Shown: positions 1-64,000 of the stretch, one piece after another
Position numbering within the stretch: the stretch's first letter is position 1
Layout of the letters: every line of letters starts with the position of its first letter
DNA from: Candidatus Bathyarchaeota archaeon
GTDB lineage: Archaea; Thermoproteota; Bathyarchaeia; TCS64
Length of the DNA stretch: 64,000 bases
Direction: 5' to 3'
Assembly (NCBI GenBank): GCA_026014815.1
Contig: JAOZHP010000110.1
Span: 1,047 to 65,046, forward strand
The notes under the pieces: model-generated
The model's input: only the letters and a program-made list of their open reading frames with translations
What the model was told of the DNA's origin: nothing
Databases searched by the model: none
Made by a program: the position numbers and the translations under genes

Positions 1-213
1 AGACTCGACGTTCTGATCAGGCTCAACCACCACGACGATCCGCTTCTCAACGTCCCTACCAGGTTCAAAGGGAACCACCCTTAACGACCGATCTCTCTGT
101 ATCTCTAGATACACACGGTCTCCTTTCGTCAGACTGTTCACTCTCAACCAGTCTTTAGGCAGAGTTATGACAAGGGAGGCGCTTCCAAGAGCCACAATTT
201 TCCGGGTCTCCAT
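1..213 (-). CDS. AbrB/SpoVT-family swapped-hairpin DNA-binding protein, N-terminal part only (gene runs off the window start)
   Basis: Minus-strand ATG at 211-213 with an open frame to position 1. Translated N-terminus METRKIVALGSASLVITLPKDWLRVNSLTKGDRVYLEIQ resembles the AbrB/MazE motif. Absent from the ORF track because truncated. Confidence 0.45.
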   Translation of the reverse strand, partial: METRKIVALGSASLVITLPKDWLRVNSLTKGDRVYLEIQRDRSLRVVPFEPGRDVEKRIVVVVEPDQNVES

Positions 214-435
214 AGGTCCTCAGTATGGAAACAGAGTCATATGTTTATATATATTCGTGAAAAGTCTCTTTTTGAGCCCTTGATATTAACGCGTATATAC
301 GTTGTACGGTCGTGTGATGGGGTGAAGTACACATAAAAAAGTGATAAAACACTGAGACGCTAATTGCTTTGGATCTGATTCAAACTCGCATTCGTGAATC
401 TTTTAACCTAATAGAATAACGTTGATGTGATCTAA

Positions 436-1938
436 ATGATTCTTGGCGAATACCTCACCGTCCGTGAGATGATAACCGTCGAACATAATTCCGCGCACCT
501 CGGTGTCTCCACCATGATCATGATGGAGAACGCAGGAAGATCCATCGCAGATGAGATAAGCAAACGGTTCAAGCCAGGAAGCACAGTAACAGTTGTATGT
601 GGAATATCTGGAAACGGGGGAGACGGCTGCGTAGCTGCGCGTCATCTAGCGAACCGAGGATACATTGTGGAGGTTATCATTCTAGGTGATCCTAAGAACA
701 TAACTCTCGAGAACACCAGAGCCAACTACACAGCTGTCCACAACATGAAGAACAGTGTCAAGGTCAAGATACTGAAAGACACATCACTCATCCAGCCCAT
801 AGAGGCTGACGTAATAATTGACGCTCTTATTGGGACAAGCATGAAAGGTTCTCTGTTGCCTCCCTTTCTACAGATGGTGGAAGCCATCAACAACTCAGAC
901 GCTTTCAGGATATCGGTAGATGTGCCTACTGGAGTAGAGTCAGACACAGGCATCGCCCACGGGGAATACGTCAAAGCTGACCTCACGGTGACTTTCCATA
1001 AACCCAAGCAAGGATACAAACAACACCCAGACATAGGTGGAAAGCTAGTGGTAGCCAAGATAGGCATCCCACTTGAAGCCGAGATCTACACTGGGCCCGG
1101 TGACGTCTGGGCATCTCAGCCCAAAAGAGAGGAAACAGCGCATAAAGGAATGTATGGGAGCCTGCTGGTGGTGGGTGGAAGCGAGACTTACAGCGGTGCT
1201 CCTGCACTAGCCGCGATGGCGGCCTATGCCACAGGCTTGGATCTAGTATATGTAGCTGTGCCAGAGTCAGCAGCAGGCGCTGTGATGGGGTTCAGCCCGA
1301 GCCTAATAACTGTGAAACTCAAAGGAGAGAGACTAACCTCAAGCAACTTAGAGCAGCTGAAGCCCTTCCTTGATAAGGTGGACGCGGTTGCAGTTGGCCC
1401 AGGCTTAGGCGTCTACGATGATTCCGTCAAGGCGTTCCATCAACTATACCACATGGTTCAAGAGAAAGGGTTGCCGATGGTGATCGACGCTGACGGATTG
1501 AAGGCATATGCCAAAACAATGGCAGAGGTCAGATCACCGACAGTGTTTACCCCCCATACCAGAGAGTTCAAGCTACTCACCGGAACTGAAGCCAACGGCC
1601 GCTTCACCGAGAAAGGGGTTATTGTTGAAGCCGAAGCTAGAAACATTGGAGCAATCATATTACTGAAGGGGAGCGTAGATGTGTTAAGCGACGGAAAGAA
1701 AACACGTTACAACTGGACTGGAAACCCAGGGATGACGGTGGGAGGCACAGGCGATGTCCTCACGGGGCTTGTTGGAGGCTTCCTTGCGTTAGGCTCCTCT
1801 CCGATGGGTGCCGCTGCAGCGGCTGCTTACCTCAACGGCGCAGCCGGTAACGTGGTTAAGGAACGAAAAGGATACCATATTCTCCCAGAGGACTTGATCC
1901 AGGAGATACCCTACATCATTGAGAACTGTCTAGATTAA
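436..1938 (+). CDS. nnr: Bifunctional NAD(P)H-hydrate repair enzyme (YjeF-N epimerase plus ADP-dependent dehydratase)
   Basis: 500-aa ORF. N-terminal YjeF-N motif GISGNGGDG and a C-terminal carbohydrate-kinase-like dehydratase domain ending GTGDVLTG. Confidence 0.85.
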   Translation: MILGEYLTVREMITVEHNSAHLGVSTMIMMENAGRSIADEISKRFKPGSTVTVVCGISGNGGDGCVAARHLANRGYIVEVIILGDPKNITLENTRANYTAVHNMKNSVKVKILKDTSLIQPIEADVIIDALIGTSMKGSLLPPFLQMVEAINNSDAFRISVDVPTGVESDTGIAHGEYVKADLTVTFHKPKQGYKQHPDIGGKLVVAKIGIPLEAEIYTGPGDVWASQPKREETAHKGMYGSLLVVGGSETYSGAPALAAMAAYATGLDLVYVAVPESAAGAVMGFSPSLITVKLKGERLTSSNLEQLKPFLDKVDAVAVGPGLGVYDDSVKAFHQLYHMVQEKGLPMVIDADGLKAYAKTMAEVRSPTVFTPHTREFKLLTGTEANGRFTEKGVIVEAEARNIGAIILLKGSVDVLSDGKKTRYNWTGNPGMTVGGTGDVLTGLVGGFLALGSSPMGAAAAAAYLNGAAGNVVKERKGYHILPEDLIQEIPYIIENCLD

Positions 1939-2801
1939 GGCATCAAGAGCTGGATGTTCACGTCCAGCATAGCGCTTATCTTGTCCATTGGAATACGCAG
2001 GTCCTCGTGAGGCGCATACCTGTTTAGGTTAAGCAGCATATCCACGTAGGGTCGCTGCCTGACACCAGGATAATCTGTTCCAAAGATCATCTTATCCATT
2101 ACCCCAAGGTTCAGAGCCACCAGCAGGTCACGCCAAAGCATGTAAAGGAAGCTCGGATGATTCACGTCACCGTAAGGCCAACTGATGTCACACCAAACGT
2201 TCCTGTGCTTCCGAGTCACGTATAGCGTCTCCTCGACTCGGGGGTAACCGAGGTGAGCCAACACTATTTTTAGGTCTGGGAAGCTCTCGGCTACTACATC
2301 TATCTGCGCTGGGTCCGTGTGCTTCATCAAGTCATAGGCGGTAGGCATCCCCGCGTGATGAAACATTATGGGCATCCCGATCCCCGCTGCTGCCTCATAG
2401 ACCTTGAAGGCATGAGTGTCATCTGGGGAATACCCGTCACTGCATGGGTAAAGCTTCAAGCCGTGAAGACCCAGGTCATGACGCTGCTTCAAAACAACAT
2501 CAGCGGCTCCATGCCTCGTAGGGTTCACATAACCGAACCCTATGAAATGCTCTGGGTCCGCCTTAACGAACTCTGAAACCTGTTCAGGGCTCGTCCTGGG
2601 GTCACTGAGAACAATGGCCTTGTCGATGCCAGCCTCCTGAAGATCAGCGAGGAACTCTTCCCTCGTCACTCCAATGACCGTGGGGTTCGCTGGGTCGCTG
2701 TACTCAGTGATGCTGATGTGGCAGTGATAGTCTACCTTAGGGAGGTTCGTCTCCCTGAAGGACTCTTTTTTTTCTATCTGTGTTGTACCTAGGCTTGACA
2801 A
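1935..2801 (-). CDS. Amidohydrolase-2 family (TIM-barrel metal-dependent hydrolase)
   Basis: 288-aa ORF with His-rich metal-ligand pattern (HCHIS, HHAG, FGTDYPGV). Confidence 0.6.
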   Translation of the reverse strand: MSSLGTTQIEKKESFRETNLPKVDYHCHISITEYSDPANPTVIGVTREEFLADLQEAGIDKAIVLSDPRTSPEQVSEFVKADPEHFIGFGYVNPTRHGAADVVLKQRHDLGLHGLKLYPCSDGYSPDDTHAFKVYEAAAGIGMPIMFHHAGMPTAYDLMKHTDPAQIDVVAESFPDLKIVLAHLGYPRVEETLYVTRKHRNVWCDISWPYGDVNHPSFLYMLWRDLLVALNLGVMDKMIFGTDYPGVRQRPYVDMLLNLNRYAPHEDLRIPMDKISAMLDVNIQLLMP

Positions 2802-2846
2802 ATCAATCCAGAATAACGTGGATGCAGATAATTATATGATTATAGC

Positions 2847-3566
2847 TTACCGTCGAGCCGGTAATAGATCATGAGCGTACTTTCTCCCAGTCTTGCTGAT
2901 GAACGCCTCGGCGTAATCCACTCCAGCCTCCCTTCCAAGCTGCCTGAACCGATGAATATATCGGGTTACAACCTCCTCCAAGTAGCCCTCCTGTCTCTCA
3001 GGTGGCTCCCCCCAGCGCTGCCACTGGCTCACATGCTGCCTGAAGCTCTCCACCTTCACATCCATGTAATCCGAGACGTCAACATAGACATCAGGCTTTG
3101 CATCAGACATGGTGGACCCGAAGAAATAGACCTCGGGCTCTGGTCTATGAGCAGGATGAGCTGTCACATGAAGAGGAAGACTTGCCTTCATGGATGCATC
3201 TGATGCGGCGAGACCGACACGTCTATGGTCGTCTCTCCAGACCAAGGGGTGGAAGGTGATTACGATATCTGGTTTAAGCTCACGGATCACATCCACGAGG
3301 GCTTCCCTGAGCGTGTCGCCATCCGGGACAGACGCATCCTCATAGTCAAGGAACCTTACGTCAGCGCCCAGTATCTCAGCGGCTTTACTCATCTCCATGG
3401 TCCTTATCTCTTTGAGGTCTTCCGATGGTATCTCCCAGTGTCCTCTACCTCCTCTCGTTGCATGCACGATAGTAGCCTTGTGTCCTCTATCGACGTATTT
3501 CGCTATGGTACCGCTGGCGAAAGCCTCGTCGTCAGGGTGAGCCCCTATAAACACGAGATGCATCAC
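2847..3566 (-). CDS. PIG-L/LmbE family N-acetylglucosaminyl deacetylase
   Basis: N-terminal VFIGAHPDDEAFASG motif typical of the LmbE/PIG-L family. Overlaps the downstream GH4 gene by 4 nt. Confidence 0.75.
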   Translation of the reverse strand: MMHLVFIGAHPDDEAFASGTIAKYVDRGHKATIVHATRGGRGHWEIPSEDLKEIRTMEMSKAAEILGADVRFLDYEDASVPDGDTLREALVDVIRELKPDIVITFHPLVWRDDHRRVGLAASDASMKASLPLHVTAHPAHRPEPEVYFFGSTMSDAKPDVYVDVSDYMDVKVESFRQHVSQWQRWGEPPERQEGYLEEVVTRYIHRFRQLGREAGVDYAEAFISKTGRKYAHDLLPARR

Positions 3567-4846
3567 TCGGTCACCCCGAACTGGGGGAGCAGGTCCTTGT
3601 GCGCCTCCATAAGCTCGTTGAACGCCTTTTCCGCGGCCACTGTGTCGTGGACAACAGGGTCCGCGAGCATCGCCTGCACTGCAAGCCTCTTGTCGCCACT
3701 GACCCCTGCTTCAACAGCAAGACTCTGAATAAGTATCTGAATGTTGCATAGAGCTGCTAGACCTTGGGGCATATCACCCACGTGAATAGGTCGGACACCC
3801 CCCTTGTTTATGATGGCGGGCGTCTCGACTATCGCGTCGTTGATGAGGTTACTCACCTGCCCCTCGTTGGGAAGATTTACCTGGAGTTCCATATGGTTGC
3901 TGTTGGTGATGATGCCCGAGATTATGTGCATGGCTCGCTCCCCTGAGAGCTTTCCCTTGATATCCAGAGGCTCCTTGCCTTCAATGAAACGATTTATTTT
4001 CTCCCAGTTCCTGTTTCCATGCTCATCCATCCGGTCTATCCAGTTGAAGCCCCTGTCTTCTGGTGGACACACATCCCACGCATAAGCCAGATACTCGCCG
4101 AGGTGATTATCATCAGTTGAAGGGTAAAGACCGAACTTATCGTACATGGCCCTGCAGAGAGGCTGGAAGCCTTTTGCCTCTGCCATAGCATCTCTGAGTA
4201 ACGGGTACGCGTCAGAGCCATCCTTCAATGTGAGCTCCTTGTACCAGCTGAAATGGTTGATGCCACAGCTCACGGCGTCTATCAACGCAGTTGGCACCCC
4301 CATACGTGGGGCAAGTCGTTGGAGCTGATGCTCCACCTCATGACATAGTCCAACCACCTTCACGTCGGTGTACCGAGTTATCGCTAGACACAGCCTCGGC
4401 ACAGGGTTCGTGTAGTTGAGCAGTAACGCGTCGGGGCACTGTTCCTCCATATCCAAGGCGATATCAAGTACGGGTGGAATGTTCCTCAGAGTATGGAAGA
4501 GACCACCTGGACCCCCATTCTCGCCTATCACTTGCTTGATGCCGTGCTTGAAAGGTATCTCCCAGTCCATGCGCCACCGGTTCATCCGGTCAACCGCGAT
4601 GCTCATGAGGACAAAGTCCGCATCCTCCAGTGCCTCAGCTCTATCGATGGTTTGCTGTATCTCAAGTCCCGCGCCAGCTTTCTCGCTCATCTTCTCGGCG
4701 AGCCCAGTCATGGAGTCCAGCCGAGACTCATCGATATCATGTAAAACAAGGTTAGCGCCGTGAAGAGCCTCGATGTTAACGGCGTCAAGGACCGAGTTGT
4801 ATCCGAAAACGCTGCTCCCAGCCCCGATTAGAACGATACGTACCAT
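3563..4846 (-). CDS. Glycoside hydrolase family 4 (NAD-dependent alpha-glucosidase or 6-phospho-glycosidase)
   Basis: 427 aa. N-terminal Rossmann motif IVLIGAGSSVFG and a GH4-like core with conserved Cys/His. Confidence 0.75.
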   Translation of the reverse strand: MVRIVLIGAGSSVFGYNSVLDAVNIEALHGANLVLHDIDESRLDSMTGLAEKMSEKAGAGLEIQQTIDRAEALEDADFVLMSIAVDRMNRWRMDWEIPFKHGIKQVIGENGGPGGLFHTLRNIPPVLDIALDMEEQCPDALLLNYTNPVPRLCLAITRYTDVKVVGLCHEVEHQLQRLAPRMGVPTALIDAVSCGINHFSWYKELTLKDGSDAYPLLRDAMAEAKGFQPLCRAMYDKFGLYPSTDDNHLGEYLAYAWDVCPPEDRGFNWIDRMDEHGNRNWEKINRFIEGKEPLDIKGKLSGERAMHIISGIITNSNHMELQVNLPNEGQVSNLINDAIVETPAIINKGGVRPIHVGDMPQGLAALCNIQILIQSLAVEAGVSGDKRLAVQAMLADPVVHDTVAAEKAFNELMEAHKDLLPQFGVTE

Positions 4847-4867
4847 ACATAGGTGTTAGCACCGGGT

Positions 4868-5527
4868 TTAATTCAATATTGATGTAGCAATCATGTAAAG
4901 TCCGGCAGCCACAAGGATCAAGGCGTTAATCTTCTTTATGTGAGGCAGCAGGTTCATGACGCGTGTATGCATCTGCTCCTTGCTATAAGTTAACGCCAAG
5001 GTGAGGGGCACCATCAACGTGGCTGCCCCTAACCCATAAGCCGTAAACATGAGGAGCATATCCAAAGGTCCTCCCGCGGTAGCTGTCTGGAGCACAAGTA
5101 ACACAAATATGGGGAAGCTGCACGTCAGCGAAGCAGCGCCGTACCCCAACCCGTAGAGGTAAAAGTTTTTTACCCCTAGGCCCTGAGGAGCCTTCGTTGG
5201 TATGGATGGTATCCTGTACATGATGCTGCTGAACCCCGTCACGAGTCCTATGATAATCAGGAAGCCACCTATGAGTGGAGTGATATAGACAAGTCGCTCT
5301 GCTACGATGTTGATGGCGAAGCTTGGTAGAAGTCCAATGACGAGGAAGACAGTGAGGAAACCGAGAACTGTAGTGAAAGCGAATACCAGTGATCTCTTCA
5401 GGTCCAAGTCCGTCTCCTCGACATTCATATAGTAAGCCACATAGGAAGGAAGCATGGGCAACGCGCATGGCGCCAAGATAGCTAAGAAACCCGCGGAGAA
5501 AGTGAGACTCAGGCTTCCAAGGTCCAT
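4868..5527 (-). CDS. ccdA: CcdA/DsbD-family thiol-disulfide transporter (cytochrome c biogenesis transmembrane protein)
   Basis: Polytopic membrane protein with a conserved Cys in the first helix (LAPCALPMLP). Confidence 0.65.
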   Translation of the reverse strand: MDLGSLSLTFSAGFLAILAPCALPMLPSYVAYYMNVEETDLDLKRSLVFAFTTVLGFLTVFLVIGLLPSFAINIVAERLVYITPLIGGFLIIIGLVTGFSSIMYRIPSIPTKAPQGLGVKNFYLYGLGYGAASLTCSFPIFVLLVLQTATAGGPLDMLLMFTAYGLGAATLMVPLTLALTYSKEQMHTRVMNLLPHIKKINALILVAAGLYMIATSILN

Positions 5528-5531
5528 AGTA

Positions 5532-6041
5532 TCACCCGAACTGCTGGAAGACGGTCTCGAATTGACTTAGCGGCGTATAGAATCCCCTGTAACGAATGAT
5601 GCCTTCTTTGTCCACTATAACGATCACTGGGATGGCGTTGACCTTGTACTCTAGAGCTGACTCTGGGCTGTGCCCGAAGCTCCAAGTTATTCCCTCTTCG
5701 TCAGCGAAATCCATGAGCGATGTCATGTTGTATCTTGGATCGACGTTCACCGTAATTATCTCCACATCTGAGTATTGATTCACGAGTTGAAGTACCTTTA
5801 TCTGATCCTTGCACGGTGGACACCAAGGAGCCATAAAGTCAAGGACGATGAACTTGTCGTCAATCGTAGTGGTGTCGATAATACCCCCAAAAACTGATTG
5901 AATCTCAAGATCTGTAATTTTGTCGCCAACACTTGTGCCAACCTTGATTAGGTTATTTTGTTGCTCGAAGTAGAGATAAGCCGCTAATACCAGAATAATG
6001 GCGACAGCAGGTACAACGTACCTTTTTGGGAGATTCTCCAT
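5532..6041 (-). CDS. Thioredoxin-like TlpA/ResA-family thiol-disulfide oxidoreductase, membrane anchored
   Basis: N-terminal TM helix and a WCPPC active-site motif. Adjacent to ccdA. Confidence 0.7.
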   Translation of the reverse strand: MENLPKRYVVPAVAIILVLAAYLYFEQQNNLIKVGTSVGDKITDLEIQSVFGGIIDTTTIDDKFIVLDFMAPWCPPCKDQIKVLQLVNQYSDVEIITVNVDPRYNMTSLMDFADEEGITWSFGHSPESALEYKVNAIPVIVIVDKEGIIRYRGFYTPLSQFETVFQQFG

Positions 6042-6205
6042 AACGTTCAGATTCGCGGTACGACTGTTAAAAAAGATGTTGATAGTTGCCTACCAATTGT
6101 GAACACCATATGAAATCGCGTATTCCCTTAATCTGGATAACAAGATAGTATAACACCTCTTGGAGTTTAACATTAAAATTAGAGAGGAAATATGAATTTA
6201 AGGAG

Positions 6206-7036
6206 CTATCTTCTTTCAGCAGCACCCGCTAGATAGATGGCTGCACGCATCGCGTTAATGGCTGTTTTGTAGTCATTGAAATTTCCTTTCATGTTTCTAC
6301 CATCAATTCGCTCGAAGCTGGGCATAAGTGATGCTAAATCACACATTGTGGATGTGTTGAATAGCAACTTGACTTCGACTGGCTCATTTACAACTCTTGG
6401 TTCTGGAAGCGGTTTAGTTAGAGCTTCCTTCACCTTTGCTGTGATAAGTTTAGTGGACTCGTTAGGGTGAAGACATTTCGCGGAGTACCTGCCAACCGCC
6501 CATTTCACAGCGGCCGTAGTTATTCCGGGCACAAATGCGTTTGCTTCAACAGTTGCAGCATAGTCCCCTGCCAAGAACACGGAGGGAACACCATGTACTC
6601 CAGCTGTTCCGCTGTTTAGTCCGAACTCACCGGTCTCCCTGCTGTTGATCCAGATGCCGTCGATCGCTCTGCCACTGATTGTATGACACATGATGCCGTT
6701 AGATGTTCCCTTCATGCTATGGTAACCAACGTACATGGCTGCGTCGAAGGTGTCGTCGATTCCCTCCATCATGGCCCCAGGCTTGGGACTGCCCCTGACA
6801 AGATGAGCTGCCTCATGGACCTCCTCGGGGCGAAGGTTCCTCATGCCACCGTGGGCATCGCTTACAACGATCTCTTTAACTCCAGCATCCAAGGCTCCCT
6901 TGATAGCAGCGTTAAGGTCTCCTGCCATGAGCTTCCGGGCGAAGACGTACTCGCTGTTATTGCGGTCCACTTCGCTCCAGTCAACTATGCCTGAGATGCC
7001 TTCCATGTCGATGGATATGAAAACTCGTTTTACCAT
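6206..7036 (-). CDS. dppA: D-aminopeptidase DppA-like (peptidase M55)
   Basis: 276 aa. N-terminus MVKRVFISIDMEGISG is characteristic of M55/DppA. Confidence 0.7.
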   Translation of the reverse strand: MVKRVFISIDMEGISGIVDWSEVDRNNSEYVFARKLMAGDLNAAIKGALDAGVKEIVVSDAHGGMRNLRPEEVHEAAHLVRGSPKPGAMMEGIDDTFDAAMYVGYHSMKGTSNGIMCHTISGRAIDGIWINSRETGEFGLNSGTAGVHGVPSVFLAGDYAATVEANAFVPGITTAAVKWAVGRYSAKCLHPNESTKLITAKVKEALTKPLPEPRVVNEPVEVKLLFNTSTMCDLASLMPSFERIDGRNMKGNFNDYKTAINAMRAAIYLAGAAERR

Positions 7037-7067
7037 ACATCACAGTACATAACAGAGATATTTGACT

Positions 7068-7328
7068 TCACTGAAAGTCTCGTTTATACAGCTCCCAAGC
7101 TATCACACTGAAAATGAACACAAGGAGAAGGATGATGAAGCCAGTGACAAACCCGATAATCACTCCAAAACTCACAACATCACCAATGTATCCTAGAGAG
7201 GACTGAGTGAGTGGCAGAATAAGTATATAATCAATGTTAGAAAGTAAAGTTAAGCGGTGGGCGCTCCGACCCATCCGGAAACCCTGACACCCGCCACGCC
7301 TCCAAGCCAGGCCGGATACGAGGGCCAA
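7068..7328 (-). CDS. Hypothetical small protein with a C-terminal TM helix. The 5' third overlaps an anomalous GC-rich segment.
   Basis: ORF track only. Composition of the N-terminal part is atypical. Confidence 0.2.
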   Translation of the reverse strand: MALVSGLAWRRGGCQGFRMGRSAHRLTLLSNIDYILILPLTQSSLGYIGDVVSFGVIIGFVTGFIILLLVFIFSVIAWELYKRDFQ

Positions 7329-7420
7329 CGAGACGGGGGTGAGCCGACGCCGCCGTTCCTTTTCAAATTATCAATGACATACATATAGCACAATTCTCAC
7401 ATGGCGTGAGAGTTTCCAGA

Positions 7421-7585
7421 CTACTTATCATAGGTCTCGGGCATCTTGAATAGGATTGGTTCACCGCACCATAGGCACAGCATTGTCTTGGGTACAAGGT
7501 GTTCACATTTCTTACAGATGGTAAGAGCGCCATCGTCCTCAACGGTTGTTTCAACAGGCATCTCTAGCATTAACTTTTGGGCCAT
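7421..7585 (-). CDS. Small zinc-ribbon protein (about 54 aa, CxxC...CxxC)
   Basis: Hand translation of the minus strand gives MAQKLMLEMPVETTVEDDGALTICKKCEHLVPKTMLCLWCGEPILFKMPETYDK. Below the ORF-track length cutoff. Confidence 0.35.
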   Translation of the reverse strand: MAQKLMLEMPVETTVEDDGALTICKKCEHLVPKTMLCLWCGEPILFKMPETYDK

Positions 7586-7714
7586 GTTTATCGTGCTCGA
7601 ATCATCGTTTCGCCTTTTAAGTAAAACGGATCAGTATTCAGGAGAGAGATCAGTAAAAGTGACCACTGATCCATATGTCAGCATTCTTATAAATACAGGA
7701 AACTTGACTCCCTC

Positions 7715-8530
7715 ATGAACCCAAAGCTCATCCATGACCCAAAGCGACGCAGGATGAGGGTAGCCTGCTTCGTAAGCGGATCAGGAAGCAACGCCCGAAG
7801 GATAATCGAGAGAAGCCGTCAACCTGATAGCCTGTATGACGTGGTTCTAATGTTCACCGATGTGCGTGATAGTAGGAAGAAGAAAAACGGTGAGAAGCGT
7901 TGCAAAGCCAAGGACATCGCAGACGAGCATGGGATAGGATACGAGTGCGAGGACATACGGGACTTTTACAAGGAGAAAGGGGTACCCCGGAAGGACCTCT
8001 CAGTGAGACCGGAGTTCGATGAAAAGGCCATAAAAAAGATCAATCCTTACGACGTGGACCTCATCTGTAATGCAGGGTACATGACGATCATGACGCCGCC
8101 CATTCTCGACGCTTACTCGGGCAGGATAATCAACGTACACCCAGCTGATCTAAGCATAATGGATGGCCCTGAACGGAAATACGTGGGTATCCACGTGGTA
8201 GAGGAGGCAATCCTCGCCGGTGAAACAGAGATAAGAGCCACAACCCACATCGTCCGAAAGAAGGTTGACCATGGCGAGATACTTGTCATAAGCGAATCAG
8301 TCCCAGTACAGCTACCAGAGGGAGTAACCGTCGAAGCACTCAGCGAGGAAAAAAAATTGCTTAAACAAATAGTTAATGACCATCAGAGCAAGCTCAAGGA
8401 GCGCGGTGACTGGGCGATCTACCCTTTGACAGTGCAACTCATCGCAGAGGGCAAGTTCAGCCTAGCAAATGATCAAATCTATTTTGATGGAGAACCTGCG
8501 CCCAATGGGGTAAGGCTACCTCGTGATTGA
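7715..8530 (+). CDS. Formyltransferase-family protein (PurN-like phosphoribosylglycinamide formyltransferase)
   Basis: VACFVSGSGSN, NAGYM and HPADLS motifs of the formyl-transferase fold. True start is probably the internal Met near 7754. Confidence 0.6.
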   Translation: MNPKLIHDPKRRRMRVACFVSGSGSNARRIIERSRQPDSLYDVVLMFTDVRDSRKKKNGEKRCKAKDIADEHGIGYECEDIRDFYKEKGVPRKDLSVRPEFDEKAIKKINPYDVDLICNAGYMTIMTPPILDAYSGRIINVHPADLSIMDGPERKYVGIHVVEEAILAGETEIRATTHIVRKKVDHGEILVISESVPVQLPEGVTVEALSEEKKLLKQIVNDHQSKLKERGDWAIYPLTVQLIAEGKFSLANDQIYFDGEPAPNGVRLPRD

Positions 8531-8968
8531 GGCCACCACAGCCCCAGTAACCTTGATGACTTCATCTGACCTTAGCTCAAGGAGCCTGTCAGTGGAGCCT
8601 CCACCACAATAGAAAGTCTCCATCTCCGCAAGCTCCGTGTCAATAACGGTTCTGACTTTTTCCTTGAGACCGATGCTTGGAGTGCCTCCCGGCGGATAAC
8701 CACTCACGGTATGTGCCTGACTGAAAGGCATTAACTGGATATTCTTCACACCAAGAGCCTTAGAAGCCTTCTTAAGATCAACTCGGGCGTCTCCCGGAAC
8801 AACCAGCAGGACATATTCGCCTGTGTTAGCGGTGGATACAAGGTTCTTGGTGATGCTGTGGAGTGGGATACCGGTGGCTTCAGAGGCATCAGCGGTGTGC
8901 ACGGTATCCATCTTATCAACGAATCTATGCCAAACGCCTAGCTCCATGAGCTTGTTCTCTAGATTCAT
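8516..8968 (-). CDS. YbaK/ProX-type aminoacyl-tRNA deacylase domain protein
   Basis: 150 aa with the YbaK-like pattern (glycine-rich GGGST region). Confidence 0.55.
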   Translation of the reverse strand: MNLENKLMELGVWHRFVDKMDTVHTADASEATGIPLHSITKNLVSTANTGEYVLLVVPGDARVDLKKASKALGVKNIQLMPFSQAHTVSGYPPGGTPSIGLKEKVRTVIDTELAEMETFYCGGGSTDRLLELRSDEVIKVTGAVVASITR

Positions 8969-8969
8969 C

Positions 8970-9902
8970 TTAGTCGTCCCTGAGGATTGGGCAGGTCATG
9001 CAGTGAGGTCCACCGCCGCCGATCGCCAGCTGACTGCCTGGAATGCTTATGACATCGAAACCTCTGTCTTCTAGCAGCGGGATGATACGTTCATTCCACT
9101 CGTAGCTGACGCATTTGCCGTCGCCGAGGCCCACGATGTTGCTGCCGAAGACCCTGATCTCTGTGTCGTTGCAGTAGATGAGCTCGACATCCTTCTCTTT
9201 TAGATAGTCCTCTAGCCACATGAGCTCGACGCCGTCCTCGTTATAGATGTAGGCCGGGAACAGCTTCAGGGCTGTCGGATAGAAAAGCGCTAAATCGGGG
9301 GACATCATCATCAACGCTCCGTCAAGGTGAACCCTCCAGCTTGGAAGAGGCTGTGCAACAAACTCCTTGACACAATATCCAAGAAGAGTGTCCCTCATCT
9401 GGAATACGCCGTGCTCGTTACTTCGTGTTCCGTATCCCATCATAGGTGTATCCTTGTTGCACCAGACAAAGTCACCTCCCTCGACTATACCCGGTGGGGT
9501 CACCTTGTTGGCGATGGGTATGTTAAGCTTGTTAAACGCCTTCTCTATAATCGTCGGTTCCACGAACCGCGTGGGATAAGCCATCCTGAGTATGCTGGCG
9601 CCCGCCTTGGTTACCATCCCTACATCCCTTGTATATACTAGGTTAGGCAGTGTCTCAGCGATCTGTGTATGTCTATCGTCCAGAAGATCGGTGAGCATCA
9701 CTATATCGATGCCGTCGCCCTTCAGAGCGTCTGTTAGGAAATCATGTTCCTCTTGGAAGGCTTTCCAGTAGACAGGGGCGCGGAAAAGGTAGTCGTTCTT
9801 GTTGCCCGCGGTTACTGCACGCATTCCCTCGTTAGGGCGATGCATCAATACCTTGCGGAGTTTACCGTACTCTGTTTGAGCGCCATAACTCATCTGATTC
9901 AC
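8970..9902 (-). CDS. Amidinotransferase-superfamily enzyme (arginine deiminase or DDAH-like)
   Basis: N-terminal EYGKLRKVLMHRP and C-terminal GGGGPHCMTCPILR, the catalytic Cys motif of the guanidino-modifying superfamily. Confidence 0.6.
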   Translation of the reverse strand: MNQMSYGAQTEYGKLRKVLMHRPNEGMRAVTAGNKNDYLFRAPVYWKAFQEEHDFLTDALKGDGIDIVMLTDLLDDRHTQIAETLPNLVYTRDVGMVTKAGASILRMAYPTRFVEPTIIEKAFNKLNIPIANKVTPPGIVEGGDFVWCNKDTPMMGYGTRSNEHGVFQMRDTLLGYCVKEFVAQPLPSWRVHLDGALMMMSPDLALFYPTALKLFPAYIYNEDGVELMWLEDYLKEKDVELIYCNDTEIRVFGSNIVGLGDGKCVSYEWNERIIPLLEDRGFDVISIPGSQLAIGGGGPHCMTCPILRDD

Positions 9903-9931
9903 AGAGATAGGGGCGATGTCTCATCAGAATA

Positions 9932-10792
9932 ATGTTTCCTAGAGACCCCTGTAATTTTATCACATTTATTGAAAAATGTAACTATTTACAGAGTAACGGA
10001 CCATTTTGTTTTTATTTCAGACTACGGGATTCATTTAGATATGGTTTGACTATGCGACGAGATCTATCTGATGGCGATGTCCGCAGAATTGTCGAGGACT
10101 CAATCGATATGATCTCAGAGGCTCAGAGTCAATTAAATCTGAGTGTCGCGCCTCATCTTTCCAAGACCAAGAACAGGCTTAAAACTGGAAACTTCAAGGC
10201 GATACGCCTTAACAATAAGAGAAGTAAAAAATATGCAATGGATTTCGGGAGTTTCATTCCTCCAGCCACCATAATCCTCGATAAGCGTCTTCCTTCCTCA
10301 GATCACCCGTTGGATATGCCGGACTATGCGGAAACCTTGACAGCGTACAGCGCGATCCATGAAGTAGTTCACGCCGATGATCACACAGGCGGGGATAAAC
10401 TTCTGTTAGAGACGCGGAAGCACATCATTCGAGTTCATCAGGATAAACTGGAGAAAAGCATGAGCATTATAATGCAGGAGGGAGGTAGCAGCGCCATCAA
10501 GAACTTCGGTGACCTGGCGAGCCTATGGGCAGTCCAGTACGTGGACATGGTCACACATTACAGGAGCTACGTGGTGCTGCGACACAAAAAGTACCCCAAG
10601 CTGGATGAGCTTTGGAGTAGGCTAAGGAACGATTACTTCCCACCCAACCTGTTCACCTGTATCGAGTTAAGCAAAGGCACCGAGTACGTGTTCAGTCTAT
10701 TCAACGACCTGATTGGTGAGTACTGTCTGATAGAGGCCCTTGACGAGTACAAAGAGATCAAGGACAAAGACGCTTGCAGCTACACCGTATAA
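9932..10792 (+). CDS. Hypothetical protein with an HExxH motif (putative zinc metalloprotease). True start is likely near 10052.
   Basis: IHEVVHADDH motif and a basic N-terminal patch. The first 40 codons of the track ORF cover the likely promoter region. Confidence 0.4.
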   Translation: MFPRDPCNFITFIEKCNYLQSNGPFCFYFRLRDSFRYGLTMRRDLSDGDVRRIVEDSIDMISEAQSQLNLSVAPHLSKTKNRLKTGNFKAIRLNNKRSKKYAMDFGSFIPPATIILDKRLPSSDHPLDMPDYAETLTAYSAIHEVVHADDHTGGDKLLLETRKHIIRVHQDKLEKSMSIIMQEGGSSAIKNFGDLASLWAVQYVDMVTHYRSYVVLRHKKYPKLDELWSRLRNDYFPPNLFTCIELSKGTEYVFSLFNDLIGEYCLIEALDEYKEIKDKDACSYTV

Positions 10793-10825
10793 ATAAAAAC
10801 AGGAAGCCCCTTCTATCTGTTTAAG

Positions 10826-12583
10826 ATGCTCTTCGATACACTTGTCGAGTATTATGCAAAGCTAGAGGCTACAACCAAGCGCCTTGAGATGACGGATATT
10901 CTCACTGAACTCTTCACCAAGTCAGATGCGGAAGAGATAGACAAGATCATCTATCTGACCCAAGGCAAGATTCACCCTGACTGGAAAGGAGAACCAGAGA
11001 TAGGTATGGCCGAGAAGATGGTCATAGAGACTCTGGTGAAGGTCACAGGACTGAAGAAGGCCAAGGTAACAAGCCTTGTATCTGAGCTAGGAGATATCGG
11101 GCTAGTCGCTGAAGAGACTAAACGGGGAAAGAAGCAGGGAAACCTCTTCGCGAGGCAGCTCTCAGTGACGGACATCTACTATGGGCTCGACGAGATAGCG
11201 AGGAAATCAGGAACAGGAAGCTCCAAGCAGAAAATGGAGGCTCTAGGTGGATTAATCTCTGATTCCTCGCCGCTGGGAGCCAGATATCTTGCGCGGATGG
11301 TTGTAGGAAAACTCAGGCTTGGTATAGGTGATATGACTATTCTCGACGCGTTGTCGCAGGCTCACACAGGCTCCAAGGATGCGAGAGGCGTCCTTGAGAG
11401 AGCGTATAACCAAAGCAGCGACTTAGGGCTAGTCGCCAAAACCCTCGAAGAGGACGGTCTTGAAGGTATCGAGAACTTCCATGTAAGGGTCGGGAGCCCA
11501 ATCAGAGTCATGGCTGCTCAACGCCTCAGCACTTCTGAAGAGATAATCGAGAAGCTGGAGGGGCACTGTAGCGCCGAGTACAAGCTGGACGGTGAACGTT
11601 TCCAGATACACAAGGACGGGGAGACTGTTAACATCTTCAGCAGGCGCCTCGAAAACATCACCCACATGTACCCTGACGCAGTAAAATTCACACAGGAACA
11701 CGTGAAGGTGAAGGACGCCATCATCGAGGGTGAGGCAGTTGCATATGATCCGGATACCGGCAAGGACCTACCTTTCCAGACCTTGATGCAGAGGCGCCGC
11801 AAATACAAGATCGAGGAGATGATGAAGAAGATACCCGTCAGAGTGTACCTCTTTGACTGCCTCTACGCTGACGGAGAGGACTTGACTCTTACAGCGTACC
11901 CAAAGAGGATCGCGGCTCTGGAGAAAATCACCGACCAGAAAGACTATTTCAAGCTGGTTGAACGATTTGAGACCTCGGACCCCGAGGAGCTGGACAGGTT
12001 CTTCCAACAGAGCATCGAAGATGGTACAGAGGGACTCGTGGTTAAGTCAACGGGAGAGGAATCAATATACCGTGCTGGCGCCCGTTCATGGCTCTGGGTA
12101 AAGCTCAAACGAAGCTACCAGAGCAAGATGGAAGACCATGTTGACCTTGTCATAGTGGGTGCCTTCCATGGAAGAGGGCGACGCGCAGGAACATATGGCG
12201 CCCTTCTAGTAGCAGCATACGACCCTAAGAAAGACATCTACAGGAGCGTCTGCAAGGTTGGTACCGGGCTCACTGACGAGAACCTTGAACAGATTCCAAA
12301 GACCTTGGAGCCGTATAGACTCGACCATAGACATGCCCGCGTAGACTCATTGATGGAGGCAGAGATATGGTTTGAACCCGTCGTCGTGATGGAGGTGTTA
12401 GGAGACGAGTTGACTCTTAGCCCTAACCATACAGCTGCGTTCAACGAGATTAGGGAGGGCTCAGGGCTAGCAATCAGGTTCCCTCGGTTCACGCGGTGGC
12501 GTGACGATAAGTCCGCCGAGGAGACAACCACGGTTCAAGAGCTATTGGATATGTACAGTGCCCAGTTGAAGACGCTGGGTTAA
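10826..12583 (+). CDS. lig: ATP-dependent DNA ligase
   Basis: 585 aa. Adenylation motif EYKLDGER (KxDG) and a conserved C-terminal OB domain. Confidence 0.9.
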   Translation: MLFDTLVEYYAKLEATTKRLEMTDILTELFTKSDAEEIDKIIYLTQGKIHPDWKGEPEIGMAEKMVIETLVKVTGLKKAKVTSLVSELGDIGLVAEETKRGKKQGNLFARQLSVTDIYYGLDEIARKSGTGSSKQKMEALGGLISDSSPLGARYLARMVVGKLRLGIGDMTILDALSQAHTGSKDARGVLERAYNQSSDLGLVAKTLEEDGLEGIENFHVRVGSPIRVMAAQRLSTSEEIIEKLEGHCSAEYKLDGERFQIHKDGETVNIFSRRLENITHMYPDAVKFTQEHVKVKDAIIEGEAVAYDPDTGKDLPFQTLMQRRRKYKIEEMMKKIPVRVYLFDCLYADGEDLTLTAYPKRIAALEKITDQKDYFKLVERFETSDPEELDRFFQQSIEDGTEGLVVKSTGEESIYRAGARSWLWVKLKRSYQSKMEDHVDLVIVGAFHGRGRRAGTYGALLVAAYDPKKDIYRSVCKVGTGLTDENLEQIPKTLEPYRLDHRHARVDSLMEAEIWFEPVVVMEVLGDELTLSPNHTAAFNEIREGSGLAIRFPRFTRWRDDKSAEETTTVQELLDMYSAQLKTLG

Positions 12584-12594
12584 CCAATTTTTCT

Positions 12595-13797
12595 TTGGAT
12601 AACAATATAGACTACCAATTACTTGTTTTCTGGACTGTAATGTACGAGGACTTGCTAAGCAAACTGGATGACACATATACGTTACGGAAGCTTGAGGAGA
12701 TGATCAAGATTCCAAGCGTCGTAAAGGAAGAGAAAGAGCTGGCTCACTATTTGCAGGGTGAGTTAGAGAGCCTAGGAATGGAGACGGAGCTCCACATGGT
12801 AGAGCCGGGGAGACCAAACATCTATGGAAAGCTCAAGGGCAAAGGGGAAGGAAAACGAATCAACTTTGGTGGTCATATGGACACGGTTCCAGTTGTACCT
12901 TACTGGGATACTGATCCCTTCAAACCTGTTGTAAAGGATGGTAAAATCTACGGTTTGGGCTCTAACGATATGAAAGGGGGTCTCGCGTGTGTCCTCAACA
13001 TGATTCGAGCAGTCGCGGAGTCGGGTTACGAGTTCAACGGAGAACTCAGTTTCAGCGGCGTCATCGATGAGGAGGCTTTCGGCGAGGGCGCTAAGGCTAT
13101 GCTCAAGACAGAATACGGGAAAGTGGACGCTGTGGTCCTTGCGGAGCCGCATCTTGCGAACGAGCAGGAGCCAACAGCCCTCGGTATCACTGGGAAAGTT
13201 CTTTACGATATTTACGTGAAAGGCAAGGCAGCCCACGGGTTCAGTCCGGAGAAAGGTATAAACGCAGTGGAGCAGGCGGGAATCATTCTCGCTAACCTTC
13301 ACAAGCTTAGGATACCTGAGCATCCATTGTTCAAGGGTAACTACTCGACCCTGAAGATTGAAGGCGGGTATAAGGTCTACAGTGTCGTGGTTCCGGCTGA
13401 ATGTAGGTTTGAGGTGAACAGGCTTACTGTACCCGGAGAGACGATGGACTCAGTCATCAAGGACATGGAAGACCTTGTTAAGACGCTTAATCTTGACGCA
13501 GAGGTCGAGGTGAAGACTAAACCACCTTACTATTCGTCATATGTACTCGACAAGAATGAGCCGCTGATACAGGTCTTCGACTGGGCATATAGAGAAACAA
13601 CTGGAAAGAAGCCACACTATGGTTACAACAGCAGCATCACAGACGCCAACACGTTAACAGGAGAAGGTGGAATCCCATGTGTACATTTTGGCCCATACCC
13701 AGGAGGTTCTCATCAGAAGAACGAGTACACTACACTGGACTCGCTGCCTCCCGCCTCGAAAGTCTATGCTTTGATGGCTGCCAAGTTCTTATCCTAA
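12595..13797 (+). CDS. M20 family metallopeptidase (ArgE/DapE/acetylornithine deacetylase-like)
   Basis: HMDTVP and NDMKGG motifs. First of two tandem paralogs. Confidence 0.75.
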   Translation: MDNNIDYQLLVFWTVMYEDLLSKLDDTYTLRKLEEMIKIPSVVKEEKELAHYLQGELESLGMETELHMVEPGRPNIYGKLKGKGEGKRINFGGHMDTVPVVPYWDTDPFKPVVKDGKIYGLGSNDMKGGLACVLNMIRAVAESGYEFNGELSFSGVIDEEAFGEGAKAMLKTEYGKVDAVVLAEPHLANEQEPTALGITGKVLYDIYVKGKAAHGFSPEKGINAVEQAGIILANLHKLRIPEHPLFKGNYSTLKIEGGYKVYSVVVPAECRFEVNRLTVPGETMDSVIKDMEDLVKTLNLDAEVEVKTKPPYYSSYVLDKNEPLIQVFDWAYRETTGKKPHYGYNSSITDANTLTGEGGIPCVHFGPYPGGSHQKNEYTTLDSLPPASKVYALMAAKFLS

Positions 13798-13836
13798 GTT
13801 TTCTATATCTCTCAATATTCTTTCTAACTGAAACCT

Positions 13837-15000
13837 ATGATGGATGATATTCTGAAGCGGCTGGATGACGCTTACACGGTGAAGCTCAGCGAGGAGATGA
13901 TCGCCATCCCCTCAGTAACAGGAAATGAGGAGGAGCTCAGCCTCTACATTAAGGATAAACTGGAGAGCTACGGCATGAAGACAGAACTCCAGTATATCGC
14001 GGAGGGCAGACCCAACATCTATGGCATATTAGACTGGGGGAAGCCGGGTAAACGCCTAAACTACAACGCCCACACTGACACAGTTCCAGCTGGTGACGAC
14101 TGGGAGACAGACCCATTCAAAGCAGTCATCAAAGAGGGAAAACTCTACGGTCGAGGTGCCTGCGATATGAAGACAGGTATCGCGTGTACACTGAACATGT
14201 TAAAGGCAATCATGGACAGCGGTGTTGAGCTGGCTGGTGAGCTGAGTTTTAGTGGAGTAGTGGACCAAGAGGCCACCGATATCGGCGCATGGGCGATGAT
14301 GAAAGAAGAAAAATGGAGAAGCCTAGACGGCGTCGTCCTCACTTATAGTTACTGTGGCGACGAGACCAAACCCATCCCCCTCGGCCTCACAGGCAAGGTA
14401 CTATACAATGTGAACGTCAAAGGCAAGGCTGCCCACGGTTTCAGGCCTCATCTAGGAGTCAACGCAGTTGAGGACGCGGCCAAGATAATCGCCAACCTAG
14501 ACAAACTGCGTCTGATGGAGCACCCGGACTTCGGATCAGGCACCGTATGCACGTTGAAGACAGAGGGCGGGTATAAAAAGTACAGCGTCGTTGTCCCAGA
14601 GAGCGCCCGCTTTGAGGTGAATAGGTTAATCGTACCCGGTGAGAGCATCCAGTACGCTGTGGATGACATGGAGAGGCTGGTGAAAGAGCTGAGTCTCAAA
14701 TCCGAGGTGGATGTGGGAATCAAGCCACCCAAATATGAGCCGTACACAGCGTCAAAGGAAGACCCCCTCATGAGGATACTTGACGAGGTGTACAAGGAGG
14801 TCATGGGGAAGGAGCCCCTGTACGAGCACGCGTACGGCATCACCAACGCCAATATCTTCCAAGGAGAGCAAGGCATCGAGTGCATCCACATCGGCCCCCA
14901 GCGCGGGGGGGCGCATCAACCCAACGAGCATGTGAAGTTGGAGTGGCTTCCCCCCGTCTCTGAGATGTACGCTAGAATAGCTCTCGGGTACCTCTCCTGA
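13837..15000 (+). CDS. M20 family metallopeptidase, second tandem paralog
   Basis: HTDTVP and CDMKTG motifs. Collinear with 12595..13797. Confidence 0.75.
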   Translation: MMDDILKRLDDAYTVKLSEEMIAIPSVTGNEEELSLYIKDKLESYGMKTELQYIAEGRPNIYGILDWGKPGKRLNYNAHTDTVPAGDDWETDPFKAVIKEGKLYGRGACDMKTGIACTLNMLKAIMDSGVELAGELSFSGVVDQEATDIGAWAMMKEEKWRSLDGVVLTYSYCGDETKPIPLGLTGKVLYNVNVKGKAAHGFRPHLGVNAVEDAAKIIANLDKLRLMEHPDFGSGTVCTLKTEGGYKKYSVVVPESARFEVNRLIVPGESIQYAVDDMERLVKELSLKSEVDVGIKPPKYEPYTASKEDPLMRILDEVYKEVMGKEPLYEHAYGITNANIFQGEQGIECIHIGPQRGGAHQPNEHVKLEWLPPVSEMYARIALGYLS

Positions 15001-15091
15001 TTTTTCTTTAAACCCCCGCCTTCTGTTTGTCGTATTCGTCGAGGAATGACTAGGCTTAAAAATGATCACATTTGAGTGAAAAGAGAACAAG

Positions 15092-15424
15092 ATGAGCACA
15101 GAAGTTAGCTATAGGGACTTTAAGAAACTGGATATTCACATAGGCACCATCGCCGAGATAGAGAAGGTGAAAGGCTCAGACAAGCTCTACAAGATTCAGG
15201 TAGACATGGGTGATCATACAAGGCAGATACTCAGCAGCCTCGTAGATTACTACACCGAGGAGCAGATGCAAGGCAAAGTAATAGCTATAGTTTGCAACAT
15301 GAAGCCAGCCAAGATGTTCGGACACGTGAGCAACGGAATGCTACTAGCTGCGGAAACCAACGAAGGCGACCTTGCATTACTGACAACAGACCAAAGCATA
15401 GCTAACGGCGCTAAAATCACGTGA
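15092..15424 (+). CDS. tRNA-binding domain protein (Trbp111/CsaA/EMAP-like)
   Basis: OB-fold tRNA-binding motif DIHIGTIAEIEKVKGSDKLYKIQVDMG. Confidence 0.7.
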   Translation: MSTEVSYRDFKKLDIHIGTIAEIEKVKGSDKLYKIQVDMGDHTRQILSSLVDYYTEEQMQGKVIAIVCNMKPAKMFGHVSNGMLLAAETNEGDLALLTTDQSIANGAKIT

Positions 15425-15472
15425 TTTCCACATAGATTTTTATCGCGCCATTCTCACGCTGAACTGATTCAT

Positions 15473-15805
15473 TTGAGTTCAAAGTTACTTGTCATAATCG
15501 CAACTGGAGATAAAGCCAAGGCGCTAACGGGCCTCATGTACGCTAAGAACGCTATCGTACGTGAGTGGATGGAAGACGTTAAGGTGGTCTACTTTGGTCC
15601 ATCTGAGCAGCTCATGTACAGTGACGCTGACGTAGCGAACGCGGCGATCGAGATCGCGGGAATGAGCGAGACGTTCGCGTGTAAAGCTATCAGCGACCGT
15701 GAGGGGATAAGCGAGAAGATCGACGAGATGGGAGTCAAGGTCGAGTACGTGGGCACCATCATCAGCGACTACATAAAACAAGGCTACGTCCCCATGGTGT
15801 GGTAA
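15473..15805 (+). CDS. DsrE/DsrF-like family protein (tentative)
   Basis: 110 aa with an N-terminal LLVIIATGD pattern and a conserved Cys. Weak call. Confidence 0.3.
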   Translation: MSSKLLVIIATGDKAKALTGLMYAKNAIVREWMEDVKVVYFGPSEQLMYSDADVANAAIEIAGMSETFACKAISDREGISEKIDEMGVKVEYVGTIISDYIKQGYVPMVW

Positions 15806-16468
15806 ATGATCCTCGGGATAAGCGCAAGCGGCAGACCAGCAAAACGGGACGAGAACGGACGCCTTCTCTGCGGGGTAACAGAGGAGATGGTCAAGTACAT
15901 ATTAGAGAAAACAGGTGAGCCCTATGAGTACATGAGCCTCGGCGGCAAGACTATCAAGGGATGCCAGGCATGCCTCAAATGCGCAGGTACCAACACCTGC
16001 GTCGTCAAGGATGACTGGGCAGAGATCAGGGACAAAATGTTCGAGGCCGACGCCATTGTCTTCGGGGCTCCCAACTATTACGGCAGCATCAACGCTTTGG
16101 GTCACGCTTTCCTCGAACGTACATTCAGTCTACGTCACAGGTCCCAGTTCAAGCTCGCAGGTAAACTCAACGCCATCATAGCTATAGGCGGCGGCTCACC
16201 GAACCCGGCCGAGGAGTATACGAGAAAAATATTCCGAAGCAACTACATGACTGAGCCTGTCGGCGTTCTCAAAACCACGGGTCTTGGCCAGTGTTACCAG
16301 TGTGGCTACGGCGAGAATTGCGCGTCAGGCGCCGTCGTTCCACGACACGGATTCCTGGACGAGATCAAGGACTATCATCTGCCTCACGTCGAGGCTGACG
16401 CTTATAGGCGTGCGGATATTCTCGCTAACCGTCTCGGAGAGATAATTAGGGCCAACAAGAAAGCCTAA
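15806..16468 (+). CDS. NAD(P)H-dependent FMN reductase-like flavoprotein with a Cys cluster
   Basis: Flavodoxin-like MILGISASGR N-terminus and CQACLKCAGTNTC motifs. Confidence 0.55.
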   Translation: MILGISASGRPAKRDENGRLLCGVTEEMVKYILEKTGEPYEYMSLGGKTIKGCQACLKCAGTNTCVVKDDWAEIRDKMFEADAIVFGAPNYYGSINALGHAFLERTFSLRHRSQFKLAGKLNAIIAIGGGSPNPAEEYTRKIFRSNYMTEPVGVLKTTGLGQCYQCGYGENCASGAVVPRHGFLDEIKDYHLPHVEADAYRRADILANRLGEIIRANKKA

Positions 16469-18483
16469 GTTTTCCTTATTTTTACCGCGCATACCTTATA
16501 CTCAGGAATCTTGGCTTTCGGGTCAAGCGCGTTGTTGGTCAGTTTGTTAGCTGCTGCCTCGGCGTAGTGGAACGGTATGAACACTGTCCCTGGTTTTATA
16601 CGGTCCGTCACCTGAGCTTTTAACTCGATCTCCCCGCGCCTGCTGGCAACATTAACCGTCTCTTGGTCAACTATTCCCAGCGTCTCTGCGTCAACTGGGT
16701 TTATCTCCATGAACGCTTGATTCACTTGATCCGTCAAAGTCTGTGACCGCCGCGTCATGGTGCCTGTGTGCCAGTGGAAAAGAAGTCTGCCAGTTGTCAA
16801 GATGTAGGGGTACTCCTCGTCGGGGACCTCTGCTGGTGCCCGGTACTCGATTGCGTGGAACCTGCCTTTGCCTCTACTGAATCTTTCCTGATGCAGGATA
16901 TGTGTCCCGGGGTCACCGCTGTCTCTGCATGGCCATCGTAGGTCTTCTGATTCAAGTCGCTTATGGCTTATGCCACCGTAGAGGGGAGCCATCTTGGCAA
17001 GCTCATCCATGATCTCTGAGGGCTCACTGAACCGTCTCTCGTATCCTAGACGCTCGCCGAGTTCCTGAATGATCCACCAGTCAGGCATTGAGCCACCAAG
17101 AGGCTCTATGGCTTTCCTTACACGCTGCACTCGCCTATCCGTCGCGGTGAACGTTCCTTCCTTCTCGGCGAAGCTGCAAGCGGGCAGCACGACATCGGCG
17201 AGCATGGCTGTCTCGCTCATGAAGATATCGATGACTACGAGAAAATCCAGTTTCTTCAGCTGCTCCTCGACGTGGTTCAGGTCAGGGTCGCTTATCATTG
17301 GGTTCTCCCCCATCACGAATATGCCCTTGATGTCGTCTCCGCATGTGTTCATCATCTCTGTGAGTGTCAATCCCTTATTCAGCGGAGGTTCTACGCCCCA
17401 GATCTCCTTGACCTGAGCTCTGACCTCGGGGCTGGTGGTGCTCTGGTAACCGGGAAGATAGTTGGGTAGCGCAGCGACGTCGCACGCCCCCTGCACGTTA
17501 TTCTGCCCTCGGAGGGGGTTAACCCCGGTCCCGGGTTTCCCCACGTTACCTGTGAGCATCGCAAGGTTAGCCGTGCTCATGACGTTGTCCACACCAGTGG
17601 TGTGCTGAGTTATTCCCATGCTGAAGAAGAGGGAAGCCTTGTCAGCGGATCCATAGAGGCGTGCGGCTTCCCTGATCTTCTCCGCGGGAACACCTGTGAT
17701 CTCCTCTACCTTCTCAGGAGCATACTGCATGACTGCTTCCTTGAACTCGCTGAAGCCTTCCGTTCGTTCATCAATGAACTTCTGGTCGTGAAGGTTCTCG
17801 GTGAGGATTACATACATCATGGCGTTGAGTAGAGCCACATCTGAGCCGGGGTGTTGCTGCAAATAGATATCAGCGTACTCACTGAGATCGATCTCCCGTG
17901 GATCAGCGATTATCATCTTAGCGCCCCTCTTGACGGCGTTGATCATTCGCCTAGCTATGAGGGGATGCTGCTCACTGGTATTGCTCCCCGTGATGAAGAT
18001 AACGTCACTCTCCTCCACGTCTTCCTGACTGTTTGTCATTGCACCGCTACCGAACGCCGCAACGAGACCTGTTACAGTGCTGGCGTGGCATAGCCGAGCA
18101 CAGTGATCCACGTTATTTGTTCCTATAACAGCCCGTGCCAGCTTTTGCATCATATAATTATCCTCGTTGGTAGCCTTGGCTGAGCTAAAGAAGCCAAGAG
18201 AGTCAGGTCCATTTTTGGCTTTAATCTCGTTGAGTCTAAACGCGATCAGATCGAGGGCTTCCTCCCATGTGGCTTCTCTGAATGTGTCGTTTTCCTTGAT
18301 GAGAGGCATCTTCAACCGGTCTGGGTGGTGTATGAACTCGTGTGCGCTCCAGCCTTTGATGCAGAGTTTGCCTTCACCGGGTCCTCTTTTTCCGGGGGTG
18401 ACCGCTATAACAATTCCATTCCTGATATGGAGGTCAAGGTGGCATCCAACGCCGCAGTAGATGCATGTTGTGGTGACAATCAT
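16465..18483 (-). CDS. fdhA: Formate dehydrogenase alpha subunit (molybdopterin oxidoreductase), Cys-type
   Basis: N-terminal Fe-S motif CIYCGVGCHLD and molybdopterin domains. Cys at the Sec-equivalent position (ARLCHAST). Confidence 0.85.
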   Translation of the reverse strand: MIVTTTCIYCGVGCHLDLHIRNGIVIAVTPGKRGPGEGKLCIKGWSAHEFIHHPDRLKMPLIKENDTFREATWEEALDLIAFRLNEIKAKNGPDSLGFFSSAKATNEDNYMMQKLARAVIGTNNVDHCARLCHASTVTGLVAAFGSGAMTNSQEDVEESDVIFITGSNTSEQHPLIARRMINAVKRGAKMIIADPREIDLSEYADIYLQQHPGSDVALLNAMMYVILTENLHDQKFIDERTEGFSEFKEAVMQYAPEKVEEITGVPAEKIREAARLYGSADKASLFFSMGITQHTTGVDNVMSTANLAMLTGNVGKPGTGVNPLRGQNNVQGACDVAALPNYLPGYQSTTSPEVRAQVKEIWGVEPPLNKGLTLTEMMNTCGDDIKGIFVMGENPMISDPDLNHVEEQLKKLDFLVVIDIFMSETAMLADVVLPACSFAEKEGTFTATDRRVQRVRKAIEPLGGSMPDWWIIQELGERLGYERRFSEPSEIMDELAKMAPLYGGISHKRLESEDLRWPCRDSGDPGTHILHQERFSRGKGRFHAIEYRAPAEVPDEEYPYILTTGRLLFHWHTGTMTRRSQTLTDQVNQAFMEINPVDAETLGIVDQETVNVASRRGEIELKAQVTDRIKPGTVFIPFHYAEAAANKLTNNALDPKAKIPEYKVCAVKIRKT

Positions 18484-19370
18484 GCCAGTATGCCTCCTAT
18501 CTTGGCTTCAAAACCAGAGTCTTTCACCCGGTGGCTTCCGTATCCAACCTCTTCGAGGCTGTACCCCATGGCGAGGGCTAGATACTGAACGTAAAACAGC
18601 GCTGGCAGCTTAAAGTCTAGTTTCAGGGCGCGTCCCGCCATCATCTGCCCCGTGTCAAGCTGGGCGAGGCATTGGGGACAGATGACGTTGACGCTGTCTG
18701 CCCCAGCATCATACATTCCACGGAGCTTATCTCCGAGGAGTCTGTTGGCTGAGGCTCGGTCACCGAAATTGCTGAGAGTCCAGCCACAGCACTGAGTCTT
18801 GTAACTGTAGTCAAGGGGCTCCGCGCCGAGAGCCTTGATCATTCCGTCGAGGCGGACTGGGTTCAGTGGGTCATCGAACTCCATAACCTCGGGTGGACTC
18901 AATATGTGACACCCCGTGTGGCTGGCCACCTTGAGGCCCTTGAGCGGTTTCTCCACTTTTCCTCGAATTATTTCGAGGCCAATATCTTCACTGAGCACCT
19001 TGGCGAAGTGCCTAACCTTGATGGTTCCCTTGAACTGGTGATCTGTCTCAGCTAACACCTCGTTTACTTTGTCTCTGAGCTCTGTGTCCTGTTTCAGCTG
19101 CAGGTTGACCTGCTTCAACGTGTAGGTGCAGCCGTTGCAGAGTGTGATTATGTCATTGTCTTTCTCCTCGGCTATGGCGAGGTTTCGCGCCGAGATCACC
19201 GTGCCTGTGAACTTGTGGGGTAGGCTGACTCCCATGGGCTCGGGGCAACATGTGAAGCCGGTCACTGTATCAAGTTCAACTCCGAGTTCAGGGAGGATTT
19301 TATGTGCCAGTTTCTCGATGTGGGGCTGCCTGATGGGTATGAAGCAGCCCTTGAAGAAGCTATACCTCAA
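18480..19370 (-). CDS. hdrB: Heterodisulfide reductase subunit B-like (CCG-domain protein)
   Basis: CCG motifs (TCCPEP, CCGW). Overlaps fdhA by 4 nt. Confidence 0.7.
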   Translation of the reverse strand: MRYSFFKGCFIPIRQPHIEKLAHKILPELGVELDTVTGFTCCPEPMGVSLPHKFTGTVISARNLAIAEEKDNDIITLCNGCTYTLKQVNLQLKQDTELRDKVNEVLAETDHQFKGTIKVRHFAKVLSEDIGLEIIRGKVEKPLKGLKVASHTGCHILSPPEVMEFDDPLNPVRLDGMIKALGAEPLDYSYKTQCCGWTLSNFGDRASANRLLGDKLRGMYDAGADSVNVICPQCLAQLDTGQMMAGRALKLDFKLPALFYVQYLALAMGYSLEEVGYGSHRVKDSGFEAKIGGILA

Positions 19371-19864
19371 TCTTGGGCCTCCTTCAGTGAATTGAGTAAT
19401 TCGAGAAGCCCAGTCTTCTCGGCGATGATACCTAGTTCATGGTTTAATTTAACGGGCTCAAGGCCGAGGCGTTCACGTTGCCGCGTCGTGTTGGGGGTTA
19501 TTGGGAAAGCGTAACCTGTGGTTATGACTTGCATAAGTTCGCCTATGATTGATTGGGGTGCATGTCCTCCTTGAAGAGCCTGCTCCTTCATGGCCTCGAT
19601 GAAGTCGACGGGGCTCACCTCGTATGGACACATCTCCTCACATTTATGGCAGCTCACGCACTGCCATATGTTCTTGTTACCGGAAGGCTCTTCGTGGCCC
19701 AAGCAGTCGTACACATAGGTCTGTGTTGGTTTGAACTGGGCGTCGTACTGGGCGGGGCAGCTGTAGCCCTCTATGACGCAGCAGACCCCGCACTTTAGGC
19801 ATATCTCGGCTGCTTCCTTGATTCCGTGGGGCGTCTTGACTGAGTAAGGTATGTTTAGGACCAC
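19367..19864 (-). CDS. hdrC: Heterodisulfide reductase subunit C-like 4Fe-4S protein
   Basis: Two CxxCxxC-type clusters (CLKCGVCC, CVSCHKCEEMCP). Overlaps hdrB by 4 nt. Confidence 0.7.
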   Translation of the reverse strand: MVLNIPYSVKTPHGIKEAAEICLKCGVCCVIEGYSCPAQYDAQFKPTQTYVYDCLGHEEPSGNKNIWQCVSCHKCEEMCPYEVSPVDFIEAMKEQALQGGHAPQSIIGELMQVITTGYAFPITPNTTRQRERLGLEPVKLNHELGIIAEKTGLLELLNSLKEAQD

Positions 19865-19921
19865 TTTGATCTAGAAGAATTGGATTAATGGGCTAATAAC
19901 AGTTTATTGAAGGAAAAATTG

Positions 19922-20206
19922 TTACTCTTTCTTCTTGAGGTACCAGGTCTCTCCCTTGGGGCTGGTGGTTATCTCGAAGCTGGGGTTATAGTGAAGCATC
20001 TCCTTCACGAACTCTCTCATGGTGGCCTTGGTGCCGTCGCTCCTGATGATTACCTCGTCCAGGTCGATGGTGACACGTTTACCCTTTTTATTATCAATAT
20101 CCATAACGATCAAAAGATACTTGCCTAAATCAACCTTTATTTCTTTTGAAAAAACACCGCCCCTGACTTCATACTCCATAAAAGAAAACTGTTTCTCACT
20201 GTTCAT
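19922..20206 (-). CDS. Hypothetical protein
   Basis: ORF track only. Confidence 0.3.
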   Translation of the reverse strand: MNSEKQFSFMEYEVRGGVFSKEIKVDLGKYLLIVMDIDNKKGKRVTIDLDEVIIRSDGTKATMREFVKEMLHYNPSFEITTSPKGETWYLKKKE

Positions 20207-20288
20207 GCGAGATATTCATTTGAGTTAGTCATATTGTTTTCAAGTAGTGATTGATGTCACTACAGGTGGCGCATGTGTTTATTCTCAG

Positions 20289-20867
20289 CTACTCTTTGTA
20301 TAAAAGATCATAATCAGTCAAGACCTCATAGATTTTTCCAACGGATTCATAGACCATTTCCGCGCTTTTAGCACCCGTGCAGACAAGCTTACCGGACGCA
20401 AAGAGAAGAAGAACAGTCTTAGGGTCCTGCATCCGGTAGATGAGGCCGGGGAACTGCTCTGGCTCGTACATCACGTTATCCAGTACATCCGCAGCGGTCT
20501 CCAAGTCGATCAATCCGTGGAGGTTCCCCGAGGCAACCATGTTCTGTATCACAATCTTTGGTTTACCCAGGATGACGATTCCATTGCTTTTTAACTCCCT
20601 GACTACCTTATTGACCGCGCTTCTCGCCTGTTTCTCTGACTTGGCGCCGGTGCACACCATTTTACCTGAGCTGAAGATTAAAGTGGCTGTCTTCGGCCTC
20701 TTGAGCCTGAAAACAAGGCCGGGGAACTGTTTCGGCCTGTACTCCACGTTCCTGAACACCTTCATGATATCAAGTAGGTTGATCTTCTGGTCGAGGCTTG
20801 CAGACGCTACGACGTTCACTATGTTGATGCCCAAGTCCCCGGGATCTATAATTGGTTCTTGTGTCAT
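20289..20867 (-). CDS. tbp: TATA-box binding protein
   Basis: 192 aa with two direct TBP repeats (QNMVAS...FPGLIYR, NVVASA...FPGLVFR). Confidence 0.95.
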   Translation of the reverse strand: MTQEPIIDPGDLGINIVNVVASASLDQKINLLDIMKVFRNVEYRPKQFPGLVFRLKRPKTATLIFSSGKMVCTGAKSEKQARSAVNKVVRELKSNGIVILGKPKIVIQNMVASGNLHGLIDLETAADVLDNVMYEPEQFPGLIYRMQDPKTVLLLFASGKLVCTGAKSAEMVYESVGKIYEVLTDYDLLYKE

Positions 20868-21912
20868 ACTTTTTTACTCCGCGTGTGTGTTCAAGCATCG
20901 TTTCCTCGCAGGCAATGTGGCTTGAACAAGTGTCATATGGATACCTTCAACCGGGTTTAAATACGTCACGGTGAACCCCGGGAGGCGCACACGCACCTCG
21001 GTTTAAAATAGTCATATAATTATCAAGTCGTGGCGAATCCGCGCTTCGCGCGCTCATGAATAAAAAGACTGGTTATTTCTATAGAAATGTCTCCGGTTCC
21101 TTCCATGCGCTGTACATTCTATTCAGCCTCTCTGATATCTCAAGTATCCGCGGCCTCCGAACCCAATCCTAGGTCAGTAGACTAGTGGGGTTCAACCTAT
21201 ACCCCCATTTTTTTCTCGTATAATCGCAGTCCCGACTTGATGGAAAACATCCTTCGTTGAGCAGAGCGCGGAACGTCTCCACGTTAACAAATATGGCCAG
21301 ACCTCCACCAATGTACATGAACTCGGAGAGCAAAAAGCAGGGTTCCCGCGTTGAAGCGCTGAGTACCCGTAAAGGGGTAGCTCACTTCGCTGCTCGTTTC
21401 TCTTTACGCTTTTTTCTTTTTTCTTTTCTTTCCTTCTTGGTCAAAGGTTTCTTCTTAGCACTACGCATACCCAATTCAATCGCCTCATACACTGATTGTA
21501 ATTGATGACACATAAGTCTATCAATCGATGATGACGCTCATCGCCTCAGATGGTGTCCAATCATCTTCAGTCTATGATACAATTGTGGTGAAGTGGATAA
21601 AATATTCAATTGAAAAGGATGGTGATATCATCACGAGATATAAATTTCGAACCTCACCTCCAGCACCATGTTTCTGGTGGAAAAGAGACATACTCACCGG
21701 TTAACATACACGTTTTTGTGCTTACTGGACGGCGTTTGTGAGCACATTTTGATCCAAACGGGGATGTTTTATGGCTTCTTTTAGGTAATAAGGCTTGTAT
21801 TTCCCTTTCCTTAGGTACCCCCCCGCCCCCCTGTTAGCGGCTATTCTTGTTTTAGGATAGGAAAGATGGTGATATCCTCTTTTAATCCATAATTTTTGGG
21901 GGTTTAACCAAG

Positions 21913-22458
21913 TTGCTGATTGTATCCTTGACTAATCTATACATTTATTTTCACTTCACCGAAAGTATATGTGGTGTAAAAATGGGTGGAGAAGTGGAGC
22001 ACAGTACTGCTACAAAGGTGTATGCTCTCTATGGTGCACTATTCAAAGAGATTGCTAAAGAACTAGGAGAAGGGAAAGCTCTGACACTCCATAAGAATGC
22101 GCATGAATACATCGGACTGAATACAGGTAAACAAATTCGAGAACAGATGGGCGACATCGATTATGACCTTGAGACCCTCACCAAGATTCTCCAAAAAGGC
22201 AATCAAAGTATAGGCATTGAATGTCAGATGGTCAAAAGTGCTAATTCGCTTTTACTGAGAAACTTGAGGTGCCCAATGTATGATGGTTACCGATTGGGTG
22301 GATTGGATGATAAGCTAGCTGAGATGCTATGTCAGGTTGGGGCACCTGCTAAACTTTGGACCACACTCAAGCAGTTGAATCCTGATATTATTTACAGCCT
22401 GAATCACTATAGAGATGTACCTGACGAGAGATGTGAAGAAGAAGTCAAACTACCATAA
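21913..22458 (+). CDS. Hypothetical protein. True start is probably the internal Met near 21982.
   Basis: ORF track; AT-rich island context. Confidence 0.35.
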   Translation: MLIVSLTNLYIYFHFTESICGVKMGGEVEHSTATKVYALYGALFKEIAKELGEGKALTLHKNAHEYIGLNTGKQIREQMGDIDYDLETLTKILQKGNQSIGIECQMVKSANSLLLRNLRCPMYDGYRLGGLDDKLAEMLCQVGAPAKLWTTLKQLNPDIIYSLNHYRDVPDERCEEEVKLP

Positions 22459-22500
22459 CTCTTTCTTTATCCATAATTTTGTCCACAATTCACTGTAGAT

Positions 22501-22527
22501 CAGCATCTGAGTGGTTTCAAGAAAAAG
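22501..22527. repeat. Repeat family A copy 1 (CAGCATCTGAGTGGTTTCAAGAAAAAG). Lies at the 3' end of a minus-strand gene; the reverse complement carries an oligo-T tract.
   Basis: Near-identical 27-nt core found 4 times: 22501, 23464, 26338 and 26822. Confidence 0.8.
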
Positions 22528-22590
22528 ATAGGAGACTCATTCAACGTATCAATATTAGAACTTTAACGTCAAAGGGCTTCTCAACGAGCA

Positions 22591-23337
22591 TCATTCATCC
22601 CAACTACCACTCAAGAACTCTAACGCTACACGTTTGATCTCTGAAACATATTTTTTTACAATCGAATGACCTGTATTCGGAGCAATCCACAGATACGAAT
22701 CTGGAATATAATTGTACATATTCACAGGAATAGATACAGGAAAGAAACCATCCCTATCACCATGGATTATCAGCGTCTTAGCCGTAATCGTAGAAAGATA
22801 AGGCGGTGTAAAATTCATATCATCGTAGCTATCTTTCATCTCGTAAAATTGATTCCACCACAGTCTAATCTGCTCATCGCCATGAAGGTGGATACTACGG
22901 TAGTAATTCCATTGATCTTCAGTCAAATCATCAATATTTTCTTGAGCCATTAACTCACGACATTCCTTTGGAAAATGTGGAGAGGCAGAGACAAGTATCA
23001 TAGCCTCAACACGCTTGGGCTCCTGAGTTGCCATGTGGATCAAAGTCATACCTCCTGAGCTCCATCCAACGGCTTTGAATCTCTCAATTTTTAAATGGTC
23101 AAGTAAGGCGTAGATGTCGAGTGCCGATTGTCTGTGTGTGAACTTTTTAGACGGGTTAGTTGAACGTCCGTGTCCCCTCATGTCAGGGATGATTAGCTTG
23201 TAACGTTTTTTGAAGTCTGGGATGAATGGGTTCCACATTTGGTTAGACCATGAAAATCCATGTAGGAGCACAAGCGGTTCACCTTCTCCATGAACTTCAA
23301 AGTACATCTCTATGTCGTTGACCTTAGCCAGAGGCAT
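22591..23337 (-). CDS. Alpha/beta-hydrolase fold protein
   Basis: HGFSWSNQMW and GWSSGG nucleophile-elbow motifs. Confidence 0.75.
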   Translation of the reverse strand: MPLAKVNDIEMYFEVHGEGEPLVLLHGFSWSNQMWNPFIPDFKKRYKLIIPDMRGHGRSTNPSKKFTHRQSALDIYALLDHLKIERFKAVGWSSGGMTLIHMATQEPKRVEAMILVSASPHFPKECRELMAQENIDDLTEDQWNYYRSIHLHGDEQIRLWWNQFYEMKDSYDDMNFTPPYLSTITAKTLIIHGDRDGFFPVSIPVNMYNYIPDSYLWIAPNTGHSIVKKYVSEIKRVALEFLSGSWDE

Positions 23338-23463
23338 CTATTCATCCCTCCAATGAAATTCAGAACTCATCCAAGAATGGTTGAAGACGATTTAACGGTT
23401 TAGAGGGAAGAACACTCAGAACTCAAGACCTGACTGCCCCATACTCTTTTCTTCACTAGAAAC

Positions 23464-23491
23464 AGCATCTGAGTGGTTTCAAGAAAAAAGA
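23464..23491. repeat. Repeat family A copy 2
   Basis: Same core as 22501-22527. Confidence 0.8.
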
Positions 23492-23519
23492 TGGAGAATA
23501 GCTAGGGCTCTCGACTGCT

Positions 23520-23990
23520 TCATTCCTGTAACTGCTGTACCGCCATATCGGGATTGTAGAAGATCTTGAAGACCTTAACCTTCCCATCCTTGAAATCCAC
23601 GATCCAAACCGCCACCATTTCAACCCTCTTCCCAGTCGCAGGAATCCCGGCAACGTCCTCACCAGTATGAACACCAGTCCAGTGAACCTCCGCTACAACC
23701 GTATCACCCTTGGAGATCATGCGATCCACCCGATAGACGCCATCAGACCATATCGAGAAACTTCCCTCGAACAACTCACGTAATCCCTTTTTGTCCCGTT
23801 TCTCTCCTCCAACCGTTTGAACAGTCACATCATCGGTGAAGTACTCCAGCATCTCGTCAAGTTTACGAAGATCTATCAATTCCACAATCTTGCCGATGAT
23901 CTTCTCGTTCTCACTCTCAGTCAATTCTTCATCACTCTTCCCATTCTTGTTGGTATTTGTATAGCCCCCCACCTCGGGGCTAGGTTCCAC
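23520..23990 (-). CDS. SnoaL-like/ester-cyclase (NTF2-fold) protein. The N-terminal 25 codons are encoded by repeat B, so the true start is uncertain.
   Basis: NTF2-like pattern IGKIVELIDLRKLDEMLEYFTDDVTVQ. Confidence 0.55.
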   Translation of the reverse strand: MEPSPEVGGYTNTNKNGKSDEELTESENEKIIGKIVELIDLRKLDEMLEYFTDDVTVQTVGGEKRDKKGLRELFEGSFSIWSDGVYRVDRMISKGDTVVAEVHWTGVHTGEDVAGIPATGKRVEMVAVWIVDFKDGKVKVFKIFYNPDMAVQQLQE

Positions 23991-24048
23991 CAGTTAGCCA
24001 GTGGAACCTTGAATTTCATCTGATCCTAAGAATCTATAATGTTTTGGA
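23957..24048. repeat. Repeat family B copy 1. Contains an 8-bp inverted repeat, GGTTCCAC(N10)GTGGAACC, and lies at the 5' end of a minus-strand gene.
   Basis: Shared 70-90-nt element at 23957, 26226 and 26605, with compensatory variation in the stem. Confidence 0.75.
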
Positions 24049-24164
24049 TAGTTTATCTGTTCTGCGTGGTTTCGATGAAAACCGCCACTTTTCTCGCTGA
24101 GGGCGGGGAGCTCCGAGAAGTGTAGAAAAAGAAGGGAAAAAAGAGCATTGGTTGAGGGTTTAAG

Positions 24165-24974
24165 CTATTTTTTAGATTTCAACCTTGTATTTGATAATGA
24201 ATATAAACTGTTTTTGGTCTCTTTCAGGATTTCTAAGTCTAAATCCATTAGAAATGTGTCACAATCTGCCTTTGTTAATCTGCTTAACCCAATTGCTCTT
24301 GCCCAGTCAATACATTGATCAACTAACGAAGAAAGTTCCTCTCTTTCCTGTTTTATCCTCTCAAGATATTGATTTTCTAATCTCAATTGCATTTTTTCAA
24401 GAATGTCTCTTTCCGTATCTGCTAGCAAGTCTAGTTCATATTCAGATGTAAACCTACGAACATCAACAAGTCGTGCTTTATCCAGACCTCTTTCGAATAG
24501 CCAGTCACCAAATCTATCAACATAAGACGGTAACTCTGCTCGTTCTAGTTCCATTCGTGTCTGCCTTTCTTGTTCTCGTTCTTTTTCCTGCTCCATCGAG
24601 AACAGTGCCCTAGCTTTGCTAATTTTCATCTCGATTTCAAAAGGTAGTCCGAACCTTTCATCGAGTCCTTTTGATCGTAAAAACAAGTCAAACATATTAT
24701 AGGACGGTTGAATTTCTGGGTCTGGAAACTCAGTTTGTATGAAAGTTACATACTCAGAAGCTAAGTCTTGAGGGGAGATCGTCTTAAGATAATCTGGGAC
24801 TTCTCTAGGCGATATTTCAGGATAATATTCTATTTGCCCTGATTCAATATCTTCCTCTGAAGGGATAGCCGTTTGAATTTTTTGTAGAAAATTTACGACC
24901 ATGCAGTTTTCATCGAGCCACATAACACATTGATTGCCTTTACATTCTTCTTTATAGAAGGGACAAAAACTCAC
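24165..24974 (-). CDS. Hypothetical protein with an N-terminal Cys4 zinc-finger-like motif (CPFYKEECKGNQCVMWLDENC), an acidic and coiled-coil middle, and a C-terminal coiled coil. Downstream partner of the nuclease gene.
   Basis: ORF track. Overlaps the upstream gene by 4 nt (ATGA), consistent with an operon. Confidence 0.55.
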   Translation of the reverse strand: MSFCPFYKEECKGNQCVMWLDENCMVVNFLQKIQTAIPSEEDIESGQIEYYPEISPREVPDYLKTISPQDLASEYVTFIQTEFPDPEIQPSYNMFDLFLRSKGLDERFGLPFEIEMKISKARALFSMEQEKEREQERQTRMELERAELPSYVDRFGDWLFERGLDKARLVDVRRFTSEYELDLLADTERDILEKMQLRLENQYLERIKQEREELSSLVDQCIDWARAIGLSRLTKADCDTFLMDLDLEILKETKNSLYSLSNTRLKSKK

Positions 24975-25885
24975 TTTTCTGACACCCTCCCAAGTTCTTC
25001 AAAAGCATTCTCAATCTGAGCAGAAAGTTTTCTCTTGTATTCTTTGACAACAGAGGTTATCTTATCAATGTCTCGAATATTGCGAGTTTTCAGGCTTTCA
25101 GCGGTATTATTTATTGTATCAAGTGATTTGCTGAGTGTTTGAATTTCAGTAATAATATCGTTAACTTTTGTGAGTGTTTTACTCAAATCCTCAGTTGGCT
25201 GATCCTGTATCTTGAGAGTTTCCAACTCGATGAGTTTCTTAACAATATAGAAGGCAAACAAGTGACCAGAATGGTTTAACTCGCTCTCCACCACGAAAAC
25301 TGCGGTTCGGTCCAAGTTATGTTTTAAATTAATGCAACTTGAACACTTGGAAATTCTCGAACGAAGAGATACAAAGATTCCATATTTTGTGTCTCTAACT
25401 TCCATATCTCTCCAGAACTTGTCTACTTGTGAGGTAGGGACTATACCCGTGTAGTCTTTTACTTCAATTAGAACAGGCGTGCTAGAACTGGCGACAGTAG
25501 CTAGAATGTCTGAGTGTCTACCGATTCCTGAAACATCCTCGAAAGAATCATCCATAAAATGTTCTTCAAAACTTTTGAAAACAGCTTCCTCAGTAAATTC
25601 TCCTCGTTTTGCTGGGGTCATTACTGTTGGAACAATGTGCTTTAGTTGTTCTCTAATCGTATTGATGTCTTGTCTGAGTGGTGAAAAGAATGCTTCTACT
25701 GATTCTTTACTAGTACTAATTGAAGCATGTGTAACGACCATATCGCCAAGAATAATATATTTTTCAATTATACTGTCTCGCTGTTCTTCTGGAATAGTTT
25801 CAACAATTTTAATCGCTGTTGGGTCGGTCAATGTAAGCTCAAGTTTTACTTCGTTTTGGGGTTGGTTGAGAATCATTAGTTTCAA
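24971..25885 (-). CDS. PD-(D/E)xK (Mrr/Hjc-like restriction-endonuclease fold) nuclease-domain protein with a C-terminal coiled coil
   Basis: Pattern GEFTEEAV...SDILATV...PVLIEVKDY fits E...D...ExK spacing. Residues about 200-304 are heptad-rich. Confidence 0.55.
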   Translation of the reverse strand: MKLMILNQPQNEVKLELTLTDPTAIKIVETIPEEQRDSIIEKYIILGDMVVTHASISTSKESVEAFFSPLRQDINTIREQLKHIVPTVMTPAKRGEFTEEAVFKSFEEHFMDDSFEDVSGIGRHSDILATVASSSTPVLIEVKDYTGIVPTSQVDKFWRDMEVRDTKYGIFVSLRSRISKCSSCINLKHNLDRTAVFVVESELNHSGHLFAFYIVKKLIELETLKIQDQPTEDLSKTLTKVNDIITEIQTLSKSLDTINNTAESLKTRNIRDIDKITSVVKEYKRKLSAQIENAFEELGRVSEK

Positions 25886-26225
25886 TCAAGAAGTGTAACT
25901 ATTTATTGTTTTTGAAACATCCCCCCACGGGTCGGGGCACCCTATGAATTTTCAAGATAGGGGTATGCCTTCTAGGATGCTGTGCCCCAAGTTACAATGT
26001 TACCCTCCTTAGAGGGGTTCATTAGATAGGGTAGCGTCCTTGGGCGCTGTGCTTTGTAGACTCAGTTTTGCCGTCTTCAGACGGTCACATTAAATCAGCT
26101 GAAGGGGTACCAAGAAGAGGAAAAAATTTTAAATATGTAGGGCTGTTCTGTGTGACGTTACAAATTAGCTACCACGTCTAAAAATTAGCTAATTAGATAA
26201 TCGACTAATACCCCTTTCTTAGTTC

Positions 26226-26310
26226 TCCCCACTTTGGAGCTAGGGCTCCACCAGTTAGCCAGTAGAACCTTGAGTGACATCTTATCCTTTACGTCTATAA
26301 CGTTTTGGAC
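26226..26310. repeat. Repeat family B copy 2
   Basis: Homologous to 23957-24048, including the TCTATAAYGTTTTGGA tail. Confidence 0.75.
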
Positions 26311-26337
26311 GTTCAAAGATGAATTCAAACTAGAAAA

Positions 26338-26363
26338 AGCATCTGAGTGGACTCAAGAAAAAG
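26338..26363. repeat. Repeat family A copy 3 (variant GGACTC for GGTTTC)
   Basis: Same core. Confidence 0.75.
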
Positions 26364-26396
26364 AGGGGGAATCAGCTAGTTCGGTTTTTCGGATGA

Positions 26397-26579
26397 CTAC
26401 TCGTCTTTAAAAGCAGCTTTAACTTTCGCTACCAGTTCGGGCGTGAGTTCAATCTCTGGATGTACGTTTTTTGCGTGTTCAGCAATAAGTTCCATGAGAC
26501 CTTCCTCGGTTTCGCTAGAGGCTGACCAATCACAGTCCACACCTACATCTCTACAAGCATATGTTTTTACCATCTTCAT
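26397..26579 (-). CDS. DUF1059-like small metal-binding protein
   Basis: 60 aa; MKMVKTYACRDVGVDCDWSASSETEEGLMELIAEHAKNVH matches the DUF1059 signature. Confidence 0.6.
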   Translation of the reverse strand: MKMVKTYACRDVGVDCDWSASSETEEGLMELIAEHAKNVHPEIELTPELVAKVKAAFKDE

Positions 26580-26604
26580 TTCTCCTTGTTCTTTCTTTCA
26601 CTTC

Positions 26605-26672
26605 TTGGTAATTGTATAGCTCCCAACTCCGGAGCTAGGACTCCACCAGCTAACCAGCAGAACCTTGAGTGT
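26605..26672. repeat. Repeat family B copy 3 (acts as the 5' leader of the DUF1059 gene)
   Basis: Homologous to the other B copies. An in-frame TGA upstream of the ATG shows it is untranslated here. Confidence 0.7.
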
Positions 26673-26821
26673 CAATAGACTCAAATAATATTTAACAACT
26701 TGTAAAGGATTTAATGATTTTATTTTCTTATTGTATATAATATTCGTGAAATCCAGCGTTTTGATAACGAGCTTCGACAATATTCAAATAACTATCTCCT
26801 CGACTTTTATCCTACTAAATT

Positions 26822-26850
26822 CAGCATCTGAGTGGTTTCAAGAAAAAAAG
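26822..26850. repeat. Repeat family A copy 4, followed by a tRNA T-arm-like fragment (GGGAGGGACTCGAACCC, 26850-26867)
   Basis: Same core. The adjacent segment is the reverse complement of a GGGTTCGAGTCCC T-arm. Confidence 0.7.
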
Positions 26851-26932
26851 GGAGGGACTCGAACCCTACTATATGTGGTGATATCACCCGATATCTCCTT
26901 TTTTTATATATCGTATGTAGGACCATGAAGAA

Positions 26933-26993
26933 TTTTTTATCTCAATATGACAAATTACTTGAAGCCAAAAAAAATATGGTGCAGGGGGTGGGA
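26933..26993. repeat. Distal att-like direct repeat: a copy of the 3' end of tRNA-Leu(CAG) plus about 40 nt of its 3' flank
   Basis: TTTTTATCTCAATATGACAAATTACTTGAAGCCAAAAAAAATATGGTGCAGGGGGTGGGA here, against TTTTTTCTCAATATTACAGGTTACTTGAAGCGAAAATAATGGTGCGGAGGGTGGGA at 29545-29605. Confidence 0.7.
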
Positions 26994-27034
26994 TGCCCAC
27001 ACAAAAATACTAGTAAAAACCGTGTGTGAGCATA

Positions 27035-27568
27035 TTATAATGGGAAGAGTTCTCTTTCTAATTCGTTCATCTTCTCCCTGAATCGCACATTAAAATCGCT
27101 AACCAATTCGAGATACGTCGCAAACCACGCCTCAAATACTATAACAACTTCATGAAGCCGCTTTGCCTCGTCACTATTTTTTTCTTCATCAGAGAGATTG
27201 TTCCACTCATCAAGAATTGATTCAATAACATCTAGCTTGCCAGTGACAAATCGTTCAGATATGTCTACGGTCCTCTTGAATTCGTCAAAGAAGGATTTTG
27301 CTCGTTCACCATACAACTGGGTACGGGAGCCTGGTTTAGACTCTTTTCTGATCAAGCCCCGTTGCTCTAAATTTGATAAATACCTTGATATTTGTGATCT
27401 TGAGTATCCGGTTTTTTCTGAGATCTTTTCTTGAGTAAGTGGTTCAGGAGATAATACGATCATAGAGTAGATACAGGCTATCGTTGGCTCGGTTCCCCTG
27501 AATCTGACTATGTCCTCAAGAACCCCTAGGAACGCCTCATGTAGTTTTTCGTACCCGTTGTTTGTCAT
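27035..27568 (-). CDS. Winged-helix (MarR/TrmB-like) transcriptional regulator
   Basis: HTH segment ISEKTGYSRSQISRYLSNLEQRGLIRK. Confidence 0.6.
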   Translation of the reverse strand: MTNNGYEKLHEAFLGVLEDIVRFRGTEPTIACIYSMIVLSPEPLTQEKISEKTGYSRSQISRYLSNLEQRGLIRKESKPGSRTQLYGERAKSFFDEFKRTVDISERFVTGKLDVIESILDEWNNLSDEEKNSDEAKRLHEVVIVFEAWFATYLELVSDFNVRFREKMNELERELFPL

Positions 27569-27682
27569 TGTTATCTTCTCTTATTGTTTTATAGAAAGTT
27601 CCATAGTGCTACACTAGAAAAGTGAGGATATTATAGTTACTTTCTCTACCATATATAATGTAAAACCTATTTGAAAGCTTTG

Positions 27683-28606
27683 TTATTCTTTCTTTAATTC
27701 TTTTCTCTCTATTTTATTTAATATAACGCCACATGATTTACACTTATAATCAACATCATAAACCTTCGAAACTACATCATTACTTTCATCTTCTTTAATT
27801 AATTTTGATTCAAAATATTCCAAAGACCCAATATTATTACAAACCTCACATCTAGTTCTTTCACTTATTTCTAATATAGACAATGGAATTAACCCCAAAA
27901 TAATTGATATACCCAAATATGTAGGATATCCTGTTAATATATCTCTATTGAAATAAATGGCATAAAAAATAGGGGTTTCAAATAATACAAATAAAACCAC
28001 CATTATAATTTTTTCTTTTATTAGCGGAGTTGTTTGATTATCATATACATATTGTGAATATTTTTCAATTAAACTACTCACAACATTAAACCATGAAGAC
28101 CCCTGCGGAAATTCATCTATTGATAGTGGCGAATTTGAAGTAATATCCTGAATAAATGTAACTTTTGATACCATATCAAACCATTGATCTCTGTGTTTTT
28201 TTAATTCTGAAGGAGTGTATTTTCTTCCTTTGGGATGATTTGGGTTATATGAACCCACATCGGCATGACAATCAAAACAGAGAGGAATCCCATTATCCTC
28301 ATCGTTTCCTCCATCAGGTTCTATATGATGAATTTCGATTTTTGTACCCTTGAAAGTTCTACAAAGACAACAACGCCTATTACTTTTTACTAATAAAGAT
28401 TCAGCTACAATTGGTGGAAATGGTTTAGGAGGCATTGAAATTACCTTTAATTTTAGTATTATTTTAGGGTTGTTAAGAATTTGGACAGATTTTGTAAGGA
28501 CCATTGCCCCCCCCGCTAATTTCTTCGGGTGAAACTCAGAAGGTGGGGGGGCTGCGAAATTAATTATACTTGTATGTGTAACTGAAAGTGATATTGATGG
28601 AGCCAA
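27683..28606 (-). CDS. HNH endonuclease domain fused to two TM helices and a C-terminal zinc ribbon. True start is probably the Met near 28435.
   Basis: HNH motif CCLCRTF...IEIHHIEPDGGNDEDNGIPLCFDCH. Hydrophobic helices IIMVVLFVLF and GISIILGLIPL. C-terminal CEVCN...CKSCG. Confidence 0.55.
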   Translation of the reverse strand: MAPSISLSVTHTSIINFAAPPPSEFHPKKLAGGAMVLTKSVQILNNPKIILKLKVISMPPKPFPPIVAESLLVKSNRRCCLCRTFKGTKIEIHHIEPDGGNDEDNGIPLCFDCHADVGSYNPNHPKGRKYTPSELKKHRDQWFDMVSKVTFIQDITSNSPLSIDEFPQGSSWFNVVSSLIEKYSQYVYDNQTTPLIKEKIIMVVLFVLFETPIFYAIYFNRDILTGYPTYLGISIILGLIPLSILEISERTRCEVCNNIGSLEYFESKLIKEDESNDVVSKVYDVDYKCKSCGVILNKIERKELKKE

Positions 28607-28896
28607 ATCTAAGAGGGAGAGTCGAAGCGTTTCTTGATAGATTATTAACTGATGAAATATTTTCTAATGTAATGCGAGGAATTACTACACTTAAAAACGA
28701 GTGGATGTTTGAGTCAATTGATAGCTTCTATTTAGGAGTAATATTCGGATTAACAACAGAATATATCTTACGTGATTATTCTGACCAAGGAAAAGATATC
28801 GAAGACTGGGAGAAGTTATCAAATGAAACAGTCTCTGTTCTTACTAGAAGATTATCAGAGATTAGAAGACAATTCGAACTACACATCAATAAGTAA
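28588..28896 (+). CDS. Hypothetical protein
   Basis: ORF track only. Confidence 0.3.
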   Translation: MILMEPNLRGRVEAFLDRLLTDEIFSNVMRGITTLKNEWMFESIDSFYLGVIFGLTTEYILRDYSDQGKDIEDWEKLSNETVSVLTRRLSEIRRQFELHINK

Positions 28897-29009
28897 TAAT
28901 AACACCATACTTTAACATCCAAAGCCAACATTCAATTATTTTTTAAATCTGGCAAACCCTCTTAGAAGTTTTACATAAAAAGTTTTACGAAATAAATTCT
29001 ATGAATAAA

Positions 29010-29294
29010 TTATTTGATTTTAACATTTTTCATGTTTCTCAGTTCATCAGCAAATCCATCTATTTGTTCAATTATCTTCTCAATATATTCTCTGATGTAA
29101 TCTATTCCCTGAATAGGCGGAAGTTCATCAACTGTCTCGATTGTAAACGAAAACTTCCCTGACTCAATGAGAGCGTCAATCTCAGCAGCTCTTTCTGGAT
29201 CAATATACGTTAGTTCATCATAAGCTAATTTAAGTGATTCAAGAGAAATATCTACTAACCTAGATAATCTCTCAATCAAATGGTTCTCAGTCAT
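29010..29294 (-). CDS. Hypothetical acidic protein
   Basis: ORF track only. Confidence 0.3.
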   Translation of the reverse strand: MTENHLIERLSRLVDISLESLKLAYDELTYIDPERAAEIDALIESGKFSFTIETVDELPPIQGIDYIREYIEKIIEQIDGFADELRNMKNVKIK

Positions 29295-29544
29295 CTCATT
29301 TCCTCTTTCTAACTATCTTGCAATCAGCATAGTCTGATACATATTCATATCTTTTACTTAATGCATTTATGTAATCATTCAAATCGTATATACCTTAACC
29401 AGATAATTATCATCAGGCTCCTCATCCAATAAATGAATGTAAACTATAGTATTTTGGGTATTGACATGTTAACCTACTATTTCGCTACCAGAGAACGGGT
29501 AGCTCTTTTTTTTCAAGATTCCCAGATACAAAGTACAAAAAATA

Positions 29545-29605
29545 TTTTTTTCTCAATATTACAGGTTACTTGAAGCGAAAATAATGGTGCGGAGGGTGGG
29601 ACTCG
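29545..29605. repeat. Proximal att-like direct repeat (the 3' end of tRNA-Leu plus its flank)
   Basis: See 26933-26993. Confidence 0.7.
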
Positions 29606-29670
29606 AACCCACGAAGGACTAGTCCATCAGGACCTGAACCTGACCCCTTTGACCACTTGGGAACCCCCGC
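29585..29670 (-). tRNA. tRNA-Leu (anticodon CAG), encoded CCA, long variable arm
   Basis: Hand-folded cloverleaf GCGGGGG/CCUCCGC acceptor, anticodon loop UUCAGGU, variable stem GGAC/GUCC, T-arm GUGGGUUCGAGUCCCAC. Confidence 0.9.
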
Positions 29671-29687
29671 AACGAAAAATAATGTGA

Positions 29688-30104
29688 TTAGAGAGTCGCC
29701 ATAAACTCCTTGTACGCAGCGGCATCCATCAGGTTACCAAGATCCGCGTCCAAGCTACTAGGCTCAACCTTAACGATCCAGCCCTCACCGTAAGGATCAT
29801 TATTAATCTTCTCGGGGCTGTCCAGCAGGCTCTCATTCACCTCAACCACCTTGCCAGCCACAGGGCTGTAAAGATCACTGACGGCTTTAACGGACTCCAC
29901 GGCTCCCAGGGCCTCGCCCTGACCTACCTCGGCGTCCATATCGGGTAGCTCAACGTACACTATCTCATGGAGCTGTCCCTGAGCGTAGTCATCGATACCA
30001 ATCAAGACCATGCCACCGTCTACCTTCGCCCACTCATGCTCCTTAGTGTAGTAGAACCCTTCCTCAACTTTGTACTCGTCGGTCATTTCTTTTCCCTCTT
30101 CCAA
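29688..30104 (-). CDS. gcvH: Glycine cleavage system H protein
   Basis: Lipoyl-lysine motif ESVKAVSD. Confidence 0.9.
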   Translation of the reverse strand: MEEGKEMTDEYKVEEGFYYTKEHEWAKVDGGMVLIGIDDYAQGQLHEIVYVELPDMDAEVGQGEALGAVESVKAVSDLYSPVAGKVVEVNESLLDSPEKINNDPYGEGWIVKVEPSSLDADLGNLMDAAAYKEFMATL

Positions 30105-31213
30105 CCGTACACGGAATCATCATAGAAGGGTCGATGCTTAACTACTTTTCCCTTAACAAACTTATTCCTAATCTTGATGTAAAGCTCAGTACCCTTAGCC
30201 TTAAACTCTGGAGGCACGTACGCCAATGCAATACCTTTACCCAGAGTAGGACTCATCCCACCGCTGGTTACGACGCCAATCAGGTTCTCCTCCATGTCCA
30301 TAACCTCGTAGCCATGCCGCGGGATACCACGCTCCTCCATCATAACACCCACAAGAGTCTTCTTGACGCCCTCATCCTTCATACTCTGGATGGCGCGACG
30401 CCCAACGAAGTAACCAGGCTTTTTAAGCTTCACCGTCCACCTGAGACCCGCCTCAAGGGGGTTAATGGACTCATCAATATCGTTCCCATATAGCCATAAA
30501 CCAGCCTCCAGCCGTGTACTGTCCCTCGCTCCCAGACCACAAGGCACAGCCCCTGCACCCACCAAATCGTTCCAGATCTTAAGAGCCTTCTCAGGGTTAT
30601 CCAGAGAACAATCCAGCACGAAAACCTCGAACCCATCCTCACCAGTATAACCAGTCCGACCAGCCAACACCTTGTATCCACTAATTGTAAGGTCAGCGAT
30701 CCCGAAACGAGGAACCTCACCAATATTCTCCTCAGTGATCTTCTGCAATACATCAACGGCCTTCGGGCCCTGTACCGCAATCATTCCGACGCCGTCGCTT
30801 ACATCATTCAACTTGACTTTGAAGTCCTTGCTGTTCTTTTTAAGCCACTTAAAGTCCTTCTCCCTGTTTGAAGCATTGTAGACGAGTAGATACTTTTCAG
30901 TACTGAACTTGTACAGAATGAGGTCATCAACTATGCCTCCAGTGGGCTTACACATAACAGTGTACAGGCCGCCATATGGCTCCAGCTTGCTAACATTGTT
31001 TGTGACCACATAGTTGAGGAACTTCTCGGCTTCCGGTCCCTCAGCCCATGTCCTACCCATGTGGCTGGTATCAAAGATACCGCATCCTTCTCTGACCGCT
31101 TTATGCTCTACCTGAATGCCGTCATACCATACGGGCATAGCGAACCCACCGAAATCCACGACGTTACCATGTTCGGCGTGATACTCGTAGATATGAGTCT
31201 TCTTTAATTCCAA
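30083..31213 (-). CDS. gcvT: Glycine cleavage system T protein (aminomethyltransferase)
   Basis: 376 aa with the GcvT folate-binding core. Overlaps gcvH. Confidence 0.9.
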   Translation of the reverse strand: MELKKTHIYEYHAEHGNVVDFGGFAMPVWYDGIQVEHKAVREGCGIFDTSHMGRTWAEGPEAEKFLNYVVTNNVSKLEPYGGLYTVMCKPTGGIVDDLILYKFSTEKYLLVYNASNREKDFKWLKKNSKDFKVKLNDVSDGVGMIAVQGPKAVDVLQKITEENIGEVPRFGIADLTISGYKVLAGRTGYTGEDGFEVFVLDCSLDNPEKALKIWNDLVGAGAVPCGLGARDSTRLEAGLWLYGNDIDESINPLEAGLRWTVKLKKPGYFVGRRAIQSMKDEGVKKTLVGVMMEERGIPRHGYEVMDMEENLIGVVTSGGMSPTLGKGIALAYVPPEFKAKGTELYIKIRNKFVKGKVVKHRPFYDDSVYGWKREKK

Positions 31214-31269
31214 ATGAATTACCGGTATGAAGTCTCACGGTACTCAGTTAAATCTATTGTTTGAGAAGG

Positions 31270-31494
31270 TTACTTGGACTCGAAGGGCTGAACCTTCACG
31301 GCGTTTGTCATAAAACTCAGCTCTTTTTTGCATTTGGGGCAAACCCCCTCAAACTTCTTGATAACATCCTGTGGAGACTTCAAAAGATCGCCCTCGTACA
31401 GAACCTCCCCGCACTCTCTGCAATTAATCTTCTGTGGCATGTGTCTACCTCGGCACCATGACATACTGAAACTTCGCTTTATAAACTTCATCAT
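31270..31494 (-). CDS. Small zinc-ribbon protein. True start is probably the internal Met (MPQKINCRECG...).
   Basis: CRECG...CPKCK pattern. Confidence 0.4.
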   Translation of the reverse strand: MMKFIKRSFSMSWCRGRHMPQKINCRECGEVLYEGDLLKSPQDVIKKFEGVCPKCKKELSFMTNAVKVQPFESK

Positions 31495-31529
31495 TTATCG
31501 GCACATGAAAACGCCTAAAGGATTATATC

Positions 31530-31976
31530 TTGAACTTGGTACCTATTCCGCTGGAGGAATCCGGGATATCATCCAAAAGCAAGAGACCAAGAAAAAAACG
31601 TGGCTCAGGCAAAAAAAGCAAGACCTGGAAGATACCCAGCAACGTCCTAACTATCGGTGTAGTGCTTTTCTGCTTATTCATAGTCAGTGGTGGATTCTAC
31701 AACATCCTAGAGAAGCCGCCAGCCGTCCTCCCAGTGGGTAACACTTTTATCACGCTTCACCCGTACTTCACGGACCAGACGGTCTATGAGAGTGTCTTCG
31801 TGTTTCTCACAAATGGCGCAGCCTTCATAGGTCTATGGCTGAGCTACAAGGCAACACAGGTCGTCTACGATAAAGATAAGGCTAACAGGTACCTGGTGTT
31901 CGGCATCGGGTTCGCCCTCCTCGGAGTCTCAGGTCTGTACCTGATTATAAACATGAAGCGAGCAATCCTAGGCTAA
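31530..31976 (+). CDS. Hypothetical membrane protein with a basic N-terminus and 3-4 TM helices
   Basis: ORF track; hydrophobic segments. Confidence 0.4.
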   Translation: MNLVPIPLEESGISSKSKRPRKKRGSGKKSKTWKIPSNVLTIGVVLFCLFIVSGGFYNILEKPPAVLPVGNTFITLHPYFTDQTVYESVFVFLTNGAAFIGLWLSYKATQVVYDKDKANRYLVFGIGFALLGVSGLYLIINMKRAILG

Positions 31977-32020
31977 CGAAACTGTTTAGAGGCTAATCGC
32001 CTCTTACTTCTTGAATTAAT

Positions 32021-32908
32021 TTGAAGCGCATAGGATTCATAGGGCTAGGTCTCATGGGCACAGGAATGTCCAAGAACCTTGTCAAAGCAGGATACCAAGT
32101 CACCGTCTGGAACAGGACCGAAGCAAAAGTAAAACCGGTAGTTGAGGCAGGAGCCACTGCAGCCAAGACTCCAAAAGAGGTTGCAGAGAACGCGGATGTG
32201 GTAATCACCATCGTCACAGACAGCCCAGATGTAGAGCAAGTGCTATTAGGACCCGATGGAGCCATCCACGGCGCCAAGAAAGATGACGTATTCATCGACA
32301 TGAGCACCATCAGCCCCATCGCAACCATGAAGATCGCTGAAAAACTCTCAGAGAAGGGAATAGAAATGCTAGACGCACCAGTAAGCGGCGGGGTCATCGG
32401 AGCAAACAACGGCACCCTCAGCATAATGGTGGGAGGTAAGAAGAAGGTCTTCGAAGAGAACCTACCCATCCTGGAAGCCATGGGCAAGACCATCATTTAC
32501 ATCGGTGGCAACGGCGATGGACAGGTCTGCAAAGCAGTGAACCAGATACTAGTCGGCACAGCCATGCTTGGAGTAGCGGAGGCACTGGTCTTCGCCGCCA
32601 AGGCAGGCGTAGACGTAGCGAAAGTACATCAAGCCGTGTCAGGGGGCGCAGCTGGAGGATGGCAGCTAACCAACAACGGCGGCAGACTCCTCAAGGGCGA
32701 CATGAACCCTGGGTTCAAGATCAAGGACTACCTCAAGGACCTAGGAATCATCATGGAGACAGCAGCAGCAAACAAGATGCCGCTACCAGCCACAAGCCTC
32801 GTGCTACAAATGTATAGACACTGCCAAGCCGAGAACATGCTGGACAATGGCACACAGGCCGTTAGTAAAGCAGTTGAGAAGCTAGCTGGAAAAACTATCC
32901 TAGGGTAA
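32021..32908 (+). CDS. NAD(P)-dependent 3-hydroxyisobutyrate/2-hydroxy-3-oxopropionate dehydrogenase family
   Basis: N-terminal IGFIGLGLMG Rossmann motif and a 6PGDH-like C-terminal domain. Confidence 0.8.
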   Translation: MKRIGFIGLGLMGTGMSKNLVKAGYQVTVWNRTEAKVKPVVEAGATAAKTPKEVAENADVVITIVTDSPDVEQVLLGPDGAIHGAKKDDVFIDMSTISPIATMKIAEKLSEKGIEMLDAPVSGGVIGANNGTLSIMVGGKKKVFEENLPILEAMGKTIIYIGGNGDGQVCKAVNQILVGTAMLGVAEALVFAAKAGVDVAKVHQAVSGGAAGGWQLTNNGGRLLKGDMNPGFKIKDYLKDLGIIMETAAANKMPLPATSLVLQMYRHCQAENMLDNGTQAVSKAVEKLAGKTILG

Positions 32909-32977
32909 GCCCTCCTCACAACTTTATTCTTTTTTTCATTACCTACAGCGCGGTTTTTTCATCGAGTTGCTGAGAAG

Positions 32978-33094
32978 TGGTCCCGCCCGCAGGAGTTGAA
33001 CCTGCAACCCTCCGGTGTCTGCTCATGGTCTGATTGCCACTGCCCCGCGGGGCGATGACTACAGCCGGATGCTCTGCCATTGAGCTAGGGCGGG
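32978..33094 (-). tRNA. tRNA-Tyr (anticodon GUA) with a 42-nt intron after position 37, a C1-G72 pair, and encoded CCA
   Basis: Hand fold: acceptor CCCGCCC/GGGCGGG, D-arm GCUCAAUGGCAGAGC, anticodon stem UCCGG/CCGGA, loop CUGUAG[intron]A, T-arm GCAGGUUCAACUCCUGC, discriminator A. Confidence 0.8.
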
Positions 33095-33257
33095 CGGGAC
33101 ACCGAGAAGTGATATAGAAACCCAAATTTAAGAGATTTGGTCAGCCTGACCTAGCCAACATGGATTAAGAGTCTATACTAGTTTTACCAAACATTACTCT
33201 GAATCGAGGCTCCGCAAATGATATCCTCCAATATAGCTAGAAACGTTCAGGAGCCGT

Positions 33258-33668
33258 GTGAATGTGTCACTCCGTGTAGAAGACGTAATGATAACAGACG
33301 TTATCACCATCAAGGCAGATTACCCTGTAAAGTACGCTGACAGCCTCATGAAGTACTTCGGTATTGACTGCCTCGTCGTCATGGAGGACAACCAGCCCAT
33401 TGGTATTATTACTGACAACGACATCGTACGAAAAGTCTACACGAATAACGATGACCCTCACCTAGTTTTTGTTAAAGAAGTAATGACTGAACCTATTCTA
33501 TGGGTGACCCCTGAGACCCCACTCAACGAGGCAGTGGAAACAATGGTGGGAAAGAACATCAAGCGTCTACCAGTTATTGGGAACCTATCAAATGGACCTG
33601 TCCTACTTGGACTTATCTCAAGGAAAGTGACAGAGCGATCCATCGAGGAAATAGTGTTCTCGAAATAA
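33258..33668 (+). CDS. CBS-domain pair protein
   Basis: Two CBS motifs. Confidence 0.8.
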   Translation: MNVSLRVEDVMITDVITIKADYPVKYADSLMKYFGIDCLVVMEDNQPIGIITDNDIVRKVYTNNDDPHLVFVKEVMTEPILWVTPETPLNEAVETMVGKNIKRLPVIGNLSNGPVLLGLISRKVTERSIEEIVFSK

Positions 33669-33704
33669 TCTTTTAACCGTATTTAAATCCGGGTGGAAGC
33701 CCTA

Positions 33705-34787
33705 CTACCCGAAGGTCCAAGAGATGCCTTCCCTGTAAGGCGGTTTTATTATTCCTCTGTCCGTGATGAAGGCCGTGATATACTTTGCAGGAGTCACGTC
33801 GAACGCAGGGTTTCTTGCGATGGTTCCTTCACGCGTGATCATGACCCTCGTGGGTTCTCCAGCTTCGTCTACGCCCCACATCATGGTAACCTCCTCCGAG
33901 TCACGTTCCTCGATCTCGACATCGTCACCAGTAGGAGTTTCCAAGTCAAAAGTCATTCCCGGAGCTGCCACATAGAAAGGAATATTGTTCTCGTAGGCGA
34001 GAACTGCTTTCTCGTAGGTACCTATCTTGTTGACCACGTCACCGTTGGCTGTGACCCTGTCAGCCCCCACGATAACCATGTCAACCTCACCACGCCTCAT
34101 ATAATAACCAGCGGCGTTGTCCACAATCACAGAGTAGGGAATGCCCTCCTGCTGCATCTCCCATGCAGTAAGGCGGGAACCCTGACACCTTGGACGAGTT
34201 TCATCTACCCATACGAAAACCTTCTTCCCTTCCCTGTGAGCGTAACGGATGGGACTCAAAGCGGTTCCATGATCAGTGAAAGCCAACGCGCCTGCGTTAC
34301 AATGAGTAAGTATCCTGAACCCGTCCTCGATGAGCCTTGCACCAGACTCACCCATTGCCAGTGACGCCTTCAGGTCCTCGTTAGCAATATTATCTGCCTC
34401 CTTGATTAAACGTTCAAGCCTGTACTCTTTATCTCCCCACCCAGCGGCGACGAGGCAACGATCCACCGCTTTGAAAAGGTTTACTGCCGTGGGTCTCGTC
34501 GTTTTTATCGTCTCAGCTGCATTGTTCAGATACTCCATGAACTCATGGAAAGGCAGGTCCTTGGCCTCCAGAGCTGCTTGAGCCATGCCGAAACCAGCAG
34601 CACATCCTATGGCTCCCGCGCCTCGCGTCACCATGGTCTTGATTGCTTTCGCGGTTTCCTTATGGTTCTTAAGTGAGATTATCTCGAACTTGTGCGGTAA
34701 CTTACGCTGGTCGATCATCCAGACGGTGCTGTCTTCCCTCCACAGGGTCTTTACGTCCCTTGTCTCGCCGTCGATCTTGACCTTCAT
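33705..34787 (-). CDS. eIF-2B alpha/beta/delta family protein (MtnA / ribose-1,5-bisphosphate isomerase-like)
   Basis: 360 aa with the conserved GAGAIG...VIVGADRV pattern of the family. Confidence 0.75.
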   Translation of the reverse strand: MKVKIDGETRDVKTLWREDSTVWMIDQRKLPHKFEIISLKNHKETAKAIKTMVTRGAGAIGCAAGFGMAQAALEAKDLPFHEFMEYLNNAAETIKTTRPTAVNLFKAVDRCLVAAGWGDKEYRLERLIKEADNIANEDLKASLAMGESGARLIEDGFRILTHCNAGALAFTDHGTALSPIRYAHREGKKVFVWVDETRPRCQGSRLTAWEMQQEGIPYSVIVDNAAGYYMRRGEVDMVIVGADRVTANGDVVNKIGTYEKAVLAYENNIPFYVAAPGMTFDLETPTGDDVEIEERDSEEVTMMWGVDEAGEPTRVMITREGTIARNPAFDVTPAKYITAFITDRGIIKPPYREGISWTFG

Positions 34788-34823
34788 CGCTGACAGAAGA
34801 GGTGCTCCCCACTAAAAAAGAGA

Positions 34824-35495
34824 TTACTTCAGTACCTTGCCGGTTTTCCTGTACCATAAGTAGAGGTCTAGCTCACCTGGAAGCATATTCAGCATTTTGG
34901 CAACCTTGTCGAGGGTCTCCTCGTACTGGAAGTAACGCTTCTTAGTGATACTTTTCCTGCCTTCCTCGCCGATGAGTCCATGTTCCATCAGGTTGCTGAT
35001 GATATGTCGATCAATTATCGCCAAGTCAAAGTACCCTACGTTTCTCAGGTAATGACTGCCCTCTTTCCATCCAATGCCCTTCACGTTCTCTACCAACCAG
35101 ACTCTTGCTTCACGTGAGTCCTTGAAGCCCTGAATAGTAGACTTCAGTAAAGGTGCAAGGTGTCTCGTGTTATTGATGTACTCAGCACGGACATTCGGAA
35201 ACCTGTGGCCCTGTTCTTTCAGGCATGAGCGGATGTCTTCAAGCTCTCCCTCACGAATTATGTTGTCACAACAGAGGGCGTCCACACATTTCTGGCCCAT
35301 GAGAGCGCTGGCGTTCGCCGTTAGAAGACAGTAGACTAGCTCCTCGTACCATTTCTGAGTGTCTTGTTCGTGAACCCACCTGAACTCTCTCATCCTTTCC
35401 TCAACCATCTTTTGCACTCGGGGATTATTGGTGAGGTCTCTCACCTTTTCAGCCATTGAAACTATTCCAGGGTGCTCGTTGAGAGTGGAATGCAT
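34824..35495 (-). CDS. ogg: Archaeal 8-oxoguanine DNA glycosylase/AP lyase (Ogg2-like, HhH-GPD fold)
   Basis: Family-like length and sequence pattern. Confidence 0.5.
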   Translation of the reverse strand: MHSTLNEHPGIVSMAEKVRDLTNNPRVQKMVEERMREFRWVHEQDTQKWYEELVYCLLTANASALMGQKCVDALCCDNIIREGELEDIRSCLKEQGHRFPNVRAEYINNTRHLAPLLKSTIQGFKDSREARVWLVENVKGIGWKEGSHYLRNVGYFDLAIIDRHIISNLMEHGLIGEEGRKSITKKRYFQYEETLDKVAKMLNMLPGELDLYLWYRKTGKVLK

Positions 35496-35545
35496 TGTGG
35501 ATTTTCTGATGCGGCTTCATTTAAACTCAATTAATCTCATTTGCT

Positions 35546-36112
35546 GTGAGAATCGTTTTTTATGAATGTCATAGGCTATACCTCAACATGACTTCCGGTA
35601 GCCCTAGCGAGAAGTATGAGAATTCTGAGGTCAAGTGTCGCGCCCTAAAGAAGATACCAAGATTGCAGACTCTAGGACTGAACCTCCCTGAGGTGGAGGA
35701 GGGAAACGAGTTCACTGCATATTTCTGGGTCGCAAGGGAGCTAGTGAACGCGGGACTCGCCGCTTACACAGAGGACGCTATCAACCCAACGGAATGGACA
35801 CAGATACACTTCAAGGAAAGACTCAACCCAGCGGGCCCACCAAGTCCGTTGCTGGATAACTTCTATGAGAGGGCCTACGTGAGCTTCATCCAAGCCGAGG
35901 ATGACGCTGAGCGAGTCAGTAACCTCAACAGGATGAGGGCAAGGTACCGTGATGTAGTAGAGTCAAGAATAGGAAGAATCACTAGGTTAGCGTCATCGGA
36001 GGCAGTTTCGCCCACCCGTCCACTACAACCGGAGGAGACCAAGTTATATGAGGCGCTGCATCGCTTCATCTCGGCTTGGCGCGGGGAAATGCGTGAGTTA
36101 GGAGAGGAATAG
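35546..36112 (+). CDS. GINS subunit-like protein (tentative), directly upstream of mcm
   Basis: Position 1 nt before mcm and a GINS-like alpha-helical motif (FWVARELVNAGLAAY). Confidence 0.4.
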   Translation: MRIVFYECHRLYLNMTSGSPSEKYENSEVKCRALKKIPRLQTLGLNLPEVEEGNEFTAYFWVARELVNAGLAAYTEDAINPTEWTQIHFKERLNPAGPPSPLLDNFYERAYVSFIQAEDDAERVSNLNRMRARYRDVVESRIGRITRLASSEAVSPTRPLQPEETKLYEALHRFISAWRGEMRELGEE

Positions 36113-38158
36113 TTGGCTAGATTAGAGACTCAGGAAGAGTCATTCACACGATTCATCGAGGACTTCCTTGACGAAAATGACAAGCTCAAATACGACCAAG
36201 CCATCAGCGAGATGCCGGTCAAAGGCACCAAGAGCCTAGTCATCGACCTTACAGACCTTTACAGCTATGACATGGACCTCATGAGAAGTATACTAGATGA
36301 CCCCGAGTCTATCTTGTCTACCTTAAGCTCCGTCGTAAGGTCAAAGCTCCGAACCAGAGACCCCATCTATGCTGAGAGCCTCAAAAGGATCAACATCAGG
36401 TTCAGGAACCTTCCTCACGAAACAGCTCTCAGAAAGATTGGAAGTGACAACGTGAGCAAACTCATCATGGTCAACGGCATAATCGTCCGTGCGTCATCCA
36501 TCACACCCCTAGTCATGAAAGCTACCTTCAGGTGCCCAGTATGCGGGGAGATGAACCATGTAGAGCAGAGCGGCCAGACATTACATAAGCCACAAAAGTG
36601 CATCGCCTGCGATAACAGGAAAAACTTCGAGTTGGTTCCAAAGGAATCCGTGTTCATCGACAGCCAGAGCGTCACAATCCAAGAACGTCCCGAGGATCTA
36701 CCACCAGGACAGCTTCCCAGATCTGTGAACGTCGAACTCAAGGACGACATAGTAGATATTGCCAGGCCGGGGGACAGGATACAGCTAACTGGCTTCATCA
36801 GGCTACTGCCAAGGTACGGTCGAGGCGGGGAACTCAGGACATTCGACCTAATGGTAGACGCCAGTCACACTGATGTTAGTGGCAGGGAGATGGACCTCAT
36901 CGAGCTCAGCCCCGAGGACAAAGAGAAGATACTTGAGGTAGCCAGAGACCCATGGGTCCACCAGAAACTGTTGAGCAGCATAGCCCCCAGCATCTACGGC
37001 AACGACCACATCAAGGAAGCCACTCTATATCTGCTCCTCGGTGGAGTCTCCAAGGAACTTGAGGACATGAGGATTAGGGGCGACATCAACGTCCTCCTCG
37101 TAGGTGACCCAGGTACAGCAAAAAGCCAGATGCTTGGCTTTGCCGCCAAGGCAGCTCCAAGAGGCCTCATGACCACCGGCAGGGGAAGCTCCGCTGCAGG
37201 ACTCACGGCTGCCGTCGTCAAGGAAGGAGGAACAGGCAGCTTCATGCTAGAAGCAGGAGCACTGGTCCTCGCAGACAAAGGAATATGCTGCATCGACGAG
37301 ATCGATAAGATGAGAGACGAGGATAGAGGCGCGATACACCCAGCCATGGAGCAACAGATAGTGCCCATCGCCAAAGGAGGCATCGTAGCGACGCTGAACG
37401 CCAGAACTAGCATCTTCGCCGCCGCGAACCCAGCGCTAGGCAGATATAATCCCTACCAGACTATCGCTCAGAACATCACTCTCCCTGTCACTATGCTCAG
37501 TAGGTTCGACCTCATATTCATACTCAAGGATCAGCCTGATATACAGAAGGACACGGAGATCGCCGAGCACATCCTTGGCATCCATAAGACCCAGTCATCT
37601 CATGATGTGCCGCTGAGACTAGAGTTCCTCAAAAAGTACATCAGCTACGCCAAGACAATCAACCCAAGGATCACAGACGAAGTCATTGTACGGTTCCGTG
37701 ACTTTTACGTGAAGATGAGGAGCGCCAGCATAGAGGGAGGCGAAGCGTCAGCTGTAGCCATCACAGCGCGTCAACTGGAGAGCCTAGTCAGGATGGCTGA
37801 GGCAAGAGCACGAGCCCACCTCAGGGAGGAGATCACTGTCGAGGACGCCGAGGCCGTACAGAACCTGATGCAGAAAAGCCTTGAGCAAGTCGGAATCGAC
37901 ATAACAACAGGTCAGATAGATATCGACATCCTGTATACAGGTAAGCCTCGTAGCCTGCAAAACCAGTTGCAGAAGGTGCTACAGGTTTTGAGCGAGATGG
38001 AGAGGCTTAGCGGATCAGTCAGAGACGACGACCTGTACGATGCTATGCAGAGCGACCATGGTATCAACAGGTCCGAGTCCGCGAAACTAATAGGAGTACT
38101 AATGAAGGACGGGACAATCTACTCGCCGAGGCCAGGGTACTATAAGCGCACCTCATAG
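36113..38158 (+). CDS. mcm: MCM replicative helicase
   Basis: Zinc-finger CPVCG...C, Walker A GDPGTAKSQ, Walker B CIDEIDKM, arginine finger SRFD. Confidence 0.95.
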   Translation: MARLETQEESFTRFIEDFLDENDKLKYDQAISEMPVKGTKSLVIDLTDLYSYDMDLMRSILDDPESILSTLSSVVRSKLRTRDPIYAESLKRINIRFRNLPHETALRKIGSDNVSKLIMVNGIIVRASSITPLVMKATFRCPVCGEMNHVEQSGQTLHKPQKCIACDNRKNFELVPKESVFIDSQSVTIQERPEDLPPGQLPRSVNVELKDDIVDIARPGDRIQLTGFIRLLPRYGRGGELRTFDLMVDASHTDVSGREMDLIELSPEDKEKILEVARDPWVHQKLLSSIAPSIYGNDHIKEATLYLLLGGVSKELEDMRIRGDINVLLVGDPGTAKSQMLGFAAKAAPRGLMTTGRGSSAAGLTAAVVKEGGTGSFMLEAGALVLADKGICCIDEIDKMRDEDRGAIHPAMEQQIVPIAKGGIVATLNARTSIFAAANPALGRYNPYQTIAQNITLPVTMLSRFDLIFILKDQPDIQKDTEIAEHILGIHKTQSSHDVPLRLEFLKKYISYAKTINPRITDEVIVRFRDFYVKMRSASIEGGEASAVAITARQLESLVRMAEARARAHLREEITVEDAEAVQNLMQKSLEQVGIDITTGQIDIDILYTGKPRSLQNQLQKVLQVLSEMERLSGSVRDDDLYDAMQSDHGINRSESAKLIGVLMKDGTIYSPRPGYYKRTS

Positions 38159-38230
38159 CCCCATTTTTACCTACCCCCCTCACACATTTTTGTCGTTCAG
38201 CTTTTTATTTAAACAATTTACATTGTTGAT

Positions 38231-39202
38231 ATGAGCGAAGTGGGCTTACAGATTGATCCATTGAGCTATCTCAGGGGTTGTACAGAGCCTTGGATCGTGT
38301 ACAAACTTGTTGAGCATCTAAAAAAACCCACTGAACACGTTCTCAGTATCCTGGTTCAAAACGAGAAAATCACCGAGATCATCGATGAATGTAAAACATG
38401 GCCTGGGGAACCCATAAAGAGACATAATGACACGACTCACCTGTTTCATAAGATAGAGTTCCTTGCAGACCTCGGGCTCACAGTGGAGATTGAAGGGATA
38501 AGGGAGGTAGCTGACAGGGTGCTGGCTCACCAATCAGAGGAAGGTATGTTCCTGTCCAGCATCATTGTGCCTAAGGTCTGGGGAGGCTACGACAAGCCAT
38601 CGATGGACTGGATGCTCTGCGATGCCCCTGTTCATCTATATTCTCTGCTGTCTTTCGGAGTATCCAACGAGCAGACAGATGAAGCCGCGAGGAACCTAGT
38701 ATGGCTAGTCGAAAACAATGGATGGAGATGCATAAACTCCCTAGAAAAGTTCAGAGGACCAGGGAGAAAGGAAGATTTCTGTCCCTACGCCAACCTCATA
38801 GCATTGAAGGCACTGTCACTGCACCCAAAGTACAGGAAATCAGAGAGCTGTGAGCTAGGGATCGACGCCCAGTTGATGCATTGAGAGAACCGGGAAGGAA
38901 AAAAGGTCAGGATGTTCGGGATCGGCACCACTTTCAAACGACTGAAGTACCCGAACTTCTGGTACGACATTCTTCACGTGGTGGATGTGCTTAGCAGGTA
39001 TCCATACGCAGTAGAGCAGCCAGCCTTCAAGGAGATGTGGAACATTATAAGCGGGAAACAAAACAGAGAGGGGAGCTTCACACCTGAATCCATCTACAAG
39101 GCGTGGAGCGGCTGGAGCTTCGGTCAAAAGAAACAGCCGTCACCTTGGATGACGTACAAGATATGGCGGATTGACCAGAGGATTCGCGAGGTTGATGGTT
39201 AA
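38231..39202 (+). pseudogene. Prenyltransferase/squalene-oxidase repeat (PFTB) protein interrupted by an in-frame TGA at 38882-38884
   Basis: ORFs 38231..38884 and 38912..39202 are in the same frame and carry QxxxG(F/W) repeats (QSEEGMF, ENNGWRC, QNREGSF). Confidence 0.5.
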
Positions 39203-39326
39203 CAATTCTCGGTACCCATTAAGGATCGAGGAAGAGGTCATCAAGTGACCCCTTGAAGGCCCGTATTCTAGGCTCCATCCATCTTTCAGAAAAAATTGAT
39301 AAAACCCTTTCATCAATATCATTCAT

Positions 39327-39722
39327 GTGAGCTACCTCTTCTACTGCACTAACAAGACCACGGACGAGTGCCTAGAGAAGGGACTTTTCGGGAACAGTAA
39401 ACAACACTGGGACAAAGTAAAGAAGATCAAGATAGGTGACCCAGTGTTTCTGTACAACCTTAGCACCGGGTGCCTTATAGGACCATTCAGAGCATCATCA
39501 AGACCCAAGATACATCTTGACCCATACGCGTTTCTGAAAAAAGGCAATTTCCCGGCGCAGGTGGAGGTCACATGGACTCTGATAGGTGAGATCAAGGCAG
39601 CACACAAGATACTTCCCTTCCTCTCGAGGCAGTTGAAGTGCAGGTTGACGCCGACTGAGACAGTGAAGGTGCTCCAAGCCCTTCATGAGGTGATGGGGAG
39701 GAAGGTATATTCTTGGCTCTAG
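39327..39722 (+). CDS. DCD-domain (PUA-like) protein
   Basis: FYCTNKTTDECLEKGLFG, VFLYN and FPAQV motifs match the DCD signature FxCN...EC...LFG / LFLY / PAQV. Confidence 0.5.
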   Translation: MSYLFYCTNKTTDECLEKGLFGNSKQHWDKVKKIKIGDPVFLYNLSTGCLIGPFRASSRPKIHLDPYAFLKKGNFPAQVEVTWTLIGEIKAAHKILPFLSRQLKCRLTPTETVKVLQALHEVMGRKVYSWL

Positions 39723-39780
39723 GTGGAAACTCTTAAAGGGTTATCTAGTTGATACGTCTCCTATCAGAAGGTTTGTTCAC

Positions 39781-40851
39781 ATGGGCATCAGGGTAGCAAT
39801 CGCGGGTGTAGGCAACTGCGCGTCAGCCCTCATCCAAGGAGTAGAGTACTATAAGGACGCGAAACGAGATGAGATGATACCGGGCGTCATGCACGTCTAT
39901 TTCGGCGACTACCACATCAATGAGATCGAGTTCGTCGCTGCCTTCGAGGTAAACAAGCACAAGATCGGTAAAGACCTCTCAGAGGCCATCTGGGCCGAGC
40001 CTAATAATTGCGCAAAATTCGCAGAGGTTCCAGAGACCGATGTAATTGTTCAACCAGCACCTATCATGGACGGCGTCGCTCCCCACATGTACGAGAGCTT
40101 CCACGCAGACAAATCCATCGAGCCAGTTGATGTGGCACAGGTGCTACGTGACACCAAGGCGGATATGCTTATCAACTATCTTCCAGTCGGAAGCGCTGAG
40201 GCCACACAGATGTACGCACAAGCCTGTCTAGACGCCGGCTGCGCATTCATCAACTGTATCCCCGAGTTCATCGCCTCAAGACCAGAGTGGGCCCAAAAGT
40301 TCGTGGACGCTGGTCTACCAGTAGCAGGAGACGACATCAAGAGCCAAGTAGGTGCAACCATCCTTCACCGCGTGGTCGCCAAACTATTCTATGACAGAGG
40401 CGTAGTCCTTGACAGCACGTACCAGCTCAACATAGGTGGAAACACTGATTTCGAGAACATGACAGTCGAGAACAGGCTCCAAACCAAGCGAGTAAGCAAG
40501 ACCCAGGCAGTCCAGAGCCTCATCCCATACGATGTGCCAACACGAATAGGCCCAAGTGACTACGTTCCCTTCTTAGAGGACCAAAAGATCTGCTACATCA
40601 GGGTCAACAGTCACAGCTTTGGTAACCTGCCCATCACTTTCGACGCAAAACTTGTGGTAAACGACAGCCCCAACAGCGCAGGAGTAGTCATCGATGCTAT
40701 AAGAGCGACGAAGATCGCGCTCGACAGGAAGATCAGCGGTCCACTACTGGGTATAAGCAGTTACAGTTTCAAACATCCGCCACAGCAGGTGTCAGATGAC
40801 AAAGCCCACCAGTGGGTTGAGGACTTTATTCAGGGAAAAGTAGAGCGTTAG
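39781..40851 (+). CDS. ino1: myo-Inositol-1-phosphate synthase (archaeal type)
   Basis: N-terminus IRVAIAGVGNCASALIQGVEYYK. Confidence 0.85.
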   Translation: MGIRVAIAGVGNCASALIQGVEYYKDAKRDEMIPGVMHVYFGDYHINEIEFVAAFEVNKHKIGKDLSEAIWAEPNNCAKFAEVPETDVIVQPAPIMDGVAPHMYESFHADKSIEPVDVAQVLRDTKADMLINYLPVGSAEATQMYAQACLDAGCAFINCIPEFIASRPEWAQKFVDAGLPVAGDDIKSQVGATILHRVVAKLFYDRGVVLDSTYQLNIGGNTDFENMTVENRLQTKRVSKTQAVQSLIPYDVPTRIGPSDYVPFLEDQKICYIRVNSHSFGNLPITFDAKLVVNDSPNSAGVVIDAIRATKIALDRKISGPLLGISSYSFKHPPQQVSDDKAHQWVEDFIQGKVER

Positions 40852-41345
40852 GGAAGCCAGAGCTCAAGCTCTGCCTCAGCTTCCTCAGGGTTCCCTGAGG
40901 CGTGGACCAAATTTTCCACGGCTCGCCCTTCCTCAGTGCTCTTAGCGATGGAGTCAATGCCAAGGTCACCCCTTATCGTGCCTTTCTCAGCCGAAGCTGG
41001 GTCCGTGTACCCTGTGACCCTTCGCACTTCTTTGATAGCGTCATCGCCTCCGATCCGGATAGCCAGTATCGGTCCCCTGCTGAAGTAGCCTCTAAGTTTC
41101 TCAAGGACCTTCATTCCATGTGCCGCGGGATCTGTGATACTGGGCACAACTGCCTGAGCTTTCTTGCCTATGCTGAGAGCCATCGTGTCAGGATAATGTT
41201 TCTTGAGCCGATCAATCTCCACCTTGCCGTAGAACTTAATGTCGAGGATCTTGAGGCCTGCGTCCTCGTAGTACTTGATAGCATTGCCTATTAGGTTGCG
41301 TTCAAGGGCGTCTGATTTGAGTATAACAAGTGTCTCCTGATACAT
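40848..41345 (-). CDS. ndk: Nucleoside diphosphate kinase
   Basis: ETLVILKSDA N-terminus and a C-terminal HASGNPEEAE pattern. Confidence 0.75.
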   Translation of the reverse strand: MYQETLVILKSDALERNLIGNAIKYYEDAGLKILDIKFYGKVEIDRLKKHYPDTMALSIGKKAQAVVPSITDPAAHGMKVLEKLRGYFSRGPILAIRIGGDDAIKEVRRVTGYTDPASAEKGTIRGDLGIDSIAKSTEEGRAVENLVHASGNPEEAEAELELWLP

Positions 41346-41425
41346 GGTGAACCGATATACGGGCGTGTTTTAAGGTTTAACGGTCACTGTGTTGAAAAAA
41401 AGGAGGACGGCGGATCATCTCACAT

Positions 41426-41701
41426 CTACTCAGTAAGCTCTGCTCTTGGTATGACGGCCAGAGCCTTCACCATTTCAGAGTCTAGCTCAGAGTTTTCCTC
41501 GTAGTATGTCTTATGTTGAATGTCGTAACGGCTCTCCATGTTTGGGTCAGCCTTCATTATGAGGTGCATCCGTAGGGCACCTGGGCCAAGTCTAGTAGTG
41601 AACTCGCAGCCTGGGACTGGACACTTGAATCGATCAATATTGTCACCGTGAGGCGTGAGTATGATGTACTTTTTAAATTGGTCTGGGATGTTAAGGGACA
41701 A
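41426..41701 (-). CDS. Hypothetical small protein with a C2H2-like zinc-finger motif
   Basis: FKCPVPGCEFTTRLGPGALRMH. Confidence 0.35.
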   Translation of the reverse strand: MSLNIPDQFKKYIILTPHGDNIDRFKCPVPGCEFTTRLGPGALRMHLIMKADPNMESRYDIQHKTYYEENSELDSEMVKALAVIPRAELTE

Positions 41702-41844
41702 GTCTTCCCAGTATATTTACAGATAAGAACGCGAGATATATGCGTTACCCGTAATTGTAGCTAAATTCCATTAAAACGTGAAGGAAGCAAGCTATTATTC
41801 CACTAGAAATAAAACAAGAAAAAATTAGATTTAACAGAGCAGGA

Positions 41845-42039
41845 TTATCTTCGCTGTCGGAGCTTCCAAGCCTCGGTCCACTTGAACTTTCGTGGGTCAC
41901 GGCCCAGCTTTATAGTGCTCTTACGGCATTTACCGCTACAGAACCTCAAAACTCTTCCGTCACGCCTAACGAAGTTCATCCCCGTTCCTGGCGCTATCTC
42001 CGTGCCGCAGAAACTACATTTATGGACTTGGGGCACCAC
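41845..42039 (-). CDS. rpl24e: Ribosomal protein L24e
   Basis: [13 protein letters not shown]...RFCSGKC zinc ribbon. Confidence 0.9.
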
Positions 42040-42046
42040 GATTCAC

Positions 42047-42259
42047 CTATCGGATCTTCCTGGCTTCACGTTCTGTGTCCCTAAGGCGCAGAATGTCGTC
42101 GATCCTCACAGGACCTTTGATGTTCCTTGTGATGATACGACCCTTGTCCCTGCCGTCCTCAATCCTGACTCTTACCTGCATAATCTCGCCTGTTAGCCCA
42201 GTCCTTCCAAGGATCTGTATTACGGTAGCGGGTGTGAGAAGGTCAGAATCTTGGCTCAT
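42047..42259 (-). CDS. rps28e: Ribosomal protein S28e
   Basis: 70 aa; ...[16 protein letters not shown]... pattern. Confidence 0.9.
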
Positions 42260-42260
42260 T

Positions 42261-42722
42261 CTACTTCACAATTTCCTGTAGTTTGTTTATGATCTCTGAC
42301 ACCAGAGCCTCTGCGTCGCCAGCTTCTTCGATGGCGGCTGCAGCGGAACTAACGTTAATACCGAGAGCGTCACCGATCTTCTGCCTCTCAGGCACATACA
42401 CGTATGGTGCCTTCCTCTCATCGCAGAGTAGCGGTAGGTGTGCCACAATCTCTGGTGGCTGCACGTTCTCAGCTATGAGTACGAGCTTTGCTTTACCCCT
42501 CTCGATGGCTTTGGTGGCCTCGTTTGTTCCCTTTCTGATTTTTCCTGACTCTGAGGCAATCTTAAGTGCCTCGTAGGCTGCGTCTGCAACTTCTTTCGGT
42601 ACTTCGAACCTTACGTAGAAGGGTTTCGAAGGATCTACATCTGTGGACATGTCATTTCCCTCAGCGTGCATAGTGTTACCTATGCATTCTTTATTAAACG
42701 TATCGTTGGTTAACATGAACAT
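42261..42722 (-). CDS. rpl7ae: Ribosomal protein L7Ae. True start is probably an internal Met near 42650.
   Basis: [30 protein letters not shown] core. Confidence 0.9.
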
Positions 42723-42766
42723 GTGAATTTTTAACGAAAAGACTTACCTGTCGATGAAGCGAGGAG

Positions 42767-43120
42767 TTAGACTTGAGTTACTTGCTCCTTGGACTGGTTA
42801 TACTCCTCGAATATCGGAGCGTAGACCCGGCAGAAATAATCGCATGCCTCCTGAGCACCCACTCTTCCTTTCTCGGTGAGTGTGTATATCTTCTTTCTTC
42901 CCTCTTCTCGTGTTGTGACCATCCCGTTTTTCTCTAGTTCCTTTAACGCAGGGTACAGTGTTCCGGGGTTGGGTTTGGTTCCTCTCATCTTCTCTAATGC
43001 TTTCGCTAGCTCCTGTCCGTACATGTCTTTTTTCATGAGTTGCCACAGGATCGTGAAGGATAGGAATCCTCTCATGTCGCAGCATGTTGGTGCGCAGCAT
43101 ACGTCGTTTTGTTGGTCCAT
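42767..43120 (-). CDS. PadR-family transcriptional regulator
   Basis: PadR wHTH pattern YGQELAKALE...PGTLYPALKELEKNGMV. Confidence 0.75.
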   Translation of the reverse strand: MDQQNDVCCAPTCCDMRGFLSFTILWQLMKKDMYGQELAKALEKMRGTKPNPGTLYPALKELEKNGMVTTREEGRKKIYTLTEKGRVGAQEACDYFCRVYAPIFEEYNQSKEQVTQV

Positions 43121-43185
43121 TACTACTTATTGGATGACCGATACTTTTTTATATTTCGCTCAAATATTATTGGATACCCAATAAT

Positions 43186-43968
43186 ATGATGAGTGTAATG
43201 ACGGAAAAAGAGTCAATTAAAGAAGTAATAAAGGAGAGATACGGGTCCCACGCCCTCAAAGCACAGCAGACAGCACAGTCATGCTGCGGGCCAACCACGA
43301 TAACAGATTGTGGGTGCGGATGTGGAGCAACCCCTGACCAATACGCCAAGGGCATAGGTTACACCCAAGAAGAGTTAACCAACTTACCCGATACAGCTAT
43401 AACTGCGGCAGCCGGATGCGGCAACCCCACAGCCATAGCTGGACTAAAGGAAGGAGAGGTGGTTCTAGACTTGGGGTCGGGTGGAGGAATCGACGTTTTC
43501 CTGTCAGCCCAGAAAGTAGGGCCGAACGGAAAAGCTATCGGCGTAGACATGACCGATGAGATGCTGGACCTCGCGAGGAAGAACGCCAAAGAGTTAGGAA
43601 TAGAGAACGTAGAGTTTAGGAAAGGTGACATCGAGGAACTTCCAGTCGAGGACGAATCGGTGGATGTCATAATCAGCAACTGCGTCATCAACCTAGCGCC
43701 AGATAAAGACAAAGTTTTCAGAGAAGCCTACAGAGTACTCAAGCCAGGAGGCAGACTCACGGTTTCAGACATAGTCACCAAAAATGAGCTTCCACAACAC
43801 ATCAAAGATAACCTAGACCTCTGGGCTGGATGCGTCTCAGGGGCTATACCCGCTGAACAGTACATGGGTAAGCTCAGGGACGCAGGATTCAAGGAAGTCA
43901 AAGAGATCGCGAGCAGAGGCTTCGGTGCGGTGTACAGCGCGGAGATAGAGGCCCACAAGCCACTGTAG
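43186..43968 (+). CDS. arsM: ArsM-like SAM-dependent methyltransferase (arsenite methyltransferase family)
   Basis: Cys-rich N-terminus (CCGP, CGCGCG) and SAM motif VLDLGSGGGID. Confidence 0.7.
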   Translation: MMSVMTEKESIKEVIKERYGSHALKAQQTAQSCCGPTTITDCGCGCGATPDQYAKGIGYTQEELTNLPDTAITAAAGCGNPTAIAGLKEGEVVLDLGSGGGIDVFLSAQKVGPNGKAIGVDMTDEMLDLARKNAKELGIENVEFRKGDIEELPVEDESVDVIISNCVINLAPDKDKVFREAYRVLKPGGRLTVSDIVTKNELPQHIKDNLDLWAGCVSGAIPAEQYMGKLRDAGFKEVKEIASRGFGAVYSAEIEAHKPL

Positions 43969-43981
43969 GTAAACGAAAGAC

Positions 43982-44215
43982 ATGACAGAATGTATAGTAA
44001 CCGAAAAGGAAGTGCTGGAGGACCCAACCTGCTACACCCTAGAGGGAGTGTTAACCGTCTTTCATCTGAGGGACATCGAGCTAAAGAAAAAGAACCAAGT
44101 CGCATTAACAAGCATACAAGAAATTCTAATGACTGAGGAAGACCGGGTCTACAGCGTCGAGGAGACGCTGGACAGAGTCCTTGGATTTTATAAGAGGTTC
44201 GTACCCTACACTTGA
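43982..44215 (+). CDS. Hypothetical protein
   Basis: ORF track only. Confidence 0.3.
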   Translation: MTECIVTEKEVLEDPTCYTLEGVLTVFHLRDIELKKKNQVALTSIQEILMTEEDRVYSVEETLDRVLGFYKRFVPYT

Positions 44216-44222
44216 CTCCTTT

Positions 44223-45959
44223 TTATTTATGGGAGTAGTATGCCACGAAAGGCTCAACGGAGTCTACGCGGCAGAACCCGAACCGTTCGAACTGGAACAT
44301 TTCATCGATTTTCATATCAAGGCACTGTTCCTCAATCAAGCCCTTCACAACAGAGGCGTCAGGCATAATCACTTTTCCCTCGACTCCGACACCCATCGGC
44401 AGCCAGTGTATGAACGGTGCCTTTGCCTCACGGGCAACTTGATATTCCTCTGAGTGGAACCGGGCCTTCACTTCACCTGATGAAACTTCAGTTACTTCAA
44501 AGTTCATCACGCTCATAAGCCGTACCAGTTTACCGACTTTTAATTTCTCAAGGTCTGAGCCCGAGATGTTAAACGTGAAGCTCCCGTTCTCGGGAGTAAT
44601 CACGTAGTCTCTTGTACCTTTCTCAGGATGATCCGGGTGAAGCGGGAGCTTTGCCACGTGACTAGTGGGTATATCCGAGACAGTGAACTTGACTGGAGTC
44701 GAAATAAAGAAGAACCTGTTTGCGGATGGATCGATGAGTTTCCTGTTCTCCGCTGCGATGTTATCCCAGCTGATTGTTACATTTACGGGTTTCGGGCCTA
44801 TATGGATCATTATTGCTCGGATGGTCTCGGGCTGAAAACCGCGTTTCCTGAGCGCCTTCAGTGTACCAAGCCGAGGATCGTCCCATCCACTGTATGTGCC
44901 TTCCTCGATACCAGCCCTTATCTTGGATTTACTGAGTATGCCCACCTCAAGTCCGAGGCGGCCTACGTTGATTATCTCGGGGTATTGCCAGCCGAGATGT
45001 TTCTGGAGCCACCTCTGCCGCGTGGTATTCACGTCGTGCTCCTTGCCCCTGATGATATGTGTAACGCCCATCAAGTGGTCGTCCAGCCCACAACTAAAGT
45101 TGTACAAAGGCCATACACGGTACTTATTACCCTGTCTGGGGTGCTCCACGTCGCTTATTCTTAACGCCGGCCAGTCACGCACTGCAGGGTTAGGGTCGTT
45201 AAGGTCGGTCTTGATGCGCACCACCGCGTCTCCTTTCTTGTAGGTGCCGTCAAGCATCATGTTCCAGCGTTTCAACTGCTCCTCTACTGGCAGGTCCCGG
45301 CATGGGCAGGCGCAGCTCTTCATGTATAGCTCCCGAAAGTCTTCGGGTTCGCAGGTACAGACATAGGCGTTCCCTTCTTCAAGCACCTTCACGGCGTACT
45401 TATGGTAAAGCTCGATGCGATCGCTCTGGATGTACTTCTCATCCACCTTTACTCCTAGCCAGTCAAGGTCCTCTAAGATGGCGTCATACATCTCAAGTAT
45501 CGGGGGCTTGACCTCGGCGCTTGTGTCCTCATACCTGAGAATGAAGTGACCGTCATACATCTTGGCGTACTCATCACAGAAGATGATGGGCTCAGCGCTT
45601 CCCAGGTGGAGCGCGCCGTCAGGGTTAGGCGCGAACCTTGTCTTGACCATAGGCCACTTGTCAACGTTCTCCAGCGGGGGAAGAGTCTTTTTCGCCTCCT
45701 TGACCTTCTTCTTCTCAAGTAACTCTGGGTATTTTTCTTCTATGAATCGTTGCTGCTGTTCCTGTGTCCATGAGTTCACTTCCTTGATTGCCTGATTGAT
45801 GACGGGTACAACCTCTTTGACTCTCTGTTTCAGCGCAGGGTACTCGGCGAGGACCTTGCCAATTACTGAGCCTGTGCTGGCTTTGCCGTCGTGCTGAGAG
45901 GCGTTGTGAGCCGCGAACTTTGATGCGGCTGCCTTGATGTCTTCGTTACTCATGGACAA
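44223..45959 (-). CDS. gltX: Glutamate--tRNA ligase, archaeal type
   Basis: 578 aa class-I aaRS with HLGSA-like and KMSKS-like elements. Archaeal GluRS length. Confidence 0.8.
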   Translation of the reverse strand: MSMSNEDIKAAASKFAAHNASQHDGKASTGSVIGKVLAEYPALKQRVKEVVPVINQAIKEVNSWTQEQQQRFIEEKYPELLEKKKVKEAKKTLPPLENVDKWPMVKTRFAPNPDGALHLGSAEPIIFCDEYAKMYDGHFILRYEDTSAEVKPPILEMYDAILEDLDWLGVKVDEKYIQSDRIELYHKYAVKVLEEGNAYVCTCEPEDFRELYMKSCACPCRDLPVEEQLKRWNMMLDGTYKKGDAVVRIKTDLNDPNPAVRDWPALRISDVEHPRQGNKYRVWPLYNFSCGLDDHLMGVTHIIRGKEHDVNTTRQRWLQKHLGWQYPEIINVGRLGLEVGILSKSKIRAGIEEGTYSGWDDPRLGTLKALRKRGFQPETIRAIMIHIGPKPVNVTISWDNIAAENRKLIDPSANRFFFISTPVKFTVSDIPTSHVAKLPLHPDHPEKGTRDYVITPENGSFTFNISGSDLEKLKVGKLVRLMSVMNFEVTEVSSGEVKARFHSEEYQVAREAKAPFIHWLPMGVGVEGKVIMPDASVVKGLIEEQCLDMKIDEMFQFERFGFCRVDSVEPFVAYYSHK

Positions 45960-46052
45960 TTTATTTCTCGGAGGATAAACAGTGGGATATCTATTATTCC
46001 TTTCTCATAAACCCAAAAAATAAGAAAACAGGGTTATCCCCTCGAATACCCT

Positions 46053-46331
46053 CTAAAGATTATTCTTGAGAGCCTCAAAGTCTCTCTCAAGACTAAATGA
46101 ACGAACCTTGTACTCAAGCAGGTGTTTTATCGCCCTTATATCGTCCTCTAAAAACTTGATTTGATGAAGGGTTTCAAGAATATACTCAACGTTCTCTGGG
46201 GTAATGTCCTGTTCTGAGAAATGCGCCTCTAGTTGCCTAAAAGAGCTATTCAGTAGATCCTGTGTCTGATCTATATTTCGTGTTTTACTTTTTTTCACAG
46301 TTCTATCCTCGCACACAGGTAGTGAATGCAA
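46053..46331 (-). CDS. Hypothetical protein
   Basis: ORF track only. Confidence 0.3.
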   Translation of the reverse strand: MHSLPVCEDRTVKKSKTRNIDQTQDLLNSSFRQLEAHFSEQDITPENVEYILETLHQIKFLEDDIRAIKHLLEYKVRSFSLERDFEALKNNL

Positions 46332-46483
46332 CTTAACGTATTGATGAGAGCATATGTAAAGAACGCTGTGGAACGATTGTTCCTAACTATTCCAAGTATA
46401 TATTTCGTATATAGAATACATATCTAAAAAATCAAGAATTTATTACAAATTATAGAGAATTTAAGGAAAATATATGAGTTTAA

Positions 46484-47488
46484 TTAATAATCACGTTTTA
46501 CGAAATACTCTACCAGAGACTTTAACTCGTCTTTAGCTGGGTTATCCGGTATCACATCCAGCATTTTCAGCGCGTTCTTAGTGTAATCTTCCGCCACCTT
46601 CACAGCGCTTTGGATGGAGCCAATGTCGTATAGCGTTTTCACCGCAGCTTCAATGGACTCAGTTGACGCGTCCTCAACTCCGAGAGCACTCATTAATACT
46701 TTCTTTTGCTCAGGCGTGGCATTCTCGAGGGCGTGTATCACTATTAGGGTCTTCTTGCCTTCCCTGATGTCGCTTCCAACGGGCTTACCAAGCTTCTTCT
46801 CATCCGCGGTGATGCCCAGAATATCATCCACTATCTGGAAAGCGATGCCTGCGTCCCACGCGAACCTACCAAGCGCCTCGATCTGTTCATCTGAAGCGCC
46901 TCCAACGGTGGCGCCGACCTCGGCACATGCGCTGAAGAGAGCACTGGTCTTTGCGCCTACCATGAGGATGTAATCCTTTGAGTTTACGTCACCGGCGTCA
47001 GGAAAGCTGATATCAAGAGCCTGACCCTCGCATAGAGTCAGAGTTGCGTTCGTGGTTTTTCTGATTGCTGAAAGTACTTTGATGGGGCTCATTGACGCGG
47101 GGGCGTTCTTCGCCATGATGTCGTAGACCTTAGCGAATAGGAGATCACCAGCGAGAATTGCCATAGCGTCACCATACTTTGTGTGAACAGTTGGGTTGCC
47201 TCGCCTCAGGTTGTCATGGTCCATCACGTCGTCATGGACCAGCGTGAAGTTATGCAATATCTCCAATGCAGCCGCGAAGGGCACAGCGTCAGCGGGGTTT
47301 CCGCCCACTGCTTCACATGCCTTCACGGTTAAGAAAGGTCGCAGCCGTTTGCCTCCTGCCTCGATTAGGTGGCGACTGGCCTCGTAAAGAATCTTAGGCT
47401 TCCTGTCTTTCAGGGCTTCAACGATGAATGAGTCTACCTTCTCGGCGTTCTCGACAATCTTTCTCTTGATGATCTGGTCCTGAGCCAT
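46484..47488 (-). CDS. idsA: Geranylgeranyl diphosphate synthase (trans-polyprenyl synthetase)
   Basis: DDxxD motifs (LVHDDVMDHD, DDILG). Confidence 0.85.
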   Translation of the reverse strand: MAQDQIIKRKIVENAEKVDSFIVEALKDRKPKILYEASRHLIEAGGKRLRPFLTVKACEAVGGNPADAVPFAAALEILHNFTLVHDDVMDHDNLRRGNPTVHTKYGDAMAILAGDLLFAKVYDIMAKNAPASMSPIKVLSAIRKTTNATLTLCEGQALDISFPDAGDVNSKDYILMVGAKTSALFSACAEVGATVGGASDEQIEALGRFAWDAGIAFQIVDDILGITADEKKLGKPVGSDIREGKKTLIVIHALENATPEQKKVLMSALGVEDASTESIEAAVKTLYDIGSIQSAVKVAEDYTKNALKMLDVIPDNPAKDELKSLVEYFVKRDY

Positions 47489-47538
47489 TATGATCCCTGT
47501 TTCACACTATGACATTTAAGAAAGTTGATAAAAGTTAC

Positions 47539-48630
47539 CTAAGAACGCTGTGCATACGCTTCAGGTTTGAAGCCTCTAAGCTTGAGCCACTCAGCAGTAC
47601 GGCCCATAACTAGCGCGGGCACCGTCTTCAAGTCATCGACACGCCGCGCACCCACGAGGAACATGACTACCTTGAATTCTTGGATAATATGATCCACGTA
47701 TTCCGCCAACTGTTCGCGTCCAATGATAGCTTTCTTTAGGAATGGCTTCGCCATACCCGCTGCATCCGCCCCCAAGACAATGGACTTGGCGACCTCGGCT
47801 CCTGTCCTGATTCCCCCTGATGCGATGATCTTTAACTTTGTCCTTTGACTAGTCTCTACGACGCTGACGGCTGTCGGTATACCCCAGTTCCAGAGGGCCT
47901 TTCCTAGATACTCCATATCCTTTTTACCGACCTCCTTAGCGATGTGATACTCTACGGCGCTCCAACTGGTGCCTCCAAGCCCACTGATCTCCAATCCTTT
48001 TATGCCCGCCTTCTCAAACGCTTCTGCTTCCTCGTATGCTATTCCGCAGCCCGTCTCCTTCATGATGATTGGAGTGGTGATCTCGTCTACGATCTCTTTG
48101 ACCTTGACCATTATCCCGCTGTAGTTGGTGTCTCCGCCAACCTGAACCGCTTCCTGTAGTGGGTTCATGTGAAGCGCCATAGCGTCTGCCTTGACCATCT
48201 CGATACAGGTTCTAACCTCATCGACGCCCCAACCAATAGATAGCTGGGGAGTGCCAACGTTCCCGATGACAAGGGAGTTAGGCGCTTCCTCCCTGATGAT
48301 GCTGAAAGTATGGGCGGTCTCGGGTTGGTCAACGGCTATTCTCTGGCTTCCAGCGCTGATGCCTATGCCCTTCTCCTCGGCAACTGAGGCGAGGACTTTG
48401 TTGATCTCCTTGGCTTCCTCGGTTCCACCTGTGATGGCGCTGATGATGAGTGGGGCCGCGAGTTTTCTTCCGAACAACATCGTCTCGGTGGAAACATCAT
48501 CTAAGTCTAGCTCAGGTAACGCCCTGTGAATGAGGCGTACGTCACTGAACCCGGTCCCTATGTCTCCCTCCACGTCCTCCTCAAGGCTGACACGGATATG
48601 TCTCAATTTCCTTTCTTCTATCCCACTCAT
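47539..48630 (-). CDS. fni: Isopentenyl-diphosphate delta-isomerase type 2 (FMN-dependent)
   Basis: 363 aa, IDI-2 TIM-barrel pattern. Confidence 0.85.
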   Translation of the reverse strand: MSGIEERKLRHIRVSLEEDVEGDIGTGFSDVRLIHRALPELDLDDVSTETMLFGRKLAAPLIISAITGGTEEAKEINKVLASVAEEKGIGISAGSQRIAVDQPETAHTFSIIREEAPNSLVIGNVGTPQLSIGWGVDEVRTCIEMVKADAMALHMNPLQEAVQVGGDTNYSGIMVKVKEIVDEITTPIIMKETGCGIAYEEAEAFEKAGIKGLEISGLGGTSWSAVEYHIAKEVGKKDMEYLGKALWNWGIPTAVSVVETSQRTKLKIIASGGIRTGAEVAKSIVLGADAAGMAKPFLKKAIIGREQLAEYVDHIIQEFKVVMFLVGARRVDDLKTVPALVMGRTAEWLKLRGFKPEAYAQRS

Positions 48631-48634
48631 AGTA

Positions 48635-49426
48635 TCACCTTGTCAGTGTTGTACCAATTACTTTTTCCCCGCGGAGAGCAGCTTGGACACGGCCGGGCTC
48701 ACAAGCGTTAAGGAGAATCACGTCCACACCAGCTTTCGCTGCCTCCGAGACCTCCATGATTTTCCCCAGCATTCCACCTGTTACGTCGGTGCTCAATGCC
48801 TCCCCGATCTTAACTTTCCCTGTGACATCGCTAATAGGAAGGACTCTCAGAAGCTCCGCGGTTTCCACGAGCTTCGGGTCAGCAGTATAGACACCGTCCA
48901 CATCGGACCCTAGGATGACTCTTTTAGCATCCAGATATTTCGCCAGTTTAACGATCAGCTGATCCCCTGAGAGTATAGCGAATCGTTGATGAGAGTCCAG
49001 CACAGCGTCCCCATAGAGTACAGGAACCATCCCAGAGTCAAGCAACTTGATAACGATACTCAGGTCTAAGGTGGTGATTCGCTTCTTCTCGGTGACAATA
49101 AAAGATGAGGGAGATACGCTGAATGCAGGGACTCCTGCCGCCAGTAACGCGTCAACGATTATATGGTTGAGTTGAATCATAGCCTGATGAGTCTTGGAGA
49201 ACCCAAGTATCTGATCAGGGCTCTTGTAACCTTCATTGATGCTGAATTTCTTTGCCACAGGATGACCATAACTCCCGCCGCCATGAACTATAACCAGTGA
49301 CTGCGGTGCCGAGGCTGCTATCTCTCTTGCTAGCCTCTCGATGTTCTCGGTGTGGGGCTTGAATGGCTGGTCTTTGTCGGTGACCACGCTTCCCCCTAGC
49401 TTAAGAATCTGCATTCTTTTCCTCAA
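48635..49426 (-). CDS. ipk: Isopentenyl phosphate kinase
   Basis: Amino-acid-kinase fold; ILKLGGSVVTDK N-terminus and HGGGSYGH. Confidence 0.85.
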   Translation of the reverse strand: MRKRMQILKLGGSVVTDKDQPFKPHTENIERLAREIAASAPQSLVIVHGGGSYGHPVAKKFSINEGYKSPDQILGFSKTHQAMIQLNHIIVDALLAAGVPAFSVSPSSFIVTEKKRITTLDLSIVIKLLDSGMVPVLYGDAVLDSHQRFAILSGDQLIVKLAKYLDAKRVILGSDVDGVYTADPKLVETAELLRVLPISDVTGKVKIGEALSTDVTGGMLGKIMEVSEAAKAGVDVILLNACEPGRVQAALRGEKVIGTTLTR

Positions 49427-50402
49427 TCCTTCTGCTTTCGACGCCTCGATCCGTTAGGGAAACTCGGTATGAGTCGCTCTTTCGTCGCCTGATAGCGCGC
49501 TCAACTTCCGCTAGCTCTGTCTCCTCAGCCAGTGCTATCATGCATCCGCCTCCGCCGGCTCCTGTTAGTTTTGCTCCCAGCGCACCGTTGGCTCTCGCTG
49601 TGTGGCATAGTGTCTCCAGCTTCATTGTGGAGACGCCTATAGAGGACAGGAGCCCGTGGTTAATGTTCATCAGGTCCCCAAGTCGCTTAAGATCCTTTTT
49701 CAGTAACGCGTCAAGTCCCTCCGACGCAATGGAGCCCATGACGTCTATCACGTTATCCATGAGTGCCGGGTTCCTCTCCCTGAGTACAGCAACAGTCTCC
49801 ACCATCTTCTTTGTGGACCGCTTCTTTCTTGTGTTCCCAATGATGAAAGGGATACTCCCCTCGATCTGGTGGTGGTTGAAGCCCTTGCCACGTTCATAAC
49901 TCATGACTCCACCAAAGGTACTGACATTGTTATCCACGCCACTGGGTTTACCATGGATAATCGTCTCACCCTCAAATGCAATATTTGAGATCTCCTCTTT
50001 ACTGAGGTCGCCGTCGAAGAGGCGTTGAACCGCACCTACGGTAGCTACATTAACAGCGGCTGAGCTACCGAGACCCACAGCGATGGGAATCATGGACCTG
50101 ACCTTCAGATTCACACCGCTCTCCACATCAAGACGCTCCATTGTCTTCCGCGTCGACATGTTAAGTGCAGCCAGGTTACGTCCACGCCAAGCCTTACCAC
50201 GAACTGCGTGATACTCGTCGCCCTCAAAGTACCCAGAGAATCCTAGGTTGTCGGCGTCGATGTAGACTTTCTCGTCGTCACGTTTCCCAGCGATTACCTT
50301 TGCCCTACGGTCTATCGCGAGGACCACGGCTGGGCCTCGGTAGACTACGCTGTGCTCCCCGAAAAGAATCATTTTTCCTGGTGCTGTCGCCTCTCCTAGC
50401 AT
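49401..50402 (-). CDS. mvk: Mevalonate kinase
   Basis: GHMP kinase motifs (GKMILFGEHSVV, GLGSSAA). Confidence 0.85.
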   Translation of the reverse strand: MLGEATAPGKMILFGEHSVVYRGPAVVLAIDRRAKVIAGKRDDEKVYIDADNLGFSGYFEGDEYHAVRGKAWRGRNLAALNMSTRKTMERLDVESGVNLKVRSMIPIAVGLGSSAAVNVATVGAVQRLFDGDLSKEEISNIAFEGETIIHGKPSGVDNNVSTFGGVMSYERGKGFNHHQIEGSIPFIIGNTRKKRSTKKMVETVAVLRERNPALMDNVIDVMGSIASEGLDALLKKDLKRLGDLMNINHGLLSSIGVSTMKLETLCHTARANGALGAKLTGAGGGGCMIALAEETELAEVERAIRRRKSDSYRVSLTDRGVESRRIEEKNADS

Positions 50403-50411
50403 TGTGGTCCC

Positions 50412-51254
50412 TTACTTTGTTACCATGGCTGCGGCGTACCCCACGACCGCACCATAGTCTCCTATAATATCACCACTGGTATAGTAAGAAAGTAACTCTG
50501 ATCCTGCGGCTCCAGCCAGCTTTGAAGCCACCAAAGCGACGGAAACTGGGCCATAACCACACATAGATATCCTGTTTTCTTGCACAACTCTCTGGAGTTT
50601 TCTCTCGTCCATCTCTAGTATCGCGTCGATGACCATCCTGTCCTTCCTGTTCGTTGATTCTTGAGGCTCTTGATGAGACAGGTCGGTCGACGCGATTATC
50701 ACTGTGTTCTTGCCTTGGGTGGCCTTATGCAAGGCTTCTCCTAGAATTGTGCTTGTCTCTAGGTCTTGGTTGCCCATGGATATGGGTACGAGCTTGAAGT
50801 CACCGTAGATGTATTGGAGAAATGGCACATGAACCTCATGGTTGTGCTCCCGTATGAACGCGGTCTCATCGTACTGTATGATATCAGAGTTGTCAGCTAT
50901 CGCTTTGGCGAGGTCACTGTCCAGCTCTACGCTGCCTAGAGGCGTCTCCCAGGCTCCTTCACCCATCATTGAGATGCGGGTGCCCCACCCTGTATGGTTT
51001 GGCCCTAGGATGATTACGGTGTCTGGTTTCTTCTGCTCTGCGAGCGCCAAGTAGCAGTGAGCAGCTCCCGCGCCCGAGTAAACATATCCAGCGTGAGGGC
51101 ATATCGCTGCTAGAATGTTTCTCTCGTCACTGGGTTCAGCGGGTAGTCTCCCTGGACCTAATTTATGCTGAAAACAAGTTACGATCATGGCTTTAAGACG
51201 TTCAGGCTGCGCGGGGTAGAAAGTCCCTGCAACGGCTGGACGCCTGACAGTCAT
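50412..51254 (-). CDS. MEMO1/AmmeMemoRadiSam system protein B family
   Basis: Family pattern with conserved synteny beside mvk. Confidence 0.7.
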   Translation of the reverse strand: MTVRRPAVAGTFYPAQPERLKAMIVTCFQHKLGPGRLPAEPSDERNILAAICPHAGYVYSGAGAAHCYLALAEQKKPDTVIILGPNHTGWGTRISMMGEGAWETPLGSVELDSDLAKAIADNSDIIQYDETAFIREHNHEVHVPFLQYIYGDFKLVPISMGNQDLETSTILGEALHKATQGKNTVIIASTDLSHQEPQESTNRKDRMVIDAILEMDERKLQRVVQENRISMCGYGPVSVALVASKLAGAAGSELLSYYTSGDIIGDYGAVVGYAAAMVTK

Positions 51255-51262
51255 GATCTCAC

Positions 51263-51874
51263 CTAAAGGGTTGTCTCGAAGTCCTCGATGGATGCCCCGA
51301 ACTCTCCGCTAGTTGGGAGGGTGCCTTTCTCTCTGAGAATCTCTCTGGTCAGGAGCCAGTAGACGATTGCGAGGCTTCTGCGGCCCTTGTTGTTGACGGG
51401 GATCACTAGGTCCACGTCATTGAGGCTATTGTCCGTGCTGCATAGAGCGATTACGGGTACACCGATCTGTCCTGCTTCTTCTACTATCTGCTGGTCTGCG
51501 AGACTGTCCGTCACTATTACAGCTACAGGCTCGAAGAAGTCGGCGTACACAGGGTTCGTGAAGGTTCCGCTGGTGAACCTACCTACATATGATTTGCATC
51601 CTAGTACGTCGCAGAACTTTTCGACGGGGTTTCTTCCATATCTCTTGCTGCTGGCTACAACGATCTTGCTGATGTCCATTCTTGAGATGAACTTGGCTGT
51701 GATCTTTACGCGCTCGTTCATCTGCTCCATGTCGAGGACGAACAATCCGTCTGGCCTTACCTTGTAGATGAAGGGCTCCATGTCCTTGGTCTTGATGCGT
51801 GTCCCGATGTGGACGCCGGCGCTGAGCAGAACTTCCTGTGGTAGGAGTAAGTTATCGTTTACTTCGATTTCCAT
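51263..51874 (-). CDS. rps2: Ribosomal protein S2
   Basis: 203 aa, S2 family pattern. Confidence 0.9.
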   Translation of the reverse strand: MEIEVNDNLLLPQEVLLSAGVHIGTRIKTKDMEPFIYKVRPDGLFVLDMEQMNERVKITAKFISRMDISKIVVASSKRYGRNPVEKFCDVLGCKSYVGRFTSGTFTNPVYADFFEPVAVIVTDSLADQQIVEEAGQIGVPVIALCSTDNSLNDVDLVIPVNNKGRRSLAIVYWLLTREILREKGTLPTSGEFGASIEDFETTL

Positions 51875-52104
51875 TATGAATTACCTCCCCTAAGATCGGG
51901 GCTTTCTCTCTCCTCGTGGAACTTTATTACATCATCAATTATCTCTACATGCGATAGGAGCATTCTTCTGCAACAGTACCTGGAAATACCCAAGCTGTCG
52001 AGTACCTCGCCGGGTTTCTCCCCAGCCTCGACGCGTTTATTGAAGTCCTCCCATTTATCGCCTACGACCTTCCCACACGAGAAGCACCGAACAGGGATTA
52101 TCAT
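51874..52104 (-). CDS. rpoN: DNA-directed RNA polymerase subunit N (Rpo10)
   Basis: [13 protein letters not shown]...CCRRML zinc motif. Confidence 0.85.
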
Positions 52105-52233
52105 ACATTTTTCGCCTATTTTGATTGTTTCGCACAGTATCAGCTTATGCTAACCCGTACGTTCTACCACCTTCAAACCTAGGAGCCTATTTAAAAATAC
52201 TTCTTATTTGAGAAGGATGCTTATTTCTAGTTT

Positions 52234-52965
52234 TCAGCCACCTGAAAAGTAAGTTAGCGTTGAGTTGTAATCAGGGTCACACCCTACCATGTCCATCGTG
52301 TACCTCACCGAGTCTGAGACGTTGAGCCCGTCGCTTACATGCGCCGTTAAGAAGCAGAGGAAGGCATCATCTGTATGGTCTAGGGAGACCGGGCCGTCCC
52401 AACTCACATATGCCTTGGCTTCGTTATCGGTGAATGCACGGGCGAAGTCATCTGTAGAGAGGCCGTCACATCCCATCACAAGTATGGTAGATTCCTTGAA
52501 CATGTTGTTCATGAAGTGGCGTACAAAGTCAGAGCCCACTGCGAATAGGTGATCTGAGGATAGGCTTGGTCGTGCAGGGTGAACCTCGTCTGCGAGTTGC
52601 TCAAGGATGTATTTGTCGCTGCTCGCAGTCTCTCCTGTGAATACCCATACCATGCCGTTGTTCACTGTGCTGTGCACTCGCAGTAGCCATACTTTGTAGT
52701 GATTCTTGTTCCGGCGCAGAAGTTCAACGGTCACGTCCTCACCGATATACGAATCTACACGGTATCCTTTCTCTTCAAATAACGCTATTATCTCGTCGTG
52801 GTACCCTGGGTCTTGCGGGTACAATGGATCAAGGAAGATAACGGCTTTATTGACTTCCCGGTTATCCTTGGTCACGACGTCAAGGTAAGATACTGCTATC
52901 AGGAAAGCCATGAAGACAAGAAATATTTTCCATGACCCCCATGTACGCCTGTTCCTCTGGGCCAA
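52234..52965 (-). CDS. Hypothetical membrane-anchored or secreted protein
   Basis: N-terminal TM/signal anchor; no recognised domain. Confidence 0.35.
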   Translation of the reverse strand: MAQRNRRTWGSWKIFLVFMAFLIAVSYLDVVTKDNREVNKAVIFLDPLYPQDPGYHDEIIALFEEKGYRVDSYIGEDVTVELLRRNKNHYKVWLLRVHSTVNNGMVWVFTGETASSDKYILEQLADEVHPARPSLSSDHLFAVGSDFVRHFMNNMFKESTILVMGCDGLSTDDFARAFTDNEAKAYVSWDGPVSLDHTDDAFLCFLTAHVSDGLNVSDSVRYTMDMVGCDPDYNSTLTYFSGG

Positions 52966-53077
52966 AACAGTTCAGAGTCTAACAGTCTCGATCAAGGGTT
53001 CAATGTAATGTGCACACATAATCATCTATACGGTCATACTAACGCAATAATTTGGAGAGAATACTAAAAATGCAGGG

Positions 53078-53413
53078 TTACTCCAAGATTTTCACGTTGA
53101 CAGGTCTACCCTTCTCGAAGACAATGCTGAGGCTAGTGAACAAGGTCTCGAAGATGCGTATCTTGCCGTACCGTTTCTCCCTTAGGAGCCCCAGCTCCTT
53201 TAGTTTCATGAGGTGTCGCTCTACGCTGCTGTAGTTGAGTCCAGTGCGTCTGCCTACCTCACTGATATTGAGTTCAGTGCTCTCCGCAAGCACTTGGAGG
53301 ACCCTGATCCTGCCCCTGCTGCCGAGGATCTCCTCTGCCCTTCGGTCGGGTCGTAGCCTACTCAAGGATCTCCACCACCGCGTTCTCCAGTTCTTCGGCT
53401 GGCACCTTCTCAA
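53078..53413 (-). CDS. ArsR-like winged-helix transcriptional regulator. Start is uncertain because the track ORF overlaps the cdc6 3' end.
   Basis: HTH motif ISEVGRRTGLNYSSVERHLMKLKELGLL. Confidence 0.5.
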   Translation of the reverse strand: MRRCQPKNWRTRWWRSLSRLRPDRRAEEILGSRGRIRVLQVLAESTELNISEVGRRTGLNYSSVERHLMKLKELGLLREKRYGKIRIFETLFTSLSIVFEKGRPVNVKILE

Positions 53414-54656
53414 GGCTTATGAGCTGGGTTCGTCCCTGGCTGGATGCCTGAAGCTTTATCTTGACGAAGTCCAAGCTGCTAAGGTTCTTGAGGTACTTCC
53501 AGTACTGGGTGTGCCCCCGTGGTTTCTCGCCTCGCTCCTCACAGACCAGATGGTAGCTGTTCTCTATCTCGCCTGTAGTGGCCTGGGTCACGGTGCTTGA
53601 CTTGAAAAACCGTGCCACAGCTAGGAGTGTCAGCTGCTCGTGGAGGTTTAGCTGCCCCACGGCCTCCCTGTCCAGAACGGGGAAGAGACCTACGGCTACC
53701 TTCCGCACGTGCTCTGGTTGAACCTGCTGGGACCCAACGGCGTTAGCGTTGGCACCTGCCCCGTGGAGAAGGTCTATAGCGTATCTTGCGTCGCTGCGTT
53801 CCTTGACGGCAAGCTCAGAGATGAAGTCCACGATCTCGAGGGGCACCGCGTCCTTCCTGAACGCCCGCTCCACACGGTATAGTAGAATGTCTGTAAGTTG
53901 TCCTCTGTTGTATTCAGGCATCCTGATGACGTTGCGTTGGAGGCTGCTGAGGGTGCTCCTGTCTAGTTTCCTGAAGACCTCGGGGTCCTTGCTGATGCAG
54001 ATGAGGCTTAGCCGCTTGGGTGCCTCAGGCTCAGCCTCGTGGAACCTAGTGAGGTAGTAGAGGGCATCGCTGCCCTCTTTGTCTATTAGTACGTTCACCT
54101 CGTCCAGTGAGAGAAGTATCTGGGCGTTGTCCTCATTCATTATCTGTCTCAGGATCTCCATGAGCTCGTTGGCCGCGTAGCCACGCTCAGGGAACTCTGG
54201 TCTAAGCCGTTTTACTATTCGGCTGAGGATCATGAATAGGCTGCCACGGAGCTCACGGCAGTTCAGGTGGATATATTTGAGGTTCCTCCTTCCCCGGGTG
54301 GCTCGCTCCTCTAGGCGTTTCCCGTAGTACTGGCTCAGGAGGGTTTTTCCGCTTCCGACGCCACCCACTATAACTGCTTTCTGGCTCATCTCGTATGGCG
54401 CGGTCACAAGGTTGTCGAATAGGGTCTCCAGCATCCTGTACTCGGCGTCTCTGTGGAGAATCCTTTCAGGCATGTAGCTGATTTCGAGGATAGCCTCGTC
54501 TGTGAATACATTTCGATGAGCCAATCTAACCCCTGTCTGATTCTCAGTGGTTATACATTTATGCATTTCGTCTGTTCTAACAAACAAAAAGCGGGGGGGT
54601 GAGTGAAAGTGGCTAAGCTTGCTCCTCAAGCACACGGAACAACTCGTCTTGGTCAA
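53358..54656 (-). CDS. cdc6: Orc1/Cdc6 replication initiator. True start is probably an internal Met around 54566.
   Basis: AAA+ Walker A GGVGSGKT, Walker B LDEVN and a C-terminal winged helix. Confidence 0.85.
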   Translation of the reverse strand: MTKTSCSVCLRSKLSHFHSPPRFLFVRTDEMHKCITTENQTGVRLAHRNVFTDEAILEISYMPERILHRDAEYRMLETLFDNLVTAPYEMSQKAVIVGGVGSGKTLLSQYYGKRLEERATRGRRNLKYIHLNCRELRGSLFMILSRIVKRLRPEFPERGYAANELMEILRQIMNEDNAQILLSLDEVNVLIDKEGSDALYYLTRFHEAEPEAPKRLSLICISKDPEVFRKLDRSTLSSLQRNVIRMPEYNRGQLTDILLYRVERAFRKDAVPLEIVDFISELAVKERSDARYAIDLLHGAGANANAVGSQQVQPEHVRKVAVGLFPVLDREAVGQLNLHEQLTLLAVARFFKSSTVTQATTGEIENSYHLVCEERGEKPRGHTQYWKYLKNLSSLDFVKIKLQASSQGRTQLISLEKVPAEELENAVVEILE

Positions 54657-55656
54657 CGGAGCCAGCGGACCTCACTTTGCCGTCGCCTTGAATTATCAGA
54701 TGTTCTTCTGGATCAGAACTAATCTCACCAATAATTCTTGCATCGACACCTATCTCGTTGATACCGGTAATAACTTTCTCAGCCATCCCGGGTTCAACAA
54801 CGATCAACAAGCTACCCGAACTAAGCAATCTCAATGGATCGATGCCTAACGCCTCGCATATCTGACTGGTCTCATCTGAGATGAGAAGCTTGTCTTCGTT
54901 GAGCTTGAAACCCAGCCCTGAAGCCTCAGATATCTCAAGGAGCCCGTTCAGTACTCCACCCTCGGTGGGTGTGTGAATGCTATTTACTCCACCGATGCTG
55001 CATGCCTTTAACGCCTCAGGAACAACGCTTATCATATCTAGCATCTTTGAGGCACGTTCTAGAGTGGCGTCGTCAACTCTTCCTTGAAGTCGGGTCTTGA
55101 GGTCCTCTGCCAATATGCCTGTGCCTTCGATGGCTACACCCTTCGTGAGGATGATCTTGTCACCGGTTTTTGCCCCTCCTGTAGTGATGCATCTCTCCTT
55201 GGATACTTCCCCTAACATGAAACCAGATACAATGGGCTTGGTCAAGCCAAGGGCTACCTCGGTATGCCCCCCGATAATACTCACCCCGAGTTCCATGCAT
55301 GCCTCATGCATCTCTACCATGATGGTCTCCAACAAGCTCTCATCTGATCCCTCGGGAAGAAGGATGACGCTGAGGAACCACTTGGGTTCGGCGCCTCTCA
55401 CAGCCACATCATTGGCGTTGATATGTACTGTGAGCCATCCTATCCTTGACTCGGCGCCAGTGATTGGGTTGGCTTTAGCTATCAGGATACGATCGTCCAT
55501 ATCTATGAGTGCAGCGTCTTCGCCTACGTGAGGCCCTTTCAGTACTCTATCCGAAGGAGCGCCAAGATGCGTGAATACAAGGCGTTTCAAGACATCTTTG
55601 GGTACTTTTCCAGTAGGAAGACGAGTTAGCTTAGGCATAGCTACCAGCATGATCAA
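54613..55656 (-). CDS. PurM-like (AIR synthase-related) protein, possibly thiamine-monophosphate kinase-like
   Basis: GEDAA...D and GWLTVHINANDVAVRGAEP PurM N-domain patterns. Confidence 0.5.
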   Translation of the reverse strand: MIMLVAMPKLTRLPTGKVPKDVLKRLVFTHLGAPSDRVLKGPHVGEDAALIDMDDRILIAKANPITGAESRIGWLTVHINANDVAVRGAEPKWFLSVILLPEGSDESLLETIMVEMHEACMELGVSIIGGHTEVALGLTKPIVSGFMLGEVSKERCITTGGAKTGDKIILTKGVAIEGTGILAEDLKTRLQGRVDDATLERASKMLDMISVVPEALKACSIGGVNSIHTPTEGGVLNGLLEISEASGLGFKLNEDKLLISDETSQICEALGIDPLRLLSSGSLLIVVEPGMAEKVITGINEIGVDARIIGEISSDPEEHLIIQGDGKVRSAGSVDQDELFRVLEEQA

Positions 55657-55675
55657 TGCTGTACAGGATTTAGGT

Positions 55676-56599
55676 TTATCCGGTTCCTTTGATGCAAGTT
55701 ACCCCCATGACCACGGGGTGATACTCCATCCCATGGAAACCTACCTCACTTAAACGGTTCATGACTCCCTGCTGTAGCCTGACACCCCGATACTTAGAAC
55801 GAGGCTCACCTGTATAATGAAACAACGAGCCACCCGGCTTCAATACTTTGAAAAGTTTCTCATAGAACTCTTTTCCGTACAAGTTCCCTGCCTTTCTATG
55901 GCGAGGAGGGTCATGGATCACGTAGTCAAAAAACTCGTCTGGTAAACCATTAATGACGGTGAAACTATCTCCGAGCATCTTGTGTATCGCTTGATTTGAG
56001 AACAAATCACTGGACCACGGGTTCATCTGGGCTATTCTAAAAACGGATGGCTCTATTTCAATTGTCACAATGACCTCGGCTCCATTGTTCAACGCTTCTA
56101 TTGAGGTGTATCCGAGTCCCATGCAGGTATCCAGAACCTTTCCCCCGTGTAATCCAATGATCTGAAGCTTGGTCTGGGTGTCAATATCAGGCGTTGTATC
56201 TTTTGTCCTATGCATCCTGATTCCGTCTATCTCCAAGGTTGGAGCACCGGCGGTTGGCACAAGTTTATAAAAATGTTTTCCCGCTACAGCGACCTGAAAA
56301 ACGCCTTCCTCTGATATGAAGAATGCTGCGTTCTTTTTTTGCGCCACTTTTCCGAGGGTTTCATGATCGATGAATTCTCCCGTTTCGAATATTACGCCTT
56401 GATTTGTCTGTTTTACGGTTGTTTCGGTTAATCCCAGGTCAGTGGATATTATTGTTTTTCCTTCTATTAGCGCGTTTGCCGTGTCCGCGGTGAGTATGGG
56501 CGGGAGTTTACGTGACATCTCTTGCTTTGTTTCATTCATTTCCCACGTATCTAAAGGTTTTCGAGGGGAAAGACAGTGTAGAGACGGCTTTCTATTCAT
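55676..56599 (-). CDS. Class I SAM-dependent methyltransferase with a DPP motif
   Basis: VLDTCMGLGYTS (motif I) and VIHDPPRH (DPPx catalytic motif). Confidence 0.6.
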   Translation of the reverse strand: MNRKPSLHCLSPRKPLDTWEMNETKQEMSRKLPPILTADTANALIEGKTIISTDLGLTETTVKQTNQGVIFETGEFIDHETLGKVAQKKNAAFFISEEGVFQVAVAGKHFYKLVPTAGAPTLEIDGIRMHRTKDTTPDIDTQTKLQIIGLHGGKVLDTCMGLGYTSIEALNNGAEVIVTIEIEPSVFRIAQMNPWSSDLFSNQAIHKMLGDSFTVINGLPDEFFDYVIHDPPRHRKAGNLYGKEFYEKLFKVLKPGGSLFHYTGEPRSKYRGVRLQQGVMNRLSEVGFHGMEYHPVVMGVTCIKGTG

Positions 56600-56753
56600 G
56601 GGATTCCAGTGTTTGAGACTCCGATTTTTACCGGAAAAATGAATCTTCAGAACAGATTGTTAATACATATCGTACCTGTTAACTTGCATTATAGTATCTG
56701 AGTCATTTTAACTACGGACTATCAACTGGGAAAAGTGTTTTCGGAAGCCTTAT

Positions 56754-57056
56754 ATGGAGATTTTTTCCGTTTCCCACCGAATGCCAATGGCATCAGACGA
56801 TAAGCATAACGACCTCAAAAGCATCGTGAAGGACGTAATCGACCAGATCCTGCCTCCCAGCGAAGTCGAGCTGGAAACTATTAAGGCTGAGGTTTGGGGT
56901 GACCTTTCCGCTCTCTACTACAAGTACGAGGACGAGGAGCAGAAGAAAGCATTCAGAGAGGTCATGTACGATATTTGTGAGAGGATAAGTCAGGGGAAAT
57001 GGGAATCGGTGTACCGGAAGCTTTACCGTGTAGAGCAGAGGGAAAAGGTATTCTAG
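56754..57056 (+). CDS. Hypothetical protein
   Basis: ORF track only. Confidence 0.3.
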   Translation: MEIFSVSHRMPMASDDKHNDLKSIVKDVIDQILPPSEVELETIKAEVWGDLSALYYKYEDEEQKKAFREVMYDICERISQGKWESVYRKLYRVEQREKVF

Positions 57057-57841
57057 TCTCAGTTCGGGGATAACTTCCATTAACACTTATTCTGTCACTT
57101 GAATAGAGTCTTCTCGGTTACACATGTAAAGGTTTAAAAATTAATGAACATAGCTAACTACGGTAAGACTCGGGTATTTCATTGCGTTTCCCTACCATGA
57201 AACGAGTCTTACCACTTTTTCTCGGTAATTACTGAAGAATGATATGAGTAAATTAAGAAAGTGTAACCACAGAAAATATGGCGTATCATGATCCATGATA
57301 CCAGTGTTTAGTAAAAAACCGACTTAAGTTAGTAGATTGTTTTCCCATGGGGGTATAAGTTTGGATGTTATAATTCTATCATTATTTTTGAGTATAAAAA
57401 AAGGATAAGATGTCGAATGCAGAATAGGGCTCCTCCCCATCTACCTCAGCTTCTTGTTGCATCTTGGGCAACGAGCTGGTGGATTTATGATGAAGGTTCT
57501 CAGCCCTCTTGCAAACCACACATATCCGCACTTTGTACAGATCATAGTTCTGCTCCATTTGGGTAGTCTCATATTTTTCTACCACCACCAAGGGCTTGTA
57601 GCCCTAGACTTCCCAAACAGAGTACTATGATGTATCTATCTGTTAGAAACTACTACAAATAAAGATATCGTTTTCTCCGAATCGTCCTATTTAGATAGGA
57701 TTGTCGTATGGTCATTTTATAAGGAAGAAAGAGGATTTCAGGATAGGGCTTCCTGAAAGGTACTGCTCCTTGGAACCCAAGCTAAGACGGCTGGATACCG
57801 CCCTGCTTTGAGGAGCCTTGTACCACCCTATTCTCCTGTCC

Positions 57842-58507
57842 TCATTCCTCCTCGTCGTTCGAGTCTACTTTAATCTGTGATTTTAACAACTCAAGGAAAC
57901 CTTTTGCATATTCGACCCCTTCGATTGTGTAGGGTATTGTTTGGTTATATGGTCCAACTTGTATGTTGATTGACCATCCACCCGCACTTGGTGTGCGGGT
58001 TGGGGTCATTGCAGGTGTATTATCGGGGGCCATAACTGGTTCCTGTGTCTTAGGGAGATGATTTATATCGCCCAGATAGGCTCTCCGCACATTCTCGGCG
58101 TGTTTTTGAGCATCCAAGGGATCCAAACCTGTAATCTTCTGTAATTGCACCCAAAAATTACTTTCAGGTGGATCAGAACCAAAACGGCTATGAAGTTCTT
58201 TCCACAGTGGCACTTTTAAAATTGCATCGGTAATAGCTCTTTCTTTTTCTTCATCTGTGCCATAAGTAAGTGCCTCCGCTAACGATGTTAGTTGAAGGGC
58301 TCTAGGCTCCATTAAACCATATAATCTGAAATCTGCTTTCTTGTACTTCCAAGCACCACTATTAGGAGACTTATGACCACACAGTTGGGCGGCTGCGTCC
58401 TCATTCACAATCTCTTCTAATCTGTATGCTTCATAGAGTTGTTTTAACCAACCGTGCAACTTGGGAAATAGTCTCATTTCCGGTATCGAGTAGCTTCCTA
58501 CTTTCAT
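57842..58507 (-). CDS. Hypothetical protein
   Basis: ORF track only. Confidence 0.35.
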   Translation of the reverse strand: MKVGSYSIPEMRLFPKLHGWLKQLYEAYRLEEIVNEDAAAQLCGHKSPNSGAWKYKKADFRLYGLMEPRALQLTSLAEALTYGTDEEKERAITDAILKVPLWKELHSRFGSDPPESNFWVQLQKITGLDPLDAQKHAENVRRAYLGDINHLPKTQEPVMAPDNTPAMTPTRTPSAGGWSINIQVGPYNQTIPYTIEGVEYAKGFLELLKSQIKVDSNDEEE

Positions 58508-58820
58508 ACTATCACTACCAGTACGGTACGAGTATGGTACTGTGTACGATACTTAAAACGTTTTTGATCCGTTGACAGTAAATTGGTCAGATTTAGTTAA
58601 CAGACGATAAAGTTGAGGTCGTTTCAAGGGATGAGGATGACGGCTATGAAGAATCGAACCGCAAATGGTACACCTATACATACAGGAGCCTCCTCCCCAA
58701 GCGTGAGAATTCTAGGAAGTTTAAGGAGTCTGGCAAACTAGAATTACTATTTGGTTTAAGAAATTCTGCATAAAGTATATATTGTACTCATATGGTATCA
58801 GCCGTGGAGTGGAGGATCGA

Positions 58821-58891
58821 CCTCCTGGGGTGTAATGGTAGCACAACTGGCCGTGGACCAGTTAGAGTGGGTTCGATCCCCACCAATTTGA
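58821..58891 (+). tRNA. tRNA-like gene 1. D-arm GUGU/GCAC, anticodon stem ACUGG/CCAGU with loop CCGUGGA (GUG, His-like), T-arm GUGGGUUCGAUCCCCAC. The acceptor stem was not closed by hand folding.
   Basis: Canonical GGTTCGATCC T-loop and cloverleaf arms read directly from the sequence. Confidence 0.35.
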
Positions 58892-58962
58892 GCAGTGATA
58901 GCTTAATGGGAAAGCGCCGAGTTGAGTTCTCGGTGTCGGGGGTTCGATTCCCCCTCACTTTT
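58892..58962 (+). tRNA. tRNA-like gene 2. Acceptor GCAGUGA/UCACUUU with one mismatch, D-arm GCUU/AAGC, anticodon stem CCGAG/CUCGG with loop UUGAGUU (GAG), T-arm GGGGGUUCGAUUCCCCC.
   Basis: Hand fold. The anticodon and variable-arm type are inconsistent (GAG reads Leu but the variable arm is short), so identity is unresolved. Confidence 0.35.
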
Positions 58963-59189
58963 ACCTACAAAATGTTGCTCTCGAAACCTTTTTTATTACC
59001 ATTATTATAAAATAAATTGGTTCATGGAAGGCGGGTTAATCCCTTAATTCGCTGAAATTGAGCCAAGGTGGCCAACGTGGGTTGGTTTCCTCCTGCCTAT
59101 ATGTGCCGAAAGGAGCTTATGGGGGCTGGTGGGCTTGGGCTCATCGGCTGGGGGTGTGGACGTGGGTTCACACAGATCCCCCAGAAAAT

Positions 59190-59687
59190 TTACTCACAAG
59201 CTTTTTGATATAATATTTCAACTACCTGTCTACAGTTAGAGACAAGCTCATTGACCTCATCTACATCCATTAATTCATGCGGAGCATATCCATCGTGAGG
59301 ATACTTCTCATGTGCGATCATGCCGGTAATACAGTCAATTATACTTGCTCTGGTGTCTGGGTCAGCTACGTCCGTGTGGGATATTCTTTCAATAACGACC
59401 GATGGAATGTCTGTTGATTCAACCCAACCATTTTCTATAGCGTATTCCCACAGATCTAATATACTATGCCCCATTCTTCCTCCAACAAATTGTCTAGGTA
59501 TATTACCTTCCTTAGCTTCGATTAAGCCCTTTAAAGCAAGTTCTACTGAATGTTTGGCTGAATAATCAGCAACTTCATAATTATGATATTGTTCTCGTTC
59601 AGCACTTTCATTGAACCTAAAAGAGGCAGTGAACCAAGCTCTCCAATTCTCCCTTGTTTGAGGCGGTGGCCCTCCTGAATATACCAT
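59190..59687 (-). CDS. HEPN-domain protein
   Basis: Helical pattern with an R-x-x-H-like motif (GGRMGHS). Accessory context. Confidence 0.45.
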   Translation of the reverse strand: MVYSGGPPPQTRENWRAWFTASFRFNESAEREQYHNYEVADYSAKHSVELALKGLIEAKEGNIPRQFVGGRMGHSILDLWEYAIENGWVESTDIPSVVIERISHTDVADPDTRASIIDCITGMIAHEKYPHDGYAPHELMDVDEVNELVSNCRQVVEILYQKACE

Positions 59688-59973
59688 GTTATCTTAAAAG
59701 TACGATGAAACTAAAATTATTTACGAGTTAGATACCTTAAAATGAATGTATAACATACCGTTCAATTATGCAATATTGGATATTACCAGCTGTAGCAGGA
59801 TTCGCAGTGCATTAGTACTTATCCAATATAAGTCTAGGGCAAACACCGTTTTACTGAGTTTTATATCAGTGGTTTGTGGAGCATTAGGATCGATCATTGT
59901 GGGGGTGAGCTCAGATCAAATATTCGTATTCCTCATCGCGTTTGGGCTGTTGTTTTTTGTCTCATGGGTTATT

Positions 59974-60417
59974 CTACCACGGGGGCATAATGTACTCAAA
60001 GTACAGGACTTTCCCATATTGAGTGTCCTCGTAACCTGCCGCTGATATATTGTGGAGACTCGCTCGGGTAACAACGCTGAGTAATTCGTCTCTCGTCGAG
60101 ACCTTGAGGTTCCCGACCAGCAGTTGTAGTTTCACACCTTCAATGTTTATGCCCTTGATCTCAATTACTTTATCAAGACGTTCGATAAAATCTGCGATGT
60201 ATTCTCCCTCAAATGTATATTTGGTTCCTATACCTCTGATTCGTTCGATGCCCTGTTTTACTTCGTCGTTCATCTGGTTCAAGGGTTGACTGGTATGGTT
60301 GGAATTAACCTTTACTGGTACCGGTTGTGGTGCTGGGTTACCAGAGACGCTGTGGATAGTACCGCCATTATCCATGAGAGGATGTTGACTGCGTACCAAA
60401 AGTCTCGTGCCCACCAC
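59974..60417 (-). CDS. Hypothetical protein. True start is probably the internal Met near 60273.
   Basis: ORF track; overlaps the next ORF in another frame. Confidence 0.3.
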   Translation of the reverse strand: MVGTRLLVRSQHPLMDNGGTIHSVSGNPAPQPVPVKVNSNHTSQPLNQMNDEVKQGIERIRGIGTKYTFEGEYIADFIERLDKVIEIKGINIEGVKLQLLVGNLKVSTRDELLSVVTRASLHNISAAGYEDTQYGKVLYFEYIMPPW

Positions 60418-60584
60418 TTATTTACGCTCCAGATATAGAAGGGAAAATCAAAAACATCGCCGGGGAAAGCTGACGCGACCTCGATCTGCCAAAGGCTAGC
60501 CATGAGTAGCCCTGTGGATAAAACCATTCCTAGTAAGCTGAACATAAATATTTTATATGGGGGCTGCTCGTCAATTAGCTTCAT
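60312..60584 (-). CDS. Hypothetical small membrane protein (2 TM)
   Basis: ORF track; hydrophobic segments. Confidence 0.3.
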   Translation of the reverse strand: MKLIDEQPPYKIFMFSLLGMVLSTGLLMASLWQIEVASAFPGDVFDFPFYIWSVNKWWARDFWYAVNILSWIMAVLSTASLVTQHHNRYQ

Positions 60585-60677
60585 TTTCCCCCAAATCCAG
60601 CTGAGGGTTGGATTTAAACAATCCTAAAATCTCAGGTAAAACAGGTTTTTAGAAATGAAAATTAAGTAAAAAGAGTG

Positions 60678-61961
60678 CTACTTGAGCCTCGTCAAGTGCA
60701 CCGAGCATGAGATACATGGATCGTAGGCTCTTGCCATAACCTCTATGGCGTGCTTGATCGTCTCGTCGCTTGAGCCACTTAGGTTACCGGCGATGACTCG
60801 CACGTCTTTCTCAATGTTCGCGGCGTTCTGGGCTGTGGGGGTTATGATGTTTGCTTTTGTTATCCTGCCCTGATCGTCGAAGCTGTAATCGTGGTAGAGT
60901 ATACCTCGGGGAGCTTCTATTGCGTTGATTCCCCTGCTCTCATATACATCGAACTCCACGAGGTCCTCATCGTCGAGGCCGTTGCTCAGGAGTTCATCTA
61001 CGTCCATTATACATCTCTCAACGTCATGAACCAGCTCTATGGCTTGACAGAAGTTGTTGCTTATAGTGTTGTTACGATCTATGAGTTCCTTGTGTTGTTT
61101 ATATAACTCGTATGCCTTACCTTCGAGTTTATCTCCGTTCAAGTGGAGTCGAGGTAAGGCGCCCACCATGAAGGTTTTTCCCTTATAATTGCTGAACTTT
61201 GCGTAGCTATGCTTGATAACCTGTTCGTTGGTTAGCTTCTCGTACTCGGTCTCATGGACCCTCTCACCGGCGCTGGTCAAGATATGGTCACCCATATAGC
61301 CGAATCGTTCACCAGAATCCAACGCTAGAAGAAGGTTCTCAGATACATTATGCTTCGGAGGCACAACGTCTGCTAAGAGCTTCACTGCCAGTTCAGCCAC
61401 CGGCATCACCTCCTCCATGGACGTTCTTATGTCGAGTAACTCCTGCTGAGAGGGTACTTTACTGAAGCCTCCTACTCGCTCATTCATACCATGTACTTCC
61501 CTGCCGCTGAGGGTGTTGTGGATCTGGTTGCCAGCCTTCTTGAGGTTGAGAGCCATCTTCACGGCGTCAAGGTGCTCTGACGCCATGCTGAAAGCGTCTG
61601 GGAAGCCCAGAAAATCGGGTAAAGCCAACATATAGACGTGAAGAGCATGGCTCTCGATGGTCTCCCCGTGGATGAGCAGATCTCTTAGTGTATTTGTCTG
61701 CGGCGTAGGTTTAACTTTGAACGCGTTCTCTATAGCCCCTATGCTAGCGAGGCTGTGGGATGCAGTGCATATTGCGCAGATCCTTCTGGTGATATCTGGA
61801 ATCTTCTCGTAGTGAACGGTCTTTATGAGGCTCTCGAAGAACCGGGGACCCTCGAAGACGTTGAACTTGACGTCCTTCACCTTGTCACCGTCTAGGGTGA
61901 CCTCTATGCCTCCATGCCCTTCGACCCTCGTTAATTCCTCTATTTTAATTGTCTTAGTCAT
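60678..61961 (-). CDS. hydA: [NiFe] hydrogenase large (alpha) subunit, group 3b sulfhydrogenase type
   Basis: N-terminal RICAICTASH and C-terminal DPCISCSVH Ni-binding motifs. Confidence 0.9.
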   Translation of the reverse strand: MTKTIKIEELTRVEGHGGIEVTLDGDKVKDVKFNVFEGPRFFESLIKTVHYEKIPDITRRICAICTASHSLASIGAIENAFKVKPTPQTNTLRDLLIHGETIESHALHVYMLALPDFLGFPDAFSMASEHLDAVKMALNLKKAGNQIHNTLSGREVHGMNERVGGFSKVPSQQELLDIRTSMEEVMPVAELAVKLLADVVPPKHNVSENLLLALDSGERFGYMGDHILTSAGERVHETEYEKLTNEQVIKHSYAKFSNYKGKTFMVGALPRLHLNGDKLEGKAYELYKQHKELIDRNNTISNNFCQAIELVHDVERCIMDVDELLSNGLDDEDLVEFDVYESRGINAIEAPRGILYHDYSFDDQGRITKANIITPTAQNAANIEKDVRVIAGNLSGSSDETIKHAIEVMARAYDPCISCSVHLTRLK

Positions 61962-62732
61962 TCACTTGGCACCTCCAAGAAAGTCCTCTGGGAGCTCTCC
62001 GCTGAAGATTCTAAGCCTGTTCATGATAAATTCCTCCGTGTATCCCTTGTCGAGGAGCATCTGAAGCTCCGCCGCGAAGTTACTCCCATCCTCGACAGGC
62101 CCCCTGCAGCCGATGCAGTCGAGACCTAGGCCGGGGCATCTTGCTTCACAACCTGCCCGGACCACAGGTCCGAGGCATGGTTTGTTATCCTCCACTATAA
62201 CGCATGGGTACTCGTGGAGCTTGCACTCGACACAGACCGGGTATGAGTATCCAAGAGGGCTGTCACCGTGAAGCAGTGAGGTTATTGCTTTAACTACCTC
62301 GTCCTTCTCGACGGGGCAGCCAGGTATGCTGAAGTCCACCTTCACGTACTCACGGATAGGTTTTGACTCTAATGCGTCGTAGTAGTCTGGCTCGACTCCG
62401 TATACATCCTTGAGGCGCTGTGCCAATGTGGTCTCTCCGTTCCTCATTGCCTGGACGCAGCCATCAGTGGCGCAGTTCCCGAAAGCGATGAGGACGCTTG
62501 ATCGTTCTCTTATCTCTTTGAGATGCCTGAGATCGGTCTCGGTGGACACAGAGCCCTCCACGAAAGCAATGTCGATAGGCCCTGACTCCTTGTGGCTACT
62601 TCCCTCCTGAAAATCCACGATGTGGAACCTAGCTACTAGGTTTAGTAGCTCATCCTCCATATTGAGTATCTGTAACTGGTCACCCGCGCAGCCTGTGAGG
62701 CTGAATATGCCTAATCTTGGTTTAGTCATCAC
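61962..62732 (-). CDS. hydD: [NiFe] hydrogenase small (delta) subunit
   Basis: GIFSLTGCAGD proximal-cluster motif. Confidence 0.85.
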   Translation of the reverse strand: MMTKPRLGIFSLTGCAGDQLQILNMEDELLNLVARFHIVDFQEGSSHKESGPIDIAFVEGSVSTETDLRHLKEIRERSSVLIAFGNCATDGCVQAMRNGETTLAQRLKDVYGVEPDYYDALESKPIREYVKVDFSIPGCPVEKDEVVKAITSLLHGDSPLGYSYPVCVECKLHEYPCVIVEDNKPCLGPVVRAGCEARCPGLGLDCIGCRGPVEDGSNFAAELQMLLDKGYTEEFIMNRLRIFSGELPEDFLGGAK

Positions 62733-62741
62733 TGTTGCCTC

Positions 62742-63626
62742 CTAGATCATCCCCTTGGTGTTCATCGCGTCCCACAATGTGAACACAGGACCGTCCTTGC
62801 AGACGTACTTGATGGATTTGCCTGTGCCTACGATGCATTGACCGCACTGGCCGACGCCGCACTTCATCCTCCGTTCAAGCGTCATGTAGACTTGTTCAGG
62901 TGTGAAACCCATCTTCTCTAGCTCCATTACTGTAAACTTGTACATTATAGGTGGACCGCCTAGGATAGCAACTGTGTTGTCCGCTGGCTCATCCATGATG
63001 GCGAAGAGCTTGGTGACAAGACCGTTGGTTATCCTGTCATCTCTCTCGCTCACAAGGCCATTGAGGACAAGGTCTTCTTGGTCCTCGTAGCTGAGGTAGA
63101 GCTTGACTCCCTCGGCGTCGCCTTCCCTGAAATAGTGGAGTACATCATCCTTGAACAGCATCAAGTCGTATGACCTGATCCCGTATAGAACAATAATCTC
63201 ACCATACTTTTCCCTATTTTGAGTGGCATACTGGAGCACACCCCTGATAGGTGCAATGCCTAACCCTCCCGCTACTAGGAGAAGATCCTTGCCATAGAAT
63301 TCATCCATGGGGAACCCGTTTCCGTAGGGTCCCCTAACCCAAATTACGTCGCCTACCTTTTGACTGTGTATGGCGTTGGTTACCCTACCAGCGTTTCTTA
63401 TACAGAACTCCAGCTCAGAGTTGTCACTCTGGGCTGTGCATAGGGATATGGGTGCCTCACCTACACCCATGACTCCTAGCTTAACGAATTGACCAGGAGT
63501 GTAATTGAAGTTCTCTGCGTACTCTGGGTTTTGGAACTTTATAGTCACAAGGTTCTCGATCTCGGTCATCTTACGGATGTCTGTGATCCTTGCTTTGACT
63601 GGCTTCAGTGTGCTTTTGTTGCTCAC
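62742..63626 (-). CDS. hydG: Sulfhydrogenase gamma subunit (FAD/NAD(P)-binding ferredoxin-reductase-like with a C-terminal 2Fe-2S)
   Basis: FNR-like fold and C-terminal CGVGQCGQC. Confidence 0.8.
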   Translation of the reverse strand: MSNKSTLKPVKARITDIRKMTEIENLVTIKFQNPEYAENFNYTPGQFVKLGVMGVGEAPISLCTAQSDNSELEFCIRNAGRVTNAIHSQKVGDVIWVRGPYGNGFPMDEFYGKDLLLVAGGLGIAPIRGVLQYATQNREKYGEIIVLYGIRSYDLMLFKDDVLHYFREGDAEGVKLYLSYEDQEDLVLNGLVSERDDRITNGLVTKLFAIMDEPADNTVAILGGPPIMYKFTVMELEKMGFTPEQVYMTLERRMKCGVGQCGQCIVGTGKSIKYVCKDGPVFTLWDAMNTKGMI

Positions 63627-64000
63627 TTGATGTCACCTCTCACTTTCTGTAATATCTCAACGAAGTCTATATCGGCGGGGCAGAATACTGTACATCTTCC
63701 ACAGCCCACGCAGTTGGGCATCTCCTCTCTGAGACTGCCCTTACAGTTGATCCTATTCCTGAGCCGCTCCATAGATGTGGGCCTAAAGTTGTGGCCACCC
63801 GCCACTAATCCATGGTCCTTGAGCATACATGAGTACCACATCCTTACACGTTCACCCGTGTTCATGTCTAGATTAATGTAGTCCTGTACATCATAGCACC
63901 TGCAACGCGGGCAAACGAGGTTGCATGAACCGCAGCCTAGACATTTTTCCGCGTACTCCGCCCAGAGGGGATCATCATATGACATGTCCAGGTGGTCCTG
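63623..64000 (-). CDS. hydB: Sulfhydrogenase beta subunit (4Fe-4S), C-terminal part; the gene continues beyond the window end
   Basis: CLGCGSCNLVCP and CVGCGRCTVFCP motifs. The frame stays open upstream of 63985 to position 64000. Confidence 0.75.
   Translation of the reverse strand, partial: QDHLDMSYDDPLWAEYAEKCLGCGSCNLVCPRCRCYDVQDYINLDMNTGERVRMWYSCMLKDHGLVAGGHNFRPTSMERLRNRINCKGSLREEMPNCVGCGRCTVFCPADIDFVEILQKVRGDIK

Follow-up and report, generated by a model that had tools for sequence, protein, structure and literature searches.

A predicted membrane-anchored HNH nuclease of the Cap5 clade in a Bathyarchaeota genomic island, with a C-terminal module shared by other N-terminal enzymes

A single gene in a contig of Candidatus Bathyarchaeota encodes an HNH nuclease domain, two predicted transmembrane (TM) helices and a zinc ribbon in one protein, as the original prediction of a membrane-tethered HNH nuclease had it. 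By sequence comparison, the HNH domain is a member of the Cap5 clade, and the C-terminal module (pre-TM helix, TM hairpin and ribbon) is what the members of a small archaeal family have in common, their N-terminal enzymes being interchangeable. We put at about 55% the probability that the nuclease is a membrane-anchored effector of defence or abortive infection, complete in one protein, whose catalytic domains ("warheads") are swappable, a reading drawn from sequence, structural models and analogy. The features discussed below are listed here by position in the window, the whole stretch of 64,000 nucleotides that was analysed.

27683-28435, minus strand: HNH-2TM-zinc-ribbon gene, 250 amino acids plus stop, with its ATG at 28435 placed by homology
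28163-28435, minus strand: HNH (beta-beta-alpha-Me) domain of the Cap5/McrA-like clade, residues 1-91, from Pfam, the McrA profile, identity to Cap5 and the structural model
28028-28162, minus strand: modelled disordered linker (residues about 95-107) and pre-TM helix (residues 114-131), from AlphaFold, with the pattern IDE.P...N..S..E.YS
27857-28027, minus strand: two predicted TM helices, residues 137-161 and 171-193, with a Lys/Arg-poor loop of about 10 residues; predicted N-in/C-in
27686-27856, minus strand: Cys4 zinc ribbon, a three-stranded beta sheet with CxxC at 196-199 and 232-235
28436-28606, minus strand: in-frame extension 5' of the nuclease ATG, part of the 307-residue GenBank model; probably non-coding, absent from all homologues
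28506-28552, no strand: C8...G7 inverted repeat (hairpin), intergenic, flanked by the divergently oriented nuclease gene and ORF at 28588-28896
27035-27568, minus strand: GbsR/MarR winged-helix (wHTH) regulator, encoded on the nuclease strand 114 nt beyond the 3' end of the nuclease gene
28588-28896, plus strand: hypothetical ORF of 102 amino acids (ORF102), divergent from the nuclease gene, putatively coding
29010-29294, minus strand: hypothetical ORF of 94 amino acids (ORF94)
29585-29670, minus strand: tRNA-Leu(CAG), from ARAGORN and Rfam; the island occupies the insertion hot spot on its 3' side
26849-26866, no strand: possible att remnant at the far end of a segment of 2.7 kb, identical at 17 of 18 nt to the tRNA-Leu T-arm/acceptor at 29593-29610

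The mechanical open reading frame of the nuclease gene runs from 27683 to 28606 on the minus strand and offers starts at 28606, 28504 and 28435. All four full-length homologues (42-64% identity) have MPPKxF at the start, and DNA similarity between the nuclease gene and the homologue loci ends at 28436. On the homologue N-termini and this limit of similarity, 28504 and 28606 were rejected, and homology supports ATG 28435 as the start. The GenBank model of 307 residues is probably over-extended at its N-terminus, and the homology-based start corrects it. An AGGT lies 8 nt 5' of the ATG, and the extension contains a TATA-like TAAAATAATA at 28457-28466, read directly from the sequence, that is a putative promoter of the nuclease gene.

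The canonical HNH motif that had been claimed for this protein is intact (CCLC...HH...N...N...CFDCH). The catalytic His and the metal-ligand Asn and His residues are all present (H36-H37, N44, N48, H57), and two CxxC pairs, C22-x2-C25 and C53-x2-C56, flank the motif as a structural zinc site. The 250-residue product scores 21.8 bits against the Pfam HNH model (PF01844), above the cut-off of 21.4, while the ORF of 307 residues scores 21.3; HNH families in PHROGs also match, the best at 8e-7. A profile built from 88 relatives of the nuclease, in every one of which H37, N48, C53, C56 and H57 are unchanged, matches the HNH domain of E. coli McrA (6ghc) at 4.5e-8. P0057 is 47% identical to the nuclease HNH over 119 residues (pairwise E 2e-34) and is a genuine Cap5, residing within a complete type II CBASS operon (HNH-SAVED, SMODS, Cap2, Cap3). 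The best PDB match to the fold is likewise a Cap5, 9nlg_B. In the AlphaFold model the HNH domain has a pLDDT of 94-98 when the alignment of 88 sequences is used, compared with about 32 from an alignment of five. The mREase_IV model of PADLOC is matched by 55 of the 88 relatives, and the window nuclease itself matches nothing in PADLOC at E<=0.001. We infer that the domain would act as a sequence-nonspecific DNase.

The remainder of the protein agrees with the architecture first proposed for it, two hydrophobic helices followed by a C-terminal CxxC...CxxC ribbon. Hydrophobic segments at residues ~141-163 and ~170-192 occur in all five family members, with Kyte-Doolittle means over 19 residues of 2.2 and 1.9, and AlphaFold models the pair as a helical hairpin (137-161/171-193) at pLDDT 83-93. 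The ribbon is modelled with strands at 204-217, 221-232 and 238-248 (pLDDT 81-94). Among 18 aligned modules, the four ribbon cysteines are the only invariant columns; all 18 have the two hydrophobic helices, with a loop poor in Lys and Arg and flanks rich in them. The pre-TM region aligns with a 'GID.E....GRKY...YG' stretch of other module carriers, and the conserved helix within it is predicted to be cytoplasmic. The nuclease is thus predicted to be membrane-anchored, with a catalytic domain that would face the cytoplasm, a topology drawn only from hydropathy and the positive-inside rule.

The module, consisting of the pre-TM helix, a TM hairpin with a Pro in its first helix, and CxxC...CxxC, aligns along its whole length among its carriers and has no model in Pfam, PADLOC or NCBIfam. 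An exhaustive search of 1.84 billion representatives with a profile of the module found 36 proteins at E<=1e-3, a set that includes two HNH-type-A members and at least one spurious match (an ankyrin protein); a word-indexed search with the same profile recovered only four proteins. E-values reach 1e-72 within the subfamily and lie between 1e-18 and 1e-6 for proteins with other N-terminal domains. Those domains are SLFN_AlbA_2 (1.6e-25), TIR_2 (6e-17), a second, ZorE-like type of HNH, and an N-terminal domain of no recognized kind. Short matches that look like stand-alone modules may be fragments or unrelated TM-plus-zinc-ribbon proteins. Rare overall, the module turns up repeatedly in TACK archaea (Bathyarchaeia and Nitrososphaeria), and its HNH-type-A form comprises five 90%-identity clusters among 5.8 billion. 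An origin from viruses or plasmids was ruled out, as IMG/VR, INPHARED and PLSDB hold no relatives of the module.

The window gene lies in an island of 33-40% GC, against about 50% for the host. In 11 relatives the gcvT-gcvH-tRNA-Leu arrangement is kept while the 3' flank is different in each, and none of the 11 shares the downstream genes. This is a variable island 3' of tRNA-Leu, and the 3' flank of tRNA-Leu(CAG) is a hot spot where insertion has recurred in this lineage. In one relative a full second copy of tRNA-Leu brackets 2.8 kb of low-GC DNA. The possible att remnant in the window, on which the att-bounded segment as first described depends, is a short repeat with one mismatch, and a 40-nt repeat of 85% identity is also present, in a different order; no integrase domain is encoded by the ORFs scanned from 21.9 to 29.3 kb.

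Genes of defence type stand beside several homologues and module carriers. One homologue has a gene for a TIR protein and a fragment of Cas1 next to it and another a truncated Cas1, so that Cas1 fragments adjoin two homologues, on different sides. One module carrier lies beside PIN and HEPN_AbiV genes; a further locus has a Multi_ubiq/E2/E1 (Ubl-E2-E1) operon, TIR and a CARF-like regulator; and another has a nucleotidyltransferase-like ORF (which has no Pfam match), a GIY-YIG gene, and a Cap15 gene 2 kb from the module carrier. Such neighbours occur at about five of seven informative loci; several loci are short contigs, and this evidence is therefore anecdotal. Around the window gene no defence genes are recognizable; the ORF at 24971-25885 gives a weak match to Mrr_cat. 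The Cas1 fragments raised the idea of a casposon remnant, which was ruled out for the window: tblastn of the window with the Cas1 fragments, a 1249-residue neighbour protein, the TIR protein and a TM neighbour returned zero matches, and the 1249-residue protein contains no polymerase domain. The resemblance to abortive-infection or toxin effectors that was originally suggested finds support in the Cap5 clade of the HNH domain, in the TIR and Schlafen/AlbA_2 domains borne by the same module, and in these neighbours.

Comparison with described systems shows which parts of this architecture have parallels. Cap5 belongs to the same HNH clade and also places its HNH domain at the N-terminus, ahead of a regulatory module. 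In Cap5 that module is SAVED and a CD-NTase (SMODS) is encoded next to it, whereas the window protein has no SAVED match and ends in the TM hairpin and zinc ribbon, and the scanned flanking ORFs (24165-25885 and 26397-29294) include no nucleotidyltransferase. A C-terminus of this kind in place of SAVED suggests membrane anchoring and an activating signal, if there is one, that would be no known cyclic nucleotide. McrA, of type IV restriction, has a similar HNH catalytic core; the window protein differs in having no N-terminal domain for binding modified DNA and in its predicted membrane anchor. Cap15 of CBASS and Pycsar is also a defence protein in which a membrane hairpin of two helices is coupled to a compact cytoplasmic domain rich in beta strands. 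Killing by Cap15 is the work of the TM helices themselves, and its beta-barrel is the receptor for the nucleotide signal; the window protein adds an enzymatic warhead, and its beta domain is a Cys4 ribbon with no match to Cap15_CD_rec. Compared by architecture only, the HEPN-2TM-Zn-ribbon proteins, such as Plim_2023 of Planctomyces (Anantharaman et al. 2013, PMC3710099), have the same order of a nucleic-acid-cleaving domain (predicted cytoplasmic), a TM pair and a zinc ribbon, but their warhead is a HEPN RNase and they are bacterial. We saw no HEPN carriers among the module matches whose N-terminal domains were examined.

SNIPE is a membrane-bound antiphage nuclease of TM-DUF4041-GIY-YIG architecture, in which the TM anchor prevents self-cleavage, deletion of the TM segment makes the protein toxic, and phage DNA is cleaved as it is injected (PMC13190303). 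Like SNIPE, the window protein would be a single protein holding a cytoplasmic nuclease on the membrane, where the anchor plausibly spares host DNA. The two are not homologous: SNIPE is bacterial and combines GIY-YIG and DUF4041 with a single N-terminal pass, whereas the archaeal window protein has an HNH domain and a central hairpin of two TM helices, and Pfam gives HNH only, with neither DUF4041 nor GIY-YIG.

We propose the following mechanism for the effector. A sequence-nonspecific HNH DNase of Cap5 type would face the cytoplasm, held at the membrane by the pre-TM helix, TM hairpin and Cys4 ribbon; the module would be its anchor and probably also a sensor or assembly platform, with the N-terminal enzyme (HNH type A, HNH type B, TIR or Schlafen/AlbA_2) as the interchangeable warhead. 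Tethered and little oligomerized, the nuclease would be kept off the host chromosome or would be inactive on it. A cue linked to infection, arising at the membrane or bound by the ribbon, would cluster the module and so turn on the warhead, which would then degrade DNA, with the result that the invader is blocked or the cell is killed. Activation by oligomerization is what we infer by extrapolation from the biology of Cap5 and of TIR domains, and an antiviral role and the kind of trigger are likewise proposals. More tentatively, and with odds that we place a little short of even, the module may be a hitherto undescribed membrane platform by which TACK archaea sense infection and activate interchangeable cytoplasmic warheads, with the trigger perceived at the membrane and not relayed by a nucleotide second messenger. 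To our knowledge, little of archaeal antiviral immunity other than CRISPR and restriction has been mapped, and hardly any abortive-infection effector of archaea has been put to the test. A compact module that is absent from current family and defence libraries, and that in uncultivated Bathyarchaeia and Nitrososphaeria bears HNH, TIR or Schlafen-type warheads, would, if the proposal is true, amount to a new family of archaeal immune systems that consist of one gene each. Should the module be a membrane-based sensor, it would be a second example, unrelated to SNIPE, of membrane localization solving the self/non-self problem of a nuclease. A protein of 250 residues is easy to synthesize.

Other explanations can be set against this effector reading. 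The protein might act directly, as SNIPE does, as a constitutive nuclease whose anchor serves only to spare the chromosome, so that entering foreign DNA is cut and the host survives. A DNase predicted to be tethered to the membrane, its catalytic domain in the cytoplasm, fits that description, and SNIPE provides an experimental precedent (PMC13190303). We nevertheless regard it as unlikely: the window protein has no domain like DUF4041 for binding DNA or a tape-measure protein, Cap5, its nearest relative by HNH domain, is a suicide nuclease switched on by a ligand, and the module also carries TIR and Schlafen/AlbA_2 domains, which would not be expected to act on entering DNA and which favour a triggered effector over an entry-site nuclease. 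HNH domains have many roles, and the gene could instead have no part in defence, serving DNA uptake, repair or turnover at the membrane, or being a selfish gene of homing type; the Cas1 fragments abutting two homologues on different sides would be consistent with gene mobility. The very sparse and patchy distribution and the location in a variable island speak against non-defence functions, swapping with TIR and Schlafen domains is unexpected for uptake, repair or homing alike, and viral, phage and plasmid collections contain no relatives. We consider this decidedly improbable.

The genes around the nuclease bear on a third possibility, that it is the toxin of an addiction cassette in a small integrated element, with the wHTH protein or ORF102 as antitoxin or repressor and the hairpin as operator. 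The adjacency of nuclease and wHTH genes on one strand, in a low-GC segment beside a tRNA, is what such a cassette would look like, and the hairpin does lie between divergent genes. However, the wHTH gene, which matches MarR_2/TrmB at about 1e-7, belongs to a widespread GbsR/MarR family of more than 130 clusters whose usual partner is an alpha/beta hydrolase, among housekeeping genes, and tblastn with it against the nuclease homologue loci gave zero matches. On this context and this absence it was rejected as a cognate regulator or antitoxin; it is probably functionally independent of the nuclease, so that of the regulator originally described the same-strand wHTH gene stands and its dedication to the nuclease does not. 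ORF102 and ORF94 have no significant family match in Pfam, PADLOC, NCBIfam or PHROGs, and both are also absent beside the nuclease homologues. With an unconserved hairpin and no integrase found besides, a toxin-antitoxin cassette is very improbable.

The hairpin might alternatively be a phase-variation switch on the nuclease gene, since C8 and G7 tracts are in principle prone to slippage. Their co-occurrence is far above chance: G/C runs of at least 7 number only five in the 64 kb, and the window has a single instance of the pattern C7-N20-40-G7 (C8 at 28507, G7 at 28545), which none of 100 shuffles reproduces. The hairpin folds with an energy of -24.5 to -27.2 kcal/mol; over the intergenic region as a whole, the fold z-score (-0.96) is not significant. 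No nuclease homologue has a counterpart of the hairpin upstream, nor does Rfam contain a family for it, which rules out a known RNA family. The stem was first described as a 10-bp G/C homopolymer just upstream of the start, within the leader. It is in fact C8/G7, and with the start at 28435 it lies 71-117 nt 5' of the ATG, upstream of the probable core promoter of what is likely a short-leader or leaderless gene. The tracts thus lie outside both the homology-supported coding sequence and the core promoter, about 40 nt or more 5' of the putative TATA element, and we know of no archaeal precedent for a homopolymer phase-variation switch of this kind; we judge such a switch extremely unlikely. 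An open extension of 57 codons 5' of the nuclease ATG is somewhat unusual in AT-rich DNA (p~0.02-0.05, an estimate), and a longer isoform of the nuclease therefore keeps a small probability.

The window contig belongs to a Candidatus Bathyarchaeota MAG, and the mechanically called ORF for its nuclease, 27683..28606, is identical to GenBank MCW4050567.1 (NWE89_12615), a "hypothetical protein" of 307 aa with a TTG start. The full architecture of an HNH domain, two transmembrane (TM) helices, and a zinc ribbon recurs in only four further 90%-identity clusters out of 5.8 billion (P0002, P0003, P0004, and P0005, 42-64% identical to the window protein). All four homologs begin with MPPKxF, P0004 when the correct ATG is taken as the start of its ORF, and nucleotide similarity between the window and the homologous loci ends at 28436. 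These two observations point to 28435 as the most likely start, giving a 250-aa product. AGGT sits 8 nt upstream of this ATG, and the TATA-like TAAAATAATA at -31 to -22 may be a promoter element. The upstream extension, 28436-28606 (57 codons), is probably untranslated, and MCW4050567.1 would then over-extend the N-terminus, running through a C8/G7 hairpin.

Features around the nuclease gene
27035..27568, minus strand, winged-helix (wHTH) gene
27683..28435, minus strand, nuclease gene with its most likely start
28506..28552, C8...G7 inverted repeat (hairpin)
28588..28896, plus strand, ORF
29010..29294, minus strand, ORF
29585-29670, tRNA-Leu(CAG)

The HNH motif is complete (C22xxC25, H36-H37, N44, N48, C53xxC56-H57). 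H37, N48, C53, C56, and H57 are invariant in 88 of 88 relatives, and the catalytic His and Asn are intact, in keeping with the canonical motif first noted. The Pfam HNH model scores the corrected product at 21.8 bits against a threshold of 21.4; PHROG HNH families are matched at 8e-7 and the IscB HNH region at 7e-7. A profile of the 88 relatives matches E. coli McrA at 4.5e-8. About 85 further proteins resemble the window protein only over its first ~90-120 residues and continue into other C-termini: HEAT repeats, AAA_16, unknown domains, and, in one case, SAVED. That one, P0057 from Methanobacterium, is encoded in a full type II CBASS operon (HNH-SAVED, SMODS, Cap2, Cap3); across 119 residues it shares 47% identity with the window protein. 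The best Foldseek match in the PDB is Cap5 (9nlg_B), with probability 1.0 but an E-value of 0.013. Together, the identity to P0057 and the structural match argue that the N-terminal enzymatic domain, or warhead, is a Cap5/McrA-like HNH. According to published work (for example PMC8568899), Cap5 is a non-specific DNase activated by ligand-induced oligomerization. The window HNH domain falls in the HNH superfamily, and in the Cap5-like clade, but the protein is not a Cap5, because both the SAVED domain and the cyclase are absent.

Among P0006-P0089, HEAT repeats (PF13646/PF02985) are the commonest C-terminal partner of the Cap5-like HNH, in 13-18 of the 88 relatives, and AAA_16 and kinase-TPR fusions also occur. 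This HNH-HEAT architecture appears to be uncharacterized. The PADLOC type IV restriction model mREase_IV is matched by 55 of the 88.

Two hydrophobic helices occupy identical positions in all five family members, and an AlphaFold model built from the 88-sequence alignment (mean pLDDT 84) places a TM hairpin there, in agreement with the two helices first proposed.

Segments of the AlphaFold model
Residues 1-91, HNH domain, pLDDT 94-98
Residues 95-107, disordered linker
Residues 114-131, pre-TM helix
Residues 137-161 and 171-193, TM hairpin
Residues 204-248, three-stranded sheet bearing the second pair of CxxC motifs

Because the inter-TM loop is short and K/R-poor, the flanks are K/R-rich, and a signal peptide is absent, the nuclease and the ribbon are both predicted, by the positive-inside rule, to be cytoplasmic.

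Residues 95-250 match no model in Pfam, NCBIfam, PADLOC, or PHROGs. An exhaustive HMMER profile search with the C-terminal region against 1.84 billion cluster representatives (E<=1e-3) found 36 proteins, two of which are members with the window-type HNH (type A) and at least one of which, an ankyrin-repeat protein, is spurious. Throughout the longer matches the module (pre-TM helix, TM hairpin, and Cys4 zinc ribbon) is C-terminal while the N-terminal domains differ. Eighteen modules align end to end, from a "GID.E....GRKY...YG" pre-TM helix through a Pro-containing TM1 and TM2 to "C..C...SKL..EK...RNTY.C..C", with all four Cys invariant, which upholds the zinc ribbon as well. Carriers from named organisms belong to TACK archaea. 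Searches of IMG/VR, INPHARED, and PLSDB gave no relative, and a literature search turned up no account of either the module family or its HNH, TIR, and Schlafen carriers.

N-terminal domains of module carriers
Schlafen/AlbA_2: P0090 (1.6e-25), P0095, P0101, P0120
TIR: P0094 (6e-17), P0124
TIR-like by eye only, with no PADLOC match: P0125, P0126
Second, ZorE-like HNH (type B): P0091, P0093, P0097, P0102
Unassigned domain: P0105

Neighborhoods of module carriers, by contig
L001-L004, HNH type A: TIR protein, small TM protein, 116-aa Cas1 fragment
L005, HNH type A: N-terminally truncated Cas1, 1249-aa protein without assigned function
L009, HNH type B: flanked by a PIN gene and a HEPN_AbiV gene
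L010, TIR: then a 357-aa gene and a DUF6036 gene
L011 (Ca. Nitrosotenuis), TIR: Multi_ubiq / Prok-E2_E / ThiF operon, further TIR protein, CARF-like HFX_2341 regulator, SMC-like ATPase, 360-aa and DUF6036 pair
L012 (Ca. Bathyarchaeota), HNH type B: nucleotidyltransferase-like ORF (no Pfam match) and Cap15 gene 2 kb away, GIY-YIG gene adjoining

The exchange of nuclease, NADase-type, and RNase-type domains on one constant module is a typical immune-effector pattern, familiar from CBASS, Thoeris, and Avs. The suspected resemblance to abortive-infection or toxin effectors is strengthened by the Cap5-like HNH, by the occurrence of the module on TIR and Schlafen proteins, and by the defense-gene neighbors. 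On evidence that is entirely comparative, we regard the window protein as a putative membrane-associated abortive-infection or defense effector, which would make it more than a lone odd fusion: a member of a rare archaeal effector family. The module would anchor the warhead at the cytoplasmic face of the membrane and control its state of assembly; a cue linked to infection, sensed either within the membrane or through the zinc ribbon, would cluster the protein; and clustering would activate the HNH, as oligomerization does for Cap5 and TIR effectors, allowing it to degrade DNA. The main rival, an entry-site nuclease resembling SNIPE (PMC13190303), seems unlikely: SNIPE too is a membrane-tethered nuclease and such a role fits the HNH version of the carriers, but it does not fit the TIR or Schlafen versions, and SNIPE has no domain in common with the window protein. 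Compared by architecture alone, the N-terminal HEPN-2TM-Zn-ribbon arrangement noted in Planctomyces in 2013 (PMC3710099) is a precedent for the layout of the putative effector.

Decayed Cas1 genes adjoin two different nuclease homologs, on opposite sides and in opposite orientations: a 116-aa internal fragment in L001 (8940-9290) and a 240-aa N-terminally truncated copy in L005 (3890-4612). Further cas genes and arrays were not seen. The nuclease gene may have inserted into, or replaced, a dying adaptation module. The pair kept near the TIR carrier in two unrelated contigs (L010 1146-2721; L011 8156-9740) consists of a 357-360-aa protein without a Pfam match and a 170-aa DUF6036 nucleotidyltransferase; the two genes may be a partner of that carrier or a TA-like module in their own right.

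The nuclease gene lies in a stretch (~20.9-29.6 kb) of 33-40% GC, against ~50% elsewhere in the window, directly 3' of tRNA-Leu(CAG). The order gcvT-gcvH-tRNA-Leu is kept in 11 related contigs (GcvH 73-82% identical), while the DNA beyond the tRNA differs in each and no downstream gene is common to the window and any of the 11. Beyond gcvT-gcvH, this 3' flank is a hot spot of recurrent insertion (window 29585-29670, loci L018-L035). A second tRNA-Leu copy in the relative L035 brackets 2.8 kb of 35-39% GC DNA, and in L006, the closest nuclease homolog, the gene follows a partial type-II tRNA (by eye) by ~290 nt. The variable flank, the low GC, and these tRNA links mark the nuclease gene as cargo of a variable island linked to a tRNA. 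For the "att" bounding ascribed to the segment there is a 17/18-nt repeat, a possible att remnant, and no integrase was found in the ORFs scanned between 21.9 and 29.3 kb. Nor is an integrase present in the bracketed L035 segment, which codes for a TM protein and contains an ORF of 444 aa, trypsin-like by eye. The window ORFs 28588..28896 and 29010..29294 have no family matches and are not conserved with the nuclease homologs.

Two families of ~50-66-nt direct repeats flank short minus-strand island genes (22493-26864) in a cassette-like layout. D1 ("AGCATCTGAGTGGTTTCAAGAAAAAAG"; 22493, 23455, 26329, 26814) lies just 3' of genes, and D2 (23983, 26244, 26639), which contains a hairpin, GGTTCCAC-N10-GTGGAACC, and a TATA-like element, lies just 5'. 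Neither has an Rfam match; copies of both also occur 3' of tRNA-Leu in the relatives L030 and L025. The overlapping minus-strand ORFs 24165-24974 (269 aa) and 24971-25885 (304 aa), the latter with only a weak Mrr_cat (PD-(D/E)xK) match (E 0.002) followed by a coiled-coil tail, could be another defense-type pair.

The wHTH gene does encode a GbsR/MarR regulator on the nuclease strand, but its proposed link to the nuclease is not supported: it was never found beside any nuclease homolog. Its close, full-length relatives make up more than 130 clusters across Bathy-, Thor-, and Promethearchaeota, and in independent loci its homologs are divergent from an alpha/beta hydrolase, among housekeeping genes. 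The adjacency is best read as coincidental.

The C8...G7 hairpin is likewise real, highly non-random, and stable, but it probably does not belong to a leader, lying instead between a pair of divergent TATA-like elements. No Rfam family matches it, and nothing comparable precedes the gene of any nuclease homolog; phase variation through the C8/G7 tracts is possible in principle but unsupported. Upstream of P0004, in L001 (7738-7904), ATGCGCGCGC(G) occurs twice, ~160 nt apart, with the later copy abutting the ATG; this short G+C-rich repeat pair in an AT-rich promoter region is not homologous to the window hairpin. Apart from the hairpin tracts, long G/C runs in the window are limited to G7 and C6, 45 nt apart, at 14905/14950 (14905-14955), and C7 and C6 at 21818/21826 (21818-21831), within the island.
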